Shown: positions 1-64,000, numbered from the stretch's first letter. The stretch is DNA of 64,000 bases from Anthoceros angustus (GCA_010909165.1 MU008175.1:310001-374000); one strand, 5' to 3'. A program made the numbers and translations. Notes: generated from the sequence alone by a model not told the origin.

Positions 1-707
1 CTGCATTACCATTTGATTAGAATTGCAGAATCACTACCAGTTCCTAGAACAGATGTTCATGCACAGCACTGTTTCAGCTGCTACCGACTCAAGTCTGCAT
101 CCAATACCAGCTAGGTCGGAAATTCAAGATCTCCTAGTTCAAATCTCCAAAGCACCAACCAGTAGCCGAAAGGAAGGAAGCATACTTATTTTCCACAGCC
201 TTCAAACTCTCCTCTACAGTGAGCACCACTCCGCCCTGCAATCACATCCGCATTTCAGGATGAAGAGTTGCTTGTCAATATGAAGCCACCCCTTTTGAGT
301 CCCCCAGTCGGGCGAAACAATAGGAGTTCGGAACCACTTATGGCTGTGAACAGACAAAGCAAAGAGCACCTCGCTAGACTTCTTCCGCGCCAGGTTGACA
401 AGAGAAGCACGAAGCTGAGCATCTTGCCACAATCTGCAAGTAAACCCACGCATCCCTCAACACTGATACACGCAGCAAATCACGGAATGAATAAACCGTG
501 ATCACCAACATTCCGGGAGCAGTAACTGGTCCCCTAGAGAAACTGGAGCACTAACCGGTTAGCTACATAAACGCTGGCCATCACCGCGAAAGAAACGAGA
601 ATGAACTGTGCCAGAGTGAGCGGCACGCGCGCAGCTCCTGCTCGGGTTCTAGCAAAGCCCACGTTCTCCTTCGCATTTCCTACCGTAGTAGGCAACACCC
701 TCCTCAT
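1..707 (-). CDS. HPGT: Hydroxyproline O-galactosyltransferase (GT31/HPGT-like), 5' exons only; gene continues beyond window start
   Basis: GT-AG exons 707-556, 433-370 and 235-186 join in frame: MRRVLPTT...FILVSFAVMASVYVANRLWQDAQLRASLVNLARKKSSEGGVVLTVEESLKAVENK. This matches the HPGT signal-anchor signature (ASxYVAxRLWQ). TATA-like element on the minus strand near 1470. Confidence 0.75.
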
Positions 708-3316
708 TGTCGACACCAGCTAAACCCGCATCACCGAGGCGTCGGCAAGCCTCCGACACGATTTCTAAGGGCCTATCCTCAAGCTCGTCCTCCCACCTGT
801 ACCATACCCTGCTTCGAGAACCCAAGCTTCGGTCTAACTTCTCTGTTGCCGCAGAACCGCATAAGCTGTTGAATCATCGATCAGCACCAATACGTAGGTA
901 GCGACAAAAGCATCAACCCATCCAATTGCGAACCACAACTTCCGCGAGTGAATTCCTGGCACAGCTGTGCGCAACCTGGAACACAGCAGTACCAGAGGCA
1001 GGCGCACATCAACAAATGCTACTAACCAGCTCGGGCAGCAAGATTTGAAGTGAGCCTCAGTTCCACATCTCTCCGTCCAATGACTGGCAGTCTTCTCGCC
1101 TAATCCTCGCAGGTAGGTGCAGAATCTGGTGCCTGAACCGGGGTTGAAAGCCTCTGCACCGGGGGTGGAAATCGCAGCAAGCTTGGCACTCCGGGCTCGG
1201 TGAAAACAGTCGCAATCCTCCAGATCCAAGGGCAACAACCTTGCTACAAGGCAATGAGCAGCTGGGAGAAGTCCGTGAAGTGGGGAAATGTATGAAGGAG
1301 AGGACGACAGGGTTGGCAGGGCGGAGAGCACGCAGCTGCCTCTGCTTGCCGCTCTCACAGACTACATATGCAAGGGCGCCAGTTTTGTTTACTTTACAAA
1401 CCAGCTTCTCAGCGTCCCAGACCGGGTTAGCTAGTAGCCTGCGGTGTCGGGCCTCCGAAGCCTACGTACTTATATAGAAGACATATTCATTTTGTTTCCT
1501 TTTTTCCGGACATATAATACCTAGTGATTTTCTTTAGCCTTCCAGTTTTTCACGCTTGGCTTCTTTTGGCCCCTTTCCTCTCCTCGGACCATGGCACCCT
1601 GGGTTCTCTTGTCCGAGTCACCCACCGGGATGGGTATGTGTGAGCCTGAGATTATGAACCTAAATAAAAATGGATATTTTATCTTATCAACTTAGTTAGT
1701 TTTGGACTAACTTATCAAAGCTACAAGACGGAAAGGAACTGCAAAGCTTAAATACTTGCATGAAGATATGTGCCACTTACATGAAGATATGTGCATACAC
1801 AACAAATTATGTATGCAGAAACACATGCAAGAATCTAATTCAAGTATAAAAAGATTCAATTCTTTAATCACCATATCTAGGAATAACGGTGAAATGGCTT
1901 TGCACTTTAAACTGAATATATAATAAAATAAATCGTTGTATGAGACAAAAACAATCCAAATATGCCCAAGTACCTAGATTGTGATTCTAGACCAACAGGT
2001 GGAGAGTAACACATATAGGTCGCAATAACTAGGCTTGTTAGTGCGAGTCATAAGTGAGGGAAACCATGATCCTTTATAATACAACCAAGATCTTTTGTAA
2101 TACATACAACGAATTAGCACAATTATATGAAGAAATCAGCTTGATTTAAGCATAGATTTTTCTCAAGTTGCTCACCCTCATTACATCTAAAGCTATAAGC
2201 CTATGTGCTCTGTGGATGTTGCAACTTCTAACCCAAGTTGCAACATCCTAAAACCTAATGGGAAGTACTGTTAGAGTATCTAAATAATACTCTTACTAGA
2301 TAAAACTGAAGCAAATTTGAAACTAGGATTACAAACCAAGTGGTGTGGAGTGCGGTTGTTTGTCGAGGAGATGAGCGTGAAAAATATATTGGTCAAAAAC
2401 CACGAAGACCCTTGCGATGGGTGATATTATTGCAAGTAAGGACCTCTCCGCATTGGCGTTTCAGGTGTAGTTAAATTGCAGTTCAGCTACTAGCTAGCCA
2501 CGAACTAAAACAATGACACAATCCGATGTGGCATGTGATTGGCTGATGTGGCTGGGTGTAGTTTGGTTTAGATGGAACTGATTAGTGAACTGATTAGTGA
2601 ACTAAACTACGTGCAAATTCTCCATTATTCGGCTTAGTTGAGATAGAATAGTAAATATATTTCACAGTAAAAGTTTTACTATAGGATTAAAATAAAATAG
2701 AAATCATCATTCAGTTCGCTATATCTCTCCGGAGGGCTCGGTTCAATTTCAGTTGTGCGTATTTGGTCGACATATCAGTTCAAAGGAACTGAATGGCTTT
2801 TCCTATGTAGCTCTAGTTCATGGTCCATCGAAGAATACCTTGAACTTTGTTCGACCAAATTGCCAATGCGGAGAGAGATCCTAAAACGCCAGCACAAAGT
2901 TCAAGGTATTCTTCGATTTGATTTCATGGTCGAGAAGTGTTGCTTTTAAAACCTAACTAAGAAACTAGAAGCCTTTCACACCCATGCACATGCACATAAA
3001 TGAAACCAACCATATAAACATCACTTTGGCTTCCCTAAACTAGATCTTGGCAGGTATGTTGTTACGCTGCTTGGAATGAGAATAAAAAGTCGAACTAAAA
3101 ACTTAGCTATGTAAGTACTACAAAATTAAGAAGACAAGGATGTATTATGTCATGAATCTCTTAGTGATATAAGGAATTGAATAAATGAATTGAAAATTTA
3201 GTACCTCGGGACAAGGTATCTAAAGTATATGTTAAGTAATGAATTATAATGTTAAAAATTATGCCTATTAAACAATTTAAATTCTTATAAAATTTTAACA
3301 CAAGAGCAGTCACCAA

Positions 3317-3321
3317 GCGGG

Positions 3322-3364
<43 letters not shown>

Positions 3365-3389
3365 GCGTGTTCGATCCACGCTCACCGCA
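3317..3389 (+). tRNA. trnF-GAA: tRNA-Phe (GAA), cytosolic plant type, no intron
   Basis: 73-nt GCGGGGATAGCTCAGTTGGGAGAGCGTCAGACTGAAGATCTGAAGGTCGCGTGTTCGATCCACGCTCACCGCA; cloverleaf with A/B boxes and GAA anticodon; AT-rich upstream region with a CAA start motif. Confidence 0.97.
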
Positions 3390-3402
3390 AGATTTCTGAT
3401 AG

Positions 3403-3407
3403 TTTTT
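3403..3407 (+). terminator. RNA polymerase III terminator (T5) of tRNA-Phe
   Basis: TTTTT run 14 nt downstream of the tRNA 3' end. Confidence 0.7.
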
Positions 3408-4220
3408 GTTTCCCTTTCCCTTCAGGAAAAGGTTGGTCTCACGCAGAATGAATTGTCGCACGAGGGATCCCAACGTGCCCTGTACCAAGGGACGACGGCA
3501 ACCAGCAAAGCAAGTAATCGCAAGCATTCACTAGGCCCAGGCATTCACAACGATGCCCATAATGCACACTATTTGGACGTGGAATAACATGATGTGCTAG
3601 CCTCAGACAAGTTGCAACAATGATCACACTCATGAATGATGTTAGCCAGCAGTGCAGATTTGCAGCCTAGCCAGCGCTACAGGCATGCAATGCAATGCAG
3701 CAGGCAATGGAGGCGTGTGATGAATCGCAGCCCAATTCAAAGGCCAGTGTGTCACTCGCATGAGCAGCCACAAATGCAGCTCATGAATTGCGCACTCCAC
3801 GGTGCACAGACGCGTGACAGGTCCTGGATATGAAATATGCTGGAGCTATGACTTACAGGAATCGGAACAACCATGAGCACGGAGATGGCGCCTTAATGGA
3901 TCCGCTGATTGTTCTGGTTCCTGAGAACGATGTCCAAGGGGCTGCTGTAATCGTTTCTGGAAACTCTGTAGGCACCGATTGGTAGACCCCCGGCTCTGGC
4001 TCTCCAACTTGAGCCCACACCTTGTATACACCATGGGGTGCCCAAGCTGCTTGCACCAAGGGCATCCTTTCCCCCTAGGCACCCCATCTAGGTACAGATT
4101 CCAGCGCAGGATGCTTAACAGCGACCTTCTGATGAATGGCGCACTACTAGCCAGGTGGTAGAAACCTGCAAGTGGAGGCCAGCATTGTGCACTAGCACAT
4201 CGGAAGCGGCAGTGGAGTGG

Positions 4221-4255
4221 TGCACTCGGGACAAGTGGAGTGGCACTGACGTGGC
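4221..4255 (+). promoter_or_regulatory. Candidate MRE core (TGCACTC, 4221-4227) and ABRE (ACGTGGC, 4249-4255) upstream of the metallothionein
   Basis: Exact motif matches ~170-200 nt before the ATG; type-4 MT promoters are known to be ABA-responsive. Short motifs, could be chance. Confidence 0.35.
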
Positions 4256-4426
4256 ACCGTTTTAGCCGGCCACCTCGCGCTGCCACTTGTCCAGGGCCTG
4301 CCCCTGCCCGTTGCATTATGAGACCGACGCACCCACACCGCCCTCGGTGTCTCGCTTGCGCGGCTGCGATTCTCGTTTGTCCCAGCTGATCGATTCGGAG
4401 TAGAGCGTCGTCGCAAAGCCGTCGAG

Positions 4427-4888
4427 ATGGCAACTGTAGGATGCGGGTGCAGCACTAACTGCCGCTGCGGCAATCCTTGCCCCTGCGGAAGCAACTGCCG
4501 GTATGCCATGGCCATGCACTCCTGCTTCGCACGGCTGTCGCGTTGTTAGGCTGAGCTCCGCATGCAGGCTTTCTTCACCTTCTTTCATTTCTCGGGCTTG
4601 GGCTTCCTTGAGCAGGTGTAGCGAGGCAGGCGGCACCACGCAGGAGGGCGGCTCTGGGACGTGAGTGTTACGCGTCTGTGTTGCAGGGAACGTGCCGTGT
4701 GGTTTGGGAGGACTTACCTCGCCGCTGTTGTTTTGCATGTTTGCAGTGCCACAACCTGCAAGTGTGGAGGGAACTGCACCTGCAACCCTTGCTCATGCCC
4801 CAGGATCAACGCTGTCACTGGACGGCCCGTTTGCAAGTGCGGGGAGTGCTGTGCTTGCTGCCCGTGCTCCAGGCCCGAGGACGCGTAG
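4427..4888 (+). CDS. MT4: Type-4 (Ec-like) metallothionein, 3 exons, 86 aa
   Basis: Exons 4427-4500, 4616-4660, 4747-4888 (GT-AG, phase-consistent) give MATVGCGCSTNCRCGNPCPCGSNCRCSEAGGTTQEGGSGTATTCKCGGNCTCNPCSCPRINAVTGRPVCKCGECCACCPCSRPEDA; three Cys clusters including the TTCxCGxxCxCNPCxC signature. Confidence 0.88.
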
Positions 4889-5177
4889 GCGTGTGTCGTG
4901 GCGTTGCAGATGCGGATTGGCCGTGGCTGTGGCTGTGGCTGCAGTGAAAACGTGGGATGAGGGATTAGCGGGGTGGAGTCAGGTTCCTAGCTTTTGGAAC
5001 CAGTTCATTTTTCAGTTGTACAGTGAAGGGTGTACAGTGGTGGAGACACTGGCGTGGATCAGGAAGTGAAAGTACATAGAGCTCGGATTTGGATGTCTGA
5101 ATGTTGAAGAGAGTTCAGTAGGCCCAGGGAGGTTGTTTCGCTACTGGCAGGGCCACAGAGTCCTTGGCACATGTTGG

Positions 5178-8837
<3,660 letters not shown>

Positions 8838-9207
8838 TTCCTGGAGGGAATTCGCGCTGCAGAAACGAGGGAAAATTTTGTTTAGACCCCACCTCTGGGT
8901 AATCGGTTTCGTACATGCCGAGAAATTTTGTTTAGAATCCAGGCAGTAGTGGGTACCGAATTCCTCGCGTCGCGTGCTGAATTGCATGGCACTGGGTCCT
9001 GTGAGGTCCTGATTCCCGACATTTTGGGCCAGGATCCAGGGGGTCTGTAGTCTATATCCGACAATTCCATTCTCTGGCTCGCAATTTCGGTGATTTCTGG
9101 AGCGGAGCTGGGTCCAGCGTCTCGGTGCCCCACGCAGGCCTGTGATCAGGGAACGTTGTTGCCCGAGCTTGTGGAACTCGGGGCATTCTTCAGACCCGAA
9201 GGTTCGG
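8838..9207. promoter_or_regulatory. Bidirectional promoter/5' UTR region between MCM8 and the oxidoreductase
   Basis: Divergent ATGs are only 370 bp apart; a repeated AAATTTTGTTTAGA motif occurs at ~8874 and ~8923. Confidence 0.65.
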
Positions 9208-10816
9208 ATGGCCCCTGGCACTTTCAGAGCTGTGGTTTGCAGGAAGCTAGGAGATCCAACAGCTCCTTTCTCTGACTCCTCCGCCCTGCACATCACGCAA
9301 TTGCCCCGGACAGAGCTGCCGTCCACCACTTCTGTCAGGGTTGGATTGAAAGCTGCAAGCGTGAACTTCGCCAATGTCCTGGTGGTTCAGGGACAGTATC
9401 AAGACAAGCCACCTCTGCCTTTCGTTCCGGGCACTGATTTCTCTGGTGTTGTGTTGGAGGTTGGATCGGATGTGGCCGAGGTCAAGGTTGGGGATCCTGT
9501 TTGTGGAGTTGCTGATGTAGGTGCATATGCGGAGGAGGTGGTTGTGGACCAGCAACGAGTGTGAGCACCTTGCACCTCCCACATGTGTGTCATGTGTGTA
9601 AGTGCATGCAAGGTGGCTGGAATTGTAATTGTTATAGGTCACATGAATGTCGCTGATGTCATGCTCCTGCAGGTTCGTTCTCCCCCCGAACGTGGACTTG
9701 GCAGCTGCAGCAGGGCTTACCGTTGCTTTTGGCACTTCACACTTGGGGTTGGTGCACCGAGCAAATCTCCATTCCGGCCAGGTATGTGTAACAGATGGCG
9801 ACCTCTCGTCCTTCTCTCCCGTAGGAAACTGCATCACCGTTGGCTAGACACGAAACTCCAAGGGCCATCACTTGTTCCACTTCCTTCTTCAAGAGAGTGA
9901 AGCTCAGGCTCAGCTTGTGGACTGGTCCAGGTACTGCTGGTCTTAGGTGCTGCAGGTGGAGTTGGGCTGGCTGCTGTTCAGATAGGGAAGATCTTGGGAG
10001 CCACAGTGCTTGCAGCTGCTAGGTTGTACTTCCACTCTCCGAGACCTTTGGCTTTGTGGCATTGCAGCCTTTCTGTTGCTGTCCCCATTTGAGGTCTGAC
10101 ATCTGGTGTTGATCATCGTTAGGGGACCAGAGAAGGCAGCACTTCTCAAATCCTTCGGTGCAGATTATGTGGTTGATCCAAGCGATGGGAAGCTGATAGA
10201 CTCTGTGAAGGCATTCTTGAAGTCACGGAAACTCAAAGGTGTCGATGTCTTTTATGATCCCGTGGGGGGGAAGTTATTCAAGGACAGTTTGAAGCTACTG
10301 AACTGGGGAGCTCAGATTGTGGTCGTGGGTTTCGCAAGCGGTGACATACCCTCCATTCCAGCAAACATCGCTCTCGTAAAGGTGAGCATTCTCAATGTGT
10401 AGCAGCACATGCAACGAGAGTGTTGGCCAACTGCCAAAAGTTGTTTATCCCACATTCTGTTCTCTGTGCAGAATTGGACTGTCCATGGGCTGTTCTGGGG
10501 AAGCCACTTCATCCACAGGCCTGATGTGTTACGCAACTCCATGAAACAGCTGATATCATGGTTTGAGCAGGGGCTTATTCACGTAAATGTGTCCCACAAG
10601 TTTGATCTCTCTCAGGTGTAAATTATACTCCATACGTTTTTTTGCATTCTCTGGTCGCCAAAGTTTCTCCTTTAATCGTGCCGCTTACCTGAGGCTTTTT
10701 GTTTTCCTTTGCAGACCAACTTGGCCTTGGCAGCGATTCAGCGAAGGCAAGTCCTGGGCAAGGTTTTAGTCATGGTCGATGGTTGCCATAAGCTGACTCC
10801 GCCTAGTAGGCTTTGA
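9208..10816 (+). CDS. MDR-family NADPH:quinone oxidoreductase-like (GroES-like zinc-binding ADH family), peroxisomal
   Basis: MAPGTFRAVVCRKLGDP..., AASVNFANVLVVQGQYQDKPPLPFVPGTDFSG, nucleotide-binding LVLGAAGGVG, GVDVFYDPVGG; last exon 10715-10816 ends in PSRL*, a PTS1 signal. Confidence 0.9.
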
Positions 10817-10984
10817 TTCGTCGGTGAACGCTGTACATAACCTCATTCCGGTCATGGAAGTCACAGGTGAAGCCCAAATGTCCCTTCCTTATCGTCCCAT
10901 CCCTTCCGGCACGAGTTCTACCCCGGGGAATCTACGTCGTCTAGAACAAATTTGAAGCAATGTGGAGTGTACTGCTGGTTGTCC

Positions 10985-11330
10985 CCCATCGTCGTCTCGG
11001 GTAGATGGTTCCCCATCATCGTCTCGGTGTGGATGGGACCTCTTGGACTTCCCATCATCGCCTCTCTGTAGATGTGTAGATGGGACTTCCCGGACTTCCC
11101 ATCATGGCCTCTGTGTAGATGGGACTCTCCGTCATCGCCTCGGTGTGGATGTGTAGATGGGACTTCCCGGACTTCCCATCATAGACTCTGTGTAGATGTG
11201 AGTTTCCATCATCGCCTCGGTGTAGATGAGACTTCCCGGACTTTCCGTCATCGCCTATGTGTAGATTGGGACTTTCCATCCTCGCTTCTGTGTAGATAGG
11301 ACTCCGTCATCGCCTCCGTGTAAATGGCAC
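10985..11330. repeat. Degenerate tandem repeat (about 5-6 units of GTGTAGATGGGACTTCCCGGACTTCCCATCATCGCCTC-like sequence)
   Basis: Recurrent GTGTAGATG, GGACTTCCC and CATCGCCTC modules at ~60-nt spacing. Confidence 0.75.
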
Positions 11331-11385
11331 TTTCCATCTCTGCCTATTTATAAAGTCTCCATATATTCCCCTTTGCTCATATGAG

Positions 11386-11882
11386 AGTAAGAAGCATTGC
11401 AGCATGCAGCCCTTGATCCAGTTTAGTAAGTTATAAGTAGTGGTAGTAAGCTTAGCTTAGGGATTAAGGAGGATAGTCTGCTTTATGCAGTTACTTTGGG
11501 CATTACGTAAGCCTCCCTATAAAAAGAGATGAGGCTAGCTCTAGAGATATCATCCTCTGATCCTAGCATTTGGAGCCACACTGATAGGACTAAGGTGCCT
11601 ACAGGCTTTGGGAGCCTAGAGTGTAAGCGTGCTAGAGGAGAGCTGTTGAAGAGGAGATCGAGGGGAGAGAGAGTTAAGCTCCTAGCTTAGGCAAAGATGG
11701 GGAGCTCTCTTTGATCTCTCATATATTCTTGTTGACTTTTGCTGGAATAAGAGGAGCGGCAGAGGTGCTGATTGCGAGTCATCTTGTGGGAGGATGGCGG
11801 GCTACTTGGAGGCCTAGTATCTGGTGATGTTATTGCCGCTAACTGCGTGACTGCCCCACCTCGCTGGAAAAGGGGTGTTACT
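11386..11882 (+). repeat. 5' LTR of the Ty3/gypsy element (497 bp)
   Basis: Colinear with 35313-35834; contains TATA-like CCCTATAAAA; followed by the PBS. Confidence 0.9.
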
Positions 11883-11884
11883 TG

Positions 11885-11896
11885 TGGTATCAAAGC
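11885..11896 (+). promoter_or_regulatory. Primer-binding site (tRNA-iMet type) of the gypsy element
   Basis: TGGTATCAAAGC, 1 mismatch from TGGTATCAGAGC, 2 nt after the LTR. Confidence 0.85.
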
Positions 11897-11936
11897 TCCA
11901 GGTTGAAATATCTTTTAGCTAGGACGCTAGCTGGAG

Positions 11937-13049
11937 ATGGCCGATCCTCAAGAGCCAGGCAGAGCAGAGAGAATATGGTGGAAGAAAGAGAAGGCTCTTG
12001 TATTGGAGACTGTAGTGGATGAGCCTCAGATGGAGCCACTAATTCTTGGAACGATGTACGCAGATACCTCTGAGCCGAAGACTGTCACCATACCACAAGA
12101 GGAGCTTCAAAATCTTTTGAGGAGAATAGAAGCTCTAGAGCAACAAGCAAAAGGAAAAAGAAAGCTCGATGAAGTAGAGAAGGATGATGAACTGGACGAA
12201 TTGGAGCCTGGCCTAGAAAAGAGTGGAGCAAGGAGACCCAAGAAGTTCAAGTTAAGCGTTCAGCCCCCCGATAGGTATAAAGGAGAACGAGATGTGGAGA
12301 AAATCAATTCGTGGTTTTTCTCATTGGAAGGATACTTTACATGCAGGATTCCAGGAAGGTATCTAGATCACATCGTTAACTTCTTAGAGGGGTACGCTCT
12401 TACTTGGTGGAGAACTTATGTTCAGAGTATTGAGCAGGGTAATAAAGTGGAAACTATTTCCAACTGGGGAGAATTCAAAAACGCATTGCAACTTCAATTC
12501 CAGCCAACTAATGCATCTATGCTAGCAAGAAGGATGCTAGAGAATGTGAAGCACACAGGAACGTTGCGGCAGTATGTGAGTGAATTTAGCATAGCTGTTT
12601 TACAATGTCCTGATATGCAGGAGGTAGATAAGCTCCATAGATTTTATAGTGGACTTAAGAGATGGGCTCTGAATAGAATTCAATTGACAAAACCTCAAAC
12701 GCTGCGAGAGGCTGTTGCAGCTGCAGACGCGATACCTGACACAAGTCGTGCCGTGGAAGCACCAGTGTCTTCTAGAGGAAGATATCCAAGATCTTTTCAA
12801 AGAAGATCGAGAGGTAGAGGAAGAGCCACCAACACTGGGAATAGTGGAACAAAAGAAAATATTGGTAGAGGCAGAGGAAGAGGCAGAGGAGCCAATAGAG
12901 GTCGTGGCCGTGGAAGCCAAAGGGTGACAGGCCCTCAATTTGGTGCGTGCTTTAGTTGTAGAGAGCAGGGACATTTTGCAAAGGATTGTCCGCATGCTGG
13001 GAATTCCCAATTGAATATGATAGTCGCCGCTCCAAGACTTGGGATCTAG
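11937..13049 (+). CDS. gag: Ty3/gypsy Gag, open 370-aa ORF
   Basis: Retrotransposon-gag core (FLEGYALTWW...WGEFKNALQLQF), RG-rich region and CCHC knuckle CFSCREQGHFAKDC. Confidence 0.92.
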   Translation: MADPQEPGRAERIWWKKEKALVLETVVDEPQMEPLILGTMYADTSEPKTVTIPQEELQNLLRRIEALEQQAKGKRKLDEVEKDDELDELEPGLEKSGARRPKKFKLSVQPPDRYKGERDVEKINSWFFSLEGYFTCRIPGRYLDHIVNFLEGYALTWWRTYVQSIEQGNKVETISNWGEFKNALQLQFQPTNASMLARRMLENVKHTGTLRQYVSEFSIAVLQCPDMQEVDKLHRFYSGLKRWALNRIQLTKPQTLREAVAAADAIPDTSRAVEAPVSSRGRYPRSFQRRSRGRGRATNTGNSGTKENIGRGRGRGRGANRGRGRGSQRVTGPQFGACFSCREQGHFAKDCPHAGNSQLNMIVAAPRLGI

Positions 13050-13089
13050 GAGCTTTCTACAAAGCCTAAATGACGCCAGTGGCCACATG

Positions 13090-13914
13090 TTGTTGTGATA
13101 ACATGTAGTGAGTCATCTAGTGTCAAGGATGACACTATTTTGAGGGAAGGTGTAGCTCTTATGTATATACGTGGGAAGATGAATGGCTTAGAAGTAGAGT
13201 TATTGTTGGACTCTGTCGCCACCCACAATTTTACAATTCCTCGCAAGGCGAAGAAGCTTGAGCTAAAATAGGCGAGTACTTCCGTGCCATATGGAATTAA
13301 GCAAGCTAAAGGAACTTTGCATTTCTTGGGTGAATTGCAAGGAGTAAAGTTGCAAATAGAAGCGTGGGAAGGGTATGTGAGTTTCATAGATATGGATGAC
13401 CATGATGTCATCTTATGTACCTAAAGTGGATGAAATCCAATGAAGTAAGTGTAGATATGAAGTCCTGCACCATTGAGATACTGAAGAATGGAAAGCACAA
13501 AGTGGTCTGTGCTAATCTTAGTCGAAAGCTTGAGATGTGCTCAGTACAGTTGATTTCAAAAAGAGAGCTCAAGCAGGGCATAAGACAGAAGAAGGAGTTT
13601 TATCTAGTTGTGCTCTAGGGATTAGGGGATGGTCTTCAGGAAGAATCCTCGAGAAAAAAAAGTTATTCCGAAGGGAATAAAGGCTACCTTGGATGATTTT
13701 AAGGAATTGATGCTTGATGAACTAGCACTTTTACCATCTCATAGAGTAATAGACCATGAGCGAGATTGAATTGAGACCATGAGAGTACGCCTCCATCGAG
13801 AGCATCATATAGATTTTCGCAGGATGAGCTGCAGGAACTCAAGTGACAACTATCCAACCTGTTGGCAAAGGGATATATCAGAGTCTCTAAGTCTCCTTTT
13901 GCACCGGTACTGTT
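13090..13914 (+). pseudogene. pol: Ty3/gypsy pol, 5' part (aspartic protease and start of RT), interrupted by the copia insertion
   Basis: Protease LLDSVATHNF; RT start GYIRVSKSPFAPVL, broken at TSD CTGTT; stops and frameshifts present. Confidence 0.85.
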
Positions 13915-16900
13915 TGTTAAAGGATAGTGTTGAGCATATCCGTGAATTAGGTCAGCATTAATTATATATGCTATTATAAGGGTAGCTGAAATAAATATAT
14001 TAGAAGTACCCGTTCAATAGGGTTACGACCCTTACCAACAGTTATGTCTTTTAAGTTCTAGATAGTGTCTTTTCAGTATAAGCATTTTAAGTTCTTTTCT
14101 TGATACTCAATGAAATATGTAATTACTAAATGGTAATTGATCTACATCAACCTTACATTTGTTATGGTATCAAAGCATTTCTGATGTAGGTTGCATCCTA
14201 GGTGATGCACATAAAATTGCGCATCTGAAAATGTGCATTTTGTATATGTTTTGTTGTTTCTTGATTAGAAATACTAATTAAATCAAGAACACAATATATA
14301 CATCAAGAAAATGTTTTGTATTGTTTTTCCCGGCCGCTTTCTATAGAAATTAGCAGATCGAGGTAGTAGTTCTAGCATCACGATCTTTTCCGAAAGATTA
14401 CGATGGAAATACCCTAGACAATCGCCTCGACCGGCAGTTTATAGAAAATTTACTACAAAAATCTAGAATGCATATAAATGCACTCTAACAATACAGAACA
14501 AGGCCAAATGAATGGCCAACAACTTGGAGGCTCCCAATCAGTGGGAATTGCGCCCAGACACTGATGTCCCTAGATGGGTAGCAGGAGGAGAACAAATCTA
14601 CCTCTGGCTAATCAGGGTGCAGGTACTAGGGCTTCAATTGCCGAGCGACTCCATCATGCAACTTGTCAATGGATAGCTCGCAATCAAGATGACCACATGC
14701 AAGCCATTGAACTAAGGGAATCCTTCAACACAATAATAGAGACTCTCTCACCGCAACGAGAGGAATCTTCTCGACTCCGCCTCCCAGAATCCCAACAATC
14801 TTCCAAAATCCGTGTTCGACGTGCCTTCGTGCAACCCCGTAGGTTTTATTACTACACATACAACTCCACACAATGTTGTTAGTGATCTAATCGAGTGCAG
14901 TACTAGGGCTTCAATTGCCGAGCGACTCCATCATGCAACTTGTCAATGGATAGCTCGCAATCAAGATGACCACATGCAAGCCATTGAACTAAGGGAATCC
15001 TTCAACACAATAATAGAGACTCTCTACGCAATGAGAGGAATCTTCTCGACTCCGCCTCCCAGAATCCCAACAATCTTCCAAAATCCGTGTTCGACGTGCC
15101 TTCGTGCAACCCCAGAGGTTTTATTACTACACATACAACTCCACACAATGTTGTTAGTGATCTAACTGAGAGGATCGAAGCACACCAAAGGAGCGTGGAT
15201 AGAAGATATAGTAATACTAACCAGAGAATTTCTTCTGTTGGTGTTGACGTCCTGGATTTGAAAGAGCAGATTTTGCACATTGATTTTAAGCTGCTAACAT
15301 TGCTAAAGCCTAAACTACTGACGCATCTAGCCCACAGAGGAACTGCATGCAGGCCTGTTAGCAAAACTAGCAAAGGTCTTAAATTCGACTGTCCAAACTC
15401 ATGCCCTTCGTGTTCTACCTATGCTTACAATAGGTGGGAGAGCCGGAACAATAGAATCACTCGAAAGGCCTGCATGCGCAATGCTTCATAATGACAGACC
15501 TGCTAACCCTACTAATCCTCTGTAGGATTCAGCTGCACAGGGCAGCCTCACCTTTGATGTAACATTAGCATTTTAGGTGTTCCTTTGCAAAGCCTCGCTC
15601 GACCGCACAAAGATAGGTCAAAGCATTTTAGCATTAGCTAATGGTCATAATTCCTACAGCTAGGAGGACAATGTTACCCTAGAAACATGATCCCACCTCT
15701 AACCTCGGTGGAGATGGTTTCAAAGAAAAGGACAGTTTGGAGGAAGCAGTTATGACATCGGGTCATGCGGATGCGTGGAGCACGCAAAATAAAAAGCTAT
15801 GGAAATTTGCTGGGAGGACAAGTTCTCGACACTGCACTCATCGACTCTACACCTTCGCTATTGAGAAGAAGAGTCGAAGCGTGGACCACTGACGTCGGCG
15901 AATGTATCCGATCCGAGTGGGCTTACCTCGACATGATGAGACAGACCTCCGGATGCAAAACATCGCAGACATATGGACCAAAGCCAGGACTTGTACCGGC
16001 ACCAATACCACTAGCCAAATGACACTCGCAATGTTCGTAATCATGAGAGAGATGGGGATACAATTGAGAAACACATCGGATTCTTTAGAACATCGGGTCA
16101 TGCGGATGCGTGGAGCACGCAAAATAAAAAGCTATGGAAATTTGCCACGAGGAGGACAAGTTCCACGACGCACTACCCGACTCTACACCTTCGCTATTGA
16201 GAAGAAGAGTCGTGAAGCGTGGACTACTGGGGCGCGCAATGTATCCGATCCGGAGTGGGCTTACCTCGACATGATGAGACAGACCTGGATGCAAAACATC
16301 GCAGACATATGGACCGAGCTTGGGACTTGTCTGGCACCAATACCACTAGCCGGATGCCTCGCAATGTTGAGCTGAGAATGAGAGATGGGGATACAATTGA
16401 GAAACACAGATTCTTTAGAACACCTTGGTTTCTAAACTTGAAAGTGCTTCACAGGAAAGTCTTAAGGATGATTTGCTCACAATGTACCTCATGATGTCGC
16501 CCTGCACTCTTGGTCACACTTTGTGACTTCTTACAACGCCGCATCACCAAGGCGAAAATTGCTAAGGTCGCAGGCTCTTCTTCCTCAAACAACTTTTTCG
16601 TAACTAGTGGGAGCTCTCCGTGAGGAACAAGCTTGGCAAGCAAAGATGCAATCGACACTACAAATGTAAACAAAGGGGAAAGCCCAACTTCAAAGGTAAA
16701 CAGAATACCTCAAATGCAAGTAGCTCACAGCGAGCATCTTCACGTAAGAAACCCAAGAAGACTGGAAAATGCCACGTGCCAAGTTCCGTGTCATTGGGAA
16801 AACGAGTGTCGAAGAAGCGGTGGAATACCTCGCAAGGAGGGCAATTCCACTTCCGAGACACACGTTGTTGTGAAGAAACAAGCTTCGCCGCTGATCAGGG

Positions 16901-18957
16901 ACCAGTGGATTTTGTACATCCCTTGCTAACCCACTGCTTGTCAACAAACATCCATGGTAAGCCATTTCATGAATGGTACCTAGATCTGTGCAACAACAAG
17001 ACATCCGCTTGATAGAAATGCCTCACATACAAACCGGTTAAAGGGGATTCGTTTACAGGTGATGATAGGTCACTTGTGTCTCCCGGAATAGGCGTTGAAG
17101 ATTCCAGTCCCTTCAGGTGTCATACTATCTCTTATAGAAGTATATTACGTCCCTGAAATGACTAGAAATCTTATCTCTGTTAGGAAGCTAAACATGGATA
17201 ACAATAGCCATATCCTCTTTACCCCTACAAAGTGTCGGATTATCGATGCATATGATCATCGAAAAATCCTAGCTTACGGATCATCAGACCAAGATCTGTT
17301 TCGCTTGCACACAAATCTTGGTGTAGCCCAAACCCATCTAGCTTCTCAAACTTCAGACGCTCGCAAAACAAGTTGAGAAGGCTAAATTATGGCATTCACG
17401 CCTAGGTCACCCCCACAGTGCCAAGCTACAGAGGCTAGCCACTAGTGACCTTTATTATGATGGAAAAATTGGGCCATTATCACCATTACCTTTGTGTGAG
17501 GCCTGTGTGCTTTCTAAGCGTCACCAGGCAGCCTTCAAGAACAGAACTCCACATCGAGCTTCAGAGATTCTTGAAATGGTACACACTGACATATGTGGGC
17601 CTCTTTCACAGCCCTCACTTGGAGGTGGTCGTTATTTCCTCACATTCACAGACGACAAAACCAGATTTGTCATTGCTTATATCCTCAAAGCTAAAAGTGA
17701 ATGCTTCTCATATTTCAAAGACTACTTGAGGTATGCAGAGAGATGGATAGGAAAACAGCTGAAGATACTCCGATCTGACAATGGCGGTGAATACACATCA
17801 CATGAGTTTCAAGCCTATTGTACAGTGAGGAATTGGCGAGCAACTTACGTGGTTTACACGCAAAGAAACGTGTAGCGTAACGCTTGAACCTAACTCTTCA
17901 GGAGATGGCTTCCTCCCTGCTACATCATGCCAAACTGCCCCTTCCCTACTGGGCTGAAGCCCTTATGACATCTCGTACCCACCGAGTGCCAACCATCACG
18001 TTGAGGGATGACTTATGAAGCTTGTCGCAAGCCTTCTCTCCATCATCTTCGCACCTTTGGCTGCGTCGCTTATGCTTTTATCCCAAAGGAGAAGAGGAAG
18101 AAGCTCTCTGCAAAGTCTAAGAAACTTCTAATGATTGGCTATACAGAGGGCATCAAGGCATATAAACTGTATAATGTTTCTCGTGCTCAAGTCATCTATT
18201 CACGCAGTGTTATCTTCGATGAAGGACGGTTCTGGCAACCAGTGGGAGTTACTCCCGCAAATAAGGAGGATCTGCCTGATGATCTCACACTTCCTGATGT
18301 CACTGTTTTTGAAGACTTCACTCTTGAGGAGGTTCCTCCTGCAGGGGGGGACGAACCGCAACATGAGCAGGTAGTTGGGATAGAACCCGCAAACGCCCCT
18401 GACATTGTTGCTGATCTACAGCAGCAACCTCCTCAACCTAATCAGCCAGATCCAGATGATGCTGAAGACTCACCTGATGATGAAAACAACGACTCTGATG
18501 ATTCCCAACCACTTGAACAGGCAACCGCGCCTCTACGACGCTATCCAGCTCGGGAACGACGAGCCCCCGATTATTATCAAGCTCCAGATTTCAGACCCAC
18601 ATCTTCACATGTTAAGGTCAATGCTGCTATGCCACTTGATCCTATTGAACGGCAGTCTCTTCAGGAAGCTCTTAGCAGACCTCATCATAAAGAGTGGGAG
18701 AAGGCAATCCGATCCGAGTATGACTCCCTTATAGAAAACGGCACATGGGAGTTAGCTAAACTCCCACCAGGCAGAAAAATGGTGTCGTGTAAATGGGTAT
18801 TTAAGCTAAAGGTTAAGGCGATGGTACCTTGACAGTACAAGGCCCGACTTGTTGCAAGAGGATTCTCCCAAGTTCCAGGACTTGATTACTTCGAGACCTT
18901 TGCTCCAGTTGTCAAGCTAGCAACCCTTCGCACCATTTGTGCCCTGTCAGCATACAA

Positions 18958-21778
18958 CCCTACTAGAAAGGGCAGCCTATGTTACAGTCGTTGTTGCAAT
19001 TTTATGTTACACTTCTAACTTGCAACATCATTTGGAGGCTTGGTATTAAGTTTGTCATTTCTTTCCCCAAGTGGGCCTACAATCTTAACATGAACCTGGC
19101 TCTCTCTCCTACCACTTCACCCTCTTAACTACATCCCCTCTCTCATATGCATTGTTTATGAATTCCCTCATGCAATTGCAACATGACTGTAACAAGGACC
19201 CCTCTTCCAGTCCCCATCTTTATTACACCCCATTGGGAGTACAATTAGTTAAGGTTTTTCCTAGCGCTCTTCTTTGCACTCTCTCTTCACAACTATTTGT
19301 TAATGGTGCCCAGACCTGAATATCACAGTAACATGCCCATTAACTGTCACCTTTAAAGGTGACCTAAACATAATATTATTTACCTATGTCTAAGTTCGTG
19401 GGTCCGAGGCTCACTCTGCGTTCGGAGGCAAGGAGAAGGAGGGGGAGAGGAGCAGAAGGGGGAGAGGAGGGGGAGGAAGAGGAGGAGAGGAGGAAGGGGA
19501 GAGGCAAGGAGGAAAGGGGGGAGAGGGATCTGAGGTAGAGGAGGAGGAGGAGTAGGAGGAGGAGGAGGAGAGGAGGAGGAAGGGAGAGGCAATGAGGAAA
19601 GGGGAGAGGGATCCGAGGTAGAGGAGGAGGAGGAGGAGGAGGGGAGGCGAGAGGGAAGGAGGAGGAGGAGGCGAAAGGACGGAGGGGAGATTATAAGGAG
19701 GAGGAGGGAAGATGGAAAGAAGAGGAGCAAGAGGAGGGGAGAGGGAAGGAAGAGGAGGGGAGAGGGAAAGAAGAGGAGGGTAGATGGAAAGGAGGAGGAG
19801 GGGAGAGGAAAGAAGAGGCCCGTTCCATGCTGTGATTTCAAGTAAAGACCCGTTCCAAGCTGTGATTTCTAGTCTCAATTTTTCAGCTGATGCGTAACCA
19901 GTGTGACATGACGTAGGTGACGGGATGGTGGCAGGGCGGGATCACGTGTACACCCGCAAGCAGATCTTGTACTTCCAATACTGTGATTTCCTCTCAAATT
20001 TTCAGCTGTTGCGTAACTAGCTAGTGTGATTTGATGTTAGAGAAGGCGATAGGCAAGGAGGAAAAGGGGACGGGATCTGAGGTAGATAAGGAGGAGGAGG
20101 AGGAGGAGCAGGAGAGTCAAGGAGGGAGAGGGATCCGAGGTAGAGGAGGAGGAGGAGGAGAGAGGCAAGGAGGAAAAGGGGAGAGGGATCGGGAGGTAGA
20201 GGAGGAGGAGGAGGAGGAAGGAGGAAAGGGGGAGGGAGAGGAGGAGGAGGAGGAGGGAGAGGCAAGGAGGAAAAGGGGAGAGGGATATGAGGTAGAGAGG
20301 AGGAGGAGGAGGAGGAGGAGGAGGAGGAGGAGGCAAGGAGGAAAAGGGGTGAGGGAGGATAGAGGAGGAGGAGGAGGAGGAGGAGGAGGAGGAGGGAGGA
20401 GGAGGAGGAGGAGGAGGAGGCAAGGAGGAAATGGGGAGAGGGATCGAGGTAGAGGAGGAGGAGGCAAGGAGGAAAGGGGAGAGGGATCGAGGTAGAGGAG
20501 GAGGAGGAGGAGGAGGAGGAGGAGGAGGAGGAGGAAGGAGGGGAGGAAGGAGGAGGAAGGAGGAGGAAGGAGGGAAGGAGGGGAGATGGGAAGAAGGAGG
20601 AGGGAGAGGGAAGGAAGAGGAGGAGGCTGCTCCATGTGATTTCAAGTAGAGACCCAATCCATGCTGTGATTTCAGAGAGACCCATTCCATGCTATGATTT
20701 CCTCTCAAATTTTCAGCGATGCGTAACCTGACATGATGTTGGTGAAGGGATGGTGGCGGGCGGGATCACGTGACCGCAAGCGATCTTGTACAGAGCATTG
20801 CAAGGTCGCCAAGACCTTCCAATCGTGATTTCCTCTCAAATTTTCAGTCAAGGCGTAACTAGCTAGCGATTTGATGTTAGAGAAGGCGATAGTAGCATGG
20901 CGGGGTGTCTCGTGTACATGTACAATCGCAAGTAGTTGCAAGGTCGTGCCAAGACCCATTCCATGTCATTTCTTATCTCAAATTTTCAGTGATGCGAACT
21001 GACTATGATGTGAAGTTAGGGAAGGCGATGGAAGAAGGCGGAGGGAGGATAGGAGTGGAGCAACCAGCAGCCATGGTCGAGGCAAGGGCAAAAGGCGAAC
21101 GGACATGAGGTAGTTGTCTAGGGGAGAGAGAAGGAGGGAGGACTTGAGCCAAACAACCCCACGGCGATAGCAAACATGGGTCCGCGTAGCACAAACTGAG
21201 GGCACAAAAGGCCGAGTGCTCAAGGACAAACTAGTAAACGATCGTGGACGTGTACAAAGTATGTACGTTATCCGGACGATATGCTTATTTTATATAAAAT
21301 AGAATATGACCATATATCACGAAATTACCATATAGTATATGTTACCATGAACAATACGTGTATTTTACAAAGAATGTATTCATACATGTATTTTATATAT
21401 GTGTATTCATACGAGTATCGGTGGGAACTACTAAGTAAAACTAGGTATTCCATAGGGTAATAGTAGTAAAAGAGGAAGGTAGATGGGGAGGAGGTTCGGT
21501 ACCAAGCCCCAAATGTAACAAGAGACGATGTAACACTTTGGTTGTTGCAATTATGTTGAAATTTTGAGAGGGGACACAAACCACCTCTCACTACATTGCA
21601 ACATAATTGCAACAAGACTGTTACATGACTGTAACAAGGTGGAGGGTTGGTTTCCAAACCTAACTGTAACAAGGGGTCCCAAAAGTGTAACAAGACCCCA
21701 AGATTTTAACATAATTGCAACAAAGGGGGGTCCAAATCTTAACATAAAGTGTAACATGACTGCCCTTTTCTAGTAGGG
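18958..21778. mobile_element. Non-autonomous CMC/EnSpm (CACTA-like) DNA transposon, 2.8 kb, nested in the copia RT
   Basis: TIRs CCCTACTAGAAA(A)GGGCAG at both ends; 3-bp TSD CAA (18955-18957, 21779-21781); many subterminal TGTAAC/GTTACA motifs. Excision restores copia ALSAYKDYEL. No transposase seen. Confidence 0.88.
19430..20630 (+). repeat. Two purine-rich (GGA/GAG)n microsatellite blocks (19430-19815, 20045-20630) alternating with a ~200-bp repeated module
   Basis: Long GGAGGA runs; the module TGTGATTTC...CAAATTTTCAG...GCGTAAC...GGGCGGGATCACGTG recurs at ~19830-20030 and ~20635-20870. Confidence 0.9.
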
Positions 21779-23021
21779 CAAGGATTACGAGCTGCGGATG
21801 TTCGATGTAAAGATCTCGAATGGGAATCGACACCCGAAATTTATATGCGAACCTCCACACGAGGTTAAGGGCAAAGAAGACTATGCTAAGCTAATAAAAT
21901 GTCAGATGGACTTAAGCAATCGCATTGAAGTGGAATGTTGATGTTGAATCGCTAGCTCTTGGATTCACCAAAAGCAAAGCTGATGGCAGTCTATACATAT
22001 ATATCAGTGGAGATGTCACATGTTACTTAGCTGTATACGTGGACGACTTGATACTCTCAAAGAATACCAAATTTATATTGACAAGATAACGGATCTTTTG
22101 GCTACAAAATTTAAGATGTCAAATTTAGGCCCGCTTCAGAGTTGCCTCGGAATCCACATTCAAAGAAACAGGCTTTCTAAGGTTATCACTCTAACGCAGC
22201 CTAGATACTTACTTGACGCGGGGCTCGGCCAGTGATGCTAAGGTGCTACTCCTCTTCCCATCGGATCAAGCTCGGCAAGAGCATGTCACCTACCATACAA
22301 AGTGAGAAGGATCAGATGGCTAACGTACCTTACAGGCAAGCAGTTGGAAAGCTCATATATGCTGCAAACACTACAAGGCCAGAAGTAGCTTATGCAACAA
22401 GCGTTCTGTCACAATATCTTGAAAATCCTGGACAAAAACATTGGAGTTGTGTTAAGCGAGTCTTTAGGTATCTTAAGGGAACTGCCAACAGAGGTATCAA
22501 GTACTCACATGAGATGGGAACTCCCTTAGACCTAGAAGTTTATACAGACTCGGACTACGCCGGTGATGTAGACACCAAAATCAGTGTCAGGATACGTGGT
22601 GTGTGTAGCTGGTGGTCCTATCTGTTGGTCCAGCAAAAGCCAACGTTGCTCTATCCAAGACAGGCGGAATATCGGGTGCCATGCGTGAAAAGAGGTTGTA
22701 TGGTGCAAGCTCTTGTTTTCTGAGCTAGGGATACCTGCACAGTCATCCACACTGACAACCAAGGCTCAATAGCACTGGCTAAGAATCCGGTGTTCCACTC
22801 TAGGACAAAACACGTTGAAGTTGAGTACCACTATATTCGAGAGCTTGTTGCAGCAGGAACAATCGGATTGCAATACATACCAACACAAGACAATCCGGCA
22901 GATGTTCTTACCAAGGCACTGGGACGTGAGCTACACGAGAAGCATGTTAAGGGTCTTGGGCTAGGAGAGTCATTTCCTAGCAAAATTACCACTTAAGCGC
23001 AAAATGAAAACCGCCCACCCA

Positions 23022-23818
23022 CTACAACCTAATACCGTAGTCCGGACTATCTTCAAGTTTCGACACCTCCTTAGGGTTGTCAGAGTCATAGTCTGTGCTG
23101 CTCGAGGAAATCGGACCAACATTGTGCCCGGATGAAGAAGGAGATGACATGTAGTCTTCAGAAGGAACATCGTCCTCCTCAAGCTTGTACACAGAACCTG
23201 CACAAGGCAACAAGCTGAATTAGGAAGCAGTGGGAGTAAGCAAATCAAAAGGGCAGTTACCAAAAAGAAGAGCACTCACGGTAAATGCTAACAACATGTC
23301 CCGGAAACTCGCTCTCACGCACTTTGATGCGTTTCATCACCACACAAGATGTGGTGCACCTGTACCACAGCGGCGAATTAGGTTTCAACAGTGTGCCAAG
23401 GCCAATTATTTTGGTATCCTTCCGAATGCTCCCCTTAGGGAACCGAGGAGGAAGATCATCACGACCATCGTCCCACATAGCAACAGTCCAAGACGGTGAA
23501 AGCTAGAAGTCCGTCGTTGAGCCGCCTCTCCTTTGGTATTCGCTAGCAGGCAGTGAGGGCCGGGAGCCTAGGGTGTTGAGGGGCTCCCATAGCCCTCACG
23601 TTCTCTACTCTGGCTGCAAGGGCGGCTCTTGTCGTTCCTCTGGGGCGACCGGGTCTCCTCCGTGGTTGAGCTGTCTCGGCAGCTGACAACTCCCCACCTC
23701 TTTTAGTTGAGCACGAGGCAGTTGTCCTAGGGGCTGCTCCCCTAGTTATGGCGAACCTTCCTCGGCTGTCTCTCACATGGCGGCGCGCAACCATCTTCTC
23801 CTCAGAGGAAGACGACAT
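23022..23818 (-). pseudogene. Antisense, intron-containing extra gene in the copia 3' region (AT-hook-like motif, unknown domain, acidic tail)
   Basis: MSSSSEEK...RRRPGRPRG...; second part SWTVAMWDDGRDDLPPRFPKG...GHVVSIY; GT-AG intron 23279-23198 (GTGAGT donor, CTAAT branch, TGCAG acceptor) joins in frame to RSVYKLEEDD...DYGIRL*. One frameshift and one TAG near 23500-23545. Confidence 0.6.
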
Positions 23819-24308
23819 CTTTCTCAGCTTACTCTCCAGGCACTCTGTGGCTAGCATGCACAGATGTATAGAGAGAGATAGCGACCGTCGCAGAATCGGC
23901 TTTTCAAGAGCACGCCCCATTAAGTACCGGATGAGGGACGCTTGGGGCGAGGAGCCGGATGATGCAAGGCAAGGCCCATACCGGAGTTGCAAGGTTCACA
24001 GGAGGATCAAGGCGCAAGCGATCTGAATTCACTTTCTAATATGATCACCAAGTGGGAGTGTTAAAGGATAGTGTTGAGCATATCCGTGAATTAGGTCAGC
24101 ATTAATTATATATGCTATTATAAGGGTAGCTGAAATAAATATATTAGAAGTACCCGTTCAATAGGGTTACGACCCTTACCAACAGTTATGTCTTTTAAGT
24201 TCTAGATAGTGTCTTTTCAGTATAAGCATTTTAAGTTCTTTTCTTGATACTTAATGAAATATGTAATTACTAAATGGTAATTGATCTACATCAACCTTAC
24301 ATTTGTTA

Positions 24309-26662
24309 CTGTTTACGCGCAAGAAGAATGAAGGACTGTGGATGTGTCTAGATTACAGAGCTCCGAATCAAACTATAGTTAAGAATGCATATCCTTTGCC
24401 TAGAATGGATGATATGTATGACAGGTTGAAGGGTGCCAAGTATTTCACCGAGCTAGATCTGATGGCGGGGTACAATCATATTAGAATCGCATAGGGACAT
24501 GAGTACAAAACACCATGTAGGACGAGATATGAGTCTTTTGAATTTTTAATTATGCCATTTGGACTTACTCCTGCTCCTGCCACATTTGAGACACTTATGA
24601 ATACTATATTCATAGATCTGGTGGACAAGTGTGTTGCAATCTATCTGGATGACATATTAATCTTTAGCCATACCTTGGAGGAACATGCTGAACACCAATG
24701 AGAAGTGTTACAAAAGCTAAGAGAGTCTTTTTTCTTGGCAATTCTGAACTGTGACTTCGTCAAGACAGGCTTTATTATCTCTGCTGATAGCATCAGAATG
24801 AATCCTAATAAGGTGAGGGCCATTCAAGATTGGCAACCTCATAAGAATATTCATAAGGTTCGAATTTCGAGTTTTATGGGTTTGGCTTCTGTGTACAAGA
24901 GATTCGTATATATGTTTGCTAAGATAGCAGCCCTCATAACTGACCTCTTAAAGATGACGAAAGCTTGGAAGTGAGATGTTGAATGTCAAGCAGCATTTGA
25001 ATACTTGAAGATGAAATTGAGTACTATTCCAATATTAGGAATATATGATCCCAAGAAGAATGCGGAAGTATACAGCGATGCTTCAAACGTGGCCATAGGT
25101 GGAGTGTTGATGCAAGACCATAAGTCGATACCTTTTGAGTCAAGGAAATTGCATCCTTATGAGTTGAAGTATCCCACCGATGAGAAGGAAATGATTGCAG
25201 TCATTCATTGTCTGAAGATGGCAAGAATTCCTAGTTATGTATGATGTGCCTCTCAAGTATAAACCTGGAAAAGAGAATAAGGTTGCAGATGCACCGAGTC
25301 GCAAAAAGAGTAAGGAAGTAAAAGCAATGGCAATAGTGGTTGAACCTATGGACGTTCACAACAAATCAAGGAAGCATATCTGCAGGATCTAGATGTTTAG
25401 GAATGGATTAATGAAATAGAACAAAAAGGAAGCAAACTCAAGCTAAAGAATGGTTTGTTGATATACAAACCGAAGAGGACTATGATCCCAAATTCTTCAG
25501 AGTTGAAGAGCAAATTGCTGCTTGCTGAATGTCATGATGTGCCAAGTGCAGGTCACAGTGGAAGTGACCCCACTTATGAGAAGCTAAGGAAGCTTTGTTA
25601 CTCGCAAGGAATACATTAGGATACAGTGGATTATATCAAGGCATGTGCTGTTTGTCAACAGGATAAGGTGGAGCAAGCTAAGCCAAGAGGTTTGCTACAG
25701 TCCCTACCTATCCCAAGTGGACCATAAAAGAGTATCTCCAAGGATTTCATCATGCCTTAACCACCCAGTAATGGATGTACAATTATCATGACAATGGTGG
25801 ATAGATTCATCAAACAAGCACATTTCATCCTTACAAAGAAGGGAGTGACGGCTTCTGAGTTAGCAAATTTATTTAAGAAGTATGTATACAAGTACCATGG
25901 CTTGCCCATGCAGATTGTGAGTAATAGGGATTTGAGATTTACAGGAGAATTTTGGCATTATGTGCAGATTGATCAGAGGGATTGGGGTTTTCATCTAGAC
26001 GATGCAGAATTTTGTTATAACAATACTGCACACAACTCTCTGGGATGTAGTCCTTTTGAGATGGGAGAAAATTAAGCATTGGATGTGGTAGCCATGCTAA
26101 ATGCTGAAGTTTTCGACGCTACCACTAAGGATCCACGCCAATTCATTGAGCAGTTGCAGGCTAGGCATGAGATTGCCAAAGGAATTTAGCCAAGGCTCAA
26201 GCACGTTAGTAGAAATATGCTAATAGGCACAGGGGAGAAACTGTCTTCAACGTCGGGGATAAAGTATGGGTGAATTGAAGCATTTCCCATTACCTCAAGG
26301 ATTAACTCTTAAATTAAGGCCAAGATATGGTGGTCCATTTGTAGTCTTGAAGTGCATTGGAGAAGTGGCTTACAAGTTACAACTGCCTGAATGGATTTTT
26401 GCACACAATGTGTTCCTTGTATTACTACTGAAACCATTTGTGCCAGGCGAGTAAGAGGAGATGTATAAGAAGAAGTATTGTATTCTCGTGCAACATAATC
26501 AAGGATTGCGAAAAATTGAGGAATTCCTTGCAGAGAGTAGTGTGCCTACCATAGTATATGGTAAAGTTGCGTGGGATCTCAGATCGAAATCGGGTAACGT
26601 TAGAGAATATTCAGAAAGGATCCTGCATGATCACTCGATACGTTGGCTGATCATTGAGGACA
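24309..26662 (+). pseudogene. pol: Ty3/gypsy pol, 3' part (RT, RNase H, integrase, possible degenerate chromodomain-like tail)
   Basis: WMCLDYRAPN..KNAYPLPRMDD, YLDDILI, DASNVAIGGVL, CHDVPSAGH, MVDRFIKQAHFI, KLRPRYGGPF..VAYKLQLP; many stops. Confidence 0.88.
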
Positions 26663-27300
26663 AACAACGTCTGGGTAGAAAGGGGTTTCTCCAGTAACCC
26701 CTTCTTGCACATGTCTAAGGATGGACCCCTTTTTGCACCATGCAAAATCCGAACACAAATCGGCTATTCTGTAGCAAACCCTCGTGTTTTCCCTATAACG
26801 AAGAAGCAGTTGCTTTCACATAATGTGTGTTAGTGAAATGCACAAAGAATAATGACAAAGATGAAACTGTAGTCCACCTTGTGGACTTGTGTATATCGGA
26901 AAAATATTACGCTTCAGGCGCAAACATGCGCGCCCGCCTACCGCCAAACCCTAATTTATGTTCACATTCTCAATCAGGCAACTCCTCAAACGTTTGTGTT
27001 TCTGATCTCGGGACAATAATGTCATCGTTGATAGATCAGAAGCAGGATCACAACCGCAAGATTTTGATCTGTTGGGTTTGCCCCTATAGATCCGCCCATG
27101 CCGAACGTCTGTAAATGCTGAATCTCCCAAGTGGGATCCTTCACCGCTAGGGCTGTTTCTTGCTCATCGACTCGCTTCTCGGTGTTTCTGATCCTTTCGT
27201 TGTTGCTTTCTCCTTTTTCTTCTGTGGTCCCTGGGATTGACTCAAATCCTGAAGATCGATGGGAGCGGAAGTGCCATGAGTTAAATGAAGAAACGACGCT

Positions 27301-29990
27301 CTAGACTTGATAGACCTTCCGCCTGCTAACTCCTCGCTTATGTGGCTTGGTTGTCAATTCTTCCTCATCGCTAGGGAAAACCTCATGCCCTGTTATCCGT
27401 TGATCAATGAAAATGGTGCTTCTTTGCTCCTGGTCGATGGCGATGCAATTGCGGCCTTCCAATAATGCTGCCAATATACCGCTGCCGCTCCCGGAGCACC
27501 CATCTATTACCCACTCCCCTCTCTCCGTGAAAAGGTCATAAAGCAGAACCATAAGCCCTATTGGTTTCTGGTAAGGGCATACAACATGTCCATCGTTTGA
27601 CACATTCAGAAGTTTCTTCACGACGGCGCTGTGTCTAATGAAAGCGGGCATGGCTCAATCTCCTCGCCGCATCGTTGCACAGCAGACTGCATTTCATATC
27701 TTCGATTTTAGGGTGGACACCATACCCTCTTGTAAAATATTCACAATTCTCATATAGACCTTCATCCGCAATTAAATTATCTTTCTCCACACCATGGTAT
27801 ACACACCCTCCAAGACACCATTTACGGCGCATTCAACGCCCCGCATCCGATCCGGACCATGCATAAATACCACTCGAAGGTTTTGCATCACATCATGAAC
27901 CCATCCATGATTTTTCATAATCTTGGATGTCATCTCGATCCCGATTGATACATTCCCTCTTGGCAAATCAACAACCAGCGGTTTGTATTCCCGCTTCCAA
28001 GATAGCCGCCATTTCGCGAATATCACGGTAATTACTTGGTACCGACTTTTCTGTTTGCTTTTGGGACTTGGAACGTGGATAGTTTAGCATCATTGTCCTC
28101 CTCTGCTAGTTCTCTCTGAAGGTCTTCCACCCTCTTCCGGTTCCTTCTTTGCGTTGATATGCTCTTTGAAGCTATCTCGAATGACTTTTCTTTGTACTCT
28201 GCCGCTTCAAAAGTCTGCAGTACCAAAAAGCATTGTGAAATTTGACAATGATGGGGATGCGCAAACAAGTGCGCGCACCTAATCCATGCACGATAGCAAC
28301 GAGAATAACTTACGATGTGGTCGAAACCGGTTGAAACTTTGCGATATCATCCGCCGAGTGCGTGGTACTCTCTCAACCTCTCGCAAATGACGACACCGTA
28401 AACCCGAATAAAGTCGCTTGTATCACATTTAACTTTTTGCCTTTATGATCCACGTCTTCATGCCGCCACGCTTAACTCTCCTCGAATTACTTTCTCCAGT
28501 CTTGATAGCATAATCCGTTCACCGCCTCTCCGGAGGCATTCCTCGAACACCCGCCATCCGTGCATGCATTGGCTTTACAATAAGATTCGGATCTCGCATC
28601 ACCGTTCGTTCAGGCCGCCACGCTTGATTTCCTCTTTTGCTGCCTTTTTGCGCTCGCCCTAGAAGCTCCTTTTCTCCCAAAGGTCGAATACTTCATCCAC
28701 CCTATCCGGACATGCGGGACACTGCAATGCAGCACAACGTTTTCGGTCTACCAACCGTGCATATCTTCACGGGCGGCATCCCGATCACGCCGAGCATCCT
28801 GCGATTGTATTTCCAGTCCATAGTAATGTTAACGCCATCCGCAGCCGCAATCTTCATCTCATCGTGGATGTATCGAACTTGCTCGATGAAGACATCCGCT
28901 TCAAATCGGCCTTTACATTGTGATCCGCTACAAACATCTCATCTCGGCTTCAACCCGGCATAGATATGGGCTTCCATATATTGGTAGTGCGAATTCTCGG
29001 GTCCTCGGCATATAGTCTCTGGAAAGCATAGAAGCTGTGATTTCCTCCTAAGACTCCCATAGTGTATTGTTGTTTCTTCAGCTTATCCTTATCGTGATGG
29101 GGATCTGGGCACTCTCTTGGGTCTATCATACAAAGCAGGGGAAGTACTCCTTCTTGCACTGGTCCCTTTTTTATTTCTCGGAGAAGATGTTTTCCCCAAG
29201 ACTCATCTACTCTTCTGATTTGAGCATCACGGGTTAAATAATCAGCGCTTCTGAGCTTGGTGATGGCAACCATGTCCGTGTGAGGGATGCATCTCTTCTT
29301 GTGTCTTGACTCCGGTTGGTTGAGAGGATCCTCTACTGCCCGCTCCACTCTATCACCGTCATCAACGCTTTTGTAATCACCGCCTGCTGACTATTGTCCA
29401 CGCTGTATGCGTAGCCCTCTTCACGCTTTTGCCCTTGCCTTTCCTTTTCGTAGTGTAACAATTTCAAGATCCTCCTCTGTGTCCTCGCCTTGGGTCTGCT
29501 CGCCTTTCTTCACCTTCTTCTCTTTCGACGATATATCCCTTGCTCTTTCGCTTCGACATGGATGTTTTCTAGACTCTTCAATATTTGTTCACCGATGGCA
29601 AAAACAACTGATTTTGGATGCATTTGAGGACCGCTTGGATAGTCCCTCACTTTGGGTCTCCTCATTCCTATTCATCTCGCTGCTCAAACCACGGCTTCAA
29701 CATCCGCCTCCTCATCATCTCCCTCCTCTTCGCGATCCCCACTATCGCTTCATCCTCAACCTCTCTATCCGATTGGCGCTTCATACCTTCTGATCTTGGT
29801 CCATGGAGTCTTCGGATAGTTCTTCCTCCATAGCTGCAGACGACGGCGGCTTAGCAGATGTTGCAAATTGCAGCCGTCTTCCTTCCGCCTTCTCCACAAT
29901 AGGTTGACCACCACGCTTGCCATCTTTGTCATAATTAAGCCAACTACGATCTCTTTGCGGAGAAAGCGTGGCATTCACAAACGCTGTGAA
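27301..29990 (-). CDS. ParB/Srx-like domain + beta-class N4-cytosine/N6-adenine DNA methyltransferase fusion (frameshifted in this sequence)
   Basis: Acidic/Lys-rich N-terminal region; ParB-like IRRVDESWGKHLLREIKK..PLLC..YTMGVLGGNHS..(Y)MEAHIYAGL..DHN..RMS(F)IEQVRYIH (29350-28850); in-frame GT-AG intron 28313-28215; MTase VWRKDN..YENCEY; motifs X-I CPYQKPIGLMVLLYDLFTERGEWVIDGCSGSGSGILAALLEGRNCIAID (27580-27435). Catalytic motif IV is readable only as VVDLPRG (27975-27955). Confidence 0.8.
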
Positions 29991-30104
29991 GAAAAACCGA
30001 AGAGGATTACCATCCGCGGCAAAAATTGAACAATGGAAGACAACTTCACAAGCGGCGGCGGCGGCGGTCGCGCATAATGCGCACACAGCCGGCTAAGGGG
30101 CATG

Positions 30105-30345
30105 TGCGCGCTGTCGCGCACCATGGGCCTCTGAGCCAAGGGAGGGGTGGAGGCGGTGCGCGCACGCGCACCATGGCGCGCCCATGGCGCGCCATGGCGC
30201 GCCCTTGGGCGCGCCCATGGCGCGCCCTTGGGCGCGCCCATGGCGCGCCCATGGCGCGCCCATGGCGCGCCATGGCGCGCCATGGGCCTCTGAGCCAAGG
30301 GAGGGGTGGAGGCGGGATGGCGGTGCACGCGCGCCATGGCGCGCT
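30105..30345. repeat. Small GC-rich CCATGG/GCGC palindrome array
   Basis: About 11 CCATGG plus CCTTGG separated by CGCG/CGC; flanked by a duplicated CCATGGGCCTCTGAGCCAAGGGAGGGGTGGAGGCG module. Confidence 0.9.
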
Positions 30346-30441
30346 GCACCATAGAGGGGCCTTTGGCGCACAAGAGTGCCTCGAGGCGGCCCGTCGTTCA
30401 AACCACCCAGGTTAGAACTGAAAACATAGAAACAAGCTCAC

Positions 30442-31189
30442 CTTGTCTAGTGTAAGAGCAACGTCAAGTCCTATCTTCAGGTCCGGTGTGTTGCAGCGTC
30501 TCGCAATCAACTTATCCGCGCTCAAGACAAGCATCCGATGACAATTAGAAGTCTTCATGTAAAACTTCTCTTTCATAGTGCAGATCAAAAGCTTCACTCT
30601 CACATTTGATCCGACTGACTTCCAAGCCCATAGAATGTAGCCCACCACTATCTTCTCGTCTTCAACACGTCCATGTATCCATTGATAACAACTGGATTGG
30701 ATCAAAGTTGGCCGAGTGGAATCAAGACTTCTCTTCATGGATGCACCATTCCTTGTCAAGTAGACCTTGTTCAGGAAGATGCGCACATATCTTCTTCAAG
30801 GCAGTCCTTTCTCGCGAAGTGAAAGGGTTCTCGAGCGTAGTGCCTGGAACAATGCCTAGTTTGTCAAACAATGTCTGGGTACTATCTTGACTAACGATGC
30901 TCCCTTCGACCTCTTCTTCCCTTGAAGCCCTTGGGACGCTCCACTCTTCCTTGTGAGTTCCCATGTGCAATACCCTGCAACGATTCCCTTTCGTTTCAGA
31001 CCACCACATCACCCCCTGCCTTCCCCATTTCCTAGCAGCCCTTGCCTCGGCCTGTGCATCGTTTCGCTTTCGCTTGGAGGGAGGTTGCTGTGGAGGATGG
31101 TCCACTACGTTGGCGTGCTTCACACGGACTTTTCTCCCACTACTTGATATATCTGGAATCAAAAACACGCAGGAATGAAAATCGGCCAC
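30442..31189 (-). CDS. Uncharacterised cargo ORF of the Sola-like element, possibly an upstream exon of the ParB-MTase gene
   Basis: Two overlapping ORFs joined by one frameshift: NLS-like PPSKRKR, then TLFDKLGIVPG..WIHGRVEDEKIVVGYILWAWKS..LDVALTLDK, ending at a strong donor AAG|GTGAGC (30441). Confidence 0.5.
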
Positions 31190-31465
31190 ATGTTAGCAAC
31201 TGTCCGTAGAGAATACAATTTAAGGGGCACCAACCTGCTATTTCGCATTCTCGAGAAGGTCGGTGATGATTCTTGCAGAATCCTGCGAGAACACACGTTT
31301 CGAGACTCTGGAGAGCCTCAGCTTCCTGCAAATCACCAAAACATTTTCATTGTATCGATTATGAACACGAATCCTTGGCATGCCCTTGGCGCCTTGTCAA
31401 GGGCACGTATGAGGAACATTTGGGCACGCCCGCGCACGCCATTGGCGCGCCCTTGAAAACCTGAC

Positions 31466-32048
31466 TTGCGCGCACGCGCCCATGGCGCCATGGCGCCCAT
31501 GGCGCCATGGCGCGCCCTTGGGCACGCCCTTGGGCAGGCCCTTGGGCGCCCTTGGGCGCCCATGGCGCGCCAGCGCGCCCATGGCGAGCCATGGCGCGCC
31601 GCCGACCAGGCGCCCGCCGGGCTTGGCGCGCCCGCCAGCGCCAGGCGCGCCCATGGCGAGCCATGGCGCGCCATGGCGCGCCCATGGCGCGCCATGGCGC
31701 CATGGCGCCCATGGCGCCCATGGCGAGCCATGGGCGCGCCATGGCGCCCATGGCGCGCCATGGGGCGGCGCCTGCCCAGGCGCCCTTGCTGGGCGCCATG
31801 GCGAGCCATGGCGCCATGGCGCGCCCTTGGGCGCGCCATGGGCGCGCCCTTGGGCGCGCCCGGGGCGCCATGGCGCCATGGCGCCATGGCGCCATGGCAG
31901 CCATGGCGCCATGGCGCCCATGGGCGCGCCCTTGGGCAGGCCCTTGGGCGCGCCCTTGGGCGCGCCCATGGCGAGCCATGGCGAGCCATGGCGCCATGGG
32001 CGCGCCCATGGCGCGCCCATGGCGCCATGGCGAGCCATGGGCGCGCCC
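31466..32048. repeat. Large GC-rich CCWWGG palindrome array between the cargo gene and the transposase
   Basis: About 38 CCATGG and about 10 CCTTGG (manual count) with GCGC/GGCGCC/CGAG spacers over ~580 bp. Confidence 0.95.
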
Positions 32049-32749
32049 TGCCCGCCTCCAATCGCTTGGTACATGCACGCACACAGCCAGAGACAATCCC
32101 AAATCCTGGATGCAAACGGTGATATAAGACTGAAACTGCGCACCGCGCCCAAAACATGTGGAGCAAACCCTAAAAACGGGCTCTTCCCGTTTTTTAGGAT
32201 GCCCTCGGTTAAGATGGAACCATGGTTAATTAACTAGGCTTGAACCCTGACTTGTTTAACCAAGGGTTAAGTAACCTGGGATTTACTAAACTTTGTCGGG
32301 TTGCCGCTATAGAGTTTATTTTGTGGCGTCATCATGTCCAACCATGAAGTCCCCTAATTTGAGCGTTCGGATTACGGGGCCACTATCCTTTTCACATTCT
32401 CCTCTCATACCGTGTGGGTACCTTCATCCAAAGATATCAGCAATGCAGAGCCCTCAAACCTATGGCAAAATCGGGGAAGCAGGTATCGCGGCAATGGAAG
32501 AAGAAGTTGTAGGAGCGGTTTCAAATCGCCTCGGAGAGTGGGCAGACGCCAAGACAGTGTTCATGGATACGACGCCGATGCTTCTATTCCAAAAGCGGGT
32601 AATGGTCATGGATACGACTCCATTAGAGAATGACGAAGTTCTTCTTTCCCAAGGCCTAATCTTTTTGATAAAGATCCGAACAAGGAAGTGGCGGGGCGTG
32701 GATCTCGCGCAGAAGATGCTCTCGACGGGCGCGGCTATTCTACGATCGA

Positions 32750-34187
32750 CGACGAAGGCGTTTCCAATTTGCTCCATGGAAGAATCGCACGGTGGTTTTG
32801 GAGGACTTGAGCAAACTTCAATCCCAAAGCTTTGTCGGAGACTTTCGTGCGAGCCCTCAAAAACGTCGGAATATCCCAGACGGTGGAAGCGTGCGCAAAG
32901 GTTGTGTTCTCTTGGCGAGTTGAGTGCATGGTCGTCGCATTGTTGTAGCAAAGGGTGTTTCTTTGAAAGTTGGAAGGAAACATATAGAAAACCTCGGTAT
33001 CGCTTCTTGGGAATGGGTCGAGAGCAATCAGATTTGGAAAGTCCGCTTGAGGCAAGTCTATCCCGACACAACAAAGGTGATCAACTACCTCTCGGAGACC
33101 GAACGCAATGTTGTGTTGAAGTTTTATGGTGTTACGCATTGGATGGAGAGCAGATTACGATCCGATCAATGTGGTTCTCAACACACCATGGTCATCGAAA
33201 TGAAGGTCCAAGCCCGTCAAAGCAAGACCATGTGCTAGAATGCATTGCTTGGATGGACCAATTTTTAAGATAGCTGCGGGCGCATGCCAAATGTTGCGGT
33301 GTTCAACCCGCCTTCTACCTAAGGCGAGATCTTCCAAGACTACAAGCGGGAGGTGGCAGGCGGGGATGTCAAGCGTATCTCACTCTCATTTTTATGCATT
33401 ATGGAAGATGCACTTCCAATGTCAAGATCCCAAAGTGCAGCCCAAATGTACAGAAACTATCAAGACGGCCATTGACACGATGAGACGAGACCAAGGTCCA
33501 AGTGTATCACTGAAGTGCAAGCGAAGGCAAGAGAGGGAGTGCACGACTTGCGGGCAAGGAGTGCCCGATGCGGGCCCGGGCGCGCGCAAGGCGGCGCATA
33601 CTATGCCACAAGCGCGTGCAAGTGTGCGCCAAGGGCTGGCTACCGCGGCAAGCGGCGCCGCAGCTGGCGCCTCGGAGGCGCGACAAGTGCGCCGCGACCG
33701 CCGCTCATACGCTTGACGCCAAGACTTGTGCGCCGCATCGCGCGCCCCTCCGGGGTAAAGTGGGAGCCCCAATCACAAGACTTATGCTCCGCTATGCAAT
33801 ATCTGAATCTCACATCTTCATGGTTTCTTTGGCGTAACGCTTGAGAGCGAATCGGGTCGCAGAGTTCAAAGCAAGAGCGATGGCTTAGCGGGCATCGGCT
33901 GAAGTCTTGGCGCGGACAACCCAGCCCGATATATTGGAATTGCTATAGATGGTATGGACGAGCAAGACCGAGCGTGACTTCACGCAGGCCAAAGATTTCG
34001 CCGATGGGTTAATTCGTGTTCATGTTGTTGGTTGTTTGGTATACAATAATGTGATGAAGGCGAAGGTGTATGTCAACTATCCGAACATCCGCAATGATGC
34101 CAACTGACGATACATATTATTCAAGATATTATACTCAACTATGACGGTGTCTTGCCAAAGACCTTTTACCTTCAATTGGACAACACG
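32750..34187 (+). pseudogene. Sola-like/DUF7869-type transposase, frameshifted; C-terminal catalytic part not found
   Basis: N-terminal CCSKGC, LKFYGV, CIAWMDQF, HFYALWKMHF..KIPK; first catalytic Asp YIGIAIDGMD (33945-33959); RVHVVGCLVY..NIRNDAN; second Asp TFYLQLDNT (34170-34187). The expected RENKN/GHTHxxxD segment is not visible after 34187. Confidence 0.75.
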
Positions 34188-35312
34188 TTTGGGTTGCAGA
34201 GGTGGAGAACCTAGATTTCGACGAAACCGCACCAGTCGTGCAATGGTGGGTTACGGAGAAGAATGCATTTGAAGGCCGTTAATATATACCAAGAGATTTT
34301 GAACAGTGCGGACAAGAATGCTCTCGTCAAAGGCAGGCGTCAAAACATCTCGATCGCCTTGTCTTGGCGGAGACCTTTATTCTTTCATATGGGTTTGCCA
34401 CGGCGAGAGAGCACGCTTTATGTGAGAACCCAAGAGCTCATAAAGACCAAGCTATTTGAACTCCACCATATGCAAATCGGAACACAGGAATAACGATAAC
34501 GGCACCCACCACCTTGAGGCGCGAGGAGAAACGTTTCACCATACAGTCATGGTCAATGATATTAAAACCCAAGACCATGTTCGAGTTGAGGATGATCCGC
34601 GAGTCCATGCCGGCCAAAGCATTAGTTCTGGACCAATTGCGAGACGGACACGCGGACGAGGTATTGGAGATCCTAACCCAGTCGGGGTTTTCGAAGGCAT
34701 GTTTGAAGATAGCTCCCAACCAGCGTCCGACGACGCGAAGGAAAAAAGCAGCGTATGACCATGTTTGTCCTCGTAATTGCGATCCCTCATGGTAGATGGA
34801 AGAGATGATCTTCACGCACACCATTGAGTATCACCTATATTGGAATAATAGCGATTTTGCATTGCGGTTGATTTGCAAACTTCATCCGTCCAATAATTTC
34901 ATGTTAATCATTCTACGGATAGCGGACCCAATATATAATGCATGAGAACGTGAGTACGCGACTTTTGCGCGCACTCATATCTGGATGCAAGCCGGCCGAG
35001 CAAACCCCATGTTCTGGATGACATGAAGACATGCTAAAAAACCTAGCAAAACACATATTTAATTTCATTTACACCTTCTTAAATGGCTCTTTCACTGCCT
35101 AAATGGAGGTACGGTGGGGCCAAAACATGCAGAACCGGGCACCCTGGAATACATCACTGTATTCCAAGTCGAGTGCACATGCTGAAAACCAGGAAAACAT
35201 CCATGGGCATTTTGCCCTAAGAAAAGGACTTTTGCCTAAACCCCTTATTACCGGAGAAACCCCTTTCTACCCAGACGCTGTTGACAGTGATTCTTTTCCC
35301 AATGGGGGAGAA

Positions 35313-35834
35313 AGTAAGAAGCCTTGCATGAGAGGCATGCAGCCGTGGGTCTAGTTTAGCAAGTTGTAAGTAGTGGTGGTAAGGCTTAACTTAGGGCTTA
35401 AGGAAGATAGTTTGCTTTATGCAGTTACTTTGGGAATAATGTAGGCCTCCTTATAAAAGGAGATGAGGCTAGCCCTAGAGATGATCATCCTATGATCCTA
35501 GCATTTGGAGCCACACTCGTGAGGATAGGACTAAGGTGCCTACAGGCTTTGGGAGCCTAGAGTGTAAGCGTGCTAGAGGAGAGCTGTTGAGGAGGAGAGC
35601 GAGGGGAGAGAGAGTTAAGCTCATAGCTTAGGCAAAGATGGGAGCTCTCTCTAATCTCTCATGTATTCTTGTTGACTCTTGTTGGAGTGAAGAGTGACGC
35701 ATAGGTATTGATTGCAGTCGTCACGTGGGACGACGGTGGGAGGACAATGGGCGACTTGGAGGCCTAGTGTTGGTGTCTAGTGATGTTATTGCCGCTAGCG
35801 TGATTGCCTCACCTCACCGGAAAGGGGTATTACT
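35313..35834 (+). repeat. 3' LTR of the Ty3/gypsy element (522 bp)
   Basis: Homologous to 11386-11882 but visibly diverged; AGTAA..TTACT ends; preceded by the PPT. Confidence 0.9.
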
Positions 35835-37142
35835 TGAGCATAGAATTGTAAGAGGTTATAAAAATTGGTAAAAATTAAAATTTATCACGCATAATCTGAT
35901 TTTTACGCTTTGATTCATATACGTTATGGTTCGGCATGGTATCACTCCTTGAATAGTACCCAAAGTATGAGATGATGCATGTGTGCCTTTCCTAATTGAA
36001 TAGCGGACTTTGAGTTTTATCTAGTGGATTTTTTTTACAAAGATGCCAGCATGAACGAGGAGAAATCAAAGATTATATTATTTATTTAAATTATTTGAAT
36101 ATAATATAATATAATTATCTAATAAAATATTCTTTATTAGATCTAAGATGTCAACATGAGCGAGGAGAAATAAAAATTATATCATTCATTTAAATTATTA
36201 AAAAGATCTGATATAACTATCTAATTAAAAAATATCCTTTATTGGATCCATCTTGGATACAAGGCTTTTTCTCCATTCCCGCTTCTTCTCTAGGTCAGTT
36301 CAATTACGGTTATATTTATTTTCTTTTCTACCAGTAAAACATGGGTTGTATACATGTAAAACATAAATTGAAGTCGGTAGACCAAAGAAACGGATGCATT
36401 AAAGGCATGTGGGAATGTGGCAATGTGGCAATTAAAGGCATGTGGCAATGTGGCAATCGTGGCACACTTCATCCTACGCCTCCGGCGACGTGAACATGAT
36501 CCAGGTGGTTCTAGGAAAGCAGGAAAGGGATCCTCGATCCTCATGCCAGCCGCGCCAGCGGCGAAACAAAAGCAGGAGGCGGCGAATGGCGAATCCGTGC
36601 ATCATCCTATGTATCTGGTGAGTTTGACGTGGCATAGGCATCCTCATCGGGCATAGTGGCGGGCCCTCCTGGATCAGCGGAGTCTGAGCAGCTGCATTTC
36701 GCTTCCTTGGGAGAGGGTGCAAGAAATACCCGGCCCGTCTCCCGACGTCCCATGCAGCGTGCGCAACAGGCCCCTGTTGCGCCACTTTCGCCGCTTTCTT
36801 GCTGTGCCCTACTTGGTCTCGCTCCTCCGCAGCCTTCTCCATCGCCACATCGGGATCGCCTGCGAGCCCTTCCGCTGCACCCGCCGCCTCGGTCTCCGTC
36901 TCGTCCAAGCTTGCGAACCGGGTGGGAGAGGGGCCGCGGGAGCCTTCCTGTCCCGGCTGGAGCCCAGTCTGCCGCGCCAGGAATGCGCTGAGCTGCCCTC
37001 TGCCCGCAATGCGGCCCGCCTCTGCGTGACTGGTGCATCGCAAGCCGCCGTCCCCGTGCCCGGCTGCTTCGCTGTGCCGGCCAGCGGGACGGGAAATTGG
37101 GGAGGTGGGTGAAGGGAAGGGAAGGGAAGCGGGTGGGCGCAG

Positions 37143-38369
37143 ATGGAATCGGGCCTGCTCACCGAGGAGCAGAGGCAGCTGCTGCGCTCCGCGTCGCAAG
37201 GGCGCGAGGCCGCCGCCGAGGTCGGCTCCCCGAAGCATGCCGACGGCATCAAGCTCCTCAAGGCGAATGCCGGGGCGTCCGCCAAGGCCGGCGACAGGAA
37301 ATCGCACTCCGGAAAGAACGGTCGTCCCAAGAAAGGTGCATTACCGCTTCTTTTGCTGCCGAATGCGGCGTCATTGCTCCATGTCTGCCTCGGCCGAATT
37401 GCGGGGTGGGAACTCTGGCTGTGACCTGACCCGGGGCGGGGATGGATGTGTGTCCGTTCAGGCGGCGGAGGCGGGAAGGGGACGTGGGGTACCCTGTTGG
37501 ACTCTGATGGCAAGCTGCAGGTGGACCGGAACGACCCCAATTACGACAGTGAGGAGGTATGTTCGTGGGTTCTCCGGCGGGTTCGGCTTGGCTTGTACTG
37601 GACTGGGCGTCGGGGTTGCGTTAGTGATATGGGTTATTGTTTGCAGGAGCCGTACAAGCTGGTTGGAGCGCCCATTGCGCAGTCTCTGGAGCAGTACAAG
37701 GAGAAGGTGGTGGCGATCGTGGAGGAGTACTTTGTGGCGGACGATGTTGTGGAGGCGGCGGCGGGGCTGCGGGATCTTGGGTCCCCGAGTTACCATCACC
37801 ATTTTGTGAAGAAGCTTGTGTCCATGGCGCTGGACAGGCACGATCGGGAGAAGGAGATGGCGTCCGTTTTGCTGTCGGCGCTGTACGCGGATGTCATCCA
37901 GGCGGACCAGGTGGCCAAGGGCTTCACCAAGCTGCTGGAGGCGGCGGATGACCTGGCTCTGGACATTCCTGATGCTGCGGATATTCTGGCCCTGTTTCTG
38001 GCTCGTTCTGTGGTGGATGATATTCTGCCGCCGGTGTTTCTGTCCAAGACGGTGAAGTTGCTGCCGGAGGGCTCGCTGGGGGTGGAGGTGATCCAGAAGG
38101 CTGACAAGACCTACTTGCTGGCTCCGCACCATGCAGAGATCGTGGAGCGGCGGTGGGGAGGTACTACGCATGTAACAGTCGAGGAGATGAAGAGGCGGAT
38201 CGGGGAGTTGCTGAGCGAGTATGTGGAGAGCGGGGATAAGGCGGAAGCTTGTCGGTCTATACGGGAGCTCAATGTGCCGTTTTTTCATCACGAGGTTGTG
38301 AAGAAGCGCTCACTCTTGCCATGGAGAAGAGGAAGGCGGAGCCTCTGATTTTGTCTTTGCTGCATGAGA
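37143..38369 (+). pseudogene. MRF: 3'-truncated copy of the MA3/PDCD4 (MRF) gene
   Basis: Exons MESGLL..RPKK, GGGGKGTWG..NYDSE and EPYKLVG.. through MA3-1 into MA3-2; cut at 38369 by the LTR copy. Confidence 0.85.
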
Positions 38370-38871
38370 GGCATGCGGTAGTGGGTCTAGTTTAGCAAGT
38401 TGTAAGTAGTGGTGGTAAGGCAACTTAGGGCTTAAGGAAGATAGTTGCTTTATGCGTTACTTTGGGAATAATGTAGGCCTCCTTATAAAAGGAGATGAGG
38501 CTAGCCTAGAGATGATCATCCTATGATCCTAGCATTTGGAGCCACACTCGTGAGGATAGGACTAAGGTGCCTACAGGCTTTGGGAGCCTAGAGTGTAAGC
38601 GTGCTAGAGGAGAGCTGTTGAGGAGGAGAGCGAGGGGAGAGAGAGTTAAGCTCATAGCTTAGGCAAAGATGGGAGCTCTCTCTAATCTCTCATGTATTCT
38701 TGTTGACTCTTGTTGGAGTGAAGAGCAGCGGCATAGGTATTGATTGCGAGTCGTCACGTGGGACGACGGTGGGAGGACAGCGGGCGACTTGGAGGCCTAG
38801 TGTTGGTGTCTAGTGATGTTATTGCCGCTAACTGCGTGATTGCCTCACCTCGCTGGAAAGGGGGTATTACT
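38361..38871 (+). repeat. Duplicated copy of the gypsy 3' LTR, missing its first ~12 bp
   Basis: Nearly identical to 35325-35834 and followed by the same flank TGAGCATAG, so it arose by the tandem duplication and is not a new insertion. Confidence 0.88.
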
Positions 38872-40190
38872 TGAGCATAGAATTGTAAGAGGTTATAAAA
38901 ATTGGTAAAAATTAAAATTTATCACGCATAATCTGATTTTTACGCTTTGATTCATATACACGTTATGGTTCGGCATGGTATCACTCCTTGAATAGTACCC
39001 AAAGTATGAGATGATGCATGTGTGCCTTTCCTAATTGAATAGCGGACTTTGAGTTTTATCTAGTGGATTTTTTTTACAAAGATGCCAGCATGAACGAGGA
39101 GAAATCAAAGATTATATTATTTATTTAAATTATTTGAATATAATATAATATAATTATCTAATAAAAATATTCTTTATTAGATCTAAGATGTCAACATGAG
39201 CGAGGAGAAATAAAAAATTATATCATTCATTTAAATTATTAAAAAAGATCTGATATAACTATCTAATTAAAAAAATATCCTTTATTGGATCCATCTTGGA
39301 TACAAGGCTTTTTTTCTCCATTCCCGCTTCTTCTCTAGGTCAGTTCAATTACGGTTATATTTATTTTTCTTTTCTACCAGTAAAACATGGGTTGTATACA
39401 TGTAAAAACATAAATTGAAGTCGGTAGACCAAAGAAACGGATGCATTAAAGGCATGTGGGAATGTGGCAATGTGGCAATTAAAGGCATGTGGCAATGTGG
39501 CAATCGTGGCACACTTCATCCTACGCCTCCGGCGACGTGAACATGATCCAGGTGGTTCTAGGAAAGCAGGAAAGGGATCCTCGATCCTCATGCTGGGCCC
39601 GCGCCAGCGGCGAAACAAAAGCAGGAGGCGGCGAATGGCGAATCCGTGCATCATCCTATGTATCTGGTGAGTTTGACGTGGCATAGGCATCCTCATCGGG
39701 CATAGTGGCGGGCCCCTCCTGGATCAGCGGAGTCTGAGCAGCTGCATTTCGCTTCCTTGGGAGAGGGTGCAAGAAATACCCGGCCCGTCTCCCGACGTCC
39801 CATGCAGCGTGCGCAACAGGCCCCTGTTGCGCCACTTTCGCCGCTTTCTTGCTGTGCCCTACTTGGTCTCGCTCCTCCGCAGCCTTCTCCATCGCCACAT
39901 CGGGATCGCCTGCGAGCCCTTCCGCTGCACCCGCCGCCTCGGTCTCCGTCTCGTCCAAGCTTGCGAACCGGGTGGGGAGAGGGGCCGCGGCGGAGCCTTC
40001 CTGTCCCGGCTGGAGCCCGAGTCTGCCGCGCCAGGAATGCGCTGAGCTGCCCTCTGCCCGCAATGCGGCCCGCCTCTGCGTGACTGGTGCATCAAGCCGT
40101 CCCCGTGCCCGGCTGCTTCGCTGTGCCGGCCAGCGGGACGGGAAATTGGGGAGGTGGGTGAAGGGAAGGAAGGGAAGCGGGTGGGCGCAG

Positions 40191-42979
40191 ATGGAATCGG
40201 GCCTGCTCACCGAGGAGCAGAGGCAGCTGCTGCGCTCCGCGTCGCAAGGGCGCGAGGCCGCCGCCGAGGTCGGCTCCCGAAGCATGCCGACGGCATCAAG
40301 CTCCTCAAGGCGAATGCCGGGGCGTCCGCCAAGGCCGGCGACAGGAAATCGCACTCCGGAAAGAACGGTCGTCCCAAGAAAGGTGCATTACCGCTTCTTT
40401 GCTGCCGAATGCGGCGTCATTGCTCCATGTCTGCCTCGGCCGAATTGCGGGTGGGAACTCTGGCTGTGACCTGACCCGGGGCGGGGATGGATGTGTGTCC
40501 GTTCAGGCGGCGGAGGCGGGAAGGGGACGTGGGGTACCCTGTTGGACTCTGATGGCAAGCTGCAGGTGGACCGGAACGACCCCAATTACGACAGTGAGGA
40601 GGTATGTTCGTGGGTTCTCCCGGCGGGTTCGGCTTGGCTTGTACTGGACTGGGCGTCGGGGAGGTTGCGTTAGTGATATGGGTTATTGTTTGCAGGAGCC
40701 GTACAAGCTGGTTGGAGCGCCCATTGCGCAGTCTCTGGAGCAGTACAAGGAGAAGGTGGTGGCGATCGTGGAGGAGTACTTTGTGGCGGACGATGTTGTG
40801 GAGGCGGCGGCGGGGCTGCGGGATCTTGGGTCCCCGAGTTACCATCACCATTTTGTGAAGAAGCTTGTGTCCATGGCGCTGGACAGGCACGATCGGGAGA
40901 AGGAGATGGCGTCCGTTTGCTGTCGGCGCTGTACGCGGATGTCATCCAGGCGGACCAGGTGGCCAAGGGCTTCACCAAGCTGCTGGAGGCGGCGGATGAC
41001 CTGGCTCTGGACATTCCTGATGCTGCGGATATTCTGGCCCTGTTTCTGGCTCGTTCTGTGGTGGATGATATTCTGCCGCCGGTGTTTCTGTCCAAGACGG
41101 TGAAGTTGCTGCCGGAGGGCTCGCTGGGGGTGGAGGTGATCCAGAAGGCTGACAAGACCTACTTGCTGGCTCCGCACCATGCAGAGATCGTGGAGCGGCG
41201 GTGGGAGGTACTACGCATGTAACAGTCGAGGAGATGAAGAGGCGGATCGGGGAGTTGCTGAGCGAGTATGTGGAGAGCGGGGATAAGGCGGAAGCTTGTC
41301 GGTCTATACGGGAGCTCAATGTGCCGTTTTTTCATCACGAGGTTGTGAAGAAGGCGCTCACTCTTGCCATGGAGAAGAGGAAGGCGGAGCCTCTGATTTT
41401 GTCTTTGCTGCATGAGACTGCTGACGAGGGTTTGATTACCTCTAGTCAGATGTCCAAGGGTTTCACCAGGCTGAGTGATGCGCTTGAGGACCTGGCTCTT
41501 GATATTCCTCATGCCAAGGAGATGTGGCCGGGGCTTGTGAGTAAGGCGAAGGAGGACGGGTGGCTCAGCTCCGCGTTTGCTGCTGCTTCGCATGAGCCTA
41601 CAGACGGCAAGCGCAATGGTAGCGTTGGTGCACGTGGGGGAGGTGCGGCTCATGTGTCTGTGGAGGAGACGGAGAACGGCATCCGTCAGTTGCTCCGTGA
41701 GTATGTTGAGAGCGGGGATAATGCAGAAGCTTGCCGATCTATCCGTGACCTGGATGTGCCTTTTTTCCACCATGAGGTTGTGAAGCAGGCACTGTCTATT
41801 GCTGTGGAGAAGGGTGAGGCGGAACCCCGTATCTTCTCCTTGTTGCAGGAAGCTGCTGAGGAGGGTTTGATCACCTCTAGTCAGATGTCGAAGGGCTTCA
41901 CAAGGTTTCTTGATGCAGTTGGCGACTTGCCTGTAGATGCTGCTCGTGCCAAAGAGGTGTCTCAATCTCTCGTGGCCAAGGCGAAGGAAGCTGGCTGGCT
42001 GGGCCACACATTTACTAGGACCATATCTTCGGATCTTGCTGCGTGGAGATTCAAGCAGAGTGCTACCACTATTATTCAGGAGTACTTCCTGTCGGATGAT
42101 ATAGCTGAAGTCATCATGAGCTTGGAAGATCTGGCTGCCCCTGAATTCTATGCCGTATTTGTCAAGCAGCTGGTGACCCGTGCTATGGACAGAAAGAACC
42201 ATGAGAAAGAGATGGCCTCTGTCCTGGTATCTGCACTGTATGCAGAAGTAATTCCTGTGGAACAAATTCGCAGAGGCTTCATTCTGTTGCTCGAGTCAGC
42301 AGAGGACACTGCTTTGGATATTCCTGATGCTGCCAACCAGCTAGCCTTATTCTTGTCAAGGGCCGTTGTGGATGACGTACTGGCCCCTCTGGATCTTGCA
42401 GATATCGATGAGCAACTCGAGGGGAAGAGTCTTGGTAGGGAAATTGTGCACAGTGCTCGTGCACTACTCTCTGCCCGTCATGCAGGGGAGCGAGTTCTGC
42501 GATGCTGGGGTGGAGGCACTGGGCGGGCTGTTGAGGATGCCCGAGACAAGATCATCAAACTGCTTGAGGAATTTGCGGCTGGTGGGGAGCTGCTGGAGGC
42601 ATGCCAATGCATCCGTGATCTGAACATGTCCTCCTTCCACCACGAGGTCGTCAAGAGAGCACTCCTTATGGCAATGGAGAAGAAGAGTGATCGCCTGTTG
42701 TCCCTTCTGCAAGAATGTTCCAGTGAAGGTTTGATAACCACTAGCCAGATGCTGAAAGGCTTTACCCGGGTAGCCGATGCCCTGGACGACTTTGCACTAG
42801 ATTTTCCCGCGGCCGAAGGAAAGTTTGCCTCCATTGTCAAGCAAGCCAAGGAGGCTGGATGGCTCAGTGCTGCTTTTGCTCTGGATACCAAGTCAGTTCT
42901 TCCCAATGGAGTCGAGAACGGGAGTGCTGTGCACGCGAATGGCAACGGAATTGGTCAACCAAGCAAGGCTTCCCACTAG
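40191..42979 (+). CDS. MRF: MA3-domain translation regulatory factor (PDCD4/MRF family) with five MA3 domains
   Basis: Plant MRF signature KKGGGGGKGTWG..DRNDPNYDS; MA3 repeats with HHEVVKKAL/GLITSSQMxKGF. Three apparent frameshifts (~40279, ~40917, ~41205) are homopolymer deletions that are intact in the upstream copy. Confidence 0.92.
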
Positions 42980-43648
42980 TGGTTGTGCTTCAGTCAGAAC
43001 AACGTGACAAAAGCCGGTACCCCAATTCACTCGTGGTTTCTGCAGCTGTACAGTTCATCAAAGGTTGAAGATGCTCCTATCGAAAGAGAACAAGGAATCT
43101 TGTCCTCTCTTTGGATTCTGGTAGCCGCAGGGCAGACAATCTTTAAAGCTCATATCCGTGAAAAACTTCCGAGTGCAGCCGAAGGCTCCCCCAAAACTTG
43201 TACATATTTCAGCGGAATCCAGATCCAAACTGCGGTCCGCTGACCTGGTCTATGTTTCGAATTTTGCTGCCATACACACATCGCTGTCGTAGAACATGAG
43301 TGCACTACACTGTATCCCAAAATTATTCCGAAATCTGTACACCGACTGCTTCAAAGACAAAATCAATGATGACAAAGGAGTTTTTTGTGCAATGATAGCA
43401 AAGGAGTTTCTTTGAGACCGCTGATATACTGGCGCACTCCCGGCCCACCACTATGAGTGGTTAGCAAATTCGTGGTCATCAAAATCTTATGCAGTATTAA
43501 TATGTCATTAGAAAGGGCATTTAAAATAAGGAGTTTTTGGTATCTTCTTTGTGGTAATTCGACCTAGGAAACCTGAGAAAGTCGAACGTCTCATCCTACA
43601 CGACAACGCGTAAAAATGTATCTTTGCACAAAGCTCTTTTCATGGGCT

Positions 43649-43933
43649 ACATGTGTTTCATTTGAACTCCAAAATATCTTTGCAGAAAGCTCTTTTCATG
43701 GGCTACAAATGAAATATCATGTGTTTCATTTGAACTCCAAAATCACGAGATATCGACGTATGTTGATTAGAACGATTGTATGGCATTTTATGCTAACTTG
43801 CGGTTTGTCCTTTCACAACTCCACACCCATGGCTCTCCCAAATGAAATATCATGCATTTCATTTGAAGTCTGTCAACTCCACACCCATGGCTCTCCCAAA
43901 TGAAATATCATGTGTTTCATTTGAAGTCTGTCA
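43649..43933. repeat. Array of 3-4 hairpin-forming repeats CAAATGAAA-N9-TTTCATTTG
   Basis: Copies at ~43706, ~43839 and ~43897 plus a half copy at ~43650; 9-bp perfect stem; spacers partly repeated (AACTCCACACCCATGGCTCTCC). Confidence 0.8.
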
Positions 43934-44925
43934 TGCCGTGTGACACTAATCTGAGCGCTTGGGTTTAGTGTTTGATTAACGTTAATTAACTTATTACTTA
44001 TCTTTAAGTATTATTATTAATTAATCGAAATTACTTATATTAATTAAGTATTGATCATGTTAATTGAACATTGTTAGCAATAGTTAAGTGGATAAGCACA
44101 AGTAATATGCTTTAGCATATTCCCTGTATATTATAGTGTATTCTTAGGATATTTCCGGCATATGCTGATGCCAATAGGATATCTTAGGAATATGCCGATG
44201 CTAAGGCTAGTATATATAGACCCTTTCAGAAAAGACAAGCTCAGATCATAGCTTGTCCTCTAGATATGCAATGCAACAGTGTTGTGAGGAGGCCAAAGCT
44301 ATGACTTCGAGAGCGATGTGTGAGGAATTTGCGTGTTGTTTTCGTGGGGAGAGTGTGTTTGTGCCACGACGTGTGAACTACTCTCTCCTATTGTTACAAG
44401 CTATGATTTGCTATGTACGTTATATAGGCATGCTAGGATTGATAAGCTTGCTAGGCAAGTTAGGCGATGCTAGGCCACGCAAGGCTTAATGTGCTAGGCT
44501 TGTTAGGCGTGCTAGTGTACTAGGCTTGTTAGGCGCGCTAGTGTACTAGGCTTGTTAGGCGTGCTAGTGTACTAGGCTTGTTAGGCGCGCTAGTGTACTA
44601 GGCTTGTTAGGCGTGCTAGTGTGCTAAGTGTGTTAGGTGATGCTAGGCCGTGCTAGGCTTAGTGTGCTAGGCTTGCTAAGAAGATGCTAGGCTTGCTAAG
44701 GTGATGCTAGGCCGTGCTTGGCTTAGTGTGCTAGGCTTGCTAAGAAGATGCTAGGCTTGCTAAGGTGATGCTAGGCCGTGCTAGGCTTAGTGTGCTAGGC
44801 TTGCTAAGAAGATGCTAGGCTTGCTAAGGTGATGCTAGGCCATGCTAGGCTTAGTGTGCTAGGCTTGCTAAGAAGATGCTAGGCTATGCTTAGCTCTTTA
44901 CGCAAGTAGGCAAGGGACCCTCTAA
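43929..44925. repeat. Left part of a long LTR-like sequence with CTAGG-rich tandem repeats, split by the Sola2-like element
   Basis: TGTCA start; (GTGCTAGGCTTG..)n repeats 44480-44890 recur at 56350-56500; continues at 55798. Confidence 0.55.
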
Positions 44926-46849
44926 GGGTGTCCATGCGCTTTAGTGTGCACGCAGATAAAAAGCGGTTGTGTCATTTGGTCACATGGACCCTACTCTGTA
45001 TCACCTTCAAAATTACACAGGAAGGAACCTCATGAGAACATAAAAATGTGCTCCGCGTGTTTTCTTTTGTGAGGCAAGAACGATCATAACCATAACGCGG
45101 ACTTCCTTCGCCCATTGTATACGCCATCCCGTTGATGTCAATGGACACGGTGGGTCTTGCTTTGGGATGCATTCATGGCATATGTTCTTGAATTGATGTG
45201 AAAAGCTTGTTCTGCGGTGTGGAGCGTACATCGCGATACGGTGCAAATGCACGGAGAGGAGGCGGAGGCGGTGCGCGTGCGATCGTGTGGCAAGGTTTCC
45301 GGCATGGATTGTGTAGGAATCGCCGATTGTGCGAGGAATAGCCGACTTGTGACGGTGGAAGTTTCTCAAGCTGATTGGGGTGGTTACGCCCATGATGGCC
45401 CGCTCTCCTTGTAGTCAGCGGTATTGTGAGGAAGGCGTCTGCGGGGAGGCAAGCTTTGGCGGAAATGCGAGCAGTAAAAATAGGAATGAACGGTGGACAT
45501 AGTAGCAGTGCGGCAACATCAGCCTCCACCTCCACAAGCCGAGTGCGTGTCTGGCGCGATGCAGCGCGTTATTTCAAGGTCGTTGGGGTTGATACACACA
45601 ATCTCGCGCCCGGCAACTAGCAAGGAGCTTGGAGCAATTCTTGCGGATGACAAGTGAGTTCTCGAAATGTCGTAGTGAGATCTATAGTACTTTTGAAGAG
45701 CTTCCTCTGCTGAAGGACTTTCGTACTCCCGACTGGGAAAGATGAAGAGTTGTTTCTTGTTCTCATGAGGAATATGAGCCTGACATGTAAGAATTTGAAG
45801 GATGTTCGGTCGGCGATCACTGCAGCGCAATCGCTCTGGAATATCATTTTGTCGCGGGTCGGATGACCATCGATTCCCACAGCCAAGCACATTGGTGTGA
45901 GTCGGAGCGGATCCGATCTGCTGAAAGTGCGGGGTGGGAAGGATTGTCGGGCCAAGGTATGTGGTGCGGGTCCGGAAGGAAGCTTAGGTCGATGTGATCT
46001 CGGATGATGTGAAAGCCACGTGCAGTGCAGGAGCTCGCTCTCGACCTTCCTCCAACACAAAGGACACCAAGCGCCTACGTCTGGACCAAACACTTTTGAC
46101 CAGCACATCATCCACTTCTTGGATACTTCACGGTGAGATGAATATCATCGGATTCCATGCTTGTGTTGTGAGTGCGAACCTTCATCTGCTACTCCCTCAC
46201 CTTCCATGCTTGTTTGTACTTCACGGTGTCGTTATATGTTAGCACTACCTTCCAAATTCATGTTTGACTCTTGGGCATGATGGTATTGTCGGTAAGGGTG
46301 TTCACGTAGGCTTCTCGTAGGCATACTGGTGTTGTGATTTAGGGACCGGTGATATGGGGTGGACAGATTGGTGTTCAGCAGAAGGGCTATGTGATGCACC
46401 TATGGCCTTGTGATGGTTTGGGCTGATTGGTGATGCTGATTCCTGCAGCCTGGTTATGTTTGGGCCGACAAGTGCTGGGTTCCCCGGTTTGGTGTGGGGA
46501 GGACGGCGGGTGTTGTGGTTGCCGCCCGCATGATTGGGGTGGTCGCCTGGGTGATTTTAGTGGACGCGTGGATGATGTGCGGGACAGCTGGTGATGTGGT
46601 GGTCTGGCTGTCTTGTTGATGGATGCGTTGGTGATGTGGATGATGGCATGGTGATAAGGTGGACGGATTGGTGATGTCATGGAGTAGGTGGAGCTCTGTT
46701 TGCAGCCCTTAGTGATGTGGTGGATGTGTTGGTGTTGTGGATGATGGAATGGTGATCACATGCGGTTTGGTGATGTTTTGGAGTTGTTCCATTTTAGTTG
46801 GCATCACTTGGTGACCTCGTGTCGTCGTTGGAAGTGTGTTGCACGTTTT

Positions 46850-49700
46850 GATATTGGCCATCCCATCGGTGATACCACCGCAGGATGTATGTAATGAAAT
46901 CGCTTCGTGATGTGTGCGACAATTCTACTGCGGTTCTGCGAAAATCGACATTTCAATTGGGCAGCGAACTTTTGAGAAATTGAAGCCGTATTTTGTGAAG
47001 AACTGCGAGCGGAACTTGTCTTTATTCTTGTCATGTGGAAATGGCCTTTCTCAACGCTTTCAATGCTATGCGGTTGTCTTTCAAGTGTGCATCCGAGGTC
47101 AATGTCATGTCATGTGACATATGTGCTCCCCAAGAAGGTGACGGGCTTGTTCAAGAGTGTAGTGCGCAACACATGTGTTGTATCTGAGGATGTTGTCGAA
47201 ATTGCTTTGTGTGCGGAAGGAGGCGGATGGCACAACCTCGCATGTTTGGGCACTTGTGGCCGTGGGGTGGGGCAAATTGGCTTCATCGCCTCGACCTTCC
47301 TCCAACACAAAGGACACCAAGCGCCTACGTCTGGACCAAACACTTTTGACCAGCACATCATCCACTTCTTGGATACTTCACGGTGAGATGAATGTCATGC
47401 ACGGATTCCATGCTTGTGTTGTGAGTGCGAACCTTCATGTGCTACTCCCTCACCTTCCATGCTTGTTTGTACTTCACGGTGTCGTTATATGTTAGCACTA
47501 CCTTCCAAATTCGTGTTTGACTCTTGGGCATGATGGTATTGGGGTCGATGAGGGTGTTCACGTAGGCTTCTCGTAGCATCTTGGTGTTGTGATTTAGGGA
47601 CCCGGTGATATGGGGTGGATTGGTGTTGAGCGGAAGGGCTATGTGATGCACCTATGGCCTTGTGATGGTTTGGGCTGATTGGTGATGTTGATTCCTGACT
47701 GGTTATGTTTGGGCGGCAAGGGTTCCCAGTTTGGTGTGGGGAGGACGGGGGTGTTGTGGTTGCGTATTGGGGTGGTCGCTGGGTGATTTTAGTGGCGTGG
47801 ATGATGTCGGGACATTGGTGATGTGGTGGTCAGCTATCTTGTTGATTGATCGTTGGTGATGTGGATGATGGCATGGTGATAAGGTGGACGGATTGGTGAT
47901 GTCATGGAGTAGGTGGAGCTACATTTGCAGCCTTAGTGATGTGGTGGATGTGTTGGTGTTGTGGATGATGGAATGGTGATCACACATGCGGTTTGGTGAT
48001 GTTTTGGAGTTGTTCCATTTTAGTTGGCATCACTTGGTGACCTCGTGTCCGTCGTTGGAAGTGTGTTGCACGTTTTGATATTGGCCATCCCATCGGTGAT
48101 ACCACTCTGCAGGAGATGTAATGAAATCGTTGTGATGTGTGCGAGAATTCTACTGCGGTTCTGCGAAGAGCATCGACATTTCAATTGGGCAGCGAACTTT
48201 TGAGAAATTGAAGCCGTATTTTGTGAAGAGCTGCGGAACTTGTCTTTATTCGGTATCATGGAAATGGCCTTTCTCAAGGCGCTTTCAATGCTATGCGGTT
48301 GTCTTTCAAGTGTGCATCCAGTCAATGTCATTGTCCATGTGACATATGTGCTCCCCAAGAAGGTGGGCTTGTTCAAGAGTGTAGTGCAACACATGTGTTG
48401 TATCTGAGGATGTTGTCGAAATTGCTTTGTGTGTGCGAAGGAGGCAAAGCGGATGGCACAACCTCGCATGTTTGAGCACTTGTGGCGGCTGTGGGGTGGG
48501 GCAAATTGGCCCCGAGTCATCGAATGATAAGCTTCCTCGGTCCTCCTCGGTGGCGCGTTTTCAATACCAAGTCGTTGGTTCGACCAAGATGGGGCATGAA
48601 GAAGCGGATCAAACTTGTTTTCATGGAGACTCATCCGGTGATTTTGTCATGTACTTGAAAGAAAAATTGAAAGAGTTCATCACGCGATTTTGTGCGCGAT
48701 AGCAAGGTTGGAATTTCGGCTTGAGTGGTTCCGTGATGTTGTCTGTCATGGACTTGATCGAACTATCGTTTGGTGTTCAAAGCGAAATTCAATCTATGCA
48801 TTGGCATAATGACCGTTTCGATTTTTGTCTTGGTGTTCTATAGGAGGACGGGTCCAATTGATGCACAGAACCGGCTGCTAACATCGACAAATACTATCAC
48901 TTCTACATCGGTGATGATATGGTCCACGATACCTTTTATGCATCGCCTCATGTTGCATTGGCGTGGATGCGTGATTCAGGTTTCGGTGCCGGGAACATTG
49001 GTGTTGGTCGATGGGGCAGCTAGTCAATTTAAAGCATGTAGGCCTTCTTACTTTGTTGCGGTACCTAAGCTTGACTGGTGGTTGCAAGATGCTATGGTCG
49101 TTCTTTTGGCGGTGGGGCATGGCGAACATGACGGGCAGTGCAATCTTGAAAAGGGCATTGCGGTGCGAGTCCTCTCCAGATGCTCCTCATTGCGAGCCGC
49201 CTCGATGTTGTCACCTAGAGAGAACATCTCGGCCCGGTGCAACGTCGTCTGAAGTGGAGCATGTCCATAGGAGCTTCGGTGATTGGGAAAACCGAGGTGA
49301 GCAGGAGGAACAAGTTTAATTGTGACCCAATACAGGTCAAAAAATGCATAGCATATATGGTTTCGTTATGACCCAACTCAATGAAAATCGCATGTTGGCA
49401 TGTATACGTCTTGTTGTCTTGAAATCGGCATTCTCTATGTAAGCCCATGCAGGATCTGAGACTCGTATCCATTAGGCCACATGGACAACCCACGGAGCCG
49501 TACTCGGAGAAGAGGCGGGATCTTGAGTGTGGGATACCTTCGCGGTTTGCTACTCGGGAGGAACAAGGAGCTTTGGAAACTACGTTGATGGCCTTGGATG
49601 ATGCTATGGAGGATGTCGGACATGGCCGACCTCCTAGAAGTTGGTGATCGTTTGTTGTACGCCGACGCCGAGGCGAGGGGCAACTCAACATTAAGTGGGA
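46850..49700 (+). pseudogene. Sola2-type DDD transposase, frameshifted, with an internal ~1.23-kb tandem duplication (46060-47288 / 47289-48510)
   Basis: SIGQRTFEKLKPYFVK..ERN; KLKEFIT; SVMD..EIQSMHW; DGAASQFKACRPSYFVA; LTGGCKMLWSFF..GHG.HDG..AILKRALR. Confidence 0.75.
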
Positions 49701-50049
49701 GAAGTGGTTATGCATGGCCCATTACACACACTCCACACGGCGTCTGTGTACACCTGTGAAGAGAATGAGGTGCACCCTTCATGCCGTGTCCTAAGTTGCA
49801 AGATTGAATTGCGGGGTGGATAGTGAAGGTGTGGAGTGCTATTCTTTAGAGGGGAAGCTCTCGGAGTGACCACCTTGGTAAGAGAAAGCAACTCGAGCCT
49901 TGTGCTAGAAAGCACATGTGCGTAATGATTGGTCTCCTCTATTGTACGAGGCCCACGTTTGGCAAACATAACCACGACCACCAAGCTGGTCACTAACTAT
50001 TTGCTCACTAACCGGTTGTCACTAACCGTGGCGTTCACGAAGTTATTTT

Positions 50050-53000
50050 GCAAATGGGTCTTGTCCATGTTAACACGTTGATACATGGCTTCTTTAGGGT
50101 CTGAAGGTCCAAGCGGGATGCACATAGATATGCCGATTGCATTCATGCAAAACACTTATTCGTGGAATTTGCTTACAAGGGCATTTGCATTAAAAGTTGA
50201 GTTCTGGTCTCGGGACACATGATTATCCGCCACACGTTGAAGCCCACTTGCCAATTGACCCCCGGCGTGGTGTCCTGGCCTTGTCCTTGGTGGCACATAG
50301 CAGGCTTTAAATGGCGTGGCCACAAGCGGGGTCAGTCCGCTGCATCTTCATACGGCTACCGGGAATGCAATGGCCGCCATGTGCTCTAACTTGGGTCTGT
50401 GATTTGTCGAACCCACACCGCAGACTCCTCTGGTTCCGCCCTTGATGGGAGAAGCCATGGGCAGCCGAGGCAAGGAGCTTGATGGAAGCGCAAGGTTTTG
50501 GCCGCGGAGTTCCAAGATCGGCGGCCGGCGGTGGCGCGGTGTTCTTGGGCTTCGCGAAGAGGGGCGTGGATCGCCATATGCCGGGAACCTCAAGTCGCTC
50601 AACAATTGCGCAGAAGGGATGTCGGCCGTGTTGTTGAGGATGATTGTGACATGGCGTGTTATAGACAATGAATCAAGGATGGCGGTGGAAAGTGGCGACT
50701 CTTGATGGCCGGTTTGCCCAGCTACAATGGAAGCATCTTTATTAGCTACGGTCTTGTGATTGGGGCCGTCTTCCACATTCTTTGGATAGCTGGACATGGC
50801 GTGCATGTTGTTGTGCCGAAGCCCTTTTAGGCGTGCTTGGATGTAGTTGTTACCCAAGCCTCGTAACTTGATCCCTCCCAGTGTGAACGAGTTGGAAAGG
50901 ATGTTGTGTGGCATGTGCTAATGCAAGGCGGGTTGAAGGCATGTTTCGTTAATGTCAAGTGCGGTAAATCTTGTTGCCTCATGTCGGCAAGTTTATCTGA
51001 CCATTGTATGTGGATCAACCAAAAAGCAAACGGGCCTCCTTAACAACCCTACATTTAGGCATGGGTGCCTAGAAACTCAAAACCACGCCACGAGTGCCGA
51101 CCATACCGCCAAGACAATCACTTGACCGTAGTCCCTCCTTGTCATGCTCCCTCTTAGCCACCCAGTCCGGATATTTGGCGATTGTGGGGCTCGGCCAATA
51201 CACTGGATGTCTTGGGTAGCCTTGGGATGGCGATCATCGAAGTTTGTTGCCAAAACCATGTCCTCCTCTATTGCGGTGGGGTGACCACGGACACACAGTT
51301 AAGGAGGCTGGTACACCCCTCAATTTGGCTCCCCTCGTAATAATAAGCCATGATCACCCTCATGATAGGAAACACCTTGCCGCTTTGCCATGCTTTGTCG
51401 AAACGGCTTGGCTAGTGACCGGCGTCGATACATAGCACATAGAACTCCACATGCTCTACATTTCCCTTGGGAGCCAGGCACCATAAAGTTACTACACTGT
51501 GTCCGCTCCATCATAAGACCTTGAGGCATGGGTGGGCGGGCACTTCATCCACATTCTCTGGTGACCATTGAGCACCCTTGTGCTTCCCACGGATGTTTCT
51601 TTTGGGGCTGTTTCCCATTCTTCCTTTTCCCTCACCGAACTTGGCCAGGAGGCGCGTCTCCGGACTCCGCATGCTTGCTCTCCTTTCCTTCATTGGTTTT
51701 TCGATTACGGTGCGAACTCATCAACCATTTCAAAAGTCACCATTTCATTCGGCCACCTTCTTCATTGGGCATGATGGGCCCACCACCACTTGCAAGAACA
51801 CCGCGTCGACCAAGGCGGTGAAGAGCACCAGACATTGATTCACAGTTGCAAGTATGTTCCGGATCGATGCCACCTGCCTCACATCCGGATGCTCCAAAAG
51901 TTTTTGATGTTCGCGTGATTGAGGCGTCATCCGCAACAACCCTATCTCTGCTATAACTTGATTGGCACCAATCATCACGGTATCCACTGCGCCACCCTCA
52001 TACTGATCTCGCCACCACACCACAGCTACCAAGCGGTGGACATCACCGGTTGTCGTCAATGCCAAATGGACACTTGTCCGGGCCGTCACTTGCCACATGA
52101 TCCAAGATATTGGTCACGTAGAACACCACGACTCCTCTGCCGATTCGTCACATTTATCAACACATTCAATTCGGCCACCTCCAAGTTATCACTTGATTCA
52201 CAAGACTCTGGACACCACAACCATTTCATCACCTACATCCACACCTCCACTCGAATACCGGTGGGAAGGCACCGTTGTCTGCCGCAATAAGAGCGCACAA
52301 TACACCGTGACCAGCAGAGGCGTAGCGGCCACCGTTGTAGCTTGTCTTGTGGTCATCCTGCAGCGGACAAACATGTACTCAAAGTGTAGACAGATCTAGT
52401 TTCAACAAAGCAATGCCCTCACAAACCCACACGATGTCCTTCGGAGGAACACGCACATGCCAACTTGCCGTGCATTCCTCACCAACTTCAACCCTGGGGG
52501 GACCTTGTGTCTGGGGCCTTGGTGGAGTAGGAGCTATGTCCAGGGCGGGGTCGTGTGGCTGCTGTGGGGACAACGTCATCTTCAATTTGTGAGTCTAGCA
52601 CCACTTTGAGTAATCGCCCAAACATGCGCGAACAACACGAGGCTTTTCCTCGGGCATTGGGGTGCGAAGGAATTCACGTGGCTTCATGTGCCTCCCTTGG
52701 CCTTGCAGCAAATTCATCAGCTACAGTGCGAGAAATATGTTGACATCGGCGTCAGTTGGCATAATTGCACCTGGACGAGTTCGAGATCTTTGTGAAATTT
52801 AGTCGAGCGGACTTACAATGAAAATGGACAAGACAACAAACAGGCATGGAACATACATATTGGAGACTCAAGATTTTTTCTTTTGGGGTGGCCAACCAAT
52901 TCTTCGGTGATTGTGACTCAATGTCTTTCCATGTGTCATGGTCGGTCTCCAATGCACTCGAGGAACTCTTTCTCCCAAGTGTCTCGCTGGTCCTGTTCCC

Positions 53001-54700
53001 ATGGAAGGAGCTTCTCCTCCTGCTTTGATCAGTAAGCTCTCAACCATGATGCGGGCACATCATTGCACCACTGGACGTGGGCGGCAACAATGTTTGTCAA
53101 GTGCACGATGCGGATATCGTGGAAGCAATGGCCACATGGAGTGAACACCATCTCGTTACAGGCGTACCACCGCCATGACACACATTACACTTTAGGACAC
53201 ACGAGCTTGCGGCTTTGAAGGAAAACCAGTTGCGTGAGAAAGGGATCACCTTGGCCTTGGCACCACATGACTAGGTGGTGCCAAGGCCCTCTCGCCACCC
53301 ACTACATCACCAAGTCCGGCCATCCACGGAAACCATGACATCACCGAGCCACCACCGCAACCTACCACTACATCACGAATGCCACGCCCACCGACCCACT
53401 CTGACAGGCCCGCACACAAGCCATGCACTACATCACCAAGGCCACCAAAAGCTCACGGGACACCCAGCGGATGAACACACAGACCAATTCCTCACCATCC
53501 GTCAAGTGATCACCCACCCTTCCACCGGAGAACACATGAGTCACCACCCCTTGAGCACCCCTACCACCACCTCACCATCCGTGAGCGTCACGGAGCACCC
53601 AAGCACACAGCACATCACCATAAGGAAAACATCGGTCACGGACACCTCGTCCGTGTGCAAGAAGAATCCACACTTACCGCGTACAAACACTACGCCGTTC
53701 GACGGGGCATGACTTGGCGGGAGGCGAGGCCGACACCGCAGTGATCCATGTTACATGCCCGGTTTGAACGCTGGAGAACATCCTCATGTTTTCAAGAGAA
53801 GCCGGTGTCCGGAGCTTGTTCCTCGTTTTTCTCCTTCAAGGTGAAACACCCTCGGAATATTTAGTTTTGTCAAGCCAATTTGAATCTTGTCAGTCTCATG
53901 AATACTCTAGTCGTCAAGCCCTCCACTATTCATGACCATGTCGGCAAGCTGGACCTTGGTGTTGCCCAAATCCAAGAGTGCCTCCTCCCCATCTTTTGAC
54001 AAAACAGCCTCCTCCGCACAAGCTTCCAACTCGCACTAATTTTTCCAGACCTCATCCATGACAACCTTTGGTGCCCATGGCTCAAGACGTAGCTCTTGTC
54101 ACTTTTCTCGCCACTGCGGCCGATTGGAGACTCCTCGTCTCCCTTCTTGCCGGCCTCCTCTTCTACATTCTTTGCGGAGGTCCGTCCTTCTTCATGGCCA
54201 TGCTTCCTCTTCCCAACTAGAGCTCCAGATTCTTTGGGAGGATCGCCTCGTCATTCTCGCTCACTTTGACGAGTGGAACACTCTTCCACATCAACCTCCG
54301 CTCCTGCATCATCACCGCCACCACAGGTTGTGAAGAATCGTTGTATTCTCTGGATGGGACTTCCACACCGTGATTTCTTCTCCATCGCATCGCCTTATCC
54401 ACCTTCCTCTTCTCAACGCTAAATAGTACTCAAACCAATTCACACGCTTGCCAAGCTTCTTCTCGATTAGGAACCCAAGTGCCACAAGCACCCTTTTCTG
54501 CTGACCGTGGAGCCCGCCCATACTGACTTCTCAACAAGACTATCAACATCGTCCACTCTATGTCGATAGTGCAGATCCCCAAGAGGTATCCATCGTTCCC
54601 ATTAGTGACATCCCCAAAATGCCTCTTGATCTCATCTTCACCTCCAATAGCCTCCTTTAGTCCAACTGTAGTTCAGACATTCACATTAGTTGACAATTCC
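50050..54700 (-). pseudogene. Fragmented uncharacterised cargo ORFs in the Sola2-like element
   Basis: Protein-like minus-strand segments (DGY..GQQKRVLVALGFLIEKKLGKRVNWFEYY with a coiled-coil tail at 54650-53850; VGEECTASWHVRVP/GHGVLCAL at 52500-52270; EFYVLCIDAGH..GKVFPIMRVIMAYYY at 51440-51340). No family recognised. Confidence 0.35.
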
Positions 54701-55797
54701 ATATCACCGTAGGCCAACACCAATGCTCCCCAATTTTTCAGAATGTCGTGTCCTTGCAGGCCGCAGCGCGCTCTATCCAACCTAGCCGGTGCGCCTAGCG
54801 TTCATCCATCTTGCTTGCACAGGCGCTTGACACACCACCGGAATCGCCGCTCCGCCCACCTGCTTCACCCTACGTTGCTAGTGACATGGTGTCCTTCACC
54901 TCAAGCGTGGTGCCTTGTCCACCCACTCCGTTTGGCACCGCGCTCCTCGTTCGGGAGGCGGGCGCATGGTGGCGAACCCAAAACCGCACAAACCCGCCTT
55001 GCACCGCACCCCCATCACGCACCACTATTGCTCCGGTCCCAAGCTGAAAGCCACCGACTCCACTACCGCGATCCACCCACCTACAGTCACCAGCCGTCAC
55101 CACCTATTCTCGCAGCTCTAGAAGACATATAGGGACTCACGGAAAACCTGCTGGTGGCGCCTATCGCGTTCGCCCCGCACCACGCCAGCGCACCACAACG
55201 CTCCACGTTCCACGAAAAAGTGCCGGACGGACAAACGCCCTCCGCACCGCCCCGCACTGCTGCAGAGCTACCGTCCGTGTAAGCGGTTCCGACCCCAAGC
55301 GACTGCGCAATCACGCCTGCCGTCACACCACCTATTGCCCGCGACATAGCTCTAGCAAAACCCATGTAGGGACTCCACATGGTGACAATCCACTGCCGTC
55401 CCGGTTGAGCTCGCGGTTCGGTGATGCATGCACAAATCCAATGCTTGTGAGTCTCAACATTAGGAGCACGGTGATGGAAGTGGATAACCTCATTATCACC
55501 CTTAAAAGTCACGAGCATCCGCGTTTAGCCTCCCTTCCCGTCGGTCCTTACGAGTTTGTATAATAAATTGTCCCTAGCATATATAGCAAGACTTAAACCA
55601 ATAATATATCAAATAAATCAATTTTCCAAATAAAAAATTAAATATATCTATGAAGTTAAAAGCGAATAGCCCTAAAAATATCGGTCAAAATGGGCATAAT
55701 TTCAATTGTTAAGAAATCTGAACGTCATGCAAAACACCACTTAGAGACGGTTTCGCCCGTTTCCGAAATTAGTGGTCACCTAACCATGCTCGTACCC

Positions 55798-56992
55798 CTA
55801 AAGCCAAGGTGGAGCTTGAAGAGGGTGCCCAAGGCTTGAGGCCAAGAGAGGGGACCAAGGACCAAGTCCCAAGGCTTGAGGTCAAGAGAGGGGACCAAGG
55901 CCAAAGGAGAGGCCCAAGTCCCAAGGCTTAAGGCCAAGAGAGGGACCAAGGACCAAGTCCCAAGGCTTGAGGTCAAGAGAGGGGACCAAGGCCAAAGGAG
56001 AGGCCCAAGTCCCAAGGCTTAAGGCCAAGAGAGAGGACCCAAGACGCAATGAGAGGCCCAAGTCCTAAGGCTTGAGGCCAAGAAGAAGAAGCCCAAGTCC
56101 CAAGGCTTGAGGCCAAGAAGAAGAAGCCCAAGTCCCAAGGCTTGAGGCCAAGAAGAAGAAGCCCAAGTCCCAAGGCTTGAGGCCAAGAAGAAGAAGCCCA
56201 AGTCCCAAGGCTTGAGGCCAAGAGAGAGGACCCAAGGCACAATGAGAGGCCCAAGTCCTAAGGCTTGAGGCCAAGAAGAAGAAGCCCAAGTCCAAGGAGA
56301 GGAATGAGACCTCTATAAGGGAGTTTGGCCTTTTAAGGCCAACCAGCTAAGTGTACTAGGTGATGCTAAGCCGTGCTAGGCTTAGTGTGCTAGACCTGCT
56401 AGGCATGCTAGGCTTGCTAAGGAGATGCTAGGCTTGCTAAGAAGATGCTAGGGTTGCTAAGGTGATGTTAGGCTATGCTTAGCTCGTTGGGCAAGTAGGC
56501 AAGGGACCCTCTAAAGCCAAGGTGGAGCTAGAAGAGTGTGCCCAATGCTTGAGGCCGAGAAGAAGAAGGAGAAGAGGCCCAAGTCCCAAGGAGAGGAATG
56601 AGACCTTCCCAAGGGAGCTTGGCCTTTCAAGGCCAACCAATCAAGGAAGAAAGAGTAGTAAAATACTCTTGGGTGCTTGGAAGCCGGATTTCAAGGTGAT
56701 AAGGAAGGAGAGGATAGCATTTGGTGAGTTATCCATTCATTCGTGTTGGCTATCCATTCAAAACTCCCAGTTATTGCACCCCATTCTAGTATTGATCCGC
56801 ACCTAGGGTGCTAAACCGTGGTTAACTCACCAAGGTGGTATTCAACTCACCTATCTCAACTCCTTGCACATCCAAATGAGATTGATGAGTATTTGTATGG
56901 TGTTAAGGTACGCAACCCATAGATACTTAGAGGTTTCACTAATCACGATCTAAGCGAGCAGAGTGTGTTAACCTTGATTAAGGGTTGTGACG
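55798..56992. repeat. Right part of the LTR-like sequence: CCCAAGGCTTGAGGCCAAGAAGAAGAAG tandem array and CTAGG array
   Basis: About 10 units of 26-35 bp at 55830-56300; ends GGGTTGTGAC(G), a typical LTR 3' end; followed by a gag-like remnant. Confidence 0.55.
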
Positions 56993-57259
56993 TAGCCACT
57001 AACCACCTTGGAGTGCATGTCGGGACATACTCGATCCGGACGGAGCTACCAACCACCAGCCAGTCCATCGGAGCAAATTCAAAGTCTCGACCAAGAGAGA
57101 AAAGTACGAACACCTCGATTTTGGTACCAGCGAAGGATGCATAGGAACCCAACAACTCCATTAACAATCTTTGAAGGATCTGTAAGTGAAAACACACAAG
57201 ACATGTCGGTGCCATTGGGACAACTCAGCGTAAGCGACAACAAATAGGACTTGTCTCTA

Positions 57260-58290
57260 GGAGTCGTTAAGATGGAAGGAGACAAGGATCGAATGGACTT
57301 GTTCACGGGACAAGCGGGCACCTTGATATTGGAGGACTTTATCGAGAAGTACGGTGTGGTATTTGTGGAGATGGAATTGAAGACCGGATACTGTGAATTA
57401 CGCCCTACGCCCCGTTGCTGAGAGAAGGACATCTTCCCGGTCGACTTCTCAGCAGTTCTCGCAGTCGCTCACGCCCAGACATCCCGGTCTTTGGGCTTTC
57501 TCTTAGGGGTTCGAGCTGGCGCCAGTGATCTTGCTCCTTCCAGGCTTCAATCTCTTGGAGTTCGGGAGCGCCGACGGAGGCATCGCAGCTGCCCTACCTC
57601 GAGAGCGACAAGCACACATGGGGCCAAAGAAGGCGGTAGAAGCCTGGGAGCCCTGGCGCCTGGTGGAGCGGAACATAGTAACCCGGCGCTACCCCGATTT
57701 CGGCCTATGGCTTGCCGAAACAGGTGAGCTTGTGCAGTGCACTGGACATCTTCCAGTGTAGACCTCTGACACGGCGTCGGTCAGTACCGAAGATGTTGGC
57801 GGCGACGAGCAAGGTTGTCCGCTCGAAAAGTTTGAGGGAGGACCCATGGCGATGGACAGTGGAGGTCCTTCGTGCGGTGTACAACGCCGTGAGAGGAGGT
57901 TGGGGCGTGGTGCGAGGCCCCACAAGGTGAAGGGAGGTTGGAGGCCAGGGCGTGGCTGGCTTGAGGGACTCATAAGTCCTCCAACGGGTGTCGGACCTAC
58001 TGGACCATCGGGTGAGGGCAGTGGCGAAAATCATCGTCCACTGGAACATGCTCACCAAGGTGGACCACCTGGGGGACAACCTGCTGGTCTTCCTGCACGC
58101 CCTCCTGAGGGGCAAGAGGGCGGACTAGGGGCCAATTATCTTCGCCCAAATAGCCCAGGAGGCTTAGAAGCTACGCAAGGAGCGGCCTTACCCTTCAGCG
58201 TTGTCCCCTTTCATTTTGCATGTCTGGGGACACCTCAATCTCGTGAAGGGAGAGGAGGAACGATCCCTCTGACGAGGGCTGGCCACCCTA
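57260..58290 (+). pseudogene. Possible degenerate gag-like remnant following the LTR-like sequence
   Basis: MEGDKDRMDLFTGQAGTLILEDFIEKY resembles a gypsy capsid N-terminus; the rest is unrecognised. Confidence 0.3.
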
Positions 58291-58389
58291 CCTGAGGGAG
58301 AGCGGGAAGGAAGCGCGGGACTGGACCTTGGCCCGGCCGGTCAAGACTGACAGCATAGAGGAGGAAGCACAGGAGGGCATTCGGATACG

Positions 58390-61300
58390 ATCACTGGAGC
58401 AGACTTCCTCCTCAAAGTGTCCCATCTCATTGTGCACGCTATGAATGAGCTGTTCCCTATCAGCGGGAGGTGGGACCAATCGTTCGAGGCCATTGCTCAG
58501 TTTCCTCCGCGATGTGCCGATCCCAGAGTACCTAGCGACGCTGTTGCACCTTCTCCTCGCCGTGCTCATGGTGAGTTCAATCGCCTTTGTTTGGACAAAC
58601 ACCAATGCATCTGAATCCTCCCAAATGTCCTTGTCTCGCGGGCTGCTCGTCCACTTCAATCGCCCCAAACATGTCATGGCGAGTAGCGCAGATTGGTGAA
58701 GGATCCATCATCCTTGAATCGCCATCCTCGGAATAGCCTCAATGCCATCCTCATCGCCTCTCATCCGGATTCCTGGAAAGAGTGTCGATTACGATGTTTG
58801 ATCTTGTGCACTACTTTGAATTAGTCTTGCAAGATCATTGCCCATCGGCCAACTTCCACTTAGCTTGGTGTTAGTCATCACCACTTGAGGAGGTGATGGT
58901 CGATGCCACTTCACTTGTCCAAACATGTCGTGGCGGTAGCGCTGACGTTGTTGAAGGATCCATCATCCTTGGAATCGCCATCCTCGGAATAGCCTCAATG
59001 CCATCCTCAACTCATCGGTTCACGGAAAGAGTGTCGGCGTTCGATGTTTGATCTTGGGGGTGCTACTTTGAATTACGTAGTCTTGCAAGATCATTGCCCA
59101 TCGGCCAACTTCACTTAGCTTGGTGTTAGTCATGACCCTTGAGAGGCGATGGTGATGTTTCAGTGAATGGCGCCATAAAGATACGGACTGAAATGGCAAG
59201 CCTTCTCAAGCATTCTCATATAGCTCTGTGGTTGCCTCGGTTGGTTGTTTAGTGATGCATATGCAATCCTCGCTCCTGTCCTTCGTCAGGCGGGCAAGCC
59301 TGCAACGAGTCCCAGGATGCTCCAGTCGGTGTGGACTACGAAGGGCTTCTCGAAGTCAGGCCTTGCCATGACGGGGGCCTCCATGAGTCGCTCCTTCAAA
59401 GAGGAAAAGGCTTGCTGCATCACCTCTGTCCAGCTCCAGCTGACATCCTTGCGTAGAAGCTCATTGAGAGGCTTGGCAATCCGGCTGAAGTTCTGAATGT
59501 ACACTCGGTAGTAATTACACAAACCGAGAAAGGCTCGCAGTGAGGATATGTTGGTGGGCTCCTTGACCTGCATTATAAACGTACCTTGGGAATGGGGCAT
59601 CACCCATTTGGCACGATTCGATGTCAAGATACGCGGCCATCCATGCCAAAGTCGCACTTCTTGGGATGACAAATCAGCTGTGCCTTCCGTAGGCGCTGAA
59701 ACAGGTCCTCAAGATGCACTAGGTGGGCTTCGAAATCCACGCTGTGCACCAGCACATCATCAATGTAGCACATCAAGTTTGCTGAACCTGCCAAGAGCGA
59801 GTCCATGACTCGCTGAAACGTCACCGGCGCATTCTTGAAGCCAAAGGGCATTACTAGCCACTCCCACAATTGCTGAGAGCCATGAAAGGCCATCTTCTTG
59901 ATATCCTTCTCGGCCACTGGTACTTGATTGAACCCTTGGCGTAGGTCCAATATAGAAAAGTAGGTGGAACTGCCAATGTTGTCAAAGATTTCCTCTTAAC
60001 GTCGGCATTGGATCGGTCTGTGAGGTGGCGGCATTGATGGGATAGTGGTCCCCACACATGCTTTTCGAGTCCATGACCGTTGCTGTCCTTATTGGGAGGC
60101 ATCACCGTAGCTGCCACATAGTACGAGCTAGAGGGCCGAATGAGTCCCGCTTCCAGCAACTCCTGACACCTAGCATCCACCATGTCCCACTCAGTCTTGC
60201 TGAGCTTGTACCGTCTCCGATAGATGGGCTCCTTGCTGGTCAAATTGATGTGGAAGGTAGTGACTTGCAGTGCTTCAACTCTCGCATGGAGAATGCGAAG
60301 CAATCCTTGTACTGGAGTAGCGACACTCGAATCCGTTCCTGCTGTTCAACACTGAGTTTAGGTCCCATGACCTACATGAAATTCTCAACGCATGGCTTAG
60401 GCTTAGTTGAGCCATCATGTTGCCTCCTCCACTACGGGGCTTGAAAGGCAGGCCTTGCTATCCGGGCCCGTGCTCACCCCACCGCATCAAGCCAAGATGA
60501 CCAGGTAGTATAACCTGGGAAGGGCAAGTGGGCATGACGTCCATGAGGCAGAAGCGGTGGAGTGAGCAATGATCTGGAGAAGCCATGAGTTGAAATGCAC
60601 AAGCGACCGGCCCGGTAAGGGCATGAAGGTCCATGGCCCGTCCCAAGGCAGCAGACCGCTGTCGGACTGTGACGTGCGGTGCGGCTATTGCATGAGTGGG
60701 AAAGCCCATGAGGCGTTCCCGTTCCTCTACACTAGGTTCCTCCCATTCTTTGAGTCACAGTGTTGAGAAGCAATCCGGAGCCCTCTCCTCGATAAACATA
60801 AGAGCTAGGGAAGCTCACCAAGGTGGGTAAAGTCGCGGGCGGGCCGGGGTGTTGGTGCGGTACCATGGAGGTTCTCGTAGCATGCCAGGCGGGCTGATGA
60901 TGCCATCCGGAACACTGGACAAGGCGAGTGGGGTCCGGGTGGTGAATGAGAACCATTGCAGGGAGAGGTTGGGGCCAAGTTAGTCCACCGATTGCGGCCG
61001 GTGAGCATAACCGCTTGGGCAGCATCCGGCAAGGAGCCCCAACATGCGGTGGCGGATAGCCATGTCTGGCCGGGAGCGAGTATCCAAGCTGTCTGGTGTA
61101 TTCTCCAGCACATAAACACAACCAGGGGCTGTGGTCTTGAATGCACACCAACACTGCAAATCGAGCGGCGTAAGGCGTCACGCAAACCGCCTCTGTCCCG
61201 GCGAAGAAGCCTTGCACTCCCAGCGGCTATCACTATATCGATGGGAGAAGCGATTGAATATCACGGGTTGAAGGTAGCGGATATCACATGGGGACGTGGT

Positions 61301-64000
61301 AAAGGTACCGACCATAGCGGAGACAATTGTGTAGGAAAGCAGCGTGCGAGACCACAGGCGGAAGGCGGCAATGTCGGTTGTTGGCAGCTCACGATACACA
61401 TAGCGTCGACCGCAATCCATTACGCAAGAGGGCTTCCGGACTGTGCAAAGGCCACCAAAAGCTCCGGCACTACGGACTGGCTGCTGGGCAACAATTGATG
61501 ATCCACCGATCCGGCGATGGTTGCGGTAAGCAGCGGCTAGCCATGCGCAGCGCGTTGAACTGAGGCATAACCGGTGAAGATGGTCATTGGTGTATGGACC
61601 AACCTCACGGAACGTCGGCTGCGGACAAGCTCGAAGATTGCAGATCCATGGGGGTCCTCCTCCTCCGGTACCTCACGTAATGGCGGTGGTACCGGCAACA
61701 AGGGCCACAGGGCGAGAATGCCCCTTTGGGTATCCGAGTATGTGAGCAGTGGGGTATCCCCTATATGGCGTAAATCGGTATGTGGCGGGGTATCCCAAGA
61801 TCAGTGGCGAGGCGTTGGTGACCACAATGGGGACCAGGCGTGGTGTCAACCTCCACATCCATGTAAATCCGGCGGAAATGGGCAATGTCTTTGTCCGCCC
61901 GGTCATGTCGGGCCGATAGTAAACACTCATCCAATTGTCAACCTTTGAGGGCACAGTGGGAAAAGATAATCTTGTCAAGCAAGACATCATAATTGGTCGT
62001 ATAAGTGACAAAGGCGATGAGCGACCAATGTCATGGCGTGATTGTTCCGGCCGCGTGATCAAGATGGGTGAATGGTTTCCCCACTGGTAGTTCTCTAGAA
62101 CCGGTGGCGATTCGAATGTTCCATGAGTCTTGGGCTGTCCCACTCAAGTGCAACACAGGCTGTGACATTTTCCGATGATCACCGGTGCTCCATATCTAGG
62201 AGCACCATCTTGGGGGCATAGCCATTGTTGACATGTCCTCTCGATTGTCCACCATAGCATTCGTCCGAGACCTTACGTTGGTGGGGCAAAATGCGAGGGA
62301 GATCGATCCTGGTGCATGAGTGCATACTGGTGCGTACTCGGGAGTGCATGCTCGGGGTAGCTGAGCACGTTGAGAGGCATATGCCGCACCATCCCTCCTT
62401 TATCCTCGGATCGGCCACTATTCGGGTCGGTGATCGGTGAGAAGCTATCCCAGGCACATAACTGTTGCAATTGAGTTGATGATCCCATGTCTCGTAGAAA
62501 ACAAGGGTGACTCAAAAATTTCTCAACGGTGATTTGTAGTGAGGGCTGATGAGCGTAATGACCCCTGCTGCATGCCTCGCCTTGCCTTGTGAAGGCTGCC
62601 CTGCCATATGATCAACTAGGGAGGTGCCAGAATGGGATGGCCACTCCGTGAGGAAGGAGTGAATGATCGAGGCATGGCTGCCCTTGCCCTCATTGCCGGT
62701 GTCGGTCCATTATCTGCCTCCACATCCAAGATGACTGTCGTCGCATCCTACCCATGTAGCATGTAGGCTCTTGGGACATGTCCAATGCCTCCAATGGTGT
62801 AGTGCATACCTCATGGGAAGTAGTAGTCTTCTCCAGCCTCTTCCGTGAGGATTGTAGCTATCCTGTGGCTTGGAGACACACTGGTTCTTTTGGCAGGGAG
62901 GCTAATGCCCCCAATTTGTGTGGTGAGGCTCGATGAGGCTTCAAGTGAGGCAACCTTCGGCGTGGTGCGCCCTTGGCCTTGGTCTTCTCCATTGTTGTTT
63001 GCCAGCGCAAGGCAGTCGAGCTGCCGGGAGGCTGTAGTCTGACATCTGGCGGCAGGTGGGCTCGGTGAATTTGTGCCTCCCTTTGAGACCGGCGCTCCGG
63101 GTGTTTTTGAAAACAAATTGTCACAAAGTGTCCTATCTTGTGGCAATGGGTGCAGTAAAGCCCCTCAGTGGGGCACTTGCATGCGGGAGCGAGATGCTCC
63201 GGACTTCCACAGCGATTGCAAGAGGCTTCCAGCGTTGCTGCAGCCCCTGCCTTGGCTAGCTTAGCTGGAACTGCCCTTGCTGATCCTGTACTCCCACTTC
63301 CCGGTGTCGTTCCTTTGCTAGTGAACATACTTTGATAGTGAGAAAAAGCCTTGGAGTGGCGGGAGGCATACGCAGAGAAGGCAATCTCCTTACGCTCTGC
63401 CTCTTCATGCACCTGTTCCAAAGTATAGCTGTCACCATACTTATCCACTAGAGAAGTGATGAGCTGAAAATGGAACAAGGAGTCCCCCTCCAATGTTGTA
63501 AAATTTCTGCACCGCTCACGATGCATGCGGCTGCACAGCGTGCCTTCACGCAGCTTTTGCAACCTCTGAAAAGTCATCTGCAAACATGGTATTTAGTGAA
63601 GGGGGTGATTATTCAGCATGAGGATTTTTTGCTCTTTATTTGCCGAAGGGGGTTTTGGATGGGTGTTGAATCCCTTGTTCACCGCTTGTCTTTGGAAAGA
63701 TGATCGAAGAAGTGAAACCAACACCCAGACGAGCTTGCCGTTCTGCGTGGCATGTGGGCAAGATGGTTGTAGCAGTTACACCTATCGAGCTTTAGAGCCC
63801 ATTTCTGACCCAAAATGGAGCACCATGACTACTTTGTGAAGATGAGTACATTTGTGATGCCCGCAAACAGTCGGGAAAACATGGTCCAACCAGTCGAACT
63901 CTCATATTTCAAGTTTCCCAGGCAGCATCTGCGGTGGTGGTGGTATGGGTCATCTGAATCCCTTACATGCGACATGGAATTCATGGAAATCGTGAGTGGT
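58390..64000 (-). mobile_element. Ty3/gypsy retrotransposon (minus strand; 5' end beyond window; integrase truncated) encoding a C5-DNA methyltransferase domain in pol
   Basis: gag with two CCHC knuckles (63583-62858); protease VLLD(T)GA(Q)PVII ~62200; DNMT domain; RT MDLRQGFNQV..MPFGFKNAP..CYIDDVL (60300-59630); RNase H VHTDWSILG..LARWAMILQDY; integrase Zn-binding HNEMGHF, then a break near 58390. Confidence 0.9.
60590..61480 (-). CDS. DNMT3-like C5-cytosine DNA methyltransferase domain within the gypsy pol (frameshifted in this sequence)
   Basis: Ordered motifs: I EL(F)GGLCT..EALLRNG (~61464-61425); IV IVIA(G)WEC (~61235-61212); VI YVLENT (61114-61098); VIII DAAQ..YAHR...WTNL (61026-60978); IX-X EPSVEERERLMGFP..LGRAMD (60745-60629). 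Confidence 0.85.

Follow-up and report, generated by a model that had tools for sequence, protein, structure and literature searches.

An 8.6-kb relic of a DUF7869-type, probably Sola1, DNA transposon carrying a ParB-like/methyltransferase pseudogene in Anthoceros

An 8.6-kb interval within the window (the whole 64-kb stretch of Anthoceros angustus DNA analysed here) is very probably a dead copy, rearranged internally, of a cut-and-paste transposon of autonomous type, from a family that pairs a divergent DUF7869-type (probably Sola1) transposase with a protein composed of a ParB-like domain, a linker and a methyltransferase. The first-pass annotation had inferred a mobile, eukaryotised DNA-modification module; the Anthoceros copy is not a working one, its methyltransferase gene being a pseudogene.

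Element boundaries and transposase remnant

The limits of the element are defined by the following features.

26659-26662, no strand: left TSD GACA, read directly from the sequence and matching 35283-35286
26663-26697, plus strand: left TIR, 35 nt, terminus 5'-AACAACG, 94% complementary to the right TIR
35248-35282, minus strand: right TIR, 35 nt, pairing with the left TIR at 33/35 positions
35283-35286, no strand: right TSD GACA, adjoining the right TIR

Both the 33/35 TIRs and the GACA TSD directly beyond each of them had been described at first pass, and both descriptions hold. A 30-nt terminal motif occurs at only two sites in the 64-kb window, namely the two TIRs, against a chance expectation of 0. 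The surroundings consist of Ty3/gypsy sequence, in which the element is nested, and its left terminus resembles the 5'-AACACCG of a complete metagenomic element (L001), the two sharing AACAnCG.

On the plus strand, two segments are attributable, with differing certainty, to the transposase gene.

32290-33270, plus strand: stop-free segment of 327 codons (326-aa ORF) that may represent the N-terminal portion of the transposase gene
33909-34190, plus strand: remnant of a DUF7869-type transposase core, located by tblastn, with the first two motifs and internal stops

The proposed plus-strand transposase is thus present as a divergent remnant, but is recognisable solely at 33909-34190, where tblastn with a relative (P0175) gave E=2.5e-11 and 38 more matches fell at the same site. 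The first motif reads ..IAIDGMDE.. and the second ..LQLDNT; no third catalytic motif was found in the Anthoceros transposase, leaving the catalytic triad incomplete. This region is missing because of a breakpoint at 34186/34187, where the contig of a sister copy, from the same organism's DNA, runs on with RENKN-coding sequence; the earlier caveat concerning an absent third catalytic Asp region was therefore right. The corresponding protein of L001 (580 aa) has the Pfam domain DUF7869 and the Asp-containing motifs IIDGMDQ, LDNT and GHTHEDID. The 326-aa ORF returned no Pfam match and no tblastn match from DUF7869 relatives.

Of the Sola features, a 4-bp TSD and TIRs are both present, and the DUF7869-type transposase is probably that of a Sola1 element, judging from the TSD length and from the class that curators gave to an Ectocarpus element with the same cargo. 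Were the transposase to lie outside Sola1, for example in a Zator/ISAzo13-related or undescribed group, 'Sola-like' would be a mislabel for an element that is nonetheless real. Such a placement, which we regard as unlikely, draws on the Pfam label of the transposase domain, DUF7869 and nothing more specific, and on one DUF7869 atlas cluster in which 11% of members also match DDE_Tnp_ISAZ013 (PF07592), a family linked to Zator. Set against this are the TSD, which has the 4 bp of Sola rather than the 3 bp of Zator (lengths that Bao and co-workers reportedly gave in 2009), the curators' Sola-1 assignment of the Ectocarpus element, and the abundance of DUF7869 in bivalves, cnidarians and amphioxus, a bivalve TE survey having recorded Sola elements in bivalves.

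The ParB-like/methyltransferase pseudogene

The accessory gene occupies the minus strand.

27304-29850, minus strand: whole ParB-like/methyltransferase pseudogene, with at least seven frame changes and stops; upstream limit approximate
27304-27993, minus strand: decayed beta-class N6_N4 DNA methyltransferase domain (Pfam PF01555 and tblastn), with frameshifts at ~27800 and ~27650
28215-28313, minus strand: proposed intron of 99 nt, GTAAGT...CAG, unconfirmed; splice signals read
28992-29231, minus strand: ParB-like core (..LPLLCMIDPREC..YTMGVLGGNHSFYAFQRL..), in one intact frame, 34% identical to P0009

Its order is acidic N-terminus, ParB-like core, helical linker and methyltransferase. The gene had been presented as intron-containing; its motifs are indeed present, but it is not a readable ORF and needs at least seven frame corrections, which the family alignment requires at ~28975, 28945, 28900, 28040, 27993, 27800 and 27650, and several stops are crossed. 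All of the quoted peptides VLGGNHS, VVDLPRG, PYQKP, VIDGCSGSG and GRNCIAID were located. A further peptide, 'VWRKDN', straddles a frameshift. The proposed intron is in frame and stop-free, and the reading frame is therefore independent of splicing. Among the RNA contigs of the organism, there is no contig or joint covering 28215-28313 and no transcript. Introns are present in genes of the family. In one relative (L003) the same linker is interrupted by a GTGAGT...CAG intron, although the DNA alignment is uninformative.

The methyltransferase assignment is supported by profile, alignment and phylogeny. A match to N6_N4_Mtase (PF01555), as proposed at first pass, was obtained for the C-terminal 117-aa piece (27304-27654; E=1.7e-6, 28.6 bits), above the curated Pfam cutoff of 26.7 bits, and family relatives score up to 65.7 bits. 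Tblastn with three relatives (P0001, P0003 and P0007) gave an alignment from 27993 to 27337 that runs across stops, and the Anthoceros domain clusters with the same three proteins in the tree (support 98/98), on a long terminal branch of ~3.5 times the median length. The minus-strand coordinates of DLPRG (motif IV, within VVDLPRG; 27969-27955), PYQKP (27576-27562) and VIDGCSGSG (motif I; 27510-27484) bear out the motif order originally read, with IV ahead of X and I; the permuted series of IV, target-recognition region, X and I matches that of beta-class amino-methyltransferases.

The canonical motif IV, (D/N/S)-P-P-(Y/F/W), is absent from the Anthoceros copy, in which VVDLPRG had been read as a weak version of it. 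This interpretation is not upheld by a survey of the family, where motif IV is D-(F/I/L/V)-P-Y in most members and D-(F/I/L/V)-P-(Y/R/H/K/Q) overall, with Asp first; D-L-P-R is found in the Anthoceros copy and its three nearest relatives, and the clade-specific DLPRG is retained in three diverged intact ORFs of another species. By this comparison, VVDLPRG is a conserved trait of the clade, with no sign of decay. Because motif IV is Asp-led, the mark made by intact family enzymes is more likely to be N6-methyladenine than N4-methylcytosine. Since the aromatic residue is replaced (DLPR) in the motif IV of this clade, methyltransferase activity in the lineage must, on sequence grounds, be considered uncertain.

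With regard to the ParB/Srx-like domain that had been proposed, an N-terminal ParB-like region was found, but a Pfam profile match was not. The segment at 28992-29231 aligns with residues 126-205 of the relative P0009 (34% identity, E=1e-10). In a Pfam search, neither the Anthoceros piece nor the N-terminal domain of any relative matched a profile, ParB_N (PF02195) included; PF02195 is absent from all of the precomputed Pfam lists, and a PDB profile search of the N-terminal domain gave no match. AF2 models of the domain have a core pLDDT below 50 (low confidence), and Foldseek found nothing. A sub-threshold DUF6551 match of the Ginkgo relative (E=0.004), a weak hhalign alignment to the Javan93 ParB domain (E=0.087), in which the GG..A..L / C.V..L..E...N core is aligned as expected, and atlas feature and structure neighbours, which for two independent queries include ParB_N, DUF6551 and a phage 'DNA methylase/ParB' cluster, lend weak convergent support to ParB homology, which is statistically unestablished. 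In the hhalign register, the ParB GxxR (CTP-binding/catalytic) motif would fall at a position occupied by GGNHS in the Anthoceros copy and by GGNHS, GGGHS, GGCNS or GGCHN in the family, the arginine not being kept.

Two tandem arrays lie beside the accessory gene.

30165-30285, no strand: tandem array in which CGCGCCCATGG recurs ~11 times, a short way upstream of the methyltransferase gene
31475-32048, no strand: tandem array in which the 10-11-bp unit CGCGCCCATGG recurs ~57 times, in the interval separating the two divergent genes

Together they hold 48 of the 78 CCATGG sites in the window. Palindrome arrays also adjoin the methyltransferase gene in L001 and another related element (L009), which with the Anthoceros copy makes three. 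Tandem repeats are common in transposons, and the arrays may for that reason be incidental.

Recurrence of the gene pair

An exhaustive search yielded 368 relatives, the full-length members of which carry the same N-terminal domain ahead of the methyltransferase. Their named sources are Chara braunii, Ginkgo, the fern Adiantum and a sea cucumber (Holothuria), full-length relatives also occurring in metagenomes; Chara and Ginkgo each have several copies. All the eukaryotic proteins, which share an N-terminal domain, group together with good support, and phage methyltransferases fall outside this clade.

Within the Anthoceros TIRs, the methyltransferase (27304-29850, minus) and transposase (32290-34190, plus) genes are on opposite strands, as they are in L001 and L009. 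L001 is a complete 8.85-kb metagenomic element in which 28-nt TIRs surround both genes, the methyltransferase gene being head-to-head with that for DUF7869; no clean 4-bp TSD is seen at its ends. In Chara braunii, a methyltransferase gene is likewise head-to-head with a DUF7869 gene (CBR_g2668/g2669), and no transposase lies within 10 kb of another Chara copy (L005).

Alternative explanations

A one-off capture of a host or foreign methyltransferase fragment, in the fashion of a Pack-MULE, would be an association without function for the element. Such an origin would suit both the pseudogene state of the Anthoceros gene and the lack of a transposase near L005, but is improbable given that the two genes are paired, and divergently oriented, in L001, Chara g2668/g2669 and the published Ectocarpus Sola1-1 as well, that the eukaryotic proteins constitute a single clade sharing their N-terminal domain, and that DLPRG has been kept in the three diverged intact ORFs of another species.

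It is less credible still that the frameshifts are assembly errors and that the copy encodes an intact, expressed ParB-methyltransferase. At least one shift (~27800) does fall on a run of A residues, where long-read errors typically occur; however, at least seven frame changes, together with in-frame stops, are crowded into 2.5 kb, and a host ORF of 592 aa (1.8 kb), at a distance of 6 kb, is intact, which speaks against assembly noise as a general cause. Moreover, the long terminal branch reflects substitutions as well as indels, the transposase breakpoint is confirmed by an independent DNA contig, and no RNA was found. The probability is negligible that the sequence is a bacterial or phage contaminant, or was transferred horizontally very recently and misassembled into plant DNA: phages typically have this domain architecture (e.g. 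Javan93_0016), but phage methyltransferases are 25-28% identical and lie outside the eukaryotic clade, the element is nested in Ty3/gypsy sequence, genes of the family contain introns, and the relatives derive from annotated eukaryotic genomes.

For the preferred reading, a dead copy of a transposon that carries its own accessory gene, a mechanism can be proposed. In intact copies, the ParB-like domain would bind the palindrome arrays of the element itself (the CGCGCCCATGG repeats here) and the methyltransferase would mark the element's DNA, N6-methyladenine being the likelier product. The Anthoceros copy would have lost both array binding and marking, and could at most be mobilised in trans via its TIRs.

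Comparison with known systems

The same architecture has been described for Sola1-1_Ec32 from the brown alga Ectocarpus (Genome Biol 2025, PMC12477816), a Sola-1 element with a ParB plus N4C/N6A methyltransferase gene on the opposite strand; its authors proposed that proteins of this type bind to the element encoding them and modify it epigenetically. The likeness, which extends to this self-marking hypothesis, is drawn from the published description; Sola1-1_Ec32 differs in being 21.5 kb long, in encoding a 1104-aa protein and in belonging to a stramenopile, whereas the Anthoceros element is 8.6 kb long, decayed and located in a plant-like genome. In the red alga Bostrychia, the PAG3 protein of a giant Plavaka DNA transposon joins a ParB-like N-terminus to a nucleic-acid-modifying enzyme, and adjacent tandem inverted-repeat arrays were interpreted as self-binding sites (10.1101/2025.02.11.637652; Curr Biol 2025). 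The arrays beside the gene in the Anthoceros element, L001 and L009 are comparable, but the Bostrychia superfamily is of Plavaka/KDZ type, a 2OG-dependent oxygenase supplies the enzyme domain and the methylase belongs to another protein, PAG2.

The family probably derives in the end from ParB-methyltransferase fusions of phages and prophages. Streptococcus phage Javan93 gp16 (Javan93_0016) is a fusion of ParB_N and N6_N4_Mtase, and ParB-Tls loci of phages and prophages have been described (Iyer, Zhang & Aravind 2016, PMC4738411). In them ParB_N precedes a beta-class N6_N4 methyltransferase, the domain order of the present family; in contrast, the phage fusions, distant in their methyltransferase sequence as noted above, are without the long helical linker, introns and transposase partner, and keep canonical motifs.

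MpDN4MT1a/b of Marchantia and bdelloid N4CMT are similar in being prokaryote-derived beta-class amino-methyltransferases that work in eukaryotes. In the DN4MT1 preprint, the Marchantia enzymes are defined by a TSPPY motif IV and are host genes expressed in sperm, and neither a ParB domain nor a transposon context is mentioned. An origin of plant 4mC enzymes from this element is not supported, as TSPPY is Ser-led whereas motif IV is Asp-led in the family (VVDLPRG in Anthoceros), and no Marchantia protein is found among the 368 relatives from the exhaustive search.

Besides Ectocarpus, green and red algae supply precedents. In view of this published precedent, the Anthoceros element extends a known arrangement from algae to a plant-like genome, and founds no new kind.

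Boundaries and surroundings of the element

The element is bracketed by a pair of 35-nt terminal inverted repeats (TIRs), the sole long-range pair to do so among the inverted repeats reported for the window, the remainder of which are palindromic tandem arrays.

Terminal inverted repeats of the element.
26663-26697: left TIR, 35 nt
35248-35282: right TIR, 35 nt, 33/35 complementary to the left TIR

The 30-nt terminal motif of these repeats occurs at two sites only in 64 kb, which are the two ends of the element (chance expectation 0), and a target-site duplication (TSD), GACA, abuts both TIRs on the outer side; shifting the TIR ends gives neither a 5-bp extension nor a 3-bp shortening of the duplication. 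On these grounds the boundaries proposed in the first-pass annotation are genuine. No paralogous empty site was found within the window, the DNA contigs obtained for the element are short, of low coverage and span neither junction, and a run search listed no sequencing run matching the element itself.

The left flank (25788-26700, plus strand) carries ORFs of the Ty3/gypsy integrase type, and the element was therefore apparently inserted into a retrotransposon. On the right, the element directly adjoins a repeat of a different kind, ~360 nt long (35325-35686), which recurs at 38361-38717 and 11383-11746 (copies at 97.8% and 88% identity) and is high-copy and expressed, since DNA and RNA contigs alike are covered very deeply over 35288-35500. 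Elsewhere, the only Rfam match of the window is a tRNA gene (3317-3389, plus strand), and two plus-strand MA3 ORFs, one intact and encoding 592 residues with four MA3 domains (41201-42976; plant MRF/PDCD4-like) and a shorter one 3 kb upstream of it (37446-38345), have the look of host genes or of a duplicated fragment; repeats otherwise fill the window.

Decay of the methyltransferase gene

All peptide motifs quoted in the first-pass annotation are present in the minus-strand gene, and the methyltransferase assignment is upheld by its 117-residue C-terminal piece (27304-27654), which scores above the curated cutoff of Pfam N6_N4_Mtase. When relatives are mapped onto the gene, the ParB-like core (29231-28992) is intact, and just past it lie frame changes near 28975, 28945 and 28900, followed by a poorly conserved linker (no Pfam match for its pieces), frame changes near 28040 and 27993, and a further pair inside the methyltransferase domain, near 27800 and 27650. 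In-frame stops interrupt the gene among these frame changes, so that the gene cannot be read as an ORF. General assembly error was rejected as the main explanation, since the intact host-type ORF of 592 residues, only 6 kb away, indicates that the assembly is not generally indel-ridden. In the methyltransferase-domain tree the terminal branch of the window copy is ~3.5 times the median. We conclude that this copy is a pseudogene, a fossil that is useful only as a pointer to its family.

The proposed intron (28313-28215) has GTAAGT...CAG signals, yet is in frame and free of stops, and the methyltransferase ORF consequently has no need of it; among the short, low-coverage contigs obtained for the element, neither an RNA contig nor a splice joint was found over this segment. 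Introns do occur in the family, as the Chara braunii gene models exceed their coding sequences in length and the locus of the relative P0003 (L003) has a GTGAGT...CAG intron within the same linker region, and at the DNA level the intron region and L003 are too diverged for an alignment to show positional homology. At ~750-946 of L003, the annotated start of P0003 (MKSSSNCILVLCQ) resembles a translated intron (GTGAGT...TGCCAG), and the real gene probably extends upstream into a 189-residue ORF.

The transposase and its superfamily

An 8.9-kb metagenomic contig, L001, carries the gene for the relative P0009 head-to-head with genes for a 385-residue protein and a 580-residue DUF7869 protein (E=3e-50). 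TIRs of 28 nt (96% complementary) enclose the methyltransferase and DUF7869 genes, so that L001 is a complete element with the layout and size of the window element, and the termini are alike (AACACCG versus AACAACG in the window); its flanks contain no clean 4-bp TSD. The same pair of genes is found in Chara, where CBR_g2668 (DUF7869) and CBR_g2669 (methyltransferase protein) are divergent neighbours, while another Chara locus, L005, has neither transposase nor TIRs within 10 kb.

In the window, DUF7869 proteins match at 33909-34190 only (best E=2.5e-11), where the first two Asp motifs are present and stops interrupt; no plus-strand piece of the element gave a Pfam match. Over 33989-34186 the match to a DNA contig of this organism is near-perfect, and the contig continues into sequence coding for RENKN, the family consensus directly past LDNT, at the point where the window diverges. 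The third motif of the window copy was therefore lost at an internal breakpoint, bearing out the earlier caveat that the third catalytic Asp region is missing. Better copies of the element exist in the same genome, and the short DNA contigs from sister copies are consistent with a repeated family. A 155-residue ORF (30722-31189, minus strand, as the methyltransferase gene) lies between two CCATGG arrays; it has no Pfam match and no similarity to the 243-residue intergenic ORF of L001.

The superfamily may be read in two ways. One DUF7869 cluster is faintly linked to ISAzo13-type transposases, as might be expected were the enzyme to belong outside Sola1; the 4-bp TSD, as well as the Sola-1 classification of a comparable Ectocarpus element (PMC12477816), favour Sola1. 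No literature on DUF7869 was found in open sources.

Relatives and the N-terminal domain

An exhaustive search with the C-terminal methyltransferase piece matched 368 proteins. The long relatives share one architecture, in which an N-terminal domain bearing a GG(G/C/N)(H/N) motif is joined by a helical linker to an N6_N4 methyltransferase at the C-terminus, and the ParB-like piece of the window is 34% identical to P0009 (E=1e-10). Proteins with a named source come from Ginkgo biloba, the fern Adiantum nelumboides, Chara braunii and the sea cucumber Holothuria leucospilota; they are annotated as hypothetical throughout, and the family is multi-copy in both Chara and Ginkgo. In the methyltransferase-domain tree the eukaryotic proteins form a supported clade separate from phage methyltransferases, and the window groups (98/98) with three intact ORFs found in a sequencing run of another species. 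Bacterial contamination and one-off gene capture were both rejected as the main explanation of the element. Apart from Ginkgo paralogs, a homology search that started from the methyltransferase domain of Ginkgo recovered a single unnamed ENA protein and nothing else, and hence neither a wider plant spread nor a link to Marchantia. One Chara protein, P0013 (GBG86584.1, 1825 residues), contains the N-terminal domain twice in tandem (residues 89-287 and 1061-1262) together with methyltransferase motifs; the gene model may have merged two neighbouring elements, or the duplication may be genuine.

The ParB assignment of the first-pass annotation found no Pfam match in the window, nor in the N-terminal domains of the family apart from a sub-threshold DUF6551 match in Ginkgo. 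A PDB profile search with the N-terminal alignment gave chance matches only, two AlphaFold predictions (full-length P0009, and the N-terminal domain with 18 sequences) left the ParB-like core at a pLDDT below 50, and a Foldseek search of the PDB found nothing. Comparison by hhalign with the single ParB domain of Javan93 gp16, a bona fide fusion of ParB_N and methyltransferase from a Streptococcus phage, was not significant (E=0.087) and aligned the expected core exactly. For each of two independent queries, the language-model and structure neighbours include a phage 'DNA methylase/ParB' cluster as well as ParB_N and DUF6551, and the Ectocarpus authors called their own protein 'ParB-like' via InterProScan or HHpred (PMC12477816). 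The GxxR arginine of ParB is apparently not conserved in the family. Taken together, a ParB/Srx-like fold for this domain is quite probable.

Motif IV and the predicted target base

The first-pass annotation regarded VVDLPRG as a weak motif IV; this is no degradation, for DLPRG is kept in the three closest relatives of the window copy. The majority of the family has D-(F/I/L/V)-P-Y-G; the motif is DIPH in Ginkgo and DMP(Q/K) in the sea-cucumber clade. By a rule of thumb in the comparative literature, Ser at motif IV marks N4C clades, and the Asp-led motif of the family thus points to N6-adenine rather than N4-cytosine as the predicted target. In the window clade Arg replaces the aromatic residue of motif IV, which places the activity of this clade in question.

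Palindromic arrays

Two arrays of the 10-11 bp unit CGCGCCCATGG lie between the divergent genes.

Tandem arrays of CGCGCCCATGG in the element.
30165-30285: ~11 copies
31475-32048: ~57 copies

These units (~70 in total) have helical-turn spacing, and 48 of the 78 CCATGG sites of the window fall within the two arrays. At the Chara locus L009, 5-7 copies of a 16-bp palindrome, GTTATAGGCCTATAAC, lie directly upstream of the methyltransferase gene, and inverted copies of GACCGATAGCGATATACG occupy the corresponding position in L001; the array sequences differ among the three loci and the palindromic-array theme is common to all. Arrays of perfect GTTATAGGCCTATAAC are seen on either side of the L009 gene (9186-9515 and 12431-12580), and a 54-bp tandem repeat with a 31-nt hairpin-like palindrome (1522-1736) lies near its transposase side. 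Since similar arrays beside the ParB-like accessory gene of red-algal Plavaka elements were read as self-binding sites (Petroll et al., 10.1101/2025.02.11.637652), the CGCGCCCATGG arrays are, by analogy, suggestive of self-binding sites of the ParB-like protein. In intact copies the ParB-like domain would dock on the element's own palindromes, and the docked methyltransferase would mark the transposon with 6mA or 4mC. As a joint reading, it is rather unlikely that intact sister copies, in this genome as well as in Ginkgo, ferns and Chara, encode an active enzyme and do all of this.

Relation to known systems and significance

The central idea of the first-pass annotation is already published, as the Ectocarpus paper describes the same module in Sola1-1_Ec32, a 21.5-kb Sola-1 element, cites earlier cases from green and red algae, and proposes that such proteins bind and modify their own element (PMC12477816). 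In both Sola1-1_Ec32 and the window family, a ParB-like and (in Sola1-1_Ec32, N4C/N6A) methyltransferase gene lies opposite the transposase strand, and the window element is a genuine but dead copy from a transposon family of this published kind. The published cases of transposons carrying such modules are algal (PMC12477816); the presence of the module in streptophytes (land plants among them), the DLPR variant and the arrays that recur in the family are likely new, and a search of the open literature found no paper on them. The further suggestion that the element seeded plant 4mC enzymes gained no support, as Marchantia DN4MT1 has a TSPPY motif, in contrast to VVDLPRG in the window and the Asp-led motif IV of the family, and its preprint mentions neither a ParB domain nor a transposon context.

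The window, together with unnamed database proteins of Ginkgo, a fern and Chara, extends the module into streptophytes, land plants included. 6mA and 4mC are disputed or little studied in these lineages. To our knowledge, transposons with their own DNA-modifying enzyme are rare, and the action of such enzymes has never been tested by anyone. The family provides concrete test objects: a putative DNA-binding domain, arrays that are candidate binding sites, and a methyltransferase whose catalytic motif is a variant. Were the proposed self-marking true, the land-plant lineage would have a mobile element that marks its own DNA, in which the amino-methyltransferase motif may take a new catalytic form, D-L-P-R. 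Elements of this kind, if active, could account for local methylation signals other than 5mC in long-read data from plants, and would demonstrate a transposon that shapes its own chromatin.
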